Assembly: GCA_028534125.1 (NCBI GenBank)
Contig: CM052817.1
Coordinates: forward strand, 27,032,001 to 27,096,000
DNA from: Lama glama
Taxonomy: Eukaryota
Direction: 5' to 3'
Length of the DNA: 64,000 nt
Shown piece by piece: positions 1-64,000 of the stretch. The notes beneath the pieces were generated by a model. It had not been told where the DNA came from. It searched no databases and worked only from the letters and a program-made list of their open reading frames with translations. The translations under genes were made by a program, and so were the position numbers. Every line of letters begins with the position of its first letter. The first letter of the stretch is position 1.

Positions 1-240
1 CAAAAATCAGGAACTTTGGAAGAAAAAAAACCCGATAAATTTAACTTTACCACAATTAAAAATGTTTGCACTTCAAAAGACACCATTAAGAAAGCACAAA
101 GACAAGCCAGAGACAGGGAGAAAATATGTGCAAATCATATATCCAATAAGGGACTTACAGACAAACAACCCAATATAAAAATATGCAGAGTTTGAATAGG
201 TTTATCCCCCAAAAAAGACACAGGAATGGCTAAGAAGCTC
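1..240 (+). mobile_element. Old L1 ORF2 fragment (distal part)
   Basis: Typical L1 motifs: aaaagacaccattaagaaag, gggagaaaatatgtgcaaatcatatatccaataaggg, acaaacaacccaat. Confidence 0.75.
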
Positions 241-429
241 ACTGACTGAATATCTAGCTCAATTACAAGGGGATAAAATTTCATAAATACTATCTTTTGT
301 CCTTTTCAAAAATCTACATAATAGGATGATTTTATTAGAAGCACCACAACATGTTACTTCGTATTTCTCGTATCACAGTGAAGTTTTCAAATCACTGTAA
401 AAAATAATGCTAATAACATCCATACTGGG

Positions 430-1240
430 CAAGAAATAAAACTCTCTCTAGTCACAGATGACATAAACTGGTATACAGACAATCCTAAGGAATTCATATA
501 CACAGTAAAAAAACTATCAGGACTGGTAAACAAGTCCAACAAGGTAGAAGAAACCAAGAGCAACATACCGAAAAAAAAAAAGTTGTATCTCAGGGGTGGG
601 GGGTGGGAAAGGTACAGCTCAGTGGCAGAGTGCATACCCCGCAAGCACAAGGTCCTGGGTTCAATCCCCAGTACCTCCATTTAATAAATAAATAAACACA
701 ACCTAATTACCCCCCTCAAAAAACAAACAAACAAAAAGTTGCATCTCTGTACACTGGCAATGACTACTCTGAAAGTGAAATTGTAAAAATGATTAAATTT
801 ATAAGAGCATCAAGAAGGAAAAAAATACACAAGAATAAATTTAACTAATTAGTGTAAGCTCTGTTCTCTGAGGACAACAAAACACTGTTGGAAGAAATTA
901 AAGACCTAAATCAATGGAAACACATCCCATGTTCATGGATCAGAATTCTTAATGTTGGCAAGACAGCAATATTTCTCAAACTGATCTGGAGATTCAAAAC
1001 AATCCCTCTCAGAAGGCTGGTTCAAAAGGCCCATACCATGTACAACACAAAGACTGAATCCTGGTGTAGACTACAGGCTTTAGTTAGTAGTAATATATCA
1101 ATATTGGCTAATCAGCTGTAACAAATATACCCCACAAATGCAAGACGTTCATAACAGGAAACCTGAGGGTGATATGGAAACTCTACTTTCTGCTCAATTT
1201 ATCTGTAACCTAAAACTGCTTCCCCAAAATAAAGACTATG
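430..1240 (+). mobile_element. Old L1 ORF2 fragment (interrupted by the SINE) joined to an L1MC-like 3' end
   Basis: The translated remnant EEIKDLNQWKHIPCSWIRILNV is an L1 ORF2 signature. The 3' end resembles L1MC (aactctactttctgctcaattt..ctgtaacctaaaactgct). Confidence 0.8.
592..732 (+). mobile_element. Camelid tRNA-Ala-derived SINE (Vic-type) inserted into an L1
   Basis: A box (agctcagtggcagag), B box (gggttcaatccc), (TAAA)n and acctaattacccc tail. TSD aaaaagttg(t/c)atctc at 577-591 and 733-747. Confidence 0.88.
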
Positions 1241-3233
1241 AATTCTTCCAAAGTCAAACAATGTCAATTGCCAAAAAAATAAATAATAATCCTAAAGCCT
1301 AACATTAAGAAGAAGAAACAAATCTTTAAAGCTCATGATGCACTCAGAATTCTGCTCACACCAGAAAGCCAGCTGACGTTTTGGTGAGAAGAGCAGCTGT
1401 TCCCCTGTGGTGTTAAAATAAACTCTGGACAACTTTTTGATAACCTCTCATTTGGCTGCTCCTGAAACAATTGTGTTTACAGTAAATACCAAGATCTACT
1501 ACTGGTGAAGCTCTGAAATTATCTTCCTTATCTGCAATTAACTATAGGCTCTGGAAAGCCTCCCTTTCTTTCAGACTCAAAAAGCAAGTAACTGAATTAA
1601 ACAGACTTCTAAAAATGTTCCTGAAGATTAAATCCTGTTTCTCCTGTCAAATAGCAGCTCTCTCTGCTCATCTCTCCCCCACCAGCAGAACTCAACATTC
1701 CCCACCTCTTCTACTCCCGCAGAACCTGGCGCTTACCTCTAGAGATGTATTTTTCACACTGCAGATCAGCTGGCCCAGTACTGACCGGGCCTATCCCCGA
1801 CACCGTGAGCCCCTGAGGACTGGGACTGTACCACAGTCATTGCATGCTAAGACCTCACACCTGAAAGGCATTACCAATCGGGGTGTTTCTGGATGTAAGT
1901 GATGGACATCTAATTCAAACCAAGTGGCTCACCTGCCAGGAAAGTGGGACTAGTTACTGGTTCTAAGGGCTGCTGAATCTGGGGCTGTAAGTTTTGGGTG
2001 AAGGGCAGGTATATGTGTCCATGTGTCCCCCTCACCCCCATCTCTTTGCTTCCATCTATCTCCCTGCTCCGATTTTCTCTCTGTGTTAACTTCGTTCTCA
2101 GAAAGGCTCTCCCTACATGGTACAAAGAGGGTCACAGCATCTCCAGCTTAACAGACTCACAGAAAGGAAAAACCTCTTTGCAACCGATTCAGTGAAAATA
2201 CCTCAGTAACGGGGCCCTGGGATCCTGACTAGCCAGGCTGATGTCACGTGCCCACGACAGAAGCAGCGCGGTCACCTCCTCTAACAACACGAGCTGAGAA
2301 CAAAGCAAGGGTGACGGGTGCCCAGGGGAAGTCTGGGAGATTTACTGAAAGCAGGAGGAAAAGGATGCTGGGTGGGCAAAGCCAACAGACGTTCACTGCT
2401 TTCCAGGCTTTCAAGACCGCCGGCTCACTCCTTTCTAGTATTTATTCACTGCTTATGATGTCATTCTGAGTTACCAATATCCAGTAGAAAGTGTTTGCAG
2501 TGCCCATTCCAGTATGATATTCTTTCTCTTTCATGTGTGGTTAATACAGGTTCCTTCTCCTGGTCCACAGTGAGGCTATTTTGCATTTAGTTATATTCCT
2601 ATTATTTTTAGGACATTTCTTCTCATTTGTCCTATATGAGTATCTTAATGGCAAGTGCACATATTGCTGAAAATGAATGTATGGCTAGCTTTTGTTGGGG
2701 AGAGATAAGAGTAAATAGAAACTTGCCAAGCAAACCAAAGGAGCACAGACAGAAGCATCCCCAACCCCTGCAAAAAAAAAAAAAAAGACGACAAAAAAGG
2801 CAGGGCTCCAAAATCCACCCTTCACAGTGTGAAACAGAAATGAGGGCAAGTCTCTGAAAAGTACCAGTACAGGTCCAAGCTTTCTCGAGGACATGGCTTT
2901 GTCTCCAAAATCAAGCCAAGACCATGGAGGCTGCTATGGGCGACCTCTGGCTGTGGCTTCTTATACATTTGTTAAGCTTAAGACCTTCCTCTCTTTTCTC
3001 AGAGAGAATGGGACAGAGGAGAGGGAGAAGGAAGAGAAAGAAAAGAAGACAACCATACACTGTACACACAAGCTCACCTGGATCCATCTGCCACCTGTAC
3101 GACACTAGGAATCTCCCACGTAACCAGGAATGATTATTTGAGGTTGTCTCAAAACCGCTTTATGGAATGAACCAAACAACTTTCCCCATCTGACCCAATC
3201 CATTTTATCCAGCCTCTCTTATCTTACACCAAC

Positions 3234-3389
3234 CTGATTTTGCTTTAGTCACCGTCTGTCTCAGGCTTTCACAGGAGCTTTCTTTTATGGATTTTCCATA
3301 CAGCAAACATTTCTGTTCCACGGCTGGGCAGGTCCGACCACAGCATGCTTGGCCCCGGACGGCAACAGCTCACTCAGTGCAGCTCCAAC
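3234..3389 (-). other. APBB2: APBB2 exon 2 (5' UTR, 156 nt)
   Basis: Acceptor tctaatggctcccggcctttcccctccAG|GTTGGAG has a CTAAT branch point and a pyrimidine tract. Donor is CAG|GTTGGT. Strong resemblance to the recalled human 5' UTR. Confidence 0.87.
3269..3346 (-). promoter_or_regulatory. uORF in exon 2, 25 aa MLWSDLPSRGTEMFAVWKIHKRKLL*
   Basis: ATG at 3346 in context GCCAAGC-ATG-C (A at -3), TGA at 3271-3269. Translated by hand; translation in vivo is not shown. Confidence 0.6.
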
Positions 3390-5269
3390 CTGGAGGGGAA
3401 AGGCCGGGAGCCATTAGACGGGTTCACACTCACAAACTCTCTCTCTCTCAAGATTGTATGTTTGGCAGGATAACTACTGTCTGCCAAACAGTTAACATCA
3501 TTAGTGAACAGAGACAACGGTTTATAAGGTGTCCCAAAGACAAGCTTGGGTTATTCTGAGGGGAGGGTTGAAGTATTTAACTATTACTGAAAAGGTATGA
3601 CCAAATAGTTAGGCTCTGTTTGTGGAAAATTTAAAAGCCAGATGTTTTAATTAACCACAGAAAACATGAGCTACAACTAAAGTTTCATGAACACCCTGAT
3701 CTGCCCTGTGGAAAACCACAGGAATGTTCTGGCAAGGCTCAGTCTGAATTCTTGGGACACAGAGGGCTGGAATCATTCCCCTTAGGAACTCGAACAGAAA
3801 ATTAACTTGCTCAATATGTTTAAAAAAGTAAAATGAAACCCAGATTTAATCTCAATCAAATATAAAAACATTTCAGGACTTCAAAGGCACCACCAAAAGA
3901 CACATAAGGGAAAGGTCATAAAAAAATTCCAGTGTGGTTCAGGATTTAGAATGTATTTTCAATGCAAAGTGAGTGGTGTAACAGAAAAATTTATAGGTTG
4001 AATAATCTAAAGGGGAAGCTAATCATCTTTCATTTCCTAATAGAGAAGAATGATATACGAAACCAATATTCAAGCAAGTCATAAATGTTATCAAATGTAT
4101 AATATATCCGGGCAAAAGGAATCACTTAGCTAACCTACTTCATGCCAAACCTGTGGCCTAGCCCACACTAGCTACTATGCTTTAGTAAGAGTCAAAGCAT
4201 CCAGAAAAACAGTGCTAAAATAACGTAGGCTCACTGATATTGCAGCCAGCAATTTGGAAACAGAAAACTCAAATGAGGGAATCTTATAAAAGCAATTAGT
4301 GAACAATTAAGAACTAATGGATGAAGAAGAAGTCTTTGTTAATTATAGTAAGAGTTACGACAACATCGATATGTACCAAATATTGAAAGTCTACTCAAGA
4401 AGGAATGAGATCTATGTTATGTTCTGATACTGGGTCCACAATTCTATTTCTGTACGTCAAAGCAGACCCCGTCACAAGTGTACCAAGCGTATTACATTAA
4501 ACGCCACCTTCATTTGGAAACTCTGTCCCAAAAATCATTTCAAAAGGAGCATAGCAGGGAAAAAGCAAGATATCAAATTACACGTGTGTGGTATAATCCC
4601 AGTTTTGTTCTACAAACTGAGTGCATATAATCTAAAGACACCAAGTATGAACAAAAATAGCTATTCCTGGGTCATGGAATTAGAAATTTATGTATTAATG
4701 TCTTAGTGTTTTCCAAGTTTTCTAAAATTAATATGTATTGTTTGCAGAGTTAGAATATTTTTAAGCAAGGTTTTTATTATTAAACAGTATGGGAATACAA
4801 ATCAGAATTGGCATATCTATATTAGCCTGATCAGCGGGTTTCCTCTTATCTGAATAAGAGAATAAGAGGTAAAATTTTAAAATCTTCATTTATCTGTATT
4901 CCATAATCCTTAACTTAGAAGTTCAAAACCCAAGTGTCCAATAACACTTCCAGGGCTGAACAACAACTGCTTTCCTAAAAACAAAAAATCTTTACTTATT
5001 ATTTTGAAAACTTGCCACAAAGAGACAAGAAAATCACTGTCATTCCCCTCCCTTAACTAACGCATCCAAACTTCTCTTACCACTGGCCATGTCATACAGC
5101 TGTCACTTAATTTAAAAGAGCACCTCCTGGTGTCACTTACGTTTTTACAGGAGCACAGCCCTTAGTGAACACTGTCACACTCCATTTCTGATACTCTTGG
5201 CATCTCAGAAAACACAAAACACAATGGTGGAATATTAACGCTGGCGTACTTGGCAATCCATCACTCTAA

Positions 5270-5415
5270 GAAGCCCAACCTCCTCAGTTTATAAATGAGG
5301 ACACTGTCACCAGAGAAATGAAGTGTCTCTCTCCCAAAGCCACACAGCTGGTGAGGCAGGGATGAGAGTCCAGAGAGCCTGGCTCCACTGTGACCAAGTG
5401 CTCTTTCCACCACTA
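5270..5415 (-). mobile_element. MIR fragment
   Basis: ataaatgaggacactg...cccaaagccacacagctggt matches the MIR core. Confidence 0.6.
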
Positions 5416-7929
5416 CAACAGCTCAGCATGCACTCCCTGAAATACAAGTTTGTATGAACCACAAGCACATGTTAAATTCTTATCAACAAAACCAGTAGAA
5501 CAAGACAGAAGTGTATTCCATCAAAAATGAAATGCATGCAGGAGAAAAAGCGGAGACTCAAAGGCTGGCGAAAATAGACGTGGCTCTGCCCAGAACACGT
5601 TCTGTCAGAGAAACAATGGTGGCAGTGTGCTCAGGCAGCAGGTGTCCTAAACAGAAACTGCCTGTCACACCGAAAGCTTTCTGGTCCTAGCACTTGCCCT
5701 GTTGATAACAGCACAGACCCACTGCTCAAAGCAGGACAAGAGGTTTTCAACAAGAGAAAGCTAGACCTTCACCTGTGAGCCACCTGCAAGAGACAAGAGG
5801 GATGTGTGCTCACCCCAGTGCTGGAGTATGTGACCAGTGGCACCACGTCTGGGCCTCTTCCTCCCAATACGACTGAAGTATTAGGGAAGAGACAATTAGT
5901 GATTTCAAAAATTTAGAAAACAGAGCAGGGATCATTTTGTAATATGTAATAATAGCACCTGGAACAAACGTAGGTCAATTATACTTCAATACAACACTGT
6001 TTAAAACAAAACAAAACAAAAGCATCACTAAGAACTAAAATAAAATAATCCTACTGCTTCATATCTTATGCCTGATGCAACCCTAGGGGTGAGCAGCATT
6101 TTTCTCTTTTCCTCTAAATGATGCATGGGAAACCCTGCTCACCTCCACTACTTTCTCAGCATCTACCTACAGCGCTCACACCACACCAGTCAGAAGCCTG
6201 AGAGTCCCAGAGAACGACAGCAGCCTTAAGAGCAAGGGAGTGAAGAGGACAGATGGCAGCCACAAACTCAAATACGCTCCCGGAAAAGCCTTCACTGAGC
6301 TCCCTTCTCACCTGCCTTTGCCTCCCGAGCAGGAAGCAGGACCACAAAGGCACGAAGTGTGAAGCTGCAACGAGGGATGATGTGACCTCACTTTGGAAGT
6401 GCCAGGACAAACACAATGGCTCTATCCCGCCCCGACTCAGGAGTCAGGCACCCAATGAAAGGAGAAAACGCGTTTTTTCCACCCCAAACCATTCCTAAAA
6501 TCCCCACCATCTACTTCCATGGCTGGACCCTGGAGCAAAGACAATACTGAAAGTTTATTCATTCCTTTCTGCGCCTCAAATCTAATGCTAGAGGTTAATG
6601 TCCACAGAGGGCAAAAGGAATCAGATTCTTGTCACTAGCTCACAATGAAATCAGAGCTGGCTGGTGAGTATTATTCAAGTAACTCTTTAGAGGCATTTGT
6701 AAGGTAATGACAGTAAGTTTAAACTGAGCAATCTGGTAGAATGAACTCTGACCTGCTAATCAAATTGGGCACAATCTTGCTACAGTCACCAAATTATCTT
6801 TCTCAACAGAGACTAAACAGAAATTAGAATTAGATCAGATTCATTGATTTTTGAAGTCCTTTCTTACTTGGAACCTTGGCTGTGTGTTGTTTGGTTTTTA
6901 CTGTCAGTGAATGCCTTCGGTACAACGTGCCCTCAGATACTGCCACCATATGAGAATCTTAAAGGTGTGGCCAGCATTTTTTTTCCCCTATTTTAATGTC
7001 ACAGGTAAAGTTTCCCTTTCTTGAGCCTGACTCCAGAAATATCAACCAAACCAAATCAATACTTCTGAAATTTCTCTCTCAAAATGATCAGGAGGACCAG
7101 ACAAGAATACATCAAAGAACATTCCTCTTGTGGTGTTGGAAATTCAATTTTGAAAACTTAAATTCAGAGTATTGATAAATTCACATCTTAAAATGTTTGG
7201 GAGAGGAGAGTATAAATTGTTTGAAATAATGAGGATTTTTTTTTAATTACTCATCACCCACAACTAAAAAGAATCTATTATGAACAACCTAAACAAGCAC
7301 CCAACATAGGCTGTGGAAACATGATGACTATTTGGAAAAGATTTCGATTGTAACGTCCCGTCATGTTCTCAAGTAAAGAGGGTTCCAACAGCTGCAGGGG
7401 AAGAAAGGGAATTTATGCTTACTAATGTTTTAAGGCTGTTCTGGAAAGAACAAGAGACAAAGAAATCGGTGGATTTAGAGGTTGTGGTCCGGGCTCTGTT
7501 ATTTACCACCCAAGGCTTTCTGGGATAACTAACTTATGCTCGTTAACCTTTGTTCCATCATTTGTAACATGGGGGTGATGGTATAAGCCAACATCATGAG
7601 ACTGTCAACCAATGAAACCAAATATGAAGGCATTATAGAAATTTTTAAACCACTATGTATTCATTTAACAAATATTTACTAAGGAACTGCAAAGCTGCCA
7701 GATAACGGCACTGTGGATACAGGCATGAACGAGAGAGCCGGTCCTTTCCTGCACGGACCTAGGTTAAGGGACGCGGTGTGATCTGTGAGACGCAGAGGGG
7801 GCTACAGGAATCTGCAGGCAGCCTCTAATCCAAATACCAGACAAATATCAGGTATTATCACCTTTACAAGCCCTTGAGGATGTTTCTAAGTGAAAAGTGG
7901 TAGGCATGGCTTTAGTTTTGGTTAATTGC

Positions 7930-8040
7930 TAGCTCATTCACTTAGTACATTTTTATTGAATACTCACTATGTGCCAGGAACTATGCTAAGTGCTAGGGAT
8001 TTAGCGCTGAACAAAATTTCTGCCCTAATGAAGCTGACAC
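7930..8040 (-). mobile_element. L2 3' end
   Basis: tttattgaatactcactatgtgccaggaactatgctaagtgctaggg...ctgccctaatgaagctgaca. Confidence 0.7.
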
Positions 8041-9019
8041 TTCAGTCATTCCTCGTCCATATAAAATGCAAAGTACACGAACTAAACAGATTTAAGCGGC
8101 AAGACTACTTCTGCTGCATTCCAATGATTTTTTTAACCAAAATATCCACACACAAGCTAAAAGGAGTATTCTAATTGATCTAAATACAGTAAACATTTTA
8201 TTTCTCATTCGAATCTCCAGGCCACATTTTACAATATACCAAGTAACTGCCATCATATGAAAGGCACTCTTAGGTCTGAGGGATTACAATCTATGTGTGT
8301 TTTGGCATGGAGAACACGGCCCCCACCCACATCTTTCCCCCCACCCCAAGGAAAAAGAACATATGTTGGAATCCATCCAAACACAACATCAGTTAACAAG
8401 GGGAATATCAGTTATTTTAGAAGCATTTCCTGCAGACATTTTTTTAAAGGATAAAAAAAAGTTGAATTATTTATTTTAGAAACTAAACTGAAGTTCAATT
8501 TTAACATGCCAAATGTCTGCCTTCACAAAGCTTTTAAAAATCTATTTTAAAGGGGGTGGGGGTTGGGGCCTGAGAACTAGGTTATCCAGAATACAGTCAA
8601 CCAAACTGTCTACAAATTCAGTATGGGATGGAAGGGAAGGGGATGAGGAAAGGGGGGAAAAGAGAAAGGAAGAAAGGTGCAGGAGTGATCTCTAGGAGTA
8701 AAAACCTGAAAGCTCACATACTCCACACTATCAACAGCTCATGTTCAAAATACAGTACAGCAAGGAGGAAAGGAAACATGCAGGTAAAAAACGGGCCAAA
8801 ATGCTACTCAGCCCAAGAGCTAGGGTTCCTAAACCTGGCATTCCTTCAAAAATACAAACTCCAAAGCCCAGGTGCTCCGATGCACTAGGGCTGGGGTTGT
8901 GTCCACTAATCTGTTTTTTCAAATGGCCCCACAATGCTGATGCACATCATTCCCATGGCTGGGAACCACTGATGTTCCTTATTGAAAAGAAGTATTGGAA
9001 TGTTTTTATTATAATAACG

Positions 9020-9190
9020 AGTAACTGTTTTGCTAAGTGCTCTCCACTAATCCTCACATCCATCCTAAAGTAGGAACTATTATTACATCTATTTTTGAAT
9101 AGAGAAACTTGAGGCATGAAGAGGTCAAATAACTTGACTGGTGTCACACAGCTTTTAAGTCAGGAACTTGGGATTTTTGCCCAAGTCTTA
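9020..9190 (-). mobile_element. MIR
   Basis: taatcctcac...agagaaacttgaggcatgaagaggtcaaataacttg...gtcacacagct. Confidence 0.7.
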
Positions 9191-12100
9191 TCTGTCCTGT
9201 ATTTTCTTAGCACTCTAATTGGGTGAACTTCAGCAAGTCTGTTTCCTACTCTCTAGTCTGAGAATGTCATATGACTAATCTTAATAATATACCACAGGCA
9301 TTAATATAGAGCTTAAATCCCAAAATTCAGTAATAAATTGTGTAATTTGAGATAATGTGAAAATCGTATATAAAGTGTGGCCTATTCAGAGTATTTGGGA
9401 GGTATCTGGTCAAGTCCACAGTAATTTTAATTACCTTCCATTCCAACTTAAGATCAGTAAAGTAGGATTCTGATCTTAGTGAACATAGACTCCTTCACCA
9501 AGACATTTACCTAGAAAAAAGCTGGACACGGTGGAGCCAGGCTCAATAGGAATTACTGCCAACGGCTTCACACTTCTCACAATGTTATGCTTCTGTTAGT
9601 GTCATTCCATCTTCCTAGACTGCCCGACCCTACTACTCTGATGTGCCAATTATTCACCCTTTGAGGCCCAGCCCAAATTTACCTTCCTCGGGTAGCCTTC
9701 TGTGACGTCCTAGCAGAAATGATCACTGATGCCTTTGTGATTTTTCAATGCTTCTCCTATCACATAGGGCAGGCTGAGGCTTACTCAAAATGTGTGCCTT
9801 ATCTTGACAGAGTCCTTGCAACATCTCACCTCCTCACCCTTTGTTCTCTGGTCACCTGAGTTCTTTCTGGTTCTTCCCCACCTCTCGGAAAGTTCTTTCC
9901 CCAGCTCCTTCTTAGGCTCCTTTCTACGTGACCACTAGGATAACACCGGTGTTCACAAAGGTTTTATCCCGTCTCTCCTCACACTTCATACAAACTTTCT
10001 GGGTGACTTCAACCATGTGCTAAGCCCAGCTACCAGGATAGTCTGATGACTCCCATCTCCCCACCCAGTACATCACCCATTCATTCACCAAACATTTACT
10101 GAGATACACTGTATGTTAAGTATGCACCCTGCCTTCTCTCCAGGCCAGACCTCTCTCTTGACTGTTCTGTGTCCAAGGTATTGGATTACAACTTCTCGTT
10201 CATTGATGTTCTAACCCCACAGTGCATCCATTCTAAGAGGCACATTTCTTCACATTTTCACACAGAATGTGTCTTATAAAAAAACAGTATGTGTGTAAGA
10301 TTTTAAGAAAAATATTGTCAAAAATTTTGATACTATAATGGTGGCTCTTACAAACAATGGCATCTTACAGTCCATGAACTGTAAAGAGCTTCTTTCACAG
10401 GTCCTAATGGAATTCAGGCTCTTCTAACACTGCCAGTCACCCAAGGCTTAGTCTCCAACCACATCTGTGGTATCAACTATTGCCCTCGGGCAACCCGTCT
10501 TCTGTGTCTGTTTACACAGAAAACTCCCAGCTTTGGTTTAACCTCACCAAGTGATGGTTGGTTGAGACTTTGGAGATGTCTTAGTCCTATGATCCCAGAA
10601 GTGCATTAAAAAAAAATGTTTTATCCAGATTCCAATGCTTTAGTACGGAAGTGTGTTTGAGTATCTAGTCCACCGCACAAGAGACCTAAATCTCAAACTG
10701 ATTGTCTTCTCTCAAAACCTACTTTTCTTCCTTTGTTTTTCTGGATGTCATCATGCACTCTCACCCAAATCTGAAACCCAGTAGAGCAAGGACCAATGAC
10801 CCTTCCCCCTTCCCTCCACTACCCCAGTACAACGAGGCACAAGGCCCAACTTCTTGCTTGATCAAAAGTGGGTTTGCTTTTATGTTTCTAATCATCATGG
10901 CACCTAATAGGATAATTTCAATTCAATTCAATTCAAGGACAAGGAAGAAAAGTAAATGAAGCTAAATTAAAACCAAAACCATGCATCCCTGTTATGCATA
11001 TAAAGTGCTTTATATGAAGGAAGGTTTGAATACAGGAAAGTGGAAGAACTAGTTTCACACATACCTCAAAAGAACCAGGACGCTGGCTTCAAAAGAACCA
11101 CAGTCACATCTCCAAGGAGAGGGTTTAGTCAAAAAAAATTATCTGCTGTGATAAATTAATGGTAATTTGGATGTTATTGGTTTTGCTTTCGTTTACTCAA
11201 TAAATTTGTCATTGTTTTACAGTTATATAAGAGCTGGAAGCATAAGGAGTTTATGCCTAGTTTTATGTTCAGGCATATTTAAGCCAGTCCATAATAAAAA
11301 TATTTATGTCAGTACTGGGAATTTGTGAGGATTTTTTTCCTTTAAATAAAGAGGTCCATAAATTACTGAGATTCATGGAACACTGGTCTTTATATACTTC
11401 GCCAACTTTGATACATTTATCATTGTCTCCATAAATGAACAGAGAGAAATGGACACAACAGCACCAGCAAGAAATCATTTACTCAACTCCAGTTTCTCCC
11501 CCAGTTCTCCAGCCGTTTGAATCAGCTCAATACCGATGAATCCTCTAAGGCAGCATGCTTTCTTTCCTCCAACAGTGGCATTTTCTAACAGATAAGTAAT
11601 GTGTTTCTAATATGCAGACACACTGCTCTGCTCAGCTCCTACCATCACCCACTTCCACTAGAATTTGTAAACTGGAACAAATGTACTTGGCAACAGTAAA
11701 GCAAACGAAATATGTTAAGCAAAGGCTAGGCCTTGCCTTAAGGAAGTCCCTTTCCTGGTTGGGTTTCAACAACCGGGAATTTGGGTGAGTACAGCATTGT
11801 TGTTCTGAAAGAGTATGAGAAATTCCCAATCATGTCTTTTTAACTTATTCTTTATGGATTGATGGACTGTGGTTCCTTCAACCTTCAGATATTTCATTTT
11901 TAAAGTTCCCCTACTGAGAAAAAACTTTCTCCTTCTAAACTACTGGCCCATGTGTCAACATCTTGTCTTTCTTTTCCCAGAGTCTAACTTAATCAGAGCC
12001 AGAAGAGAGGTCACAGCATATCCATGAAACCTGTTACTGGACAGAGGAGCACACTGGGGCCCAGGATGTTGAAAAGGCTTACTGAGGGTCACATGGCTGC

Positions 12101-13714
12101 TGGGCAGAACCCAGTTCTACCCAGTTCTGCCACTCAATCCAAGTCTGTGAGTTATCTGATTCATTTTAAATCATAAATATTTGAACTAGGACCTGAAATC
12201 GATGCCTTTGGTCATCATTAAACTTTTTTTGTAAGTCAAGTAACTTGATATTTTGTTCGTTATAATTTGAGGACATCCACAGTGTATGAAACAGCTCGTG
12301 TTTCAATAAAAATCTAGCGAAATTTCTCAAATTCTGAACTCTAATTCCAGGATCTTTATTTGGAAGTGTTTTTTTGTTGCTGTTTTCATTTTTGTTTCTT
12401 AATCAGAATACATTAACTCCAGGTGGGAGAGAATGAGATTACCTTTTTATTCAAAGAGAAAGATAGAACATTCTACTGATAGTTTAAAAATAACACAGTA
12501 ACCACGTGTAACTCGAATTCAGTAACTCTCAGATTCAGATCTGGGGCAGGGAACACAAACACGCATTCTTAACAAGAAGTATTATAACACTGATGATCTG
12601 AATGGGAAACACTGATCTATTCAATTTTTTTTTTAATGAAACCAATCTTGGTACTATTTCTACCTAGTTAAGAAAGTAAGATGGAGAAGGGAAGAAAGTA
12701 AGAGAGAATCCAAATGACACACTACACAGACAGACAGACAGACATGGTGTTACCCTTCAGGCATGTGGAAAAGTAGCTTTCATGAAATAACATTCCTAAA
12801 CTCTGGCCTAGTAAACTATGTTGAAAGTGGTTGCTAAGAATTCTAAAAACCAACTCAAAGCAGAAATGGCGCTATTACCCAAAGAACAGGTGAAATCACA
12901 GACTAGTACAGGGTTCGGCATATTTCAGGCCCTCAAGAAATATTTGTTTAATTAAGAAGCAACTCAAGTTCGAGCTGGAAATCTATTTAACCACAGAAGT
13001 GAAATAATAATTAATATGATCACATCTTATTTTGCCCATGTTCGTTTCCTCAGGGCATCTGTAACGGCTGAATTGGAAATGGAACCATAAGTACTATAAT
13101 AACATTTGTTGGAAAGCTCATCCTGTATTTTCATAGCTTCTATATTGATGGATATGGCTTTATTAACTCTTCTCAGGCTTTTTCAAAGAAATGTGAACTC
13201 TCAAAATTACATACATTATCCACCTTAAACCAAGTAATACTGGCAAGCAAAACCCGCTAGAGAGGATGAGTGGGGAGAAAAGAAAAGGGGAGGAAATGGA
13301 GATACAATTACTTGGGGGAAAAAATCCAAAAGTAAAGAAGTCAGGAATTAAGTGGAACTAAAAACACAAACCGCTACTTCATAGTCCAGATACAGTAACG
13401 TATCATTTTTAACAGAAGAGGTTAAAATATCTCCAACAGACGTTGTGGGGGACACTATCAGAGCTCCTGAGGGCACAGGGAAAAGAAATCTCCCTGTGCT
13501 CGCTAACCCATCACCAGTTCAGCTACATCCATCCAGCCATCCATTTCTTTTTACTTTTCTCATTTCAGGATATTAGCAGTGTTTATTTTATGCCTTTTAT
13601 CCAAAAGAAAAACCTGATGCTACATTAGGAAAGAAAATTTTTCTGTGAAAATAAATGTCTGCTGTGAAGCTAGCTGAGTGCACAGTTATAGGAAACTATT
13701 AAGAAACTTCAAAG

Positions 13715-13920
13715 GATCTGGGGTTGAGAGAAATGGGTTCCAATCCTGATTGCATCACTTATTATCTTGATAAGTGACCTTGAGACTGACTCATCATTTA
13801 ACTTTGAGTCCACTTCCTCCTCTGTAAAATAGGGGCCATGACGCCTACCTTCTGGAAGGATGTGGGGACTAGGAACTGTGTGCTCAAGAACCGCAGCACA
13901 GTGCCCAGCACTCAGCGAGG
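13715..13920 (+). mobile_element. MIR
   Basis: gggttccaatcct...gtgaccttgag...ttcctcctctgtaaaatagggg...cagcacagtgcccagcac. Confidence 0.65.
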
Positions 13921-14569
13921 GGCTGTTTTCATTGTTCTTTCACACCTGAGGCATCTGCCTGAGGGCTCCACAATGTTCTGTTTAGGCAAGCTGGTCTAAA
14001 GCGAGTATTTCCCAGACCATGAAGCGGTCTGTTCCGCGCTGCAAGAGCTCCCGCAAAAAAGTCCCCCTCAAATGACCACCAAACTAGCACCAGGCTTGTT
14101 CAAGCTGCGAGCCCAACAGCCCTTGGGAACTGTGTTCTGCTCCCACCCCCCACCCCAGAGTACAGACGAAATGAAAGCTGCTCTCCCCAGGCCTTCTCAA
14201 AGGACCAGTCACCCTTGAAGCGCTAAGTCTAGCATTTTAGCTATAGTGAAAGCAGCCAAAGAATTGACCCCCAAATTGCCACCCCTGGAGCAAGCTAACC
14301 CTTGCATAATGAGTAGGGGTGTGGATGGAGCAAATACGAGAGGCGGGCTTGTAAATCTGCTCCACTGCCCTCATCCCCACCTGCCAGGACACACAACTGC
14401 TCCGAGTAGGAGTCCTCTTGATATCTGGACCCAGCCAGGATGTGCCAAGAAATAACACAATAGAGAAAGAAGCTGCTAGTTCTTAGCAAATTCATGGCCC
14501 ACAGGTAAGAGCTACATACTCCGAGCCCATTTCCAAGGTTATTCTAACTGTGATTAAGAGAAGAGGGTC

Positions 14570-14760
14570 ACACAAGGGACAGGGCACTGACTCCAAAACC
14601 AGGTCACCTGGGCTCAACACCTGGCTCCATCCCATACTAGCTGTGTGACCTTGGACATGTCATGTTGAAGGGACATAATGACAGCACGTAACTCACAGGG
14701 CTGTTGAGAGAACTGGACTGATACATGTAAAAGCACTGTTGGTTAGCGGTTATTACCATG
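14570..14760 (+). mobile_element. MIR
   Basis: ctgggctcaacacctggctcc...tactagctgtgtgaccttggac...atacatgtaaaagcact. Confidence 0.7.
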
Positions 14761-15849
14761 AAGCATTCACTCAATTCTCATTAACAGATTAGAGGAGTGC
14801 TGAATCCCTAAGAGGCGAGGCCCAAACTAAAGTTCTTTAAATTGAATTGTGTTTTAGACACACAAGAAAGTCACTCTGGTTTTTCTAAAGCGGTGGCTCT
14901 AAGCCAGGTGGCATCAGGAGCACCTAGGAAGCTTTTCCAAAAGGTACATGTCTGGGCAGTAGGTCTGGCTTAGAGCCCAGAAAGTGTATTTTGACAAACA
15001 ATGTCGCTCTCACGCCCACCTGGAGGCAAGACACATTGACTGAAAGCAAGTCCCAACTCCACCAGACCAGCCTTTCTTGGCAGGGTGGGCATGGTTCAGG
15101 GTGTTTCAAGGGTACCGCTGCCCACAAAAATGCCTCTGCAATCTGTGTGCTGCTGCCTGAAATTCCTTTAGCAGAAGCTTCCCACTGCACAAATCAAAAC
15201 ATATTTTAAACTAGAAAAGGAATGAACCCGAGTTGCGCATCTACAGCGGGTCAGGCTCTTTGTATAAATGTCCTGCTCCTCAAGATCATCTCACAGCACA
15301 GCTCCTACACAAGGGAGGAAACTGAGGGCCAGAGAGTTTCTGGAGCAGAGCCAAGAAGGTTCTGCAGTAGAGCGGGGATGGCTGCCCACTGCACCACACT
15401 GCCTCCTGGCCTACCACCTGCACTCAGGAGCCCCAGACATGGCTCTAAATCAAGGACAATGAAATTGGGCTGAGGGAGGAGCTCCAGCAACATATCCCAC
15501 CCCACCCTCAGGTCTTCTCAGGTGGTACTGAACCAAGAATGAGTGGAGTTTAAAGATGCAGAAAGGATTTCTCCATTCCCCCTCACCTCCTCCTCCAGGA
15601 GAGGATGTTAGGGCTCACCTCAAACCCACCAAGCCTTAATGCTACGTCTACACAACAAATGTATTAGCCTTAAATTTCTCCATCTATCTCTCTTTTTCTT
15701 CTAGATGAAAGGAAAGAACAGATAAATTAATGGAAATAAACAGATAAAAGTGGAGAAATGACCTAATATACCTAAAAAAAAAAAACTACTACACTATGAA
15801 GCTTAAATAAGATCACAATATCCACAGTAATATTAGCTAATATTTGTTA

Positions 15850-16030
15850 AATTTAATCAGTACCAAGAACACATCACCTCCTGACAACCCCTAGGGATTT
15901 CCATTTTTTCAGATAAGAAAACTGAAGTAAGAAAAGGTAAAAATAACTTGTCCAAAGACCCACAGTTTGTGAACAGAAATTCAAACCCAGGATAAAATCT
16001 GGTCTTCTCAACTCCTAGGTCTAGTGTGTT
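15850..16030 (-). mobile_element. MIR
   Basis: ccattttttcagataagaaaactgaag...taacttgtccaaagacccacag...ttcaaacccagg. Confidence 0.65.
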
Positions 16031-18333
16031 ATTTTCTCTATAAAATCGCTATGTGATCTGCCAAGCCTTATAGAGATATTACTTTCCTTGTCATTTAGAA
16101 AATTTCCATGAGCTGTAAAGTGACTCAAAGCTGCAGAGAAAGCAAAGGGATGTGGATAATCTATAAACTGGAATCTCATCCCTGGAATAAATAAGAGAAG
16201 CTTGTAAACCTATTTTCAGCCTAATGAACAGAAAATAAATAGAAGCATCCAAAGAACACGAAGGCAATCAAGAAACAACACGAAGGAGGAGAGCCACAGG
16301 CTTAAGAGCGAAGAAGGAAAAAAAAGAAACCACAGGATGCTGCTTTGTGGGCGCAGGAGAAACAATGCTGTTTTTAGGAAACATCAGGAGGGGGAGGTGA
16401 CTCAGGTGACTGGGAGACAAGGACCCCAGGCCCTGAGCAAGATGGCCATAAGGAACAGATGGGGCCTCCCAGGTGCTGCCGGCCTGGATCGGAGGACGAG
16501 GGCTGAGCTCACCAGGCCTTAGAAAGGAAATGATGAAGTCCTGCTGCTTAAGCAGTTAGTCAGAGAGCCGAGTAACACCATGCTTCCTCCATCTCCCCTC
16601 CCTGCAAATGCTAGGGCCTTACCAGCCTTCCCTTCCCAACAGAGACGAAGATCTTTAATACTCGATGGACCCAGAGAGACAGGGAGAACTCTCTCCACAC
16701 TGTACCCTGGTCATCAATGAGGATGCCAAAGCAGACCTTGGAAGTGGAACATGGCCACAGAAACAACCAGCCACCAGGTGACCGGATTCCAGATGTGGCT
16801 CCAGGGATAAGACTTCCCAGCTAATGACAGGATGCCTCTTTGCTCTTTGCCTGAAATTCAATCAACTCAAACTGACAACGCATATTACAGGATACTGCCA
16901 GTTTCCCTGGGGAAAAGGAGGTGACAAGTTTGGAAGGAGGATCTGGCAAATACACAATGAAGTTAAACCAGGACCTTCACAGACATGGCTCCTTGATTCC
17001 AGACTCTTTCTCCCTGAGCGCAGGCCCCAAGTCTCTCTCAAAAGAGCAGCATTCCAGGTGACCAGAGGCAATGAGGACCCAGCTAGTGAACTCCTTTACT
17101 CGGCAGAGTCTGGGAGGCCCAGAAGCATTGAATGGGTGACTCCAGGTCATACAGGGACTTGGAGAGTGAGCCAGACCAGAAACCTGAGCCTCCCACATGC
17201 CAGTTTCGTGTCAATTCTTGAAAAACAAGATTCATGTCTTATCTCTTGTTTTGTTTCATGCCTTTTATTATGGAAGCTTTCAAACACATAAAAAACTAGA
17301 AAGAATGAATGGAGCCCCAAACACCCATTACCCAGCTTCAGCAATCATCAGCTCCCGGGCAATCCTGCCTGCTCTGTGTACTGAATATATTCTCTAATGT
17401 TTCAAAGACAGGAATCAAAGGAGGAAGAAAATTAACTCTAAAGTCAAGTCCTAAAGGGCTCTGTATTTATATCTTTCTAGCGATAAAATGTAAGCAAGTG
17501 TTTAAATCACAACTTCAATCTCTGAATTCACAACCGATTTTGAATGTACACACAAATTATAATCAGTACTTTAGGGCTACAAATTGCCAAGACACTGACA
17601 CAGGGCACAAGAGAAGCCTCCTTTGATTTAGAGATGATTTCAAGACATATAATTTCCCTTTATCTAATTAGAGGACACAATAATTTCTCCTTGTACCAGA
17701 CAGCATAAACCCAATCAAGTGCTTAATAGATATTTTCTGTGAGGATAAATTCCTTGTAAAAAACAAACCAAAAAAACCTATAATTTATAAGGTTTAATGT
17801 AAGCACAGAGAGTAAACTCCAGATGTTTTTAGAACCAAGAGAAAGTTCTAACTTAGGGGTTGATTCTTTTCACTTAGGGATAATTCTAACGATCCCTTAA
17901 AACGTGTAATTTTTTTAGAGAACGAGATTAAATCCAGGTGTTTAAGTACACATCAAGGTTAACACAATACTCACCTTCTGGGCGTAATTCTGGATTTTCA
18001 TTTTTCTTTTTGAGTTTTATTTTACAAAGGATTTTAAGTGGATATATTTTCCCTTCAGCCCCTTTTTCAAAAAAGTTCCCCCATCAGAATAATAAACCAT
18101 TTCCTTAAACCATTAAATCTCACATACTTCCCTCATGAAAATATCAAGTATTTTGTATTTTACTTGACCATTTGAGATGTCTGCAACACACCCATGTAGG
18201 GGAAGACAGTTTGAGATTTAGAATCCAAAAAACCCCAGATGTGCGGGTTCTAGCTGTGTAACACTGGGCAAATTGCTTACCTACTTCCTCACTGTACACT
18301 AGGGTCATATTAGTACCTGCCCCTCGGGAATGC

Positions 18334-19085
18334 TGTCAGAACTATCTCCAGTTCTCTGATCCTCCAACATCAAGCAAGTGTCCTATAATTTAGTTCGGAT
18401 ACCAACTACCTGGAGGGAGCATCCGACCCATAGGTATAAGGGTTCAGTCCTACACAACCATCCCACTTCAGACACCAGTCATAGGTACCAGGTCCCCAGG
18501 TTACCTGTATTTCTGTCTGATTTAGCTCCACATTCAGGGGTTCCCACAACCCCCACCCTCTTAGGTTCACTAGAACAACAGCTCACAGAACTCAGGAAAG
18601 CACTTTATCTACCATTAAGGGTTTATCACAAAGGATAAAACTCAGGAACAGCCATACGGAAGAGCTGCACAGGGCAAGGTATGTGGGGCGGAGGTGCACA
18701 GAGCTTCCACGTCCTGTCTGGGTGCCACCCTCTTGGCATCACACAGTGTTCACCAACCCAGTCGTTTGGAGGTTTTATGTAGGTTTCATTACCTAAACAT
18801 GATTGATAAAATCATTGGCCACTGGTAACTGAATTCAATCTCCAAACTCCCCAACCCCAAGCCCAGGGTAAGGCTGAAAGCTCCAACCACTTAATCCTGA
18901 CTTGGTGTCTCTGGTGATCAGCCCTAATTCTGAAGCTACTTTCACAATGCCTTCTCAGCCCCAAGGCAGGAGTCATCTCATTAGTACACAAAAGATACTC
19001 TTATCACTCAGGGATTCCAGTGGTTTTAGGAGCTCTGCCAAGAACCTGGGACAAAGACCAAACATTTCTTTTCTGTTACACCACA
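18334..19085. mobile_element. MER21-like LTR (ERVL class) abutting a MIR fragment at ~18200-18333
   Basis: Diagnostic segments cccacttcagacaccagtc, ctcacagaactcaggaaagcacttta, aaatcattggccactggt and ggttttaggagctctg; ends ...ccaca. Confidence 0.78.
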
Positions 19086-21214
19086 TACTAAATGTAAATA
19101 AAAAGTGACTATAGGTGTTTTTATTAATACAAAACAGGACTGCAGCACTGCAGGTACCTCCCCAGGACTGCATGGCAGACAAATGGTTTAAGTGAGACTG
19201 CTCGCCCCCATCCCTATGTTCCTTTCTTCCTTCCAACAGCCAGTGGTTCCAGAACGGACAAACACCGTAAACGAGGAGCCAAGGGCATTCTCCAGACCGC
19301 AGTGAAGGGCTCCGAGTTCATCTAAGCAGTATGAAGCTCAACACTTTTGAATAACAGTTTGGAAAACTCTTTCCTTACTTGTGAACTAGGACACACATCG
19401 TTCTGGAAACTACAGGCAGCCATTTTACCAACCAGAGGAAAAACCACAGTTAAAAAAAAAAAAAAAAGCAGCTGGCAGAAGAGGCCGGTACCAAAGTAGT
19501 GTTTCTCAATAGCCTGCAACAGTCTACAGTGAGGTCAGGACGGAAATAAGCATGTTTAGAAACATTTATGGCAACTTGGCAGAAAAATTTTACATCTGTT
19601 GAATTTAACTTTAAAAGTATGGGACTTAATTTCATTGTTCTAGTAATTCATTTGTATTTGTATCCTATTTTATGAAAGTACTAATCTGCATTGGGTTAGA
19701 TTTTTTTTTCCAAGTTCTTTTCCTCAGATAGTCTAGAGAAGCACTGGCCTAAAGATCTGAGCAGTGAAATCACAGCCTTTATCAAACCGCAGCTAAGCCG
19801 GGGGCTCACCTCTACGTTTCAGTTAGGTGACCCAACGGATACTCTCTGTTGCCTAAGCCTGTTTGAGCTGAATTTTCTGCCATTACAATGGAAACTACTC
19901 TACACCTGATACTGGAAAATGATTATCAACCCGAAGCAAGGACAAGATGGAGGTAAGACACACTGAAGATAAAGATATGGAGAATTCTAATCATTACATG
20001 AAACTAAAGAAGAAAATATCCATTCAAGGATGTATAACTGGATAAAGGCTTCCACAGCCCTGCAATTAAATGGCCACCTTGATGGGTTTCCTTCCTTTAA
20101 ACAGTGAATCCATGCAAACATTTCATTGTGTCACCCATTTCAGCAACTGCTAATTTTGAGCCAAATGAATTATCTTTAAGCAAATGTCACACACAGTGGG
20201 GAGTGATTTCATTTTCCTAAACTGTTGTCAAAGCTTTGCATACTGAAGCTTCCAAAAAGGAGAATTGGAAAAATGACAATTTAGAGGTGGGAAAGAAACA
20301 CGAGTTATTTCAAAGCAGCAGCCTGTGATAACGGTGAAATCCTTCTTCTAAAGTGCCTCCATCTAACACTTTCCAAGTTACAATCATTTCAACCACTGGC
20401 TTTCATTGTACTTATGCTAAAATTTAGCTGATTTATTTTTATAGTATTTTACCAGCTTGAAAAGCCAAAAATGAATGGGGGGTGGAAAAGAAAATATTAC
20501 TGGAGGTTTAAAAAAATAAAGATAAAACTAGAAATGGAAGGAATTAAAGAAAGAATGAAGAATGAACTTTAAGAAAAATGTTGACTAGTTTTAGTTTAGC
20601 TTTAGTTTTACTAATATGAAACAATCCTAAAACAGAATGAAGTTTCTCTAAGTCAAAAGTCCATGTATAATAGGTGAGGCGAGCAGGTTATGGGGGGAAG
20701 TACTCACTCCCATAATCGGTTCAAGGCCAGGGAAGTCCCAAATCCCTTAACAAGATGGTACAGTCCCTGGAGTGAGACAGTTAGGGAGGAGAGAGTCACA
20801 GCCTCCTCCAAAGCTTCCTTAACTGTGGCTCCAAAGACATTTTCCCCAGGACTCTAAGATTTAGAAACTTTTTATTTTTTTTCTACTTTTTTATATTTCT
20901 AAAAATTAATATTTAATAATGTAAGAACATTTTAGGTCAGTCAAATGCCAACCTTCTTACAGCCCAGTAATCTGAATTCCTAAATGGCATTTGTAAGCAT
21001 GCTGGTATCAAGATCACTTAAAATTAGGTCATTTAACTCTCTTTAGCATTTCTCAAGCTGTGGTGCTCCTAGACATAGTCTCAGGGGTCAACATTATCCC
21101 AACTTTGAGAAACTGGAGCTAGTTAATTCTATCATATCCACTTGGAAGGAAGACTGAATAAATTTTACAGTTAAAAACAGAGAGGAATAATGTGAAGTCC
21201 TGAGAATCACACAA

Positions 21215-21655
21215 GATCACTCCCATAATATTCTTAACAAAAATGCATAACCTTCATTCAGGATCACGAGGAAACAATGAACAAACCTACGCTGAGGGTC
21301 ACTCTACATAAGAGCTGGTCAGTACTCTTCAGAGTGTGAAGGTTATGAAAGACAAAGAAAGGCTGAAGCACTGTTCCGTATTAAGATGACTAAGGCACTA
21401 TGACACTGAATGTAACATGTAATCCTGGACTGGATCCTAGACCAGAAAAAGAACATGGGACATTAACAGGCAAAATTTAAATAAGGTCCTTACATGACAG
21501 TATTAAATCAATGTTTATTCCCTGATTTTGATCACTATACAGTGATTGTGTAAGATATTAACATTTAGAAAATCAAGATGAAGAATGTAAAGGAATTCTT
21601 TGTACTTTTTGCTATTCTTTTTGAAAATCTTAAATTATTTCAAAGTTAAAAATAT
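21215..21655 (+). mobile_element. L1MC-like 3' end
   Basis: gaaagacaaagaaaggctgaagcactgttcc, atcctggactggatcctagaccagaaaaag, ggaattctttgtactttttgc...aaattatttcaaa. Confidence 0.78.
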
Positions 21656-22419
21656 TTTTAAAATATATTAAATAGACAAGGAAGGGTTTGAACTAACAAA
21701 AAGAAATCCAAACAGCAAATACAATGTCTATTAACGTCCAGTGGACTACAGGATCTGGTCTCCTCTGGAGATGGCACTCATGGGGATATGACCAATGCAT
21801 GACATCAGATTCCCATTTGGCTTCTTGGGTAGGGTTCCCTCCAGAACTCAGGTCTAGACCCACTTCTAGCTCTAGTCTTCATTCTAACATTAACATCTGA
21901 TATTTTAGTTTACATGAATCTCTTGTGATTTGGGTTGACAAGAACCTGACATCCAGAGTCCAATACTTTGTAGGTGTGCTGAGAAAAGAACTGATTTTCC
22001 AGGCTATCAAAGCTGAAAACCAGCCTCCAGACTATGGTGATGCAGAGCTATCTGCCCTGTGGGCGGTGCCTGACAACCATTCTGCAAGCCTGTAACACTC
22101 ACAGATTATTGCTGTTTTACAGTTTCTTGCAAAGATGCGGAGTTTCCAACAAAAAGAATGTACTCGAGGTACAGTCACCTTGTAAAGCAGAGGAAGGTGT
22201 CAACAGCAAACTTTGAATCCTGTTGAATAAACAGGGTTATAGAGGACAAAAATAGCCAAGGGCCGAGAACCAAACTCATACACAACTCAGCAAAGGTTTA
22301 GCAGACTGTTTGTTTGAACTGAATAGCCCTTTTATAAGGCTCCCTTAGGACTTACACCCACAGTGGCCCAGAATGTTCCTTGGGAAAAGTGATTCTATCC
22401 ACAACTTTCCCCAACCTAC

Positions 22420-22635
22420 AACTCTTACGTAGTTTTCCATTACACTTGAAATAAGGACCAAAATCCTGGTGGTAGCCTGGTGTCCTGGACCCTGTCTGCA
22501 GCTCCAACCCTCAAGGGCCCTCCCCCTCGCATGTGACAGACCTTGAGTCAGCCTTCATCGTCACTCCAAAGACTCTCTGCAAATTTGCAAATTGTGCTCT
22601 TTGTCTAGAATGTCTTCCCACCCCTCACCCCAACA

Positions 22636-22666
<31 letters not shown>

Positions 22667-22960
22667 TATTCACCCTAGCTAACTTCCACTCCTCAATATT
22701 ATTCAGGTTTCAGCTTAAATATCACTTAATCAGGAAGGCTTTCCCTGATCAACCTTGAGGACTAGGTGAGTGCCCTGTTTCAGGGTGTTCTCACAGCACC
22801 CTATGGTTTCTCCTATTAGAACCTACACCATTTCTAATTATATATTTATAAGTCTCTCCTGATTAGATGAGGAGCATCCAGAGGGCAGGGATGAAGTCTA
22901 GTTTGCAAACCACCACTTGCCAATGTCTAGCACAGACTCCGCACTTCAGACACTGGGGTA
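22420..22960 (+). mobile_element. L2 fragment with embedded (CA)n
   Basis: ggtttcagcttaaatatcact..caggaaggctttccctga, gagggcagggatgaagtct, tctagcacag. Confidence 0.6.
22632..22666. repeat. (CA)n microsatellite, interrupted
   Basis: aacacacacaccacacacacacacacacacacaca. Confidence 0.9.
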
Positions 22961-23943
22961 AATGATCCTGCCCAAGCCCTCGGCTTCTTTCAGGGATTAA
23001 ATGAAGAACAGTGTGTCAAGCATGTGGATACCATAAGCACTGATTAGGTGACAGCTATTAGAATTACGTCAAAATGCCTTTCCTCTAAATGTGTTTCAAA
23101 TTTACCACTGCTTTTTCTTTCACCTGGTGGTGGGGAAAAAAGCCTAGCAAAAGATGCCAAGTTGTCGTTTTTTTAAAAGATACTTTGTCAAGTCAGCTCA
23201 TTTTAGGATACTGAAAAACATCAAATTGCAAGGTATACTGTGAAGAAAGGAAATGCTTCTAAAATTAACATACTACACTTTTTTTCACTCTGAGATAAAT
23301 CTACACTCATCATCAGTATATTCTCACTCCCCTCTGCAGCCTTCATTGTTGCCTTCTCTTTCAAAATCCTGGTTATTACTACTACAAAGACACTCACTCC
23401 CTTTTCAGACACCAAAGACTCTACTGATAACTTTCATGAAAGTGAGTTTTAACTATGGCCAAAATTTCGTTTGCTTTAAAAACACAAAAAACTTGCTTCC
23501 ATCTCAACTATAATAAAAGTAGGATAAATCACAGCTATCCCGAAGCAGTCCTTGTTCATAGGAGGATTTAAAATCATTTACAATTGTAATTGAATGAAAA
23601 GATAAAAATGGGGGATAGAAACACCCAAAGTGATCATTTTTTCAAGAGAGGTTTCACTATAATAACAGCTAAATTCTCCTGGGCCCAAGCAATATACTCA
23701 GGCAAAGGAAAGAAGGAACAAACACTGGGATTTCTAGGGGATAACTGGACAGATTCCCATTGACCAGAAGAGAAATGAGAATTCAAGAGCATGTTGTTTC
23801 CTTAGAGGAAAACTACACTTTAAAGAACTTGGCTCTAGAAAATGTCTCCACTGAAATGGCTGCTTTCCTTATCAGACTATACACAGTAATACCCAGCAGC
23901 TGCATGCAAAGCCCACTCGGTTATTCAAAGATGGGCAAAGATG

Positions 23944-24481
23944 TGGAGGGGAGGAAAGACTTTCCTTCTACCCTCCTAGGTTTAATAAATACATATTTAA
24001 TAATAAATATGACATAAACTGGGAACAGGCAGATTAACAGAAGAAAAGGTATACAAATTTATTAATTTTTAATATTATACACATAGGGAGACCAGAGGAA
24101 AAATACAGTTCCCAAAAAAGCAGTGAGATTTGAGAGCTTATATACCATCTTAATACAGGAAGGGGAGGGAGGGATGTCAGCCTCTCAGGGGAGAGTAAAT
24201 GATTTTTAAGAAAGAAGAATGGACCCTTAGATTAGATGGGAGATATGACAGTTTGTTATGGAGTCTGTCTGGGTGTGGCTTGCATGCGTGAAGAGGCATC
24301 TTCACTGGCTGATGAAACTTCCCGGGAGGGGATTTATGACAATTGAGTTCCTTTTGAAGGATTTGTCTTTAGGTAGATAAGGGGAGTTTCGAGAAAGTCT
24401 CTTACTGCATTTGCTGCTTTTCAAGCGCCTTCCATTTAAAACAATCAAAATAGCACAGGTGGCATGTCTAGAAGTCCCTCA
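23944..24481 (-). mobile_element. Solo LTR, ERV1 class (MER34-like)
   Basis: Termini TGGAGGG...CCCTCA flanked by a 4-bp TSD GATG (23940-23943 and 24482-24485). Internal cagattaacagaagaaaaggtatacaaatttatt motif. Confidence 0.78.
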
Positions 24482-24739
24482 GATGAAAGCATGAGCCCTA
24501 TGCTCAGTCATGCGATAAACAGATTCATAGCACATACATACATCTGATACTTTGAATCTCATGAAAGCTAAGAACCTTCCCAGGGGGAAAACGTTTATAC
24601 AGAAGAAGCTCTCTTAACTGATCTCCCCTTTAACCAACTTGCCAGGTTAACCAGCACATCCCATTCCATCTATAGAGCATAATAACTAATGTTTCAGAAC
24701 ATCAGCAGCTCACAACTAGTAGGAGATGCTACCTGGGCC

Positions 24740-25820
24740 CAGGGCTCCTCCAAGTGTGGTCCAGAGATATAGATGCCAGTCTGCAAACCGTTTGTAACCA
24801 GCTGTCCAGGAAATGGAGAGTGAGCGTTTAGAAACATCGGTAGCCATCAGACACGGCTGTCACAACCAAGTGCATGAACAGCAGACTCATCTCAGTGACC
24901 CGTTCTGGTAGTTAGTGTTCACCTTGTGAGGTGAGCCATATGTGGTACCAGCTGCCTACCAGTTAAGAGCTTTGGAACCAGGTGATCACAAGCAATAGTT
25001 TAAGGTTACTTTGTCAACTGTAATGCACATGTATTAAAATCTGAATTCTCTTTTTTTTCATCAAAAGATCATTTAAATTTGACCATAAATTTAAAGAACA
25101 AGTTGGAATTGGCTACTGAGGAAGAACTGAAGGTAAATTTTGACACTAGAGAATCACTTGCTTCATTTTGGAGAAAAGTAAAAAAAAAAAAAAAAAATGA
25201 AGATCTTAAGCTTGCTGAAATTGCTTTCTCTTTTTCCGTACTCATCAACATCCCTCTACAAGGCCAGTTCTTCTACCAAGAGTGTTATTAAAACAAAACC
25301 ATAACCAGTTTAGGTATACATTAAACATTAACCTTGGGAGTAGCTGTCACTAACCCAGCCTAGAGTAGATAGGTTAACAAGCAAGAAGCAAGTTCATTTG
25401 TGACACCAAAAATCTTAAACATTGACATACACAGAGTTTGTTAAAAGTACACATAGGATATTTAATATGGAGAATCACCATTTTACTCATAAATTTTTCA
25501 TTAGCCATAACTGGATTAACAAATTAACAAGAGTAATAGTGATTCTTTACATGAACTGCCTATATGCAAGCTTTTAAAGAACATGTATAGAACATTTTAT
25601 AGAACATGTATAGTTGTAATTTTTTTCCTTATATTTGTTCTGTTTATAGGTACTGAAAATGTAATGTTATTTGTTTCTAAAATGTTAAAAAAAATTAAGG
25701 CTTGCAATATTACATGTCTTTTTTATTTCTTTTCTTCTTTTTTAAATAAAAGTACAGGTCCATGACAGATTGAAAATAAAAAGACTAGACCTTCACCAGA
25801 CACAGGTTAATAAACAGTGA
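24740..25820 (+). mobile_element. hAT-Charlie DNA transposon fossil with transposase C-terminal remnant
   Basis: Left end cagggctcctccaagtgtggtcc. Remnant LELATEEELKVNFDTRESLASFWRKV...LAEIA and downstream VIKTK...KKQ resemble the hAT dimerisation region. Frameshifted. Confidence 0.7.
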
Positions 25821-25939
25821 TCTGCTCCCACCAATGAAGCTGTATCCTTCTCTAGGGTTAGATGTATTTACTTCTATTTATGCCAGTTATTCTCACAATT
25901 TAATTTAATTGTATATAAACACATAGTAAATTATATATA

Positions 25940-26340
25940 AACACATAAAATATGAGTTCAGAAAAAATGTTTCTATGAAAATCAAGTTGAATATCTGAAT
26001 ACTATGGAATAACTTAATAAAAGAGAAAAACTAAAATAACTGCTGTTATATTAGGGATGAAGAGGAAATGGCAAAGGATGGGGAGGCAAATCAGAAAAAT
26101 CTAGAAGGATTCGACACTTAGTTCCTATAACCCTTGAAAGCAACCCAAACTGAAAACCAGGTAGACCAGGCATCACAGGTTACAGTTTATGTGCGAAAAA
26201 CAACATGGAAACCACTTATCAGGCCCTGCCTCAGAAATTAGCAAGTGGATGTACATTTCCACGTTTGATTTTAAAATAAAATGTTTAAGATAGAAAGTAA
26301 CATTTTTTTATACTTCTCCACTTCAACTGAGCAGCTGCTG
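25940..26340 (+). mobile_element. Ancient Tigger-like transposase fragment
   Basis: Degenerate similarity to the Tigger N-terminal HTH region (gtttctatgaaaatcaagttgaat...aaaaatctagaaggattc...). Weak. Confidence 0.4.
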
Positions 26341-26835
26341 GTCATGATAATCCCAGATAAGAGAGCTTATCCTATAAACACAAAATTCTGCACAGAATAT
26401 TCAAGAGATTCTGGCCTCCTGGCTCTCTTACTGAGATATAACTGGTAGATGATAAAACAGGGACAAAAGACCTGTTATAGAAAGACTAACACCAATCACA
26501 AAAAGCATAAGGAATCCAAAAAGAGTTTCTAACCATATAATAAGAAAGTGAAACAATTTGTGAAACTGCAAAGCATATGTCTCTTTTTTAGAAACATATC
26601 CACACCCAATTTCTACAGAGACTGTGCTTTTTAGCAGTTAACAGCATTAACCAAACAAAAGCAGAGCCCTCGGGGGACTTTTTCCCGAAGGTCAAGAACA
26701 AATGCAGAATCAAAAAGTAATTATAAAAAGTCATTTATGAGACAGTACAAAACATTTTCTCTTACTATCAATACAAAAAATTGTTTTGAGCCATAAACCA
26801 AACCAATTCAAAGTCATTGGTTTAGTTTCATTCTG

Positions 26836-26971
26836 TTTGTATTTTTTTTTATTTGGGGGGGGGGGTATTAAGGTTTATTTATTTATTTATTTATAATGGA
26901 GGTACTGGGGATTAAACCAGGACCTTGCGCATGCTAAGCGTGCACTCTACCACTGAGCTATACCCTTCCCC
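26836..26971 (-). mobile_element. Camelid tRNA-Ala-derived SINE (Vic-type)
   Basis: Reverse complement reads ggggaagggtatagctcagtggtagagtgcacgcttagcatgcgcaaggtcctggtttaatccccagtacctcc plus (TAAA)n. Degenerate ~15 bp TSD (ttag..attctg). Confidence 0.88.
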
Positions 26972-27218
26972 ATTAGATTAATTCTGAATTCAGACTTTTT
27001 GTAGCATATCCATCTTGGCCCACAGCTCAGGATTAAAGTTTTTATTTAGTGTTAGGAAAAATAAGAAAAACAAATGAAAAGTACAACAGTGTGATGAGGG
27101 AAATTAACACCAGAAGTCTCTGTTAATAAAGCATTCTGGGTTGACAAAAACTAAAATTACAGGAAAAAAAGATTTTAAGATTGCAGTATTACCTAAATTG
27201 AAATAATCTGAACACAAA

Positions 27219-27718
27219 NNNNNNNNNNNNNNNNNNNNNNNNNNNNNNNNNNNNNNNNNNNNNNNNNNNNNNNNNNNNNNNNNNNNNNNNNNNNNNNNNN
27301 NNNNNNNNNNNNNNNNNNNNNNNNNNNNNNNNNNNNNNNNNNNNNNNNNNNNNNNNNNNNNNNNNNNNNNNNNNNNNNNNNNNNNNNNNNNNNNNNNNNN
27401 NNNNNNNNNNNNNNNNNNNNNNNNNNNNNNNNNNNNNNNNNNNNNNNNNNNNNNNNNNNNNNNNNNNNNNNNNNNNNNNNNNNNNNNNNNNNNNNNNNNN
27501 NNNNNNNNNNNNNNNNNNNNNNNNNNNNNNNNNNNNNNNNNNNNNNNNNNNNNNNNNNNNNNNNNNNNNNNNNNNNNNNNNNNNNNNNNNNNNNNNNNNN
27601 NNNNNNNNNNNNNNNNNNNNNNNNNNNNNNNNNNNNNNNNNNNNNNNNNNNNNNNNNNNNNNNNNNNNNNNNNNNNNNNNNNNNNNNNNNNNNNNNNNNN
27701 NNNNNNNNNNNNNNNNNN
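27219..27718. other. Assembly gap (500 N)
   Basis: Run of N. Confidence 1.
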
Positions 27719-28769
27719 AGCACCTCACTGCACTCGATAAATATGCTAGATGAATAAATAGATACACCTTTGTTCAGCCACTTACTCTCATCATTTTTAA
27801 ACAACTTAGTGTAAAACAATTCTATGATGACCAGTATGCTGTTTCTGTCCTGAATTTTCAAATCTAACATCTCCCCAAAAGTGTCACTTATCAGCCTGCC
27901 CTGTGTCCAATGTAGTCAAGAAAGGCCTAATTTTTTTTTGCAAGAGGAGGTTTAGAAGGCTCTACCCCAAATGTTAACAATTATTATCTTCAAATGTTGA
28001 CATTTCTGGCAATGTTTACTTCTTATTTTCTTTCTGCCTAAGTCTTGTCATAATGAATACACTTGACTCTCATGATCAAAGAAAATCACAATTGGAAATG
28101 ACCTCCCCCAACCCTGCCCTGGCTTTAAAATCTAAAAATAAAAGCAGATTGGACCACAGCTGAAATCATTCATGCATTTGCCATCACTGCGCTGAGAAGT
28201 GTAGCCAGAGAAATCCCAAGGCCACACGCCTCCTTTCACCCCTGAACACCTGCCAACTGAGAGGCACCACCCACAGGCTGTGTTCCGGTGGTGGGTTTTT
28301 TAAACTTACACTGGTTCAGAACACAGACTGATGTCACTGAATAATTTGGAGACAATTAACAACAAACCAAACCTCTTTAAATTTACTGCTTAAAGATACA
28401 GGTGGTTCACCAGATTTAAAAACAAAACCATGTTGGCTCAATATGCTGGTTTATTTTTTTTATTTTGCCTAATCAGCAATCTGCACAAAGCTTTGTGCCA
28501 ATGTCTGGCCTATTTTAATCATTTTTTTCCCTCTATTTAAACAATGTGCACTTTGTTTAAACAATGTATTTTTTTTTAACCTCCTAATTCCAATGTTCAA
28601 ATGGTCAAAGTTGTTTTTTCCAGACAGTGTATGGACTCAAAGGTGTAGCATTTATCCAAGCCCACAGGAATCACTGAATTCAACTAAGAATGTTAAGTGA
28701 GCCTTCTTAACTTTTGTCTTCTCTTAGCAAATACAAGAGTAATAATATCATAAATTAAAGACAATGTTT

Positions 28770-28970
28770 TTTAAACACTTACTTTAGAAGGTACTGATCA
28801 AAGCACTTCAAATTAATATACCCATTTAATCCTTGCAAAGTCTTTTATCCCTTTTTAAAAGATGAAAATATAGAGGCACAGAGAGGTCAAGAAATTACCT
28901 TAAGGTGACACAGAGTAAGTGGCAGAACTTGAATCCTGGCTCTAGGACCTATACTTCTTATACCACTGTG
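28770..28970 (-). mobile_element. MIR
   Basis: gatgaaaatatagaggcacagagaggtcaagaaattacct..aggtgacacag..gtaagtggcaga. Confidence 0.7.
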
Positions 28971-29819
28971 AGTGACCACCAGGTGTATCTCCTGTGCATG
29001 CCACGGTGGTAAGACTTTGGATATACTACTCCCATTTCCCCAAATATTCTTTCCTTCTTTTGCTGTCTAGAAAACTCCTATTTAGCCTCCAAAATCCATC
29101 TTTGGGAAAACTTCCCTGATATTCTAATATACTGAAAATTAATCATGCTCTATTTTCTACCACCATTTTCTTTGTTCATATTCTATTTCACTAAAATGTA
29201 AATAAATTAATCTTCCCTGATTTACCTATTCATTCTATGTGAAAGGAAACTGTATCTGATACATATCTGACTTGTCCACACTTAATAAATATCAAAAGAA
29301 TGAATTAATTTATAAATGTTAAACCTTTCTAGATCTATCTTATAATACATTTATTAAGTGTTTACTATTCTAGGCACATTATGTATTTTAATTCACTTAA
29401 TCGTTCTATAACAACCCCATTAACAAAAGTATACTTATTGTTACAAAAATATAAGTATAATGAATGTTAAAGATTCTATCATTACCTGAGGTCAAAGCTA
29501 GTTAAGAACCAAAAGTGGACCCCAGGCAGTTTAGCTCCACACTCATTGCCTTCCCAGTACATAGATTCTTTACTGGACTCTCCAAGGTCCAGAGGAAAGG
29601 CCAGACCCAGTTCTTGCCCGTAAACATGCCACGTGGAATCTACTTTTCTTCCCTCTTCCCACTACTGGAGGGAATGATCACGTGAAGGATCTATGAGAGT
29701 TCACCCTGAAAACTCACTGTCCAGCAAGAGGCTTGTCACTGAAAAGGAAGCTCAGTGATAACTGTTGAATGACTAAAAATCATTTCTAGATAGCTTTAAA
29801 ATGATGGATTTTTTAACAT

Positions 29820-30039
29820 GTAATAGTACCAGGCACAGTTCAAAGTATTAAACATACTTTATCTTCAAAACAACTATATGAGGAAGAGAAATTTGGTGAT
29901 GGTACTTCTTAGCCCTATTTTACAGATGAGGAAACAGAGGCACCACGAGTTTCAGTAACTTGCCTTATAACTTGAGGTTCAAGATCACAACATCAGAATG
30001 TGAAGCCAGGATTCAAAGTCGAGCAGTCTGACTCTAAAG
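29820..30039 (-). mobile_element. MIR
   Basis: ccctattttacagatgaggaaacagaggcac...gccaggattcaaa..agcagtctgactc. Confidence 0.72.
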
Positions 30040-30549
30040 TCCTGACATTTCCTGTGGCTGCTGTAACAAACACAAACTGTGCGGCTTAACACAACAGAAA
30101 TGTACTCTTACAGTTCCCGAGGCTTGAATTCTGATACCAGGATTCTGGAAGGACCATGCTCCCGCCTAAGCATCCAGGATAGGGTCCTTCCTAGCCTCTT
30201 CAAGCCTCCAGTAGCCCCAGGGAGGCCATGGTTTGTAGCAGAGTAACTCTAACCTCTGCCTTCACCTTCACAGAGCCATCTTTCTTCTCTGTCTGTGTAT
30301 CTGTCTTCACATGGTGTTCTCCCTATCTGTGTCTGTGCCCAAATTTCTCTTCTTATAAGGATACCAGTTACAATGGTAAGGTCCCACCCTCCTCCAGTAC
30401 AACCTCATCTTAACTTGATGACATCTTTAAAGACCATTTTTCAAATAAGGTTACATTCACAAGTACCAGGGGTTAGAACTTTAAGGTATTTTGGAGGTGG
30501 GGTGTGTGTGTGTGTGTGTGTGGAGAGAGACACAATTCTACCAGTAACA
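30040..30549 (-). mobile_element. MaLR LTR (MLT1C/D-like) with an internal (GT)n at ~30502-30522
   Basis: tttcctgtggctgctgtaacaaa...ggcttaacacaacagaaatg, ttcttataaggataccagt, tttcaaataaggttacattcac. Confidence 0.85.
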
Positions 30550-33500
30550 GATACCTGATATGGAACTGACTCCAGAGATGCAGAAAAATGACTCAGTTTT
30601 TCTAACTAGTTAATCCTCTTGATTGGTGCAAGATTTGCTTGTTCTCAAATCAGTCCTCTGAATACAGAGTGGTGGTTAGATGTTTGAGATTCAAGGGTTT
30701 CTTTACATACAAGGTAAACAGAACACAATCAAAATATAAACATATTTTAAGTAAATTAGAAGCTTTGTTTATCATAAAAAAAGCATGTATTTCCCTAGAA
30801 TGGAAGCCAGTTAACATACCAGAAAAATTCAAAATAAAATACTTATATCTGCTTACCTTCCCACTCTTTTAATTAAGCATATACCTCCATTTCTTCCATT
30901 AAGGCAATACTTTCGAGTTCTGACCAATGAACAGTAATTCAACAATATTCTATAACAGTGACCTATAATCATTTGATATTTTCTTTTAAAATTAATAGAA
31001 GTGTCCATTTCTTTTGATTCTTTGGGGTTTATAGCTAACAGATTAAGATTACATGCAGCCTGAAAATTTTTATTAACAAAAATCAGCCCTCAAGGACACA
31101 TGTAAATGAAGTACACAGTTATGCAAGTAAACACATGTGTTTCAAGTTTCTCCCATTGATATCTTCCCTATCCTTCCAGAGTCTTCCGCCAGACTTGTGC
31201 GTTCACCCTACACCAACTGTGCTTTGTTCAGCTGTTAATCATGTGAAACACATTCACCACACACTGGAAGCCTGACTTTGTCTGTGTGCTAAGGAAACAA
31301 CCAGAAATTTCCAAAACAGGCTAATTCAGAATTTGGTCCTCTAAATAGACTTAGGGAAATTCTCAAGCATAAGTAATTGTTAACCAACTCACTACTTAAG
31401 AATTATTCTTTGAAATGTTTTTCTTAGATGACATCACTGATAACTAATTACATGAATATATCTTATCAGCATCACCTAGATGGCAAAAAAGGACCACAAA
31501 GTTGCCTTAACTCATTTTAAATATCAAAATATAGCATTTAAGTCAGGATGCACAGTATACCAAAGCTAGTCCAAGCAAATTTCGTAGGGAAAATGACATT
31601 TCCCAAAATCAAATTCTGGACCTGAAATTCTATTACTTTCTTGTATTCCATCATTGTCTTGATTCAAACAGAAATGGAAGTAGTAACGGCTTATTCTAAA
31701 GGATGGTTCAATTATTTTGGAAGAAACAAATGACCTATTTTTAAAATAAAGTAACAGACTTCCTGTAGGAAAAGACCACTATTAACATGGAATAATTTAG
31801 CAAGTAAAATTCGATTTTGCTAGTACACCACATTAAAATGCAATTTTCAGACTAATATATTTACAGAACATTTCAAGACCGCCAGTCGCTCACCCCTGGC
31901 GGCTGGAGCTTTTCCTTCGTAATTACACTGAGGGCATTCTCAGGACAGAATGCTCAGTGATTAGAGAAATAACTGATTTTTTTTTCCTAAAGAAAAAATC
32001 ACAATCCCAGTTACATCCTTTAAAAGTATATATCACCCTACAGAGTGTAGACATTGTCTTTGTTTAAACAGCAGTTAGAAAAAAATGCAAAGCAGCTACA
32101 ATTACAACCAATGCAGTTGGTGTCTCTGACATGAGCTTTCTCATGCTGGTTGGTCCTTAGACTCTCTCTTCTTGGGAAATTCCTGCTTTTGCTATCTGAT
32201 AGCTCTTGTAGTCTCAGGGAAATATTAATTTAAGGTTGTGCGTATGCACTCAAGCACCTGCGTTCACATTTACCGAGCCAAGTTCTGTCCTCATAATCTA
32301 CCGTCAGCCTACCACCTGTTCGGGCTGGGTGCCCTTGGACAACCTGGCTTCCCCACCTGTCTTTGCAGATAACTGCAGCAGTTATCTCATACAGGTGAGG
32401 CGCCCAGTGATCTCCATGTAACGCGTTCATCACAGTGACTGTTGTGTCACAGTAAGTGCTCAATAAACATGAAGCCTTATCATTTCTCTAGGTCCTCCTT
32501 CAGGTGAGAAAAAGTAGGTCACTTCTACTGATAGACACTGATCCAGGATCAAATCCCAAACCGTAGGTCTTCCAAACCTATCCAACTACAATATGAGGCA
32601 TCAAACACACTGAGGAACTGCCATCCACGTTCTCTGAAGACACTAAAAGGGGAGGGGTGAGGTAACAAACATCACCAAGACCATGGAGTTGAATATAAAG
32701 CATTAAAAACCTACTACCAATAACAAATGTCTCCCCATAAGCCTTTTTTTTTAAAGAACTAACTTTTTAAATATTTTAATCCTAAATAGTATGTAAGTTT
32801 TTGATCAAGGACCATCTTCCATAGCACAGTAAAATATGTGGGATTAATCTAGAATGTCTGGTCAACCTACTGATCATTTCTACAACAGGAAATCAAGAAA
32901 GTAAGTATCTTGTTCACTTTATAGCACACATTTTCACATTATCACAGTAAACCCCCACCCACCCAGGTAGGTATCATTCATTGTAGATATTCTATAGATG
33001 GAGAAACTGTGGCTTCAGCAGGGTGCCTGCTTTTACCCACCTATCCCAGGGCAGGGCCCAAATTGGAAGTGGATTCTGTCCAGATCTAAAGTCTATACTC
33101 TCTTTAGAACAACACGGACAAGCAAAAGAAGGGTTCTGCCACCTGGTCATTTGGCTATAAGGGCACACTCAACAGTATAAATGCGAAAGGTGCCACGGTT
33201 TTTGAGGACATCCCAATGAAGATTAATTTTTACCAAATCACTTCATCCCCAAGTAGAAGTCAGTAACACACACAGTCAAAAACATGGCCCACATAGAGCA
33301 TACCCAGTTTACAATTTGCGTCTGGGTCAGTGTTAGTTCCACACTAAAGAAAGCTTTTGAAAGCTTTCAAGGTCAGGTTCAGGTGAGTGGCACCTCCACC
33401 TTCCCCAGCTCCTGGGGTCCTTGCCCTCCCATCCCTTAGAGCCTCAGCCCCAGTGGCAGTTTGCACAGAGGTTAGGACAGGCCCTGAGGCACTTCAGTCC

Positions 33501-33654
33501 AAAGCAAATTAATTCCTCCTGCAGGTTCCAAATGACAATCAGTCAAGACTCCTTGAGTCACAGTACCTGGGCTGGTGAAGACACAGGACTGGTTTTGTTT
33601 TTTGTTTTTTGTTTTTTAATTTATTTATTTTTGTTGTTGTTAAACTTTTGGGGG

Positions 33655-33961
33655 TTTTGTGGCAAGATATACATAACAAAATTTATCATTTTAGGCATTT
33701 TTAAGTGTATAGTTATGTGGAATTAAATTCATTCACACTATTGTGTAACTATCACCACCATCCATCTCCAGAACTTTTTCATCTTCCCCACCTGACACTC
33801 TGGACCCATTAAACACTAACTCCCCACCATCTCTTCCCTCCAGACCCTGGCAGCCACCCTTCTACTCTCTGTCTCTATGACTCTGTCTTCTCCAGGCATC
33901 ACAGCTAAGTACCTTCATACAATACTTTCCCTTTGGTGACTGGCTTGTGTCACTAAGCACA
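33655..33961 (-). mobile_element. L1MB-like 3' end
   Basis: acataacaaaatttatcatttta..catttttaagtgtatagtt, caccaccatccatctccagaactttttcatcttccc, ttctactctctgtctctatga; T-rich tail to the left. Confidence 0.82.
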
Positions 33962-34363
33962 GCAAGCAGTTCTCTCTGTTCCCAGTTAGTCTTTCGAAGA
34001 AACACCCCTGAAATGCACATCCTTTAGATGAATTAAAAATGAATTCAGGAGAATTACGGTTTTCCCTTTTTCTCACTGCTAAAAGGACATAAAAACACTG
34101 AGGATGGCTGGGGAAGAAGAGAGAGAAAGCCGACAAAGTCACCCACAACATCACCATGAAATGTCTGTTCATTTCTACCCATTCTTTCATCATCTTTTGC
34201 TTTATGCAAACAAACTTTATAACTGCATCACGTTGGGCACCCTCTTCTTTTAGCTAAACCATCTATCAAAACGATGTATCTGCAAGTATTTCAGAAGTTA
34301 GCTTTCAAGGTCAACACTAAGGAAAAGTAAATGTGCTTTCATGAAAACTAGTATCCACTAGTA

Positions 34364-34502
34364 GGGGAGGATATAGCTCAAGTGGTAGAGTGCATGCTTA
34401 GCATGCATGTGGTCCTGGGTTCAATCCCCAGCACCTCCTCCAAAAAATAAATAAATAAATAAATAAGTAAACCTAATCACCTCCCCAACCAACCCCCCCA
34501 AA
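34364..34502 (+). mobile_element. Camelid tRNA-Ala-derived SINE (Vic-type)
   Basis: ggggaggatatagctcaagtggtagagtgcatgcttagcatgcatgtggtcctgggttcaatccccagcacctcc plus (TAAA)n tail. TSD aaaactagtatccac / aaaacttgtattcac at 34344-34358 and 34503-34517. Confidence 0.9.
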
Positions 34503-36861
34503 AAAACTTGTATTCACCAAGCTCTCCTATGATAGAAATAAGTTTAAATTGCCTGAAGTTTCACTCTAATACAAGGAAATTTTTTTCGGCAAAATGGTAC
34601 CACACTGCTGAATTGCTGGTGCTGCAGAAAGTAACACCTTTACAAACATTCATACAACAATCATTTAAATGTTAAGCAAAAATATATATCGTCTATGACT
34701 GTGACCATCCATCCCACCATTACGTCTCTCAGTGGAAAACCGCACAACAGCATCTAATGAAAATCCCATTTTCTTAACAAGAAATAAAGCTAATAATGCC
34801 AAAAATCAACACTCTCCCCAGTTGTCTATTTTTATTGGCTTCTCTTGTAAGCCACACGTTCTCAGAACAAAAGGGTGGAAAAGATAAAATTCAATAAAAT
34901 GCCACATCTTATTTTTGTTTCTTGTTTCTACTTGGAGCTTGTAAAATATACACATAACAGCAGGATCTAATACCAGTAAAGGAAAATGATTTAAGCTAAA
35001 ATAAAACTCAAGTCAGCAGGAGATGACTTTGATCGGGAGAACATTATACGTAAGTTGATGGAATGCAAGACTTCCTTTATTTATTTTAGCACAAATAACC
35101 CCAAGTCCTGGAAAAAGAGACATTTTTAGAAAACGACACTGACCCAGTTGCGTAGTCTCATGAATAAGAGCGGTGAGCGTTACTTTTGTCGCACCACTGC
35201 TCATACACTTTCTGCTCAAATCATGGGAATATATTTAATTCGAATGCAGGGGGCTTTCACCCCTGAATTTCGAGGTAATAGACGGTTGAAGACATGGAAG
35301 TCCTGACCACACTCGTGGTATCCAACTTATCTGCTTTCACGTTAAATCTCCTGTCTCATTCAGGGAAAGTACCAATGCCATGAAAAGAGGACACTGACAA
35401 GGGGGACCAAAAAAGACTAATCACTGTAAATTCAAAGTCTAAGTTCCCAGAACCAGAAGGAACCCCCAAGGGACTCCAAGCCCTAATTCTCCCCAGTGCT
35501 CCACTCCTGGCTCTTCCCTGGGTGGAGGGTTTACGGGGCTGTTCCATCTACATCTGCAGCTTCTTTTAACCCTCTGTTTAGTGAAGTCCTGCTTCAATTT
35601 TCTAGAAACTGCCCCAAGCACAAAAAATCAGCAGCACAGGAGAGGAGCTTCTTCCCATCACTGACAACTGAACCAAACACCCTTTTACTCTGATTATTCT
35701 ACCCACATAAATATTCTCTCAAAAAGACTCATCCCAGGCTCTTCCTCAAATGAAAATTTTCAGTGAGCTCACCCCACCTAGACCCTTTCCTGGCTCTGTG
35801 CCAAACAAGAACCAGACTGGTCAGAGAATAAGACTCTTCAAAGACACAGACCTAGCCCACCTGCTCTGACTTCAGGAAGGACCAAAACTAAACACATCTC
35901 AACAGAAAGGAAATCTAAAAGCCAATGTGTATATATTTTACATTGGGATTCAGATTCTAAAATGTCAGCAAAACTCCAGTCCAGTGTTAACCAAGCCTGA
36001 CCCCTAGGTTTATTTTTCTCATCCCTAGTGCTCACCCTTAGCCACTCCAGCAGGTCACTCCTCTCTCCTGCCTTCCACCTAGAGTCAGCTGAACTCCTAG
36101 GCACTGTCTAGATACCCAAAAGAAGACAGAATGCAGTCATAATTTCAACAATTCAGGTCAAAAAACCACTCTCCATTCACTCACTGAGGCAAAAGCACAT
36201 GCAGAAATGGCTTGAGTCTCAAGAGCATTACAGCCAGCTCCTCCCCTGAATGCACTGAACGAGCAATGACCTCTCGGGCTCTAAACACAACTGATCTCTG
36301 GCCTCAAGTCGTGGCACTGTTCAACTGAGCACAAGGCACGAACAAAACCAGTATGAGAAATCCTGTCCCCACCAAAGATGCTACGGCCTCTACAACAATG
36401 AGAAAGCTGCTGGGGGGTGAACAAAGAGCAGTCTGCCTCACGTGAGTTGCTCTTCTAGGTGCAGGCAAAGCAGGACCTTTACAGTTGGCTGTCCATGGTG
36501 TGCACGGAGAAACAATAGTTCAGAAGAGACTGAGCAAAATGGACCCACAGGCCAATGCTAGATTAAATGAAGTTAATGAGCCTCTTTCCAGCAGGACGTT
36601 TTGAATATGCTGCTGGGGAGAGTGGGCAGATGCAGCTTTCTGAATTTAATGGCAGAAACCTTTATTCACAATGTATTCCCAATCACTTGAGTTTCCAATC
36701 ACTTTGGGGAACAGTGCTTTCGAGGCAATGGAAGGAAGTTTAGAAGCCGAGGCCTAGAAGAGCAGGCACAATAACAAGGTGACATCAATCCAGTTTTCGG
36801 GACTACAGGAACACCAGGATTTCTTGAAAAGATTTTTTTCTAATGTATTCCTTGACTATCC

Positions 36862-37085
36862 TTTTTTTTTAATTGAAGTATAGTCGATCTACAATGTTGT
36901 GTTAGTCTCAGGTGCACAGCAAAGTGATTCAGTTATACATACATACATACATGTATTCTTTTTCCATCATAGGTTATTACAAGATACTGAATACGGTTCC
37001 CTGTGTAATATAGTAGGTTGCTGTTATCTATTTTATATGTAGTAGTGTGTATCTGTGAATCCCAAACTCCTACTTTATCCCCGCC
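36862..37085 (-). mobile_element. Cetartiodactyl-type L1 3' UTR end
   Basis: tttttaattgaagtatagtcgatctacaatgttgtgttagtctcaggtgcacagcaaagtgattcagttataca...ataggttattacaagatactgaata. Confidence 0.85.
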
Positions 37086-37774
37086 TTCAAAGAGATGCTT
37101 TGAAGTGAGGCCCTGCACCATTCTCTTGGCCTGAAATTGCTCCTCTCCATGTCATGATCGCAACATGGCCGCCAATTACTGCCACTCAGGGAACAGCTTA
37201 CTAGTCACCTACTAGGACCAAATACCTGCTAGACACTTTGCATCACATCCCCATCTCCATGTTCTTCATAACCTCTCGCACCAAGACAGCAGAGCATGGT
37301 ACTCGGTGCCATACCCTCAGGGCCCACTGGCACAACTTTTGCAGAATGAATAAGTAAATGAGGTATTCTGGCTATCCCTCCCTCTGGTTTGGATAAATGA
37401 TTACTTACACATCTGGTTATATTTAATTTGGGTTCAATAAGATTTATTATTTCAAATAAAGAGGCCATGCTTATGCTGTGGTTGCTAAATTAAATGACAT
37501 CTGCATTTCCTGTGGACACATATTTTCATACTGAGCCACCATAAGAAGACTATGTATTTCTGAGTCCTTCCAGAAACAATAATGAGTTTAAAGTGAGCCC
37601 CTCCCTTAGACTTCTCTAGAATTTGAACATAAAACCACAAAGTTAACCAGCTCTTACATTAACTCATACCAACCCATTAACATCATCATAATCAGGAATA
37701 AACTCTCAGGAAAACCAGATGCTGAAAATATCCAGGAGCATATTTATCAAAGCCTCCAATGATAAAGTTCTTTT

Positions 37775-38560
37775 CCATTCATATACTCATTCTTTGACAA
37801 ATGTATATCAAGTGCCCAGGACTTCCTAAGCACTGGGAACACAATGATCAGGAAGTCACAGTATATCCCTCGAGGGCTTAGCAGCTGAGGAGGGAAGCCA
37901 GGGAAGTAAATGGTTACAACCCCGTGTGACAACGAAGGCGGGCTGTAAGTGGGCGTAAGGAATCTACTGGGGGAGCAAGAAGAGCCAGTCACCTTGTCCC
38001 AGGTGACTATGAACCCCAGTGGTCTTCCAAGTGTGGTCCCCAGACCAGAAGCATCAATATCACCTGCGAAATTGTTAGAAGTGCAAACTTGCATCAGGCC
38101 ACACCAAAGACCTGTGGGATCAGAAACTTTGGGGTGGGGCCAGCAATGTGTGTTTTAACAAGCCCTAGGGTCATCCTGACACACACTGAGGTGGATGATG
38201 ATTAAGCTACTTCCTGAAGGAGGAGCAAAAAAGTCAAGCAGGTAAAGAAGAGGCAGATGGTAAGAATGGTTGCAGGCGAGGGGAACAGGATAAAAGGCCC
38301 GAGAAAAACCTGGCACCTTGTAAGAACAGTGAGGCTGGAGCTCAGAGCACAAGACAGAGAGCTCAGCAGATCATGAAAGGGGTCAGGTGCAGCGCCAAGG
38401 AGCTGAGCTCCTCCAGAGGGCAGTGAGGAGCCCTGAGGGTTGGGACGTGCCCAGACCCCCAGATTTCAAAAGATCACCTCGGAGGCAGTGTTGAGAACAA
38501 GGAGAGGCCACAGAGAAGGAGCTGCAGACTCCTAGGTGAGAGGCGATATGATGGGAAGGA
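37775..38560 (-). mobile_element. L2 fragment split by MER5A
   Basis: ttcattcatatactcattc..acaaatgtatatcaagtgcc...cactgggaacaca and ttcaaaagatcacctcggaggcagtgttgagaa. Confidence 0.6.
38017..38192. mobile_element. MER5A (hAT-Charlie MITE)
   Basis: cagtggtcttccaagtgtggtccccagaccag..gcatcaatatcacctg..aattgttagaagtgcaaa...tcagaaactttggggtggggc. Confidence 0.85.
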
Positions 38561-40099
38561 AAGTGGAGGCACCCTATCAGAAATGGCTGGCAGTCAGGGC
38601 GTCTCAGGCAGCTGCAGACACGGAGGCACCAGGGGTGCAGTGGGACAGACTGAGCATCCCTTCTCCTGGGAAGCCTTGCCTGACGCACACCCCACACCCA
38701 GCCAGGGCAGGTGCTGGTCTGGGAAGCACTGAATGCTTCCGGTAGTACACATCACATTTACCGTAGTTAGTTGTTTAGCTGTCAGTCTTTCCCTACAGAC
38801 CGACAGCGTTGAGCAGGCAGAGGCAGTGGCTGTCCTGGTCAGTTTCCATGTACATCCTTTGGAACAGCGCCCAGAGCTTGGGAAGCCAAACTGAATGAAT
38901 GGAGCTGGACAAGCCAGGAGGCCACCGAGAGGCCACTGCTCTCATTCGGGGGAGAGAGAAAGAATTAGATAGCTATTATCAACTGAATTTAATTTTTCTC
39001 TAGTCTGCTAATACCATTCAAAACACCAAATAAAAAAAAAACATTTAAAAGTAAATCATGTTATGAAAATTCAAAAGTAAATCTGATCTGTTGAGTAGAG
39101 TGGAGTCCACAAGCTCGTCTCCCTGCCGAAAGTCAGAAAGGATCATGGTTTGAGCATATTTGCAAGTGAAAATACAACACAGTTCTAGGCCACAGAGAGA
39201 CTGCCACCTAATTGAGATAACAAGTTCGCTTCCCTTTGTTTTCAGAACAACTCTGCAAAGCCCCTAAGTAGAGGACAGAGACATTGCAAATCCCAGTGAG
39301 ACAGTCAGAGTCTTTGCTTTGATTTTTAGAAATGATTTCAAACAGGCAGATAATGTTGTGACCTAATTACAGGGTATTTTGGAAACAGCAGGCACCTAAC
39401 TTGGGGGTGGAGTTGGTGGGCGCAGAGGGAAGAGTTACTCAGCCTCTCAATCCTGCACAGAGTTTTATAGAGAAGGGAGCTGTGACGATCAGGAAGTAAT
39501 GCAAAGTCTCCCCTGACCTGCTTCCCGTCTTCTCACCATTCCCAAAATAGACAGAGCTAAGGAAAATCATAAATATATTTCCCAGTCCTCTAGGGGGAAG
39601 GTTCACTAAAGGCATAAATTTGGATCCCTGGGGGGAAAAAAAGGATGAAAGGCAAAGCTATCGAAAGTCCTAGAATCAAGAGATGGAAACAGTGGGAAAT
39701 AAAGGCCATGGACAAAAAGGAACCAGAGAAACAAAAACAATGGGCAATTCTTACAGCAAAGCAAACTGAGAGGTGGTGCCACAGGTTTGCTCGGCTATCC
39801 TGGATTCTCCAAACTAAATTCCAGCTCTTCAGAGTCAAAAGCTAAAGTTTTTGCTTGAAACTAAAAATAATAACTGTTAAGGTCTTACCTTATGCCAAGT
39901 TTTGCTGTAAGCCCTTATCATTCATTCACCCATGAAATCCTCATAACAACCACACCGTGAGGAAACTTGGGCTGTGTAATTCTGTTGCCCAAATGTGACT
40001 GTGACATCCACGACCACGTGGCTATGGAATCGCAGAGCAGTACTGGAATCCTGAGAGTCTGGCTTGTGACCACCGAACCTCTAGGTACCCCCTAGGCCC

Positions 40100-40241
40100 G
40101 TCCTGTGCTTGGACGAGTTAGCAGCATCCTTGGCCCCCACCCACTTGATGCCACCATGATGACAATCAAAAATGTCTCCAGAGAGTATTGCCAAGTGTTC
40201 CCTGGGTGGGGGGCAAAACTGCCCCCTCTGAGAACCACAGC
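40100..40241 (+). mobile_element. MER20 3' part
   Basis: gacaatcaaaaatgtctccaga..attgccaagtgttccctgg..ggggcaaaactgccccc..tgagaaccac. Confidence 0.8.
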
Positions 40242-43200
40242 CATAGACATTTCAAGGCCAAATCTCTAGGTCCTTTCTAGAAACAGCAGCAAATCCTAGG
40301 TGTCAGATGGCAGGCTACAGCAGTTCCACTGAGTCAGAGAAACATGGAAAAGGAGACATCTGAAGGGTTTTCTGCAGTGGGGCTTACAGCAGTCCTTTGC
40401 CACCACTCCTGTTCTGTACGGCTCCCGACTCTCCATCCCCTCAGAGCCTCACCCGCGTGCCCCTACTGCAGCACCTGATGAAGATGCTCTGGTATACTCC
40501 TCTCTGTCTTCCTGAACTTCACACCGTACCTGGCACAAGGCATTGCTCAGGAACCACTTGCTGAACAAAGGCATGGACAAATGAAGCCAAGCTTTCTGGG
40601 CGACCCCAACTGAAAGCATGTCTGTCTTCACTAGTGATCTGGAAAAGCTATCAATAAATAAAGCTTGGTTAGCAGGGAGGATAAGAGCCTCTGGTCAGAA
40701 TCTGAGGTTGAATCAGTGTTTCCTGAAGTATCTATACCCCTCTGAAGCTCACTGTGAGTCCAGACCATGCTTCAGCCCTGCTCAGAAATTCAATTATATT
40801 CATTCACCCAGTAGTGAATCAGCTCAAGAAACCTAACTCATGCTAAGGAAATTCTATTTATTCATAACTTCCACTGACACACAGTACTGCCCAGCAAATC
40901 GAGATCCTCAGTGTGGCAGGTGTGCTGACTGACTCTTGCCCAGGACAAAGGTCTACTTGGGAAACCAAATGAAGATCAGAAGGTAAGAACAGAGCCATTA
41001 ACCAGGAGCATGCAGAATGCTCCCAGGAAGAGGCACCCACCATCCTCGCTCCAGACCCATCACTTGAGTAGCCAGAAGCCTCAAGTCGGCCTCAGGGCTG
41101 CTGGAGAAGCTCTGAAATCCTCACAACAACTTTCTCCAGTCACCAGAGGCCTCTGTCACCCCCAACGCTGCCTCCTGATTGGCATGTGACAACCAATCAG
41201 ATTCTGGTGCATTTTATTTATAGCAGAAATATCCTAGACTGGCATCTGCCCAGAAAGATTCAACACAGCCACCCTTAGTTTCAAACATATTTAGAAATTA
41301 TATCTGGATTTTCCTACTACTCAATTTGTGTTCACAGGAAAGAAATGCACATTGGAGCCATAACCGAGAGGCAACAGCTCCACCACTCAGTATGCAGATT
41401 TAGATTAATGTCCATTTTGAAAATGGAGGAAAGATGAAAATTTCACCTTTTTCCCCAAAGGCTGAATTTAGGAAAGTTTCATGCTGTGATGTGAAGAAGA
41501 AGAATACAGGCTTTGTTTAGAGCCTGGGCAAGTCCTTTAATGTTTCTGAACCATAGTTTCCTCACCTATAAAAGGAGAAGAAAGGAGGTACCCCAAAAGA
41601 CTAAGTGAAATGTTCCCTCTATAGCAGCAGGCAGAGCTTGCCCTTAATTAACATATGTTACTTCTCCCTGTCAGTTCCTCAGCAACTCATGGACTCCTCT
41701 GTGTTGACTACAGTTCCAGATCAAGCATCAATGTTCAGTGTGCAGCCTTTAGTGAAAAGGACTTCAGTTTCCTTATCTGTAAAATGGGAACAGCACCACA
41801 GTGTTTTGTAAGAATTAAATAGGGTAAAAGCTACAAAGCTCTAGCACAAAGTAAGAGTTCCACAATATTAATCATACATTATTATTATGACCAATGAGAT
41901 CCAAATAGTACTAAGCACAGATTTTTAAAGTATTATCTGAAAATACATTACTACCTATTTCCTTAAGCTACTCTTTAAAACCCAGAAATAATTTGCAGGG
42001 TTTTTGGTTTTGTTTTGTTTTGTTTTGTTTTACTCATCCCCCACCCCCTAACAGCAACTCAGACTAAAGGTGAATAATACCAATTCCATGAGTAAATTAT
42101 TCTTAAACTTCCTCTAGTGCTTTATCAAGGCCCATCCTGGAGGGCATGATACAGCAGAGGTCCAAACCAAACTGGCTATAACACAAATCTTGGTTCTGTG
42201 GCTTTAACTCCATCAGCATTTCCTAGAATCACCAACCCTGAATTGCTAAAGCGTGCTATTTTGGCAGAAAGAGGCCTGCACGCAATGAAACAAACACCAA
42301 GATCTGTCATTTTGAGGCCCTGCTTGCTAAAATTGACATTTCAGTCACTTGTCCTTTCTGCTCTCTCAGAAACTCATCTTTCATCTTGATGCTTTCCTTG
42401 TCATTCTTGGGCTATAATTCAAAAATAGTTGCTGGTTCCCAGAGCACTTTCAAAATTAGCTGCTTCTCAGCTCCTGAGACCTTGGGTCTGTTCCAGTGAC
42501 TTGACATTCCTGGAAGGCCCAGAGGCCCCATCAGCCCACCCACAAGCTCCAGTCTGGCCCAGTCTCCACGACTCAGCTTCATCCTGAGGGTAGAGCTCTC
42601 TCCATCTCAGGCCCAGATTCCCAGACTGATCAATTTCATGGACCATTAAGCTGCCAAATAAAAATATTCCCATCAATTCATATCCGAAATCTTACCCCCT
42701 AACAGAATGGTATAATCCCAGAGAAAAGGACACATCTTTTTATTGGAACACACTTATGAAATATTCACTACATGGTCATCATTATCACTTGGATAAGGAT
42801 GGAGGAAACATCACCAACAGACAGCAGTCCTAGCACTGTGATATGCGTGTATTAGACACTCATTTACTTACAAATTGTGTAGAAGCTGAGCTCTGATTCA
42901 TAGGGCAGCGATTTGGGAAATGCTACATTCCACACCACTAGTAATGCCAAGCCTTCTTTTTTCAACAACAGCATTCCCCATCACTCTCTGGAGCTCTGCA
43001 GATTCTCCTCAACCTCATCCTTCTAAAAGCACACTTCTCCTAGCTCACTTCCAAAAGTGAATTCTTTTTAGTCAACTTGAAAAGGAAAAAAACAAAAACA
43101 AAACCACGCTTCCTCCCACTCCAAGCACTCCTGAAGCATACTTTCCAGTCGAGTTACACTTCAAAAACCTATTATTACCTAGCAGACAAAATTTTGCACG

Positions 43201-44474
43201 ATTTCCCCAAGAGACAAAGGACAGAATGGTTTGCTTTATTTATAACCACTATCAAATCATTAACAAACAATGAAGAAAAACTCTAATCCGTAATTCCAAA
43301 CCATTCATTGTTTCCATCATTGTCCATATGAACCTGCACATTTTATATACCAATCAATGATACACTGTCACTTTTTTCCTGATTATAAAAATGATGCCTG
43401 TCTGAGCATTTGTTCAATGCTTAGAAGACTAGCTAAGATTCAAATATTACAGAAATAAGATTGTGTAGAAAATAAATGTCTCCTGTAACTACACACAATG
43501 GCCTCTAATGCCTTCAGACCTGTCAGGGCTTCTTACTTCTTGTCAAATTGTGATGACTTGATCTTCCACCTTCCGTGTGCCTCCTCTCTTCCAGCTCTCA
43601 TCTGGTGTTGGGAGTTACTGCCCAACTCCTACCAGGGGCCCAGCAATCCCGGAGCCCGGTTATGATCAGAAGCAGTAGACTCACTGTCTACTTATTATCA
43701 CTTATTCAAATGCTGATAACTCTGGCTTCTCTTCACCTGCCTCAAAGGTTTATGAGGCTGAGTTTTGTGAGCATCTTAAAAGCAAAATACAAAAAAGAAA
43801 AACAAAAAAGCAAAATACACTGCAAATACCAAATAGGATAGGTTTCCTTGGCTCTCGCCCCATCATCATAGCTTGCCCCAGCACCCCCAAAAAAGTTCAC
43901 ATAGGTGCATTCCAACAGCTATCACTCCTGCTATAGCAGCAGCCAACCATGGGCACCTGCTCAAAAGAGTAATGACGCTAACATGAAATAATGCTAATTT
44001 TATTCCAGAGGCCAAGGGCTGCATTTCTGGTCAAGAGCTGAAGAGACAGCACAGGGACATGGGGAAAAGCTTGCCAAAATTTTACATGGGTGGGCCCTGG
44101 TAACCAAGGCACAGGACACTCCTCTGCAGCCCCAGAGGAAGCTTCTTTCTCAGATGATCTGAGTGCCCAAGAGCAGAATCTCCCCTCAGAAGATGCTATA
44201 AAACTGTTTCAAGTATCTAAACAGCTTTACCCAAATCAAGCATTAACTTATCTCCTACCTAAACTTGGCAGCACCACAGAGTTAATTTTATGCCAACCAT
44301 TCTTTGACAAATTAAAAACTAAAAGGGAAGTAGGAACTGGCCAAAAAGGAAAGGCATTCCACAAAGCACGACAGGCCAGACTTAGTCCCATCTTTTCAAA
44401 TGGCTGCATCACAGACCCTTTTACTGAGACAAGAAGGCCCAACAGAAGCCCAGAGGGTGCATTCTACTGCAACT

Positions 44475-44600
44475 CCTTCATTTTACAGATGGGAAAACTG
44501 AGACCCAAAGAGGTGGACTGACTTTCTCAAGGCTACAGAGTAAATTTAAGTAGCAGATGACCCCTGGCCCAGAAATAAGTCTTGGGAGTCCCTGGCTGGA
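44475..44600 (-). mobile_element. MIR
   Basis: cattttacagatgggaaaactgagacccaaagagg. Confidence 0.65.
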
Positions 44601-47512
44601 GATCTTTCCACTGAATCCCACCTGACTCTTTATCGTGGAGAGTCTGTCACTCTGCCTGTGACAAAACATTTCAACCAAAAGAAACACCATCAACACATGT
44701 CAACACGCAGAATATGCACTAATACGTACAATTAAAATGGGTAATCTGGGCTTAGCTTCCTTAAGTTTATTTGTTGGTAGTACAACACTGCTGAAGACAA
44801 ATGAACATAAAACAGTTTTTTAAATCTGCACAGAAGCTTCTAAAAAACATTCAAATCATTTGAGACATGCTGTTCCAATCAAATCTAATTCTAAATAACA
44901 AACCAAATATGTTTTAGAAGCGAATGCTTACTGAATAATAATGAAACCAGTTGAAGTTAGTCTCATATAAGATGAAACTTTCAAGTTCTATTGCTGTGCA
45001 AGCAGAGGACTGCCCTCCTCCTCAGAGGGATTTTTCTCGGGAAGCTGAAATTTATGTCAAAGATACGGACACATAAGATAATATATGTAAGAAGTTGAGT
45101 ATCAGACTTGACACACAGTAAGTATTGAACAAACGCTAGTTTCCTTAACATGGAACAGAAAAATAAGTATCACCTCCATAACTAGTAATACTTTCTTACA
45201 ATACTCTCCTAAAAGTCTGTCCTATGCCCCTGGAAAACTTAAGGTGTTATATCAGCAGGGTATTGGCTATTTTAATAGCATAACTGAAGAAGGTATAGAA
45301 ACACAACATTCCATTTATCTTAAAAGATAAATTTAGATACCGTGAAATCAGGGTAATCAGCGTAACACTGTTTTAGTATAATGGTAAGCCTTTCAAGTAT
45401 TAATTCCTGATTGATTCATGATTAATAAAAAAGAAAAAGGGGGGTGGAATTCAATGTTTGTTTCTCTGTTGGCAGGGAAAGAAAATAGTCATTAAAAAGT
45501 TGAAACATGACATAAAAAAGAGTTAACAGCTTACAGTATTCTATCTTTGTACATGTGGATTCTTACACCATTTAGTAGTCTTTCCCTAAATAATTTTTCA
45601 GGCAGTATCCTCGTTACTCCAGTTAACTGTAAAACGCCAGTATTTTACACTTCAGCACACTGATTTTTCTACTACCACTTTATAAAAGTTTTAGAAAGTG
45701 GGATTGTGCTGACTCCTTGCAGGTGAATTATTAATTAAAAGTATCCTTTTGAAGAGAGAATGAAAGTATGTTAAAAACACCTTCCCTGGAAAAGGATCTC
45801 AACTTTAGAGTCCTTTCTCAAAAATTCTGAGCAAGCATCTAGACCAAACCCAGCTTATAAAAGACCCTGAATGATTTTTCGGGGTCATCCAATAAGTTCA
45901 CGACCAAGGGACAGCTACAGAAATTTTGCATCTGTTTTCTCCCTGGAGTTCCAACTACAAGCCCATTGTATTCTACCGCCACCTGTGTTCTCAGCATTTC
46001 CCCCAGCGTGGAGGTTCCCCATCTCTCCACCAATGCCTTGTTTTCAAAACAGTGCCATTTCCAGGACTCTGCAAGTTACAATAAACAACTGCTGAGTAAA
46101 TACTGCTTTCAAGCAAACTAAAAACACAACAAAGCAGCTACCTAAGTTCATAAAGAAATCCCCCTTCCTGAAAGGTCTGCTACACGAATTCAGATATTCT
46201 TAATTGTCATAGCCATTTGAGGGCAAGATTTTAAATCCATGGTGGGGGTGGGGGGAGTCAAAGACTTAAGGGACCAAAACCAGAACAATGGATCAGAAAA
46301 GCCACTGTTTGCTTTTTAAATCAGTGAAATGTTAAAACAAATGACAAACCAAGGCCAACCTCACAAAGTTTCCTCATTTCTTGGAATTCAAACACCACTG
46401 CTGGCAGCATTTTATGACAACCCTTTAAATATTTTACCTAAGTCGTCAGGCGCAACATAAAGCGGGTGACTGAGGGACTTCTTAAAACTGGGTCCAGCCT
46501 TGTCTGAGCTTCGGACACTGACCTTAACGCTGGCCCTCCCCAACCACTCAATCCATCCACTACAGTCTGTGACAGTCGTGGCTTAAACTGAGCAGAGCTT
46601 GACTACAAAACGACCACACTCGAAATCTGATTTCTCCAATTTCTCATTAATTTTTTAATTCAAGCCCCACGCTCCTTCGGCCTTTCGCCCCTGACCCCTC
46701 AGTTCTAGATCCCTTCGCCGACGTCAAGATCACCTTTCATTGTTTCTATGGGACCCCGCTTCCCTCTCCCCGTCCAGCAATGTTTTCCTAGCACAAATGT
46801 CATTTCTAGCGTTCAACCCTCCATTCCGCCCGGCGGGCAGCAGAGTGGCTTTCAGGACCAGCTTCCCTGATTCGGTCCCCTTTGCACAGCCATTTTCTAG
46901 TTAAAACGCTCCCCGCCTCCGAGGAAGAAATGAACTTTTCCCCGTTTGATCTCGCGGCGGCTAGGCTCTGAACCCCCGAGAAGCCAGCCGGGTCTTCAAC
47001 TCCCCGGCAAGAGCGCGCTACAGCCCCAGCCGCACAGCGGAGGCCGGTGCCAGGGCAAGGGGGTGTGAGCTCTTCCCCGCGGCGCCCACCCTCACTTTTC
47101 CCTTCCGCAGCCCCTATCCGGGCGCACCCCCTCCAACCCTGTCTCCCCAGCCCCAGGCCCTGTAGACCCCCGGCTGCCGAGGAAAAGACGGCGCCGAGAA
47201 GCCGGAGGGATGGAGTCAAGGAGTGAGCCCGCAGTCGCCGTGCCACCGGCCCTGCGGCGCGGGCGCAGGGCGCACGGGACTCCGCAGCGGATGCCCGCTG
47301 CAGATGCGGTGGCAGCTGCTGCAGCTGTGGCTGCGGCTGGGCGGGCGGCAGTGGCCGCGCAGCCCTCGGCGCCGGGAGGAGAGGAGCAGCCGCCAGTGCT
47401 ACGCGCAGCCACTCGCCGATGCCGATGCCGATGCCGCAGCCCGGGTCTCTCACCAGCACTCCCGGGCAGCCCCGGGGTCCAGGGCAAAAGCAAGGGAGAA
47501 AGCAGGGCTCAC

Positions 47513-47750
47513 CGGCAGTGCGCGCGGCGTCCGCCTCGGCTCCGGCGCCCGTCAGCTCTGCTCCAGTCTCGCCCTGCCGGGAGCGCCAGAATCAGCTGCG
47601 GGTGCAGCGCACGAGCTTCCTACTTGAGACCTGGACGGGCTCCGACGACTGAGCATGCCCAGTGCCGCTCCGCGAGTCCCGCGCAGGGAGCGGCGCCGGC
47701 GAGATTCCACTTCTCCAGGCTTTGGCGGCGGCTGCGCGGAGAGGCTGGAG
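47513..47750 (-). other. APBB2: APBB2 exon 1 (5' UTR); TSS approximate
   Basis: Lies in the CpG island just downstream of GC boxes and ends at donor CCG|GTGAGC (+ strand gctcac at 47507-47512). Resembles recalled human exon 1. Confidence 0.85.
47552..47656 (-). promoter_or_regulatory. uORF in exon 1, 34 aa MLSRRSPSRSQVGSSCAAPAADSGAPGRARLEQS*
   Basis: ATG at 47656 (G at -3), TGA at 47554-47552, wholly within exon 1. Confidence 0.45.
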
Positions 47751-48403
47751 GGGCCCGACCGGGCGGGGGCCGATCCCGAGAAAGGCGGGGCCGGGGGCGG
47801 GAGCCGAGGAGGAGGGGGCGGGCCGCGCTCCTAGTGCGACCCCTGCAGGCAGAGGCTTCGGAGCCTCTCGGACTAAGGTTCCCTCATCATCTGAGAAGAT
47901 GACAGGGAGGCAACGCGCGCCAGGGAGCTGAGCCCCAACGCGATGCAGCCCGGCATCCCCTCCATGTGGCCCGGCGTCTGTCTGCACCAAAAGGCAGTTG
48001 GGTAACCTTATCTCTGGCTCGTCTTTTCTCCCACACGTCTGCACTCCCTTATAATGGGAAAATGTCCTCAGATGAGAACTGCCCACGCCTACCGAGCTGC
48101 AACTTGTAGGCGAGTTGTCCTTTCTTCTGCCTCCCTATCTAGAAGCCCAGGCAAATCACACGCACACACACACCATTCCTTGATGTAAAAATCACAGCAA
48201 GATCACCTCAAGGGAGAAACACACCTGCAGGAAAGGAAAGGCATCATTTCCTTTTCACCTCCAGGAACATTAACTGTAACTCAAATTTAAACAGACAAGC
48301 AAGGTCCTGATAAGAGAATACTCAGTAAGTAGTAATCAGTGCTCTGCCCCAGATCCTGGGAATGACATCCCCAAAGCATCCTTAGGGTTGTTCTTCACCA
48401 ATG

Positions 48404-48572
48404 CAGTGGTTTTGGAACTTGAACCTGCGTCACAATCGTCCAGAGGGTTTCTGCAAACACGGATTGCTGGGTCCCACACCCAGAGTCTCTGAATGAGAAG
48501 GTCTGTGGTGTGGCCCAAGCATCTGTACATCCAACTTCCCAGGTCTGGGAACTACACCTTCGAGAATCACTG
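48404..48572. mobile_element. MER5A between the two CpG islands
   Basis: Termini cagtggttttggaactt ... ttcgagaatcactg; internal aaacacggattgctgggtcccacacccagagt. Confidence 0.8.
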
Positions 48573-49489
48573 TTCTACATATGCACACAGCTTTACCTAG
48601 GATGTCCTTCAGGAGGATTATGCTAAAAGTAAATTTATAGTAACTGCAAAGTAATGGCTCCTCCTCACTCATCCTCTTCCCCAAACCTCCCGAATGCACT
48701 CCTTCTCCAAACAGCAAACTCACACCTCGCCAGTCTCTATTCTTCATGAGAGTACTCTATGAGGTTGAGGCCGGTGTTACTTTTTTCCTTCAAACATCAT
48801 AAATTTATTGAGGACCCACAAAGTCTTATAGTTAGCCTAGGGGTAACAGTGAAAAAAAAAAGCCCAGACCCCTGCCTTCACAGAGCTTAGTCCAACGAGG
48901 TGGAGCAGACATCCACTAAACAATCACTCAAAAATGTCATTTCAAACACGAAAAGTGCCAGGAGGGAAATCTACTAAGTGTGTATAAAAGGATGTATAAT
49001 GGGACCCTGACGCAGACTCGAGTAGGGTTGGAAGGAGTGTTGGGGGAAGATGCCTTGTAGAAGGAGGGGTTTCTGCATTTGCACTCCAAAATCGCTCCCG
49101 TGAACAATTTCCCTCAGACCCATCTGGAGGCCAACTGTCATATCGCTCCTTCCGGCAACACAAAAACAATTTTGCCACTGAGAAATCCCTATAAATACAT
49201 GAAACTTCTCATCCTTGGGGCTGTCTCTGCACCCCAAGATCCACCTATGGAGCCCGTGTACCACATACAGTCGGAGGCCGCAGTTTAATCCACTTTTGGA
49301 AAATGCATTCTGAATTTAAAAGCCTTCTAGTTCTAGCCTATGTCCTTACCGCCAACAGAGGCGAGGAAATTAGCTCAAGACTACCCCATCCCTCAGCAAG
49401 AAGGACGGGACCGGCCACCAGCCTTTCAGGCAGGTCCTTTTTCCGCAGGTACTCTATTCCCTCGGACCCCACAGCTCCTCGGGTTTCCC

Positions 49490-49960
49490 CAGAAGTCCGG
49501 CCTGGCCACCCCCTCTCTTAGGGTCCCAGGGCGGTAAACAGCCCCGTTCCCTCCCGGCTGGGTCTCCTCTGGACCCGGAGGAAAACCCGCGGTGGAGTCC
49601 TCGGCTGGCGGGGCGGGGCGGGGCGACGCGCGCAGGCGCAGTGGCCGCCAGGTTGGGCCCAGGAGGCGCCCGGCTCCACACCTGATGCAATCAGCCTTCC
49701 GGAAACGGGTCCGGCGGCCGCACGCACGCAGGAAGCGCTTCTGCGCCCTCCCCCGGCCGCAGCGCCCTCCGCCTGGCTTCCGAGCCGCCTCGCCGCCCGG
49801 CTTCGCCCGGGGCGGAGGGCGACGTTCGGCGTCCCACTGGAAGCCCGCAGGCGGAGTCGGGAAGTCACCGCCAGAAAAAGCAAAATCCTTGGCTGCCCTA
49901 ATAGTGACGCGGAAACGGCCACCGAACGTTCCGTGGCTGCAGGAGGAAATTCCCTTAATT
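49490..49960. promoter_or_regulatory. Second (upstream) CpG island, promoter-like
   Basis: Tandem GGGGCG boxes 49607-49625, NRF1-like GCGCAGGCGCA 49630-49640, C/EBP-ATF TGATGCAAT 49683-49691, ETS-like TTCCGGAA 49697-49704, and TGACG/CGGAAA near 49904. Confidence 0.8.
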
Positions 49961-51299
49961 ATGTATTTCCAGAAAGGATGGGCTGGGGTGGGGGAGCTTT
50001 TAACCTTCCTTTGCTTGCTTGCTTCCTCCTTCGTCCTCCTCCCGAGACACAGCTTCTTTCTTCCGTACGGAAAGGGACGTTTATAGTAGTAGCCGTTTTC
50101 AGGCAGTCTGGGGAAGACTCCCTGATGCCACCCCCTCCCGTGTTGCGCCCCCCACCTCCCCCCGTCTTGCTTCATTTGTAACAGCACGTTATCTCTGCTA
50201 CATAAAGCGTTCCACCAAGCACTCATTTTATAAATAAGTAATTGGTTTCTGTATACCTCATTTCAGTTTACAAAGAAAATCATTTCTCGTTTCACCACCT
50301 CATGCAATTTTGATATCTATTGTGAGTGGATTTTTTTTCCTTCCATGCTGACTCACCCATGAATTGTTTTCCAAGGAAATGAAATATTCCAAAAGAATGT
50401 TTATAAAAAGCATGGAAGCAAAAATTAACTCTGTAAGTCCTTTAGGACCAAAGAGGGAAAGAAAAGGCAGATTCTAGGAATTTTAGTTGAAAGGATACTT
50501 AGATCATTCTAGAATCAAGTCTGGATCAACTCTTAGATGTTACAGAGGACCTCTCTGTGGCCCATAGAGGTAAATAACTTTTCCTTACTTAACAGACCAA
50601 TCAGCAGAACTGGCCCTTGAATACGGATTTGACATTTCAGTCTAATGAAAAAATATATTTGTTATTTGCACAAACACTATACAAAGTGGAAGACTTCTTT
50701 TTTTCTTCAGTCCAAAGATTACAAAGTACAAAATGGGGGCAACAAAAAGAGATCCTATTACTTATTCCTACTTCTGAAATCATTGGTCTTTAAATAGTCC
50801 TTGATGTATCCAACGACTATACAATCTATCCAGCTATTTCTAAGATAACCAGAGGCAAGGCATTAAAAATTTCAATTACAGTGGAATGGAATTCTTCAGA
50901 AATTCCAGACATGAAGAAATCTTTTAAGTCAACATTTAGAGCTTCTAGTATTTTCGCTTGATCGTGTGATGTATGAACTGTTTGAGGTTAAACCAAGGGA
51001 ATTTTAATGATCACAACAAAATGCTAGGATTATGATTCGCCACTGTAATGGTTAAAAATACTTTAACAAAATGGAAATCAAAGTGAGATACAAAAATAAC
51101 TGCAAAACTCATACCTACAATAAGAACTTTTCAGAACCCTATCTACTTTTTTATCTTGATGAATGTGTATTTCTTTTTTGGAATGTTCTGACATTTAGAG
51201 ATCTGGATAATACCTTTACTTATACAAAAATAGAGTCAAAAGAATGTCAAAATGCAGAGGTGTAAAGTACAAATTCATCACAATCAGGTACTAGTTACA

Positions 51300-51545
51300 G
51301 ACTAGCTAACCTTTATTGAGTGCTCAGCCTGTGCCAGACACTGGCTAAGGGTTTTACATAGGTTATTTAACTTAATCTCACAATTACCATATGAGTTAGG
51401 TTATCCCTATGTTATCCCTGTTATTAGGTAATAGAAATGAAGTTTGAGAATGTGGGGTCACTAACTCAAGGCACAACAAACCCATTCAGTGGCAGAACTG
51501 GGATTTGAACCATGCTGTTTGCCTGGAGCTTGAACTCTTAAATAA
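51300..51545 (-). mobile_element. MIR
   Basis: ttttattgagtgctcagcctgtgccagacactgg...gtggcagaactgggatttgaacc. Confidence 0.72.
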
Positions 51546-51837
51546 CACTTTATACAGAAAAATGTAAATACAGAGAAAAGGACTGTGATTTTTGTCTCAC
51601 ATAGAAAAGGTATTGTACTTACTCTCCTTCCAAAGATAGGACCTCGTAAGATTACTTTGTTGTCTGCAGTAGGAAAGAACCTGTTCCTAAGTAATGAATT
51701 ATAGTCCCCAAACTTAGACCAATCTTACCACAGATATAAGGCAGATAATCAAATACCTAGTGACTTGGGGATGGGGGGGGGCCAACAAGGCCTCCCCTCT
51801 GATGGACTGTCTCCGTGTCTAGCTGGTTCCTCTAGTC

Positions 51838-52043
51838 CTAAACTATCCAATATGGTATCCAACATGGCACTAGCCACATACGGTTATTTAATTTATATTA
51901 ATTAAAACTAGAATTAAAATTTCAGTTCCTCAGTCACATTAGCCCCAAGTGTTCAACGGCTACATGGGCTAATGGCTGCAGTACTGGACAGTGCAAGTAT
52001 AAAATACTTTCATCACTACAGAAAATGTTATTGGACAGTGCTG
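51838..52043. mobile_element. MER3 (hAT MITE)
   Basis: aaaatttcagttcctcagtcacattagcc...gtactggacagtgca...ttcatcactacagaaaatgttattggacagtgctg. Confidence 0.82.
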
Positions 52044-52199
52044 CTCTCATCCTTTATCCCAACAGTGTCAAGACTTTAATCTCTCCTCATATTTCACCAT
52101 TCCTCCTCTGAGAGGAACCATGTTTCTAGCTCTGTCTAGTTTTTCCCTGAGCTTTAGTCCTATTTTTCCAAATTAAAACTATTATGTTGAATACTATCA

Positions 52200-52385
52200 T
52201 GGAAAGATACGGGCTTTGCAGTAAGATCTTATCTCAATCCCAGCTCTTTTATTTACCATTTCTGTGACCTTGGGCAAGTTACTCAACTTCATTGAACCTT
52301 GATTTTCTTATCTAGAAAATGAACATCTTAATCTTTTTATCATCAGTTTGTTTAGGGTTAAGTGAAATAACACATGTAAATCATC
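52200..52385 (+). mobile_element. MIR
   Basis: ctgtgaccttgggcaagttactcaacttc...aagtgaaataacacatgtaaa. Confidence 0.72.
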
Positions 52386-52389
52386 TGGT

Positions 52390-53100
52390 AAGCCTCTCAG
52401 AGCTTTCCTTCCTTCTATTCCTATTTCAGTTATTGACATCACCAATTACTCAGGTTGCCAAACTAGAAATCTCAGTTATCTGCATTTCTTCCTTCCTCTT
52501 CAAACACCCTCATCAAATTAGTCATCAAGCTCTGTAGCTTCCATCTTGGGGATGTTTCTCAAATCTGCGCCCTCCCCTCTGTCCCACTCCCACTGTCCTC
52601 ACTGGCTTCTCATGCACTATTTCAGTATCCTGCTAACTGACCTCAGCGACACTCATCACTCAAAGTGCAAGCATTTCCTTCCTTCTGCCAGTGATCCTTC
52701 TAAAAAAAGATGCCGATGATGTCACTCCCCTCATTAAAAGCGCTGATGACTTCCAGTTGCTTAAGGATAATAAAAACTACTAAACCTAAGGACTCACAGG
52801 ACCACCCCCAACACCCATTCCATTTCAAACCTACATTTGGACTCTACTACCAATCTCCTTTTCGGCTACCCCTCCCCCAACCTCCACATCCCCACCACTA
52901 CACCCCCTGCACCAAAAACCAATGCTTCCTGAAGCATTCCTGGAACAGGTAATGTCCTTTCTTGTCTCTGCCCTTGCACACACCCTTCTCAGGCTGAACT
53001 GACCCTTTCATGTCTTCTTTACCTGGCAAAATCCTATGTATTCTTTCTTATTACATCCTCTACAAAAGCTTAGTCAACTCCCCTAGGAAAATGTGGTGAC
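52390..53100 (+). mobile_element. L2 fragment
   Basis: Pyrimidine-rich L2 signature: ctcaggttgccaaactagaaatctcagttatc, cctgctaactgacctc, gatgtcactcccctcattaaa. Confidence 0.6.
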
Positions 53101-53124
53101 TAGCTCATCCGTGATGCCACAGAT

Positions 53125-53350
53125 TAAAGAGTGTAGATGCTGTATTTGGGCTACCTGGGTTTAAATACTGGTTGCACCACAATGCCACTGGTGGTTTTGG
53201 GAAAGTGACTTACCCTCTCCCAACCTCACTTTCCTCATCTGAAAAAGCTGATATCATAGCATGTACAACTTTGTACTGTTGACAGTATATACTGAGATAA
53301 TGCACATAAAGCTCATAATAATTTGCCTGTCTCAGAGGTAAATATTCAAC
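53125..53350 (+). mobile_element. MIR
   Basis: acctgggtttaaatactgg...cctcactttcctcatctgaaaa...gagataatgcacataaagc. Confidence 0.65.
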
Positions 53351-54244
53351 ATATAGTGTCTTAAAATTATTACTGTTATGGTTAGTATTTATCTATCTTA
53401 TCTTTTTGTCTTTATGTGGCTTTTTTTTACATTATAATTGAAAAAATTTTACAGTTCACATTTATATTTAACTTTACATTAAATTAAAAAAAGGTTTTAT
53501 TACAGAAGTAATTGATAGTCATTGAACAAAATTTAGGAAACAATGATAACAAATGAAAAAGATGAAATTCTGTATTGTTTAAGACACTTCTTGGTTGCAA
53601 ACAAAGCGAACCCTCCCTCTCTAGTTAATTTATCCAGAAAGATATTACAGGAGGGTTGTCAGGTAACCCACTGCATCAACATATAGATGGAGAATTGGTT
53701 CAGAAAAGGATCCGGATCCATAGAAGACTGGCAGCAAACAACACAGACCAGACTATGGCACACTGTGTTGCCATTGGCCTCACTCCACTGGGCCGCTTGC
53801 CACTATTCCTGGACCTTTGCAACTTAGCATCACATTCTCCCTATTCAAGTTCACAGGTGGAACTACCCAAGGTCACATGCCCATCCCTCAGCAACTAGAA
53901 GGCAAAGAGACGGAATATTTGCTTCCCTTCAGATTCCCTGTTGGGAAGTGGGGCTCTCCCACAAGCCAAACTCATACAATAGAGGAATTCACCAAAAATG
54001 GAAAGAGGGTCTTAACCCCTCCCCGACTCTTCCACCCTGTGATGCTTTACTCATACTTGATCACTCATTGGCAAATATGTACTTCCGTATTTTTGTGCCT
54101 TTGCTTATACTGTTCACTTTGCCTGGAATATATTCCCTGCTTCACATGTTGACCCACTCCAACCTCCTTCACCTTGTCCACTTTTCAAAATCATAGTCAC
54201 TCTTCAAAGGCCAAAATTGCTTCTTGAATCTACTGCACAGGCTA

Positions 54245-54852
54245 TGAAACCAAGCAGGACCCAGTGGGGCCCTCTTAGATACAAAAGCCCCTCTGTAGCC
54301 CCCATTTCTTGCTTGTAGAAAAAGTCTTTAGTCTCCTAGGCCTTCCTTGTTCCAAAGAGCAGGAAGAAGCAGTTACTGATTAGGGAAGTGAAGGAATGCA
54401 GAAACAAAGGAAAAGCAGTTAAAACAAGAAAAGTAACGACAATAATTTAGCAATGACAACCTAGTTCCTCCTCAAGGGATACACATTACAATCTGACAAT
54501 CTTTAAGTTGTTCTGCAGGAACTAAGACACATCGCCACCCAGGTGGAGGATGCTGTCCACAAGCATGTAGACCCCAGAATGGTTGGAACCAGAAGGTTCA
54601 CGATTAAGATTCCTAGAACCTCACCCTGTTACCTCATCAACCAATGCACCCTGCAGCCCTCACCTCAAACATTGCCTTTAAAAACCCCAACCTGAAAGGC
54701 ATCGGGGAGTTCAGGTCTTAAAGCACAAGCCACGGCTACTCCTTGCTTGGTGCCCTGCAAATAAACACTATGCTTTCCTTCACCACAATCCAAAGTCAGT
54801 AAACTGGCTTTTTGTTTAGTGGGTGAGCAGCCCCAAGTGTGGTTCAGTAACA
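54245..54852 (+). mobile_element. Solo LTR, ERV1 class (cetartiodactyl-type)
   Basis: TG...GTAACA termini. CCAAT at 54641, TATA-like TTTAAAAA at 54677-54684 and AATAAA at 54760-54765 occur in U3-R-U5 order. No clear TSD. Confidence 0.78.
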
Positions 54853-55029
54853 ACAATTAATTGCTCACGTCTTGATTTCAGAGTATATGTTTTTGTAGCC
54901 CCCCATATGTACAGTTAAATGTTTCATTCTTTAATGCTATATTGTGAACCCCTATTTTCAGCTTTATCACACAAAAGACACTTGATAATATCTGTTTAAT
55001 GACTGAACAAAGAGAAAGGGAAAATTCAC

Positions 55030-55240
55030 TTTTATTAATGTCCTGTACTAAGCACTTTACAATTTTAACTCAATTTATTCTCAACATATAACTCAATTTT
55101 TCCTTGGACTGTATCACCATTTTAAAACAGGAAACAGGCACAGAGGAGTTGAGTTACTTTTCCAAGGTCACACAGCTATTAAAAGACAGAGGCAGATTTG
55201 AGCAAGGCAGCCTCGATTCAGAGCTTAGGTTCTTACCTAA
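55030..55240 (-). mobile_element. MIR
   Basis: ggaaacaggcacagaggagttgagttacttttccaaggtcacacagcta. Confidence 0.72.
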
Positions 55241-57369
55241 TGAGATGTTATGACTCTGTGAAAGATCCTTTTTCTAGGGAATTCCACCATGGTTTTTTTT
55301 TTTTTTAAACCCTGACAGCTTCCTAGTAAGAAGAGAAAGCTAATTAAATTTCTCTATAAATTTTAACTATTAAAAATTTTTAGTAAATTTTATAAATACT
55401 TATTCCTTGGTTCTTAAACAATGATAATGCATGGATTCTATTCAGGGATTCATAGAAATGCAATTTACGAGCACGAAAGCATACAATAAAGTTCATCACA
55501 TTCTTTGTCTCTGCCTTTCCCCCAGGTTACCAAGAGTTGTTACTGCAGACACTGACATTTTATTGAACTGGCTCTGGCTACAAAAAATTTATGTTCTTAT
55601 GCTCAGGACAGTCTTCTTCCCTAGTTGTATGATATCCTCTCACCTCTTTAAAATCCTTGTTTTGCTTATCTTCAGAGAGTAGAAATTTGAGTCCTGAGTA
55701 CCAGTGTACCTGATGTCTCCCTTAATTATCTGCACAGATAAGGGCAAGAATTTAAATATTGTAAATGGAGGAAGACCATCACTTTCATGTTCAAAGGGTA
55801 TAACAAAAATAATACCTTCCAATTTTAAATTCATATAAACATAATTAAATAGAAAGGGGAAGTCTGAAATAAAGAATGTTGAAAGACCAAAGAGGTTATA
55901 AAAGAATCAGAAATCATTAACAAGAGAAAAATGCTTCACTCATACCAGAGATAGACAAGAACTATATTGCTAATTGGCAAAGGAATTGATCGTCTCCTTG
56001 TCAAGCAAAGAATGAATCATCTCCTTTCTCTACTTGTTCCTGCCAAGTAACTTCCACTTTTAAGCACCTCATTGCAAGGTCCACAGAAATAAAGTAAGTA
56101 AAGAAAGGAGGGAAGAAAGAGAGAAAGGAAGAAAATGAGGCAGGGGAGAGTGGCAGAGAGAGAGACAGATGGACAGAAAGGGAAAATGGAGAAAAAGACC
56201 TAAAGAGCTCTTTGATTTAAGAGATTATTATTATAAATAAACTTATGTCATTCAGCTAAATGAAGCCTAGCTCCTTACAAATATATGAGTAAAAAAATAG
56301 AATTTGGGAGAAGAAGAGGCATCAGTATAGGAAAAAGAAGTGTGATTAAAAGCAATAGCACAGAATTAATAATGAGCATGGAGGTTAGATATCAGAAAAA
56401 AAAGATTCTTGGTAAAGTCAATTAAATAAAAGGAAAGATTTCAAAGGGATATAATAAGAGCACCATCCCTTGAGACATTAAATATTAACCTGGACAAAGA
56501 ACTAGAATATATTTTGTAGAAAGGAATCCTTTCTGACAAGCTGGTAGATTAGCTCTAATTGATTTTTCCACCTCTAATTTCTTTGAATCTCTGAAATGCT
56601 ATTCTTAGAAGACAAATGAGTTTTCTTTGAGGATGAATTTTCCGTTTTTATTTTAATGAAATGAGTTATGATTTCTCATGAATATGGTTTCCAAGACAGT
56701 GACTTTGCAGGAAATAATTGTTATTTAGATTATGAAAGTTAAAAGGCAAAGTTACAGATACCTAAAGCTAACATAATATTGTATGTCAGCTATATTTCAA
56801 TAAAAAGGGGGGAAAAAATCAAAGTCACAGCATTGGTAAACATGATAAATTCCAATGTTTTCTTTCATTGTGCGCTAGTAGTAGTCTTGGGGAAAAAATC
56901 CCAAGAAATGAAGGAATAGGCTGCACTCCCAAAACAGGAGAGTTGGAGCAGGCAAAATTCTAAATATTCTAGCAGTTTTTACCTTTTCATTCTAGATTCT
57001 TACCCTGTCTAGAAAGTTATGACTGAGAGAAAAATATTTAGGTTCCATTGAAATGATGTCAAATTTTGTATTATTGAAGCAGGTAATAGAGGGGATAGGG
57101 GGCCATATCATCATATACATGTTATTTATTGTAAGAAAAGAGCTAAATTAGATACACACTAGAAAAAAATTTGAGTCATGCCTTTTAATTTTCTTAGGGA
57201 ACATTTTGCTTAAGAAAAGAAGAGAAAACACTAAGTGAAACAGGAGGTATACCTGTTTCTCCTTACATATATAGTGATTTTCAAAGCAGGGCTATCTACA
57301 TACTTTGATAAATGTTATTGCTTTTCTGTGAATAAAAATATGATTGAAAAAATAGTCTTGATTAAGACT

Positions 57370-57910
57370 TTTTAATCCCTAGATCATAAAGATATTTTCC
57401 CCTATTATTTTCTGAAGATTTCAAGTTTTGTATATTTTATTTTGTTTTTATATTTAAATCTTTAATTTGTTTTCTAATGTGGTATGAGATATGAGCATAC
57501 TTTTACAAGTAGAAAGCCAACTGTTTTAATGCCATGTGTTGAACAGTCCTTCTTGTCTATAATGCCACTTCTGTCAAATACCAACCTCTCAGTGGCCTGT
57601 TCCTAGGTTCTCTATTCCCTTCCACTAATTGATATTTCTATTCTTGTGCTAATATTGCACTATTTTCATTTATATACCTTTGCAATATACCTTGATATCT
57701 GGTAGGTGGGCCTCTATTTTTTCTTCTGCTTTATTGACTACCTTAGACATTCACTCACAATATCTCTTCCTCATAAAATTTATAATAAATATATCACTTT
57801 GATAAATATGTTTAGAATTTTAATTTGTATTAGATTAATTTGAGGAGAACTGACATTTTTGCTCTATTGAATAATCACATAAGTGTATTATATTTTTCCA
57901 TTTATTTAAA
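57370..57910 (-). mobile_element. Ancient L1 (L1ME-like) ORF2 fragment
   Basis: atgccacttctgtcaaatacc..., ttctctattcccttccactaattg, tagattaatttgaggagaactgacatt. Confidence 0.65.
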
Positions 57911-58339
57911 AATCTTTAATTTAACAAATAATCTCTATGTCTACTAAACTCTGAGCCCATCAAAACCCACATAACTTTTCAAGCTTGAGAATGGTATTAG
58001 GTAAGAGGACTTGACTTTGTATATTGTCCTAAATCTCCTGCTACTTTGGCTGAGACAAAATTCCTGTACAGAAGTCTGTTGTTCTCAGTTTATTTTTACT
58101 GGATTGGATCTTCAAAAAAGTCAATGATATGAAGAAAGTCAGTCAAGCACATTGCCTTTGTCAAAATGACTGATGTTTGTATAAATCCAGTGCGGTTAGG
58201 ATTATCAGCCTCAATTCCAATGAGGTTTAAGATGGCAATGCCTCATTTAAATTAATATCAGATTTACAAGGAAAGTCACAAAGAAAAAAAATAAACAAAT
58301 TTCTCTCCTTTAACCAGTATGTTTGGATTGCTTACATTT

Positions 58340-60291
58340 AATAGAGCAGCCTAAACACACTAGAGTCCTTAGAGCAACCACTAAAAGAGAGAGAAACATA
58401 GCCAAAAAATGCAATACATAAGGTAAAATAGAATACTGAAAGTATTTAAATAATGCAAAAGAATACAGGAAAGGAAGAAGAAAAGAACAAAATATAGGAA
58501 ACAAACAGAAAAATAATAAAATTGTGGACCTATCCAGACATATTAATAATTACATTAAATGTAAATAGTCTAAACCCTCTAATTAAAAGACTATGATTCT
58601 CAGATTAGCTATAAAGATAGAAGCCTCAATTATATGCTATCTACAAGAAAGCAATTTAAATATAATTATATAGATAAATTTAAAGATCAGGAAAAATATA
58701 TGATGAAAATACAATCAAATGTTATTATTTTGCTAGGGCTGCCATAACAAAATACAACAGCCTGGGTGACTTAAACAACAGAAATTTATTTTACTCACCG
58801 TTCTGGAGACTGGAAGCCCAAGATCAAAGTGCTGGTAGGACTGATTTCTCCTGAGGTCTCTCTGCTTGGCTTGCAGATCACTTCCTTCTCCCAGGTCCTC
58901 ACATGACCTTTCCTCTGCGCAAGTACCTGCCTAGTGTCTCTTCCTTTTCTTTTAAGGACACCAGTCACATTAGATTAGGGCCTATCCACATGACTCCATT
59001 TAACTTTAATTACCTCTATAGAGACCCTATCTCCAAATACAGTCACATTTTGAAGTAGGAGAGGTTTCTGCTTTAACATATAAACTTCGAGAGTAGGGGC
59101 ATAATTCAGTCCATATCATCAAAAGAAGCTGGACTAGTTGTATTTGTATCAGATAAAGTAGGCTTCAGAACAAGGAAAATTACTAGAGTTAAAGACAGAC
59201 ATTATATAATGAAAAATGGATTGATTCATCAATAACTCACAACAGTCTTGATGTGTGTGCACCTAAAAATCAGAGGTCAAAAACACACAAAGCAAAAACT
59301 GATAGAAGTGCAAATACACAAATTATACATGGAGTCTTCAACATTCCACTCTCAGTAGTGAATAAAACAGTAGATAAAAAGACAACAAAGATATAGAAGA
59401 TCTGAATACTACAGCTACCAACTTGACTTAATTGACATTTATAGAACATTCTGGCTAACAACAGCAGAATACACAATTGTTTCAAGTACACAGGAAAAAA
59501 ATGAAATCATCCTAAGCTTTTTCTCTGCTCATAACAGAATTAAACTAGAAGTCAATAATAGAATGATATCTGGAAAATCGCCAAATATTTGAAAATTAAA
59601 CAATGCACTCCTAAGTAATCCATTAGTCAAAGGAGAAATCTCAGGGAAAATTAGAAAACTGTTAGAATGCAAATACAAAATATCAAAATTTGTGGAATGT
59701 AGCTAAGTGTTTAGAGGAATGTTTATAGCATTAAATACATTTTTTAAAAGGAAAGGACTCAAATCAATAGTCTAGACTTTCATGCTAAACAAAAAGAACA
59801 AACAAACAAAAAAAGAGGAAATTAAGCCCAAAGTAAGTAGTACAAAGGAAATAACAGAGTATTAAATACTAGAAAAAATAATAGAAAAAAAATCAATGAA
59901 AATAAATGCTGGTCCCTTGAAACAAACCAATAAAATTGGGAAGCCACTAGTCAAGGAAAAATAAAATTTACAAATTACCAATACCACGTTAATAAAACAA
60001 TATTAATAACTTTATCCTAATAAATCTGATGTCCTGGGTGAAATGCACAAATTCCTTAAAAAACAAAAATTGCCAAAAGTGACCCAAGAGGGGAAAGAAA
60101 ACTTGAAGAGTGCTATGTACATTACAGAAATTGAAAAGTTCAAGCCACAAGTGAATTTTATGAAACTTTAAAAGAAGAAATAATAAAACTTCTAAATAAA
60201 CTTTTTCATAAAACAGAAAAGGAGGAAAAATTTCCTAACTCATTTTATTGAAGCCAGAATCACCCTGATACCAGACAAACACTGATAAGGA
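58340..60291 (+). mobile_element. Old L1: inter-ORF region and ORF2 endonuclease region, interrupted by MLT1 and running into the gap
   Basis: ataattacattaaatgtaaatagtctaaac, tatatgctatctacaaga, attgacatttatagaaca, ttcctaactcattttattgaagccagaatcaccctgatacca. Many stop codons. Confidence 0.85.
58720..59118 (-). mobile_element. MaLR solo LTR (MLT1B-like) nested in L1
   Basis: TG...CA with a 5-bp TSD TCAAA (58715-58719 and 59119-59123). gggctgccataacaaaatac...ttaaacaacagaaatttatt; taaggacaccagtcacattagattaggg. Confidence 0.88.
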
Positions 60292-60791
60292 NNNNNNNNN
60301 NNNNNNNNNNNNNNNNNNNNNNNNNNNNNNNNNNNNNNNNNNNNNNNNNNNNNNNNNNNNNNNNNNNNNNNNNNNNNNNNNNNNNNNNNNNNNNNNNNNN
60401 NNNNNNNNNNNNNNNNNNNNNNNNNNNNNNNNNNNNNNNNNNNNNNNNNNNNNNNNNNNNNNNNNNNNNNNNNNNNNNNNNNNNNNNNNNNNNNNNNNNN
60501 NNNNNNNNNNNNNNNNNNNNNNNNNNNNNNNNNNNNNNNNNNNNNNNNNNNNNNNNNNNNNNNNNNNNNNNNNNNNNNNNNNNNNNNNNNNNNNNNNNNN
60601 NNNNNNNNNNNNNNNNNNNNNNNNNNNNNNNNNNNNNNNNNNNNNNNNNNNNNNNNNNNNNNNNNNNNNNNNNNNNNNNNNNNNNNNNNNNNNNNNNNNN
60701 NNNNNNNNNNNNNNNNNNNNNNNNNNNNNNNNNNNNNNNNNNNNNNNNNNNNNNNNNNNNNNNNNNNNNNNNNNNNNNNNNNNNNNNNNNN
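60292..60791. other. Assembly gap (500 N)
   Basis: Run of N. Confidence 1.
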
Positions 60792-62094
60792 ACTTCTATT
60801 CCTTTCCAGCTTGCAGTTTTATATGTCAGTCTCATGTATCAATTAGTGTTCATATTGATATATTTCTCCGTAGTATTCCAGCCTGCATTTGTGATATGGA
60901 AGCTGCTGTCACAGTTTCTTGTATCTCCTTAAATGCTTTGCCCTGGTGGATATGGAACATTATTTTTCACAGGTAAGTTAGCCAAGATCCTCAGAAATTT
61001 TGTGAAAACATATGGTTTCCAACATTTAAGTTTACATGCATAGACTACAATAGTTACACACAATGAAAATCATTAGTTTTAAACAGATGATTTAAAACAC
61101 CATAAAGGTCTTTTCCCCGCCTTTCTGACAAGCATTCAGTAGTTTCAATACCTTCTTCAGGGTATCATCTTATGGCTTATTATATAAACTGTTTTCTATC
61201 TTTTTAAACTTGTTTTTTGATATGTAAACAACTCCTAATCCACTCATTAAACTTTGCAGATACTAAAAAGGTGTTCAAGGTGAAACTTCCGCCGTCTCTT
61301 AGATACAAAGACGTCATACAAACCTAACAGACATAATAACTGGAAACCAGACTGTAACCATGTGGCAGTTTTAGAGAATCACAGGTCAAGCATTTTGGCT
61401 CCAATCCCATACATCACTTTGGCAGTCTAGGCCATCTACAGTATAAAGCAGTGGTAACAAGTGATAATAAAGAGCCACTGAAAATAACTACTTTGAAGAA
61501 TAAAACTGAGGGGAAAAAAAAAGAAAGGAAGGAAGGAGAAGAGGGAAGGAGGGGAGGGATGCAGGAGGGAGGGACCCAAACTACAAGTGGGTCCTTTTAA
61601 TCTCAGCTCAGGTGTCTTTCTAAAGAGGACAGCAGTGCAAGGGAAATCAAAGGCAGTTTCTAGAGAAATAGATTTCTTTGTTCTGACAAGTTGAAAGACA
61701 CTGTATTGAAGAAAGCTTTTGCCAAAACAGACCACACTGGATCTTCTGTCCAAGGCCATCAGCAAGGTCACGTTAATGGCCAGCACTTCTGAAAAATGCG
61801 GTCTTAGTAAAATCTAAAAGGAGTCATGATGTTCATTCCAATAACCACATAAATAACCAAGAGGCACGTGGCATACTGGGTTTCTGTCCTACCTTGGCCA
61901 CTTGCTGGTATTACAACTTCTGGCAACTCATTTAACCATTTGGAGCTTTGCTTTGAACACACTGAGGTGACAGGCAAACGTGGGGTGAAATTCCAGGTCC
62001 ATTTCTTATGACTGTATGATTTTAGGAAAGTTATATAAGTTCTATGAATCGATTTCTTCAGCCATAAGATGTGAATAAGACATAAAAAGGTTGT

Positions 62095-62380
62095 TCAGAG
62101 GAAGCTTGGCAGAAAAAAGTACATAATGTACGATACTATTTATACAAAGCTCTAGAAAATGCACACTGGTCTACAGGGACAAAAAGTAGATCAGTGGTTG
62201 CTTGGGGAGCTGGGTGGCAGGGAGGGATGGGGCACAGGGAGACCTCTGAGGCGGTGGATCTGTGCACGATCTTGATTAGGTGAGGGTTTCACAGATGTAT
62301 ACATATGCCAAAACATGTCAGTTATACATTACACATTTTAATTATTTATTGCCAATTATACCTCAATAAGTTGTTTTTAA
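62095..62380 (+). mobile_element. Ancient L1 3' end (L1ME/MB-like)
   Basis: aaagtagatcagtggttgcttgggg...gatcttgatt..gtgagggtttcacagatgtatacata...aattatacctcaataa. Confidence 0.72.
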
Positions 62381-62784
62381 AAAGGCATGAGAGAATTAAA
62401 TGAGCTACTATGTGCAAAACAATTAGAGCAGCATGTAGTACAAGTAAGTGTCCAGAAATACGAGTTCCCTTCCCCACTGATGTCACAGGGGTATTTAAAA
62501 TATTACTGTACTCCAGAAACACCCATCAATATCATAAACACTGAAATCTTCCCAGAAGTTTTGTAGCTTAACAAATATTTTCAAAGAAAAATATGGGACA
62601 ATACGAAAATGTCTCTGTGACTTTTTTAGGGTATTATTTCTGTGGCTTTCTTTCAAATCTTTATTAGAAGCATATTTCTACTGTCGGAATCATACTGCAC
62701 GTAGGACTAGCATACCACTTTCCAAATCCATGTTTTAAAGCAAAATGTCTGCATGTTATTTCTAACAGCTGCCTTGTAACTTTT

Positions 62785-63420
62785 TCAGTGGTAAGAATTC
62801 TGGATATATTTTGAAGATAGATGTGCCAGGATTTGCTGACAGACTGAATTCGGGGCATGAGAGAAAGAGGACTCAGGAATGACAGTGAGGTTTCTGGCCT
62901 GAGTAATTAGACCTTCAGTGAAGTGGACATTTTCTGAGATGAGGAAGAGTGTGAAAAGGACAGACATGGAGGGGAGGATGAGGAATTCAGTTTGGGACAA
63001 GTTAGGTATGTAGATGGGGAGTAGGCAGTTGGAGATGAATTCAGAAGTGAGGTCTGGCTGGAGATACAAATTTGGAAATCTCCAGTATGGAGTTGAGATT
63101 TAAAGCCATGACCTGGGTGAGTTCTTCAAGGGCATGTGTATAAATAGAGAACAGAAGAGGTTCAACCGCTGAGTCATGGGGGCCATCTAGTGTCTAGTGT
63201 CCTGGAGTGGAGGAGGAATCAGTAAAGGTGACAGAAGAGGAGAGTCAGTGAGGAAAGAGGAAATTCCAGAAGAGCTGGATGTCCAAAATGTTGATAGGAG
63301 AGAATGCTGCTGGTCGTCCAAGAGGAGGGCAAAAAATTACTCTGGAAGTAAGGAGTGCCTAGATCAAGGGCCATTTTGGTGGATGCTGTAAGCAAAACTA
63401 TTATTGGAATGGATTCAAAA
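62785..63420 (-). mobile_element. L2 fragment
   Basis: ttctggatatattttgaagataga..caggatttgctga, gaggtttctggcctgag, gaattcagtttgggaca, ggtctggctggagatacaaatttgg. Confidence 0.78.
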
Positions 63421-63424
63421 GGTT

Positions 63425-63600
63425 ATGGTAAACAAAGATTTCTCCAAGGAAGATATGGCCAATAAGCACATGAAAAGATGTTCAATGTTAGTAGCCCTTA
63501 AGGAAAGACAAATCAAAATGACAATGAGATACCACCTCATATCCATGAGGCTGGCTACAATCAAAAGGAAAATAAGTGTTGGTGAAGACATGGAGAATTG
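63425..63600 (+). mobile_element. L1 ORF2 C-terminal fragment
   Basis: Translates to FSKEDMANKHMKRCS...QIKMTMRYHL, an L1 ORF2 signature. Confidence 0.82.
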
Positions 63601-64000
63601 CTTTTGTGAGAGGATAAATTTTGGGGATCCTTACACTGTCATTTCCCCTAAAGTCAGCTAGCATTCCCTCTTTTACCTTCTCAGGAATAGTTTATGTAAG
63701 AATAGAATGATCTGTTCCTTGAATGTTTGGTAAGGCAGAAAAGCATTTAAGTCTGGATATCGCTTCATGGAAAGATTTTAAATTACTGCTTTATTTTGTT
63801 TCATGATGCTGGCTTTCTGGGTTTTTTTCCTAAGTATTTGAAAGCTTCCCTTAGGTTTTGAAATTTATTGGCCTAAAACTGTCTTTTAAATCTACAACGT
63901 ATATGTGATTGTACTCCCATTTTGCATCCTTAATATTGTCTATTTATGTATTATCTCTTTCCTCCTAAATCTTGCCAGATGACTATTTTATTAATCTTTT

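Follow-up and report, generated by a model that had tools for sequence, protein, structure and literature searches.

The 25-codon frame on the minus strand at 3346 to 3269 is best explained as an ordinary, sequence-independent upstream open reading frame (uORF) that would lower APBB2 translation, being one of several in the same leader, and we assign a probability of roughly 0.55 to this reading. Positions refer to the window, i.e. the whole stretch of 64,000 nucleotides of Lama glama DNA that was analysed, unless another contig or stretch is named. The frame and the two further starts that lie with it are the following:

3269..3346, minus strand: 25-codon uORF, ATG at 3346, 25 residues and a TGA ending at 3269
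3269..3310, minus strand: second in-frame start, G at -3 and T at +4, 13 codons, stop in common with the 3346 frame
3285..3299, minus strand: nested 4-codon uORF in another frame, ATG at 3299, T at -3 and G at +4

Translation confirmed the minus-strand ATG, the 25 sense codons, the TGA and the peptide claimed in the first-pass annotation of this DNA, and both the second in-frame Met (ATG at 3310) and the basic KIHKRK tail are present as well. The start had been described as near-Kozak, which the A at -3 bears out and the C at +4 does not, leaving a context that is adequate rather than strong. The third ATG at 3299 and a candidate 34-codon uORF in exon 1 (see below) are additions to what had been listed before. 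The 25-mer has a mass of 3.0 kDa, a pI of 10.28 and an overall GRAVY of -0.19. In a genome search the 301 bases around the frame gave one match, and a repeat or retrocopy origin of the exon is disfavoured by this single match, although a single match is no proof of rarity.

By position, the host gene is predicted to be APBB2. The predicted exon that carries the frame sits between the 3' coding exons of APBB2 and a CpG island, and a Pfam PID match is found on the minus strand about 118 kb downstream of it. A search of the PDB with this PID exon gave only APBB1, so the identity was settled by protein search instead: the best named matches there were APBB2-named proteins, with 93-98 % identity to the exon translation in the aligned region. 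L013-L014 contains matches to three 3' exons of APBB2, covering the protein from about residue 487 on. Past the end of the window, at a distance of 10-13 kb, there are two Peptidase_C12 exons on the plus strand, belonging to a gene which we take to be UCHL1, the head-to-head neighbour of APBB2. Exons for APBB2 residues 1-486 were absent from the 200 kb below the window and were found on small unplaced contigs (e.g. C153615, C333486, C104953, C252238 and C529036); their absence is an effect of the assembly gap at G000:C2:26.92-27.03 Mb. In the large coding exon, residues 5-243 are 100 % identical to a Vicugna pacos-named protein. As the exon with the main ATG and the exon at 3234..3389 lie on different contigs, they are linked by synteny only. 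Matches to the N-terminal parts of short APBB2 isoforms named from pig and bat were also seen on the minus strand at L012:3758-3702 and 7078-7010, and would fit the presence of additional APBB2 exons, and of an internal start, in the scaffold.

The exon that carries the frame was delimited by its splice signals:

3234..3389, minus strand: predicted internal 5' leader exon of APBB2, 156 nt, from splice signals
3390..3420, minus strand: acceptor region, with a motif resembling a branch point some 25 nt upstream, pyrimidines at 16 of 20 positions, and free of AG for 28 nt before the acceptor

The acceptor AG at 3391-3390 is of textbook quality and is among 16 that pass the acceptor rule set, out of 4368 AGs on the minus strand of the window; the thresholds of this rule set were chosen with the target site in view. 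The donor GT at 3233-3232 agrees with the consensus at 7 of 9 positions, an equal match being found in 155 of 3743 GTs, and a competing donor with the same 7/9 match 19 nt upstream would give a 137-nt exon in which the 25-codon frame is still whole. Splicing of the 3234..3389 exon into APBB2 mRNA is thus predicted. Of 24 public sequencing runs listed, 20 contained some of 20 sampled words: 14 runs from two organisms contained all of them (nine of these runs being a possible source of this DNA and hence no independent support), three runs from a third organism, possibly of RNA, contained 5 of 20, two contained 2 of 20 and one metagenome 3 of 20. These matches are evidence neither of expression nor of conservation. 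None of 227 fetched APBB2-like proteins (from the best 120 of 1544 and the best 120 of 1100 matches, first 150 residues of each) had an N-terminus mapping to the exon. The sole nearby match in the protein mapping covered 8 residues (E 8.9) and lay in the upstream intron, and the standard first eight residues were present in 133 of the 146 APBB2-like proteins with a located N-terminal motif. The frame had been placed wholly inside a non-coding exon, and the splice signals together with the protein mapping uphold this placement, for an exon which is itself predicted. The number "exon 2" used for it presumably follows the human APBB2 annotation, with which the exon length of 156 nt and the 50 leader nucleotides in the start exon would agree.

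Further candidate cassette exons in the long intron are given by acceptor-donor pairs that satisfy these splice rules as well (window 38213-38064, 15700-15587, 15210-15020, 5872-5773 and 21692-21494, minus strand). No convincing leader exon between the predicted exon and the start exon was found among 113 rule-passing pairs in L002-L013, one of which would have the length of a human leader exon. A stop-interrupted stretch on the plus strand of the window (56379-56486) aligns to a hypothetical protein from a stork (36 residues, 47 % identity, E 9e-5). The N-terminus of that protein resembles a CR1/LINE fragment, and the stretch is probably an old retroposon relic.

Upstream of the exon, the putative promoter region adds a further candidate uORF to the leader:

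46501..48000, no strand assigned: CpG island, putative APBB2 promoter and first exon, GC 0.53-0.73, CpG obs/exp 0.76-0.87
47513..47760, minus strand: candidate exon 1 in the CpG island, donor candidate 47512, alternative 47453, 5' end arbitrary
47552..47656, minus strand: candidate 34-codon uORF inside exon 1, G at -3 and C at +4

In the leader predicted with the 47512 donor, the 34-codon uORF stops in exon 1, 82 nt before the 3346 ATG, and it counts only with a transcription start upstream of 47656. The predicted exons 1 and 2 together hold at least four upstream ATGs, three of them with a purine at -3, while the main APBB2 ATG (C153615:174; L022:124-192) has a weak context with T at both -3 and +4. 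Four or more upstream ATGs and a weak main ATG fit a translational-control cassette, which the first-pass annotation had offered as its milder alternative. The TGA of the 25-codon frame ends 35 nt before the predicted donor and precedes the main ORF. Another TGA is in frame two codons before the main ATG and the 50 leader nucleotides of the start exon contain no ATG, so the 25-codon frame is unable to extend APBB2 via that exon. With the predicted donor no fusion to APBB2 would arise, and an in-frame extension through the normal start exon was rejected. The next in-frame Met lies in the large coding exon, with G at +4, and a few fetched APBB2 isoforms start at the Met corresponding to it. A second CpG island (window 49501-50000) is seen about 2 kb upstream of the first, as a possible alternative or divergent promoter.

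As an ordinary uORF, the frame would act in the following way. Scanning subunits coming from the CpG-island start would pass or translate the exon-1 uORF, and a share of them would initiate at 3346, with its A at -3; those leaking past could start at 3310 or 3299. Translation from any of these three starts would terminate within the 3234..3389 exon, and APBB2 synthesis would be left to ribosomes which bypass all upstream ATGs by leaky scanning or which reinitiate over the remaining leader. Selection would act on the presence and the spacing of start and stop, not on the residues, and APBB2 output would be tuned by whether the exon is included or skipped, or by the choice of a downstream promoter. 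In addition, a stop ahead of further exon junctions could reduce the amount of mRNA. It is known that uORFs are widespread repressors for which the act of translation usually matters over the product, that a uORF of 25 codons still permits some reinitiation, and that termination before later junctions may trigger mRNA decay. Repression by translation rather than by the product is also described for uORFs in the accessible text of PMC7889888 and 10.1101/2025.07.07.663426. Against the ordinary uORF stand the facts that such ORFs are common by chance and that splicing of the exon and translation of the frame are both predictions. The uncommon basic tail and a codon score above that of most intronic ORFs lean slightly towards a selected peptide.

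The frequency of such ORFs bears most directly on the alternative that the exon is real and the frame in it a chance one, its ATG being mostly bypassed or its translation inconsequential, and any conservation being that of a typical leader exon. As a sequence the 25-codon frame is near chance expectation. An ATG frame of at least 25 codons closing within 156 nt was found in 59 of 410 window tiles and in 1075 of 5000 dinucleotide shuffles of the exon, and 383 of 3000 shuffles contained such a frame with a purine at -3. When 1184 ORFs of 20-30 residues were taken as background, 437 had a second Met and 610 a purine at -3, and the C at +4 of the 3346 start points in the same direction. However, it is well established that an A at -3 is normally enough for substantial initiation, and an upstream ATG in a scanned leader would seldom be fully neutral. 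We consider a frame without consequence unlikely.

It is a good deal less probable than not, and in our view rather improbable, that constraint acts at the RNA level, i.e. that splicing-enhancer or other RNA-binding motifs, or production of a circular RNA, account for the retention of the central part of the exon, with the purine-rich tail as the motif and the peptide as a by-product. The strong acceptor, the moderate donor and the rival donor 19 nt upstream would make up an enhancer-dependent setting, the tail codons are rich in A and G, and circAPBB2 is known from the literature, at the level of the accessible text. On the other hand, nothing places the exon in circular APBB2 RNAs, and no RNA structure signal was found when the exon (z -0.16) and the uORF (z -1.5) were folded; with such unremarkable folding energies, RNA structure was rejected as a conserved feature.

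Least probable, and very doubtful to us, is a selected peptide, in which the nascent 25-mer would stall the ribosome near the stop via its basic tail or a 3 kDa peptide would act in trans. We give an equally low standing to the full proposal of a conserved-peptide uORF common to mammals, in which stalling of the terminating ribosome by the basic C-terminus of the 25-mer would place APBB2 dosage on a nascent-peptide switch in a cassette exon, and in which initiation at a GUG of this exon, upon direct splicing to the large coding exon, might add 29 residues to the N-terminus of APBB2. The basic tail is a feature that speaks for the peptide: four K/R in six residues occurred in 26 of the 1184 background ORFs, for a feature picked post hoc, and second Met, purine at -3 and basic tail occurred jointly in 5 of the 1184. 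The tail alone is uncommon, yet any A/G-rich stretch also yields one. Codon use was scored with a model built from 23 coding pieces of the same genome (1641 codons), which separated coding from intronic ORFs with an AUC of 0.946. The score of the 25-codon frame (-0.77) lies between the coding and intronic medians (11.92 and -10.92, respectively); 7 of 57 coding chunks scored as low, and a score as high was reached by 15 of 182 intronic ORFs, or by 6 of 65 when these were matched for GC. It is also 12 bits below the coding median and near the scores of the other two frames on the same bases (-3.36 and -1.68). The codon score is thus intermediate and not frame-specific.

A membrane or signal segment is typical of many stable micropeptides. 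No hydrophobic, membrane or signal-like segment was found in the 25-mer, in which the best 11-residue GRAVY was 0.27. Together with the codon score this gives little support for peptide-level selection among the computed features. Conservation with respect to the human 5' leader had been claimed in the first-pass annotation, with about two amino-acid changes in the peptide and more change in the flanks. Such conservation would favour the peptide, but a single comparison with human, with 75 nt set against flanks of 43 and 35 nt, should have almost no power to distinguish peptide selection from nucleotide constraint. In addition, peptide-dependent uORFs are a rare subset according to the accessible text of PMC9305500, which concerns plants.

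The exon contains another minus-strand frame (3234-3369), which runs for 45 codons up to the donor without a stop and is phase-compatible with the large coding exon of APBB2, a phase match being a one-in-three coincidence. Were the two exons joined directly, initiation at a GTG at 3321 (G at -3 and at +4) would provide APBB2 with an alternative N-terminus of 29 residues.

No description of an APBB2 uORF, microprotein or leader translation was found in the literature at the level of titles and the starts of abstracts, supplements being outside this scope, which also counts against a selected peptide; entries for the frame may already exist in the supplements of Ribo-seq and CPuORF catalogues. 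If the frame is ordinary, it is one more unreported uORF cluster in a very common class, and it suggests that the APBB2 protein level is partly set at translation, which would aid the reading of leader variants and of promoter choice. If the peptide is selected, it would be one of the few mammalian uORFs with a sequence-dependent effect, and an APP-binding adaptor would be linked to a nascent-peptide switch.

Three known systems can be compared with the frame. Non-AUG N-terminal extensions from leaders, as presented in the accessible text of PMC11317171, have their likeness in the 45-codon open, phase-compatible frame of the same exon, but the 25-codon frame differs from them in that it stops in the exon, the TGA blocks the start-exon route and the count among the fetched proteins was 0/227. 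With the conserved-peptide uORFs of animals (CPuORFs), as far as the ESUCA survey is accessible (PMC7530721), the frame has in common a length within 20-40 codons and basic residues near the stop. Such uORFs are defined by amino-acid conservation and sequence-dependent stalling, whereas the codon signal of the APBB2 frame is not specific to the frame. AMD1, DDIT3/CHOP and AZIN1 are examples of conserved-peptide uORFs. For canonical AUG uORFs, the GENCODE Ribo-seq uORF class is one comparison. Another is given by multi-exon mammalian leaders such as that of PKD1 with its conserved uORFs (PMC11810096, accessible text), with which the APBB2 leader shares a short AUG frame that closes ahead of the main start, clustered upstream AUGs, a signalling or adaptor gene and a long spliced leader, the APBB2 frame differing in being known from sequence alone. 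The APBB2 frame is initiated by AUG and has its own stop, which is the criterion of a canonical AUG uORF.
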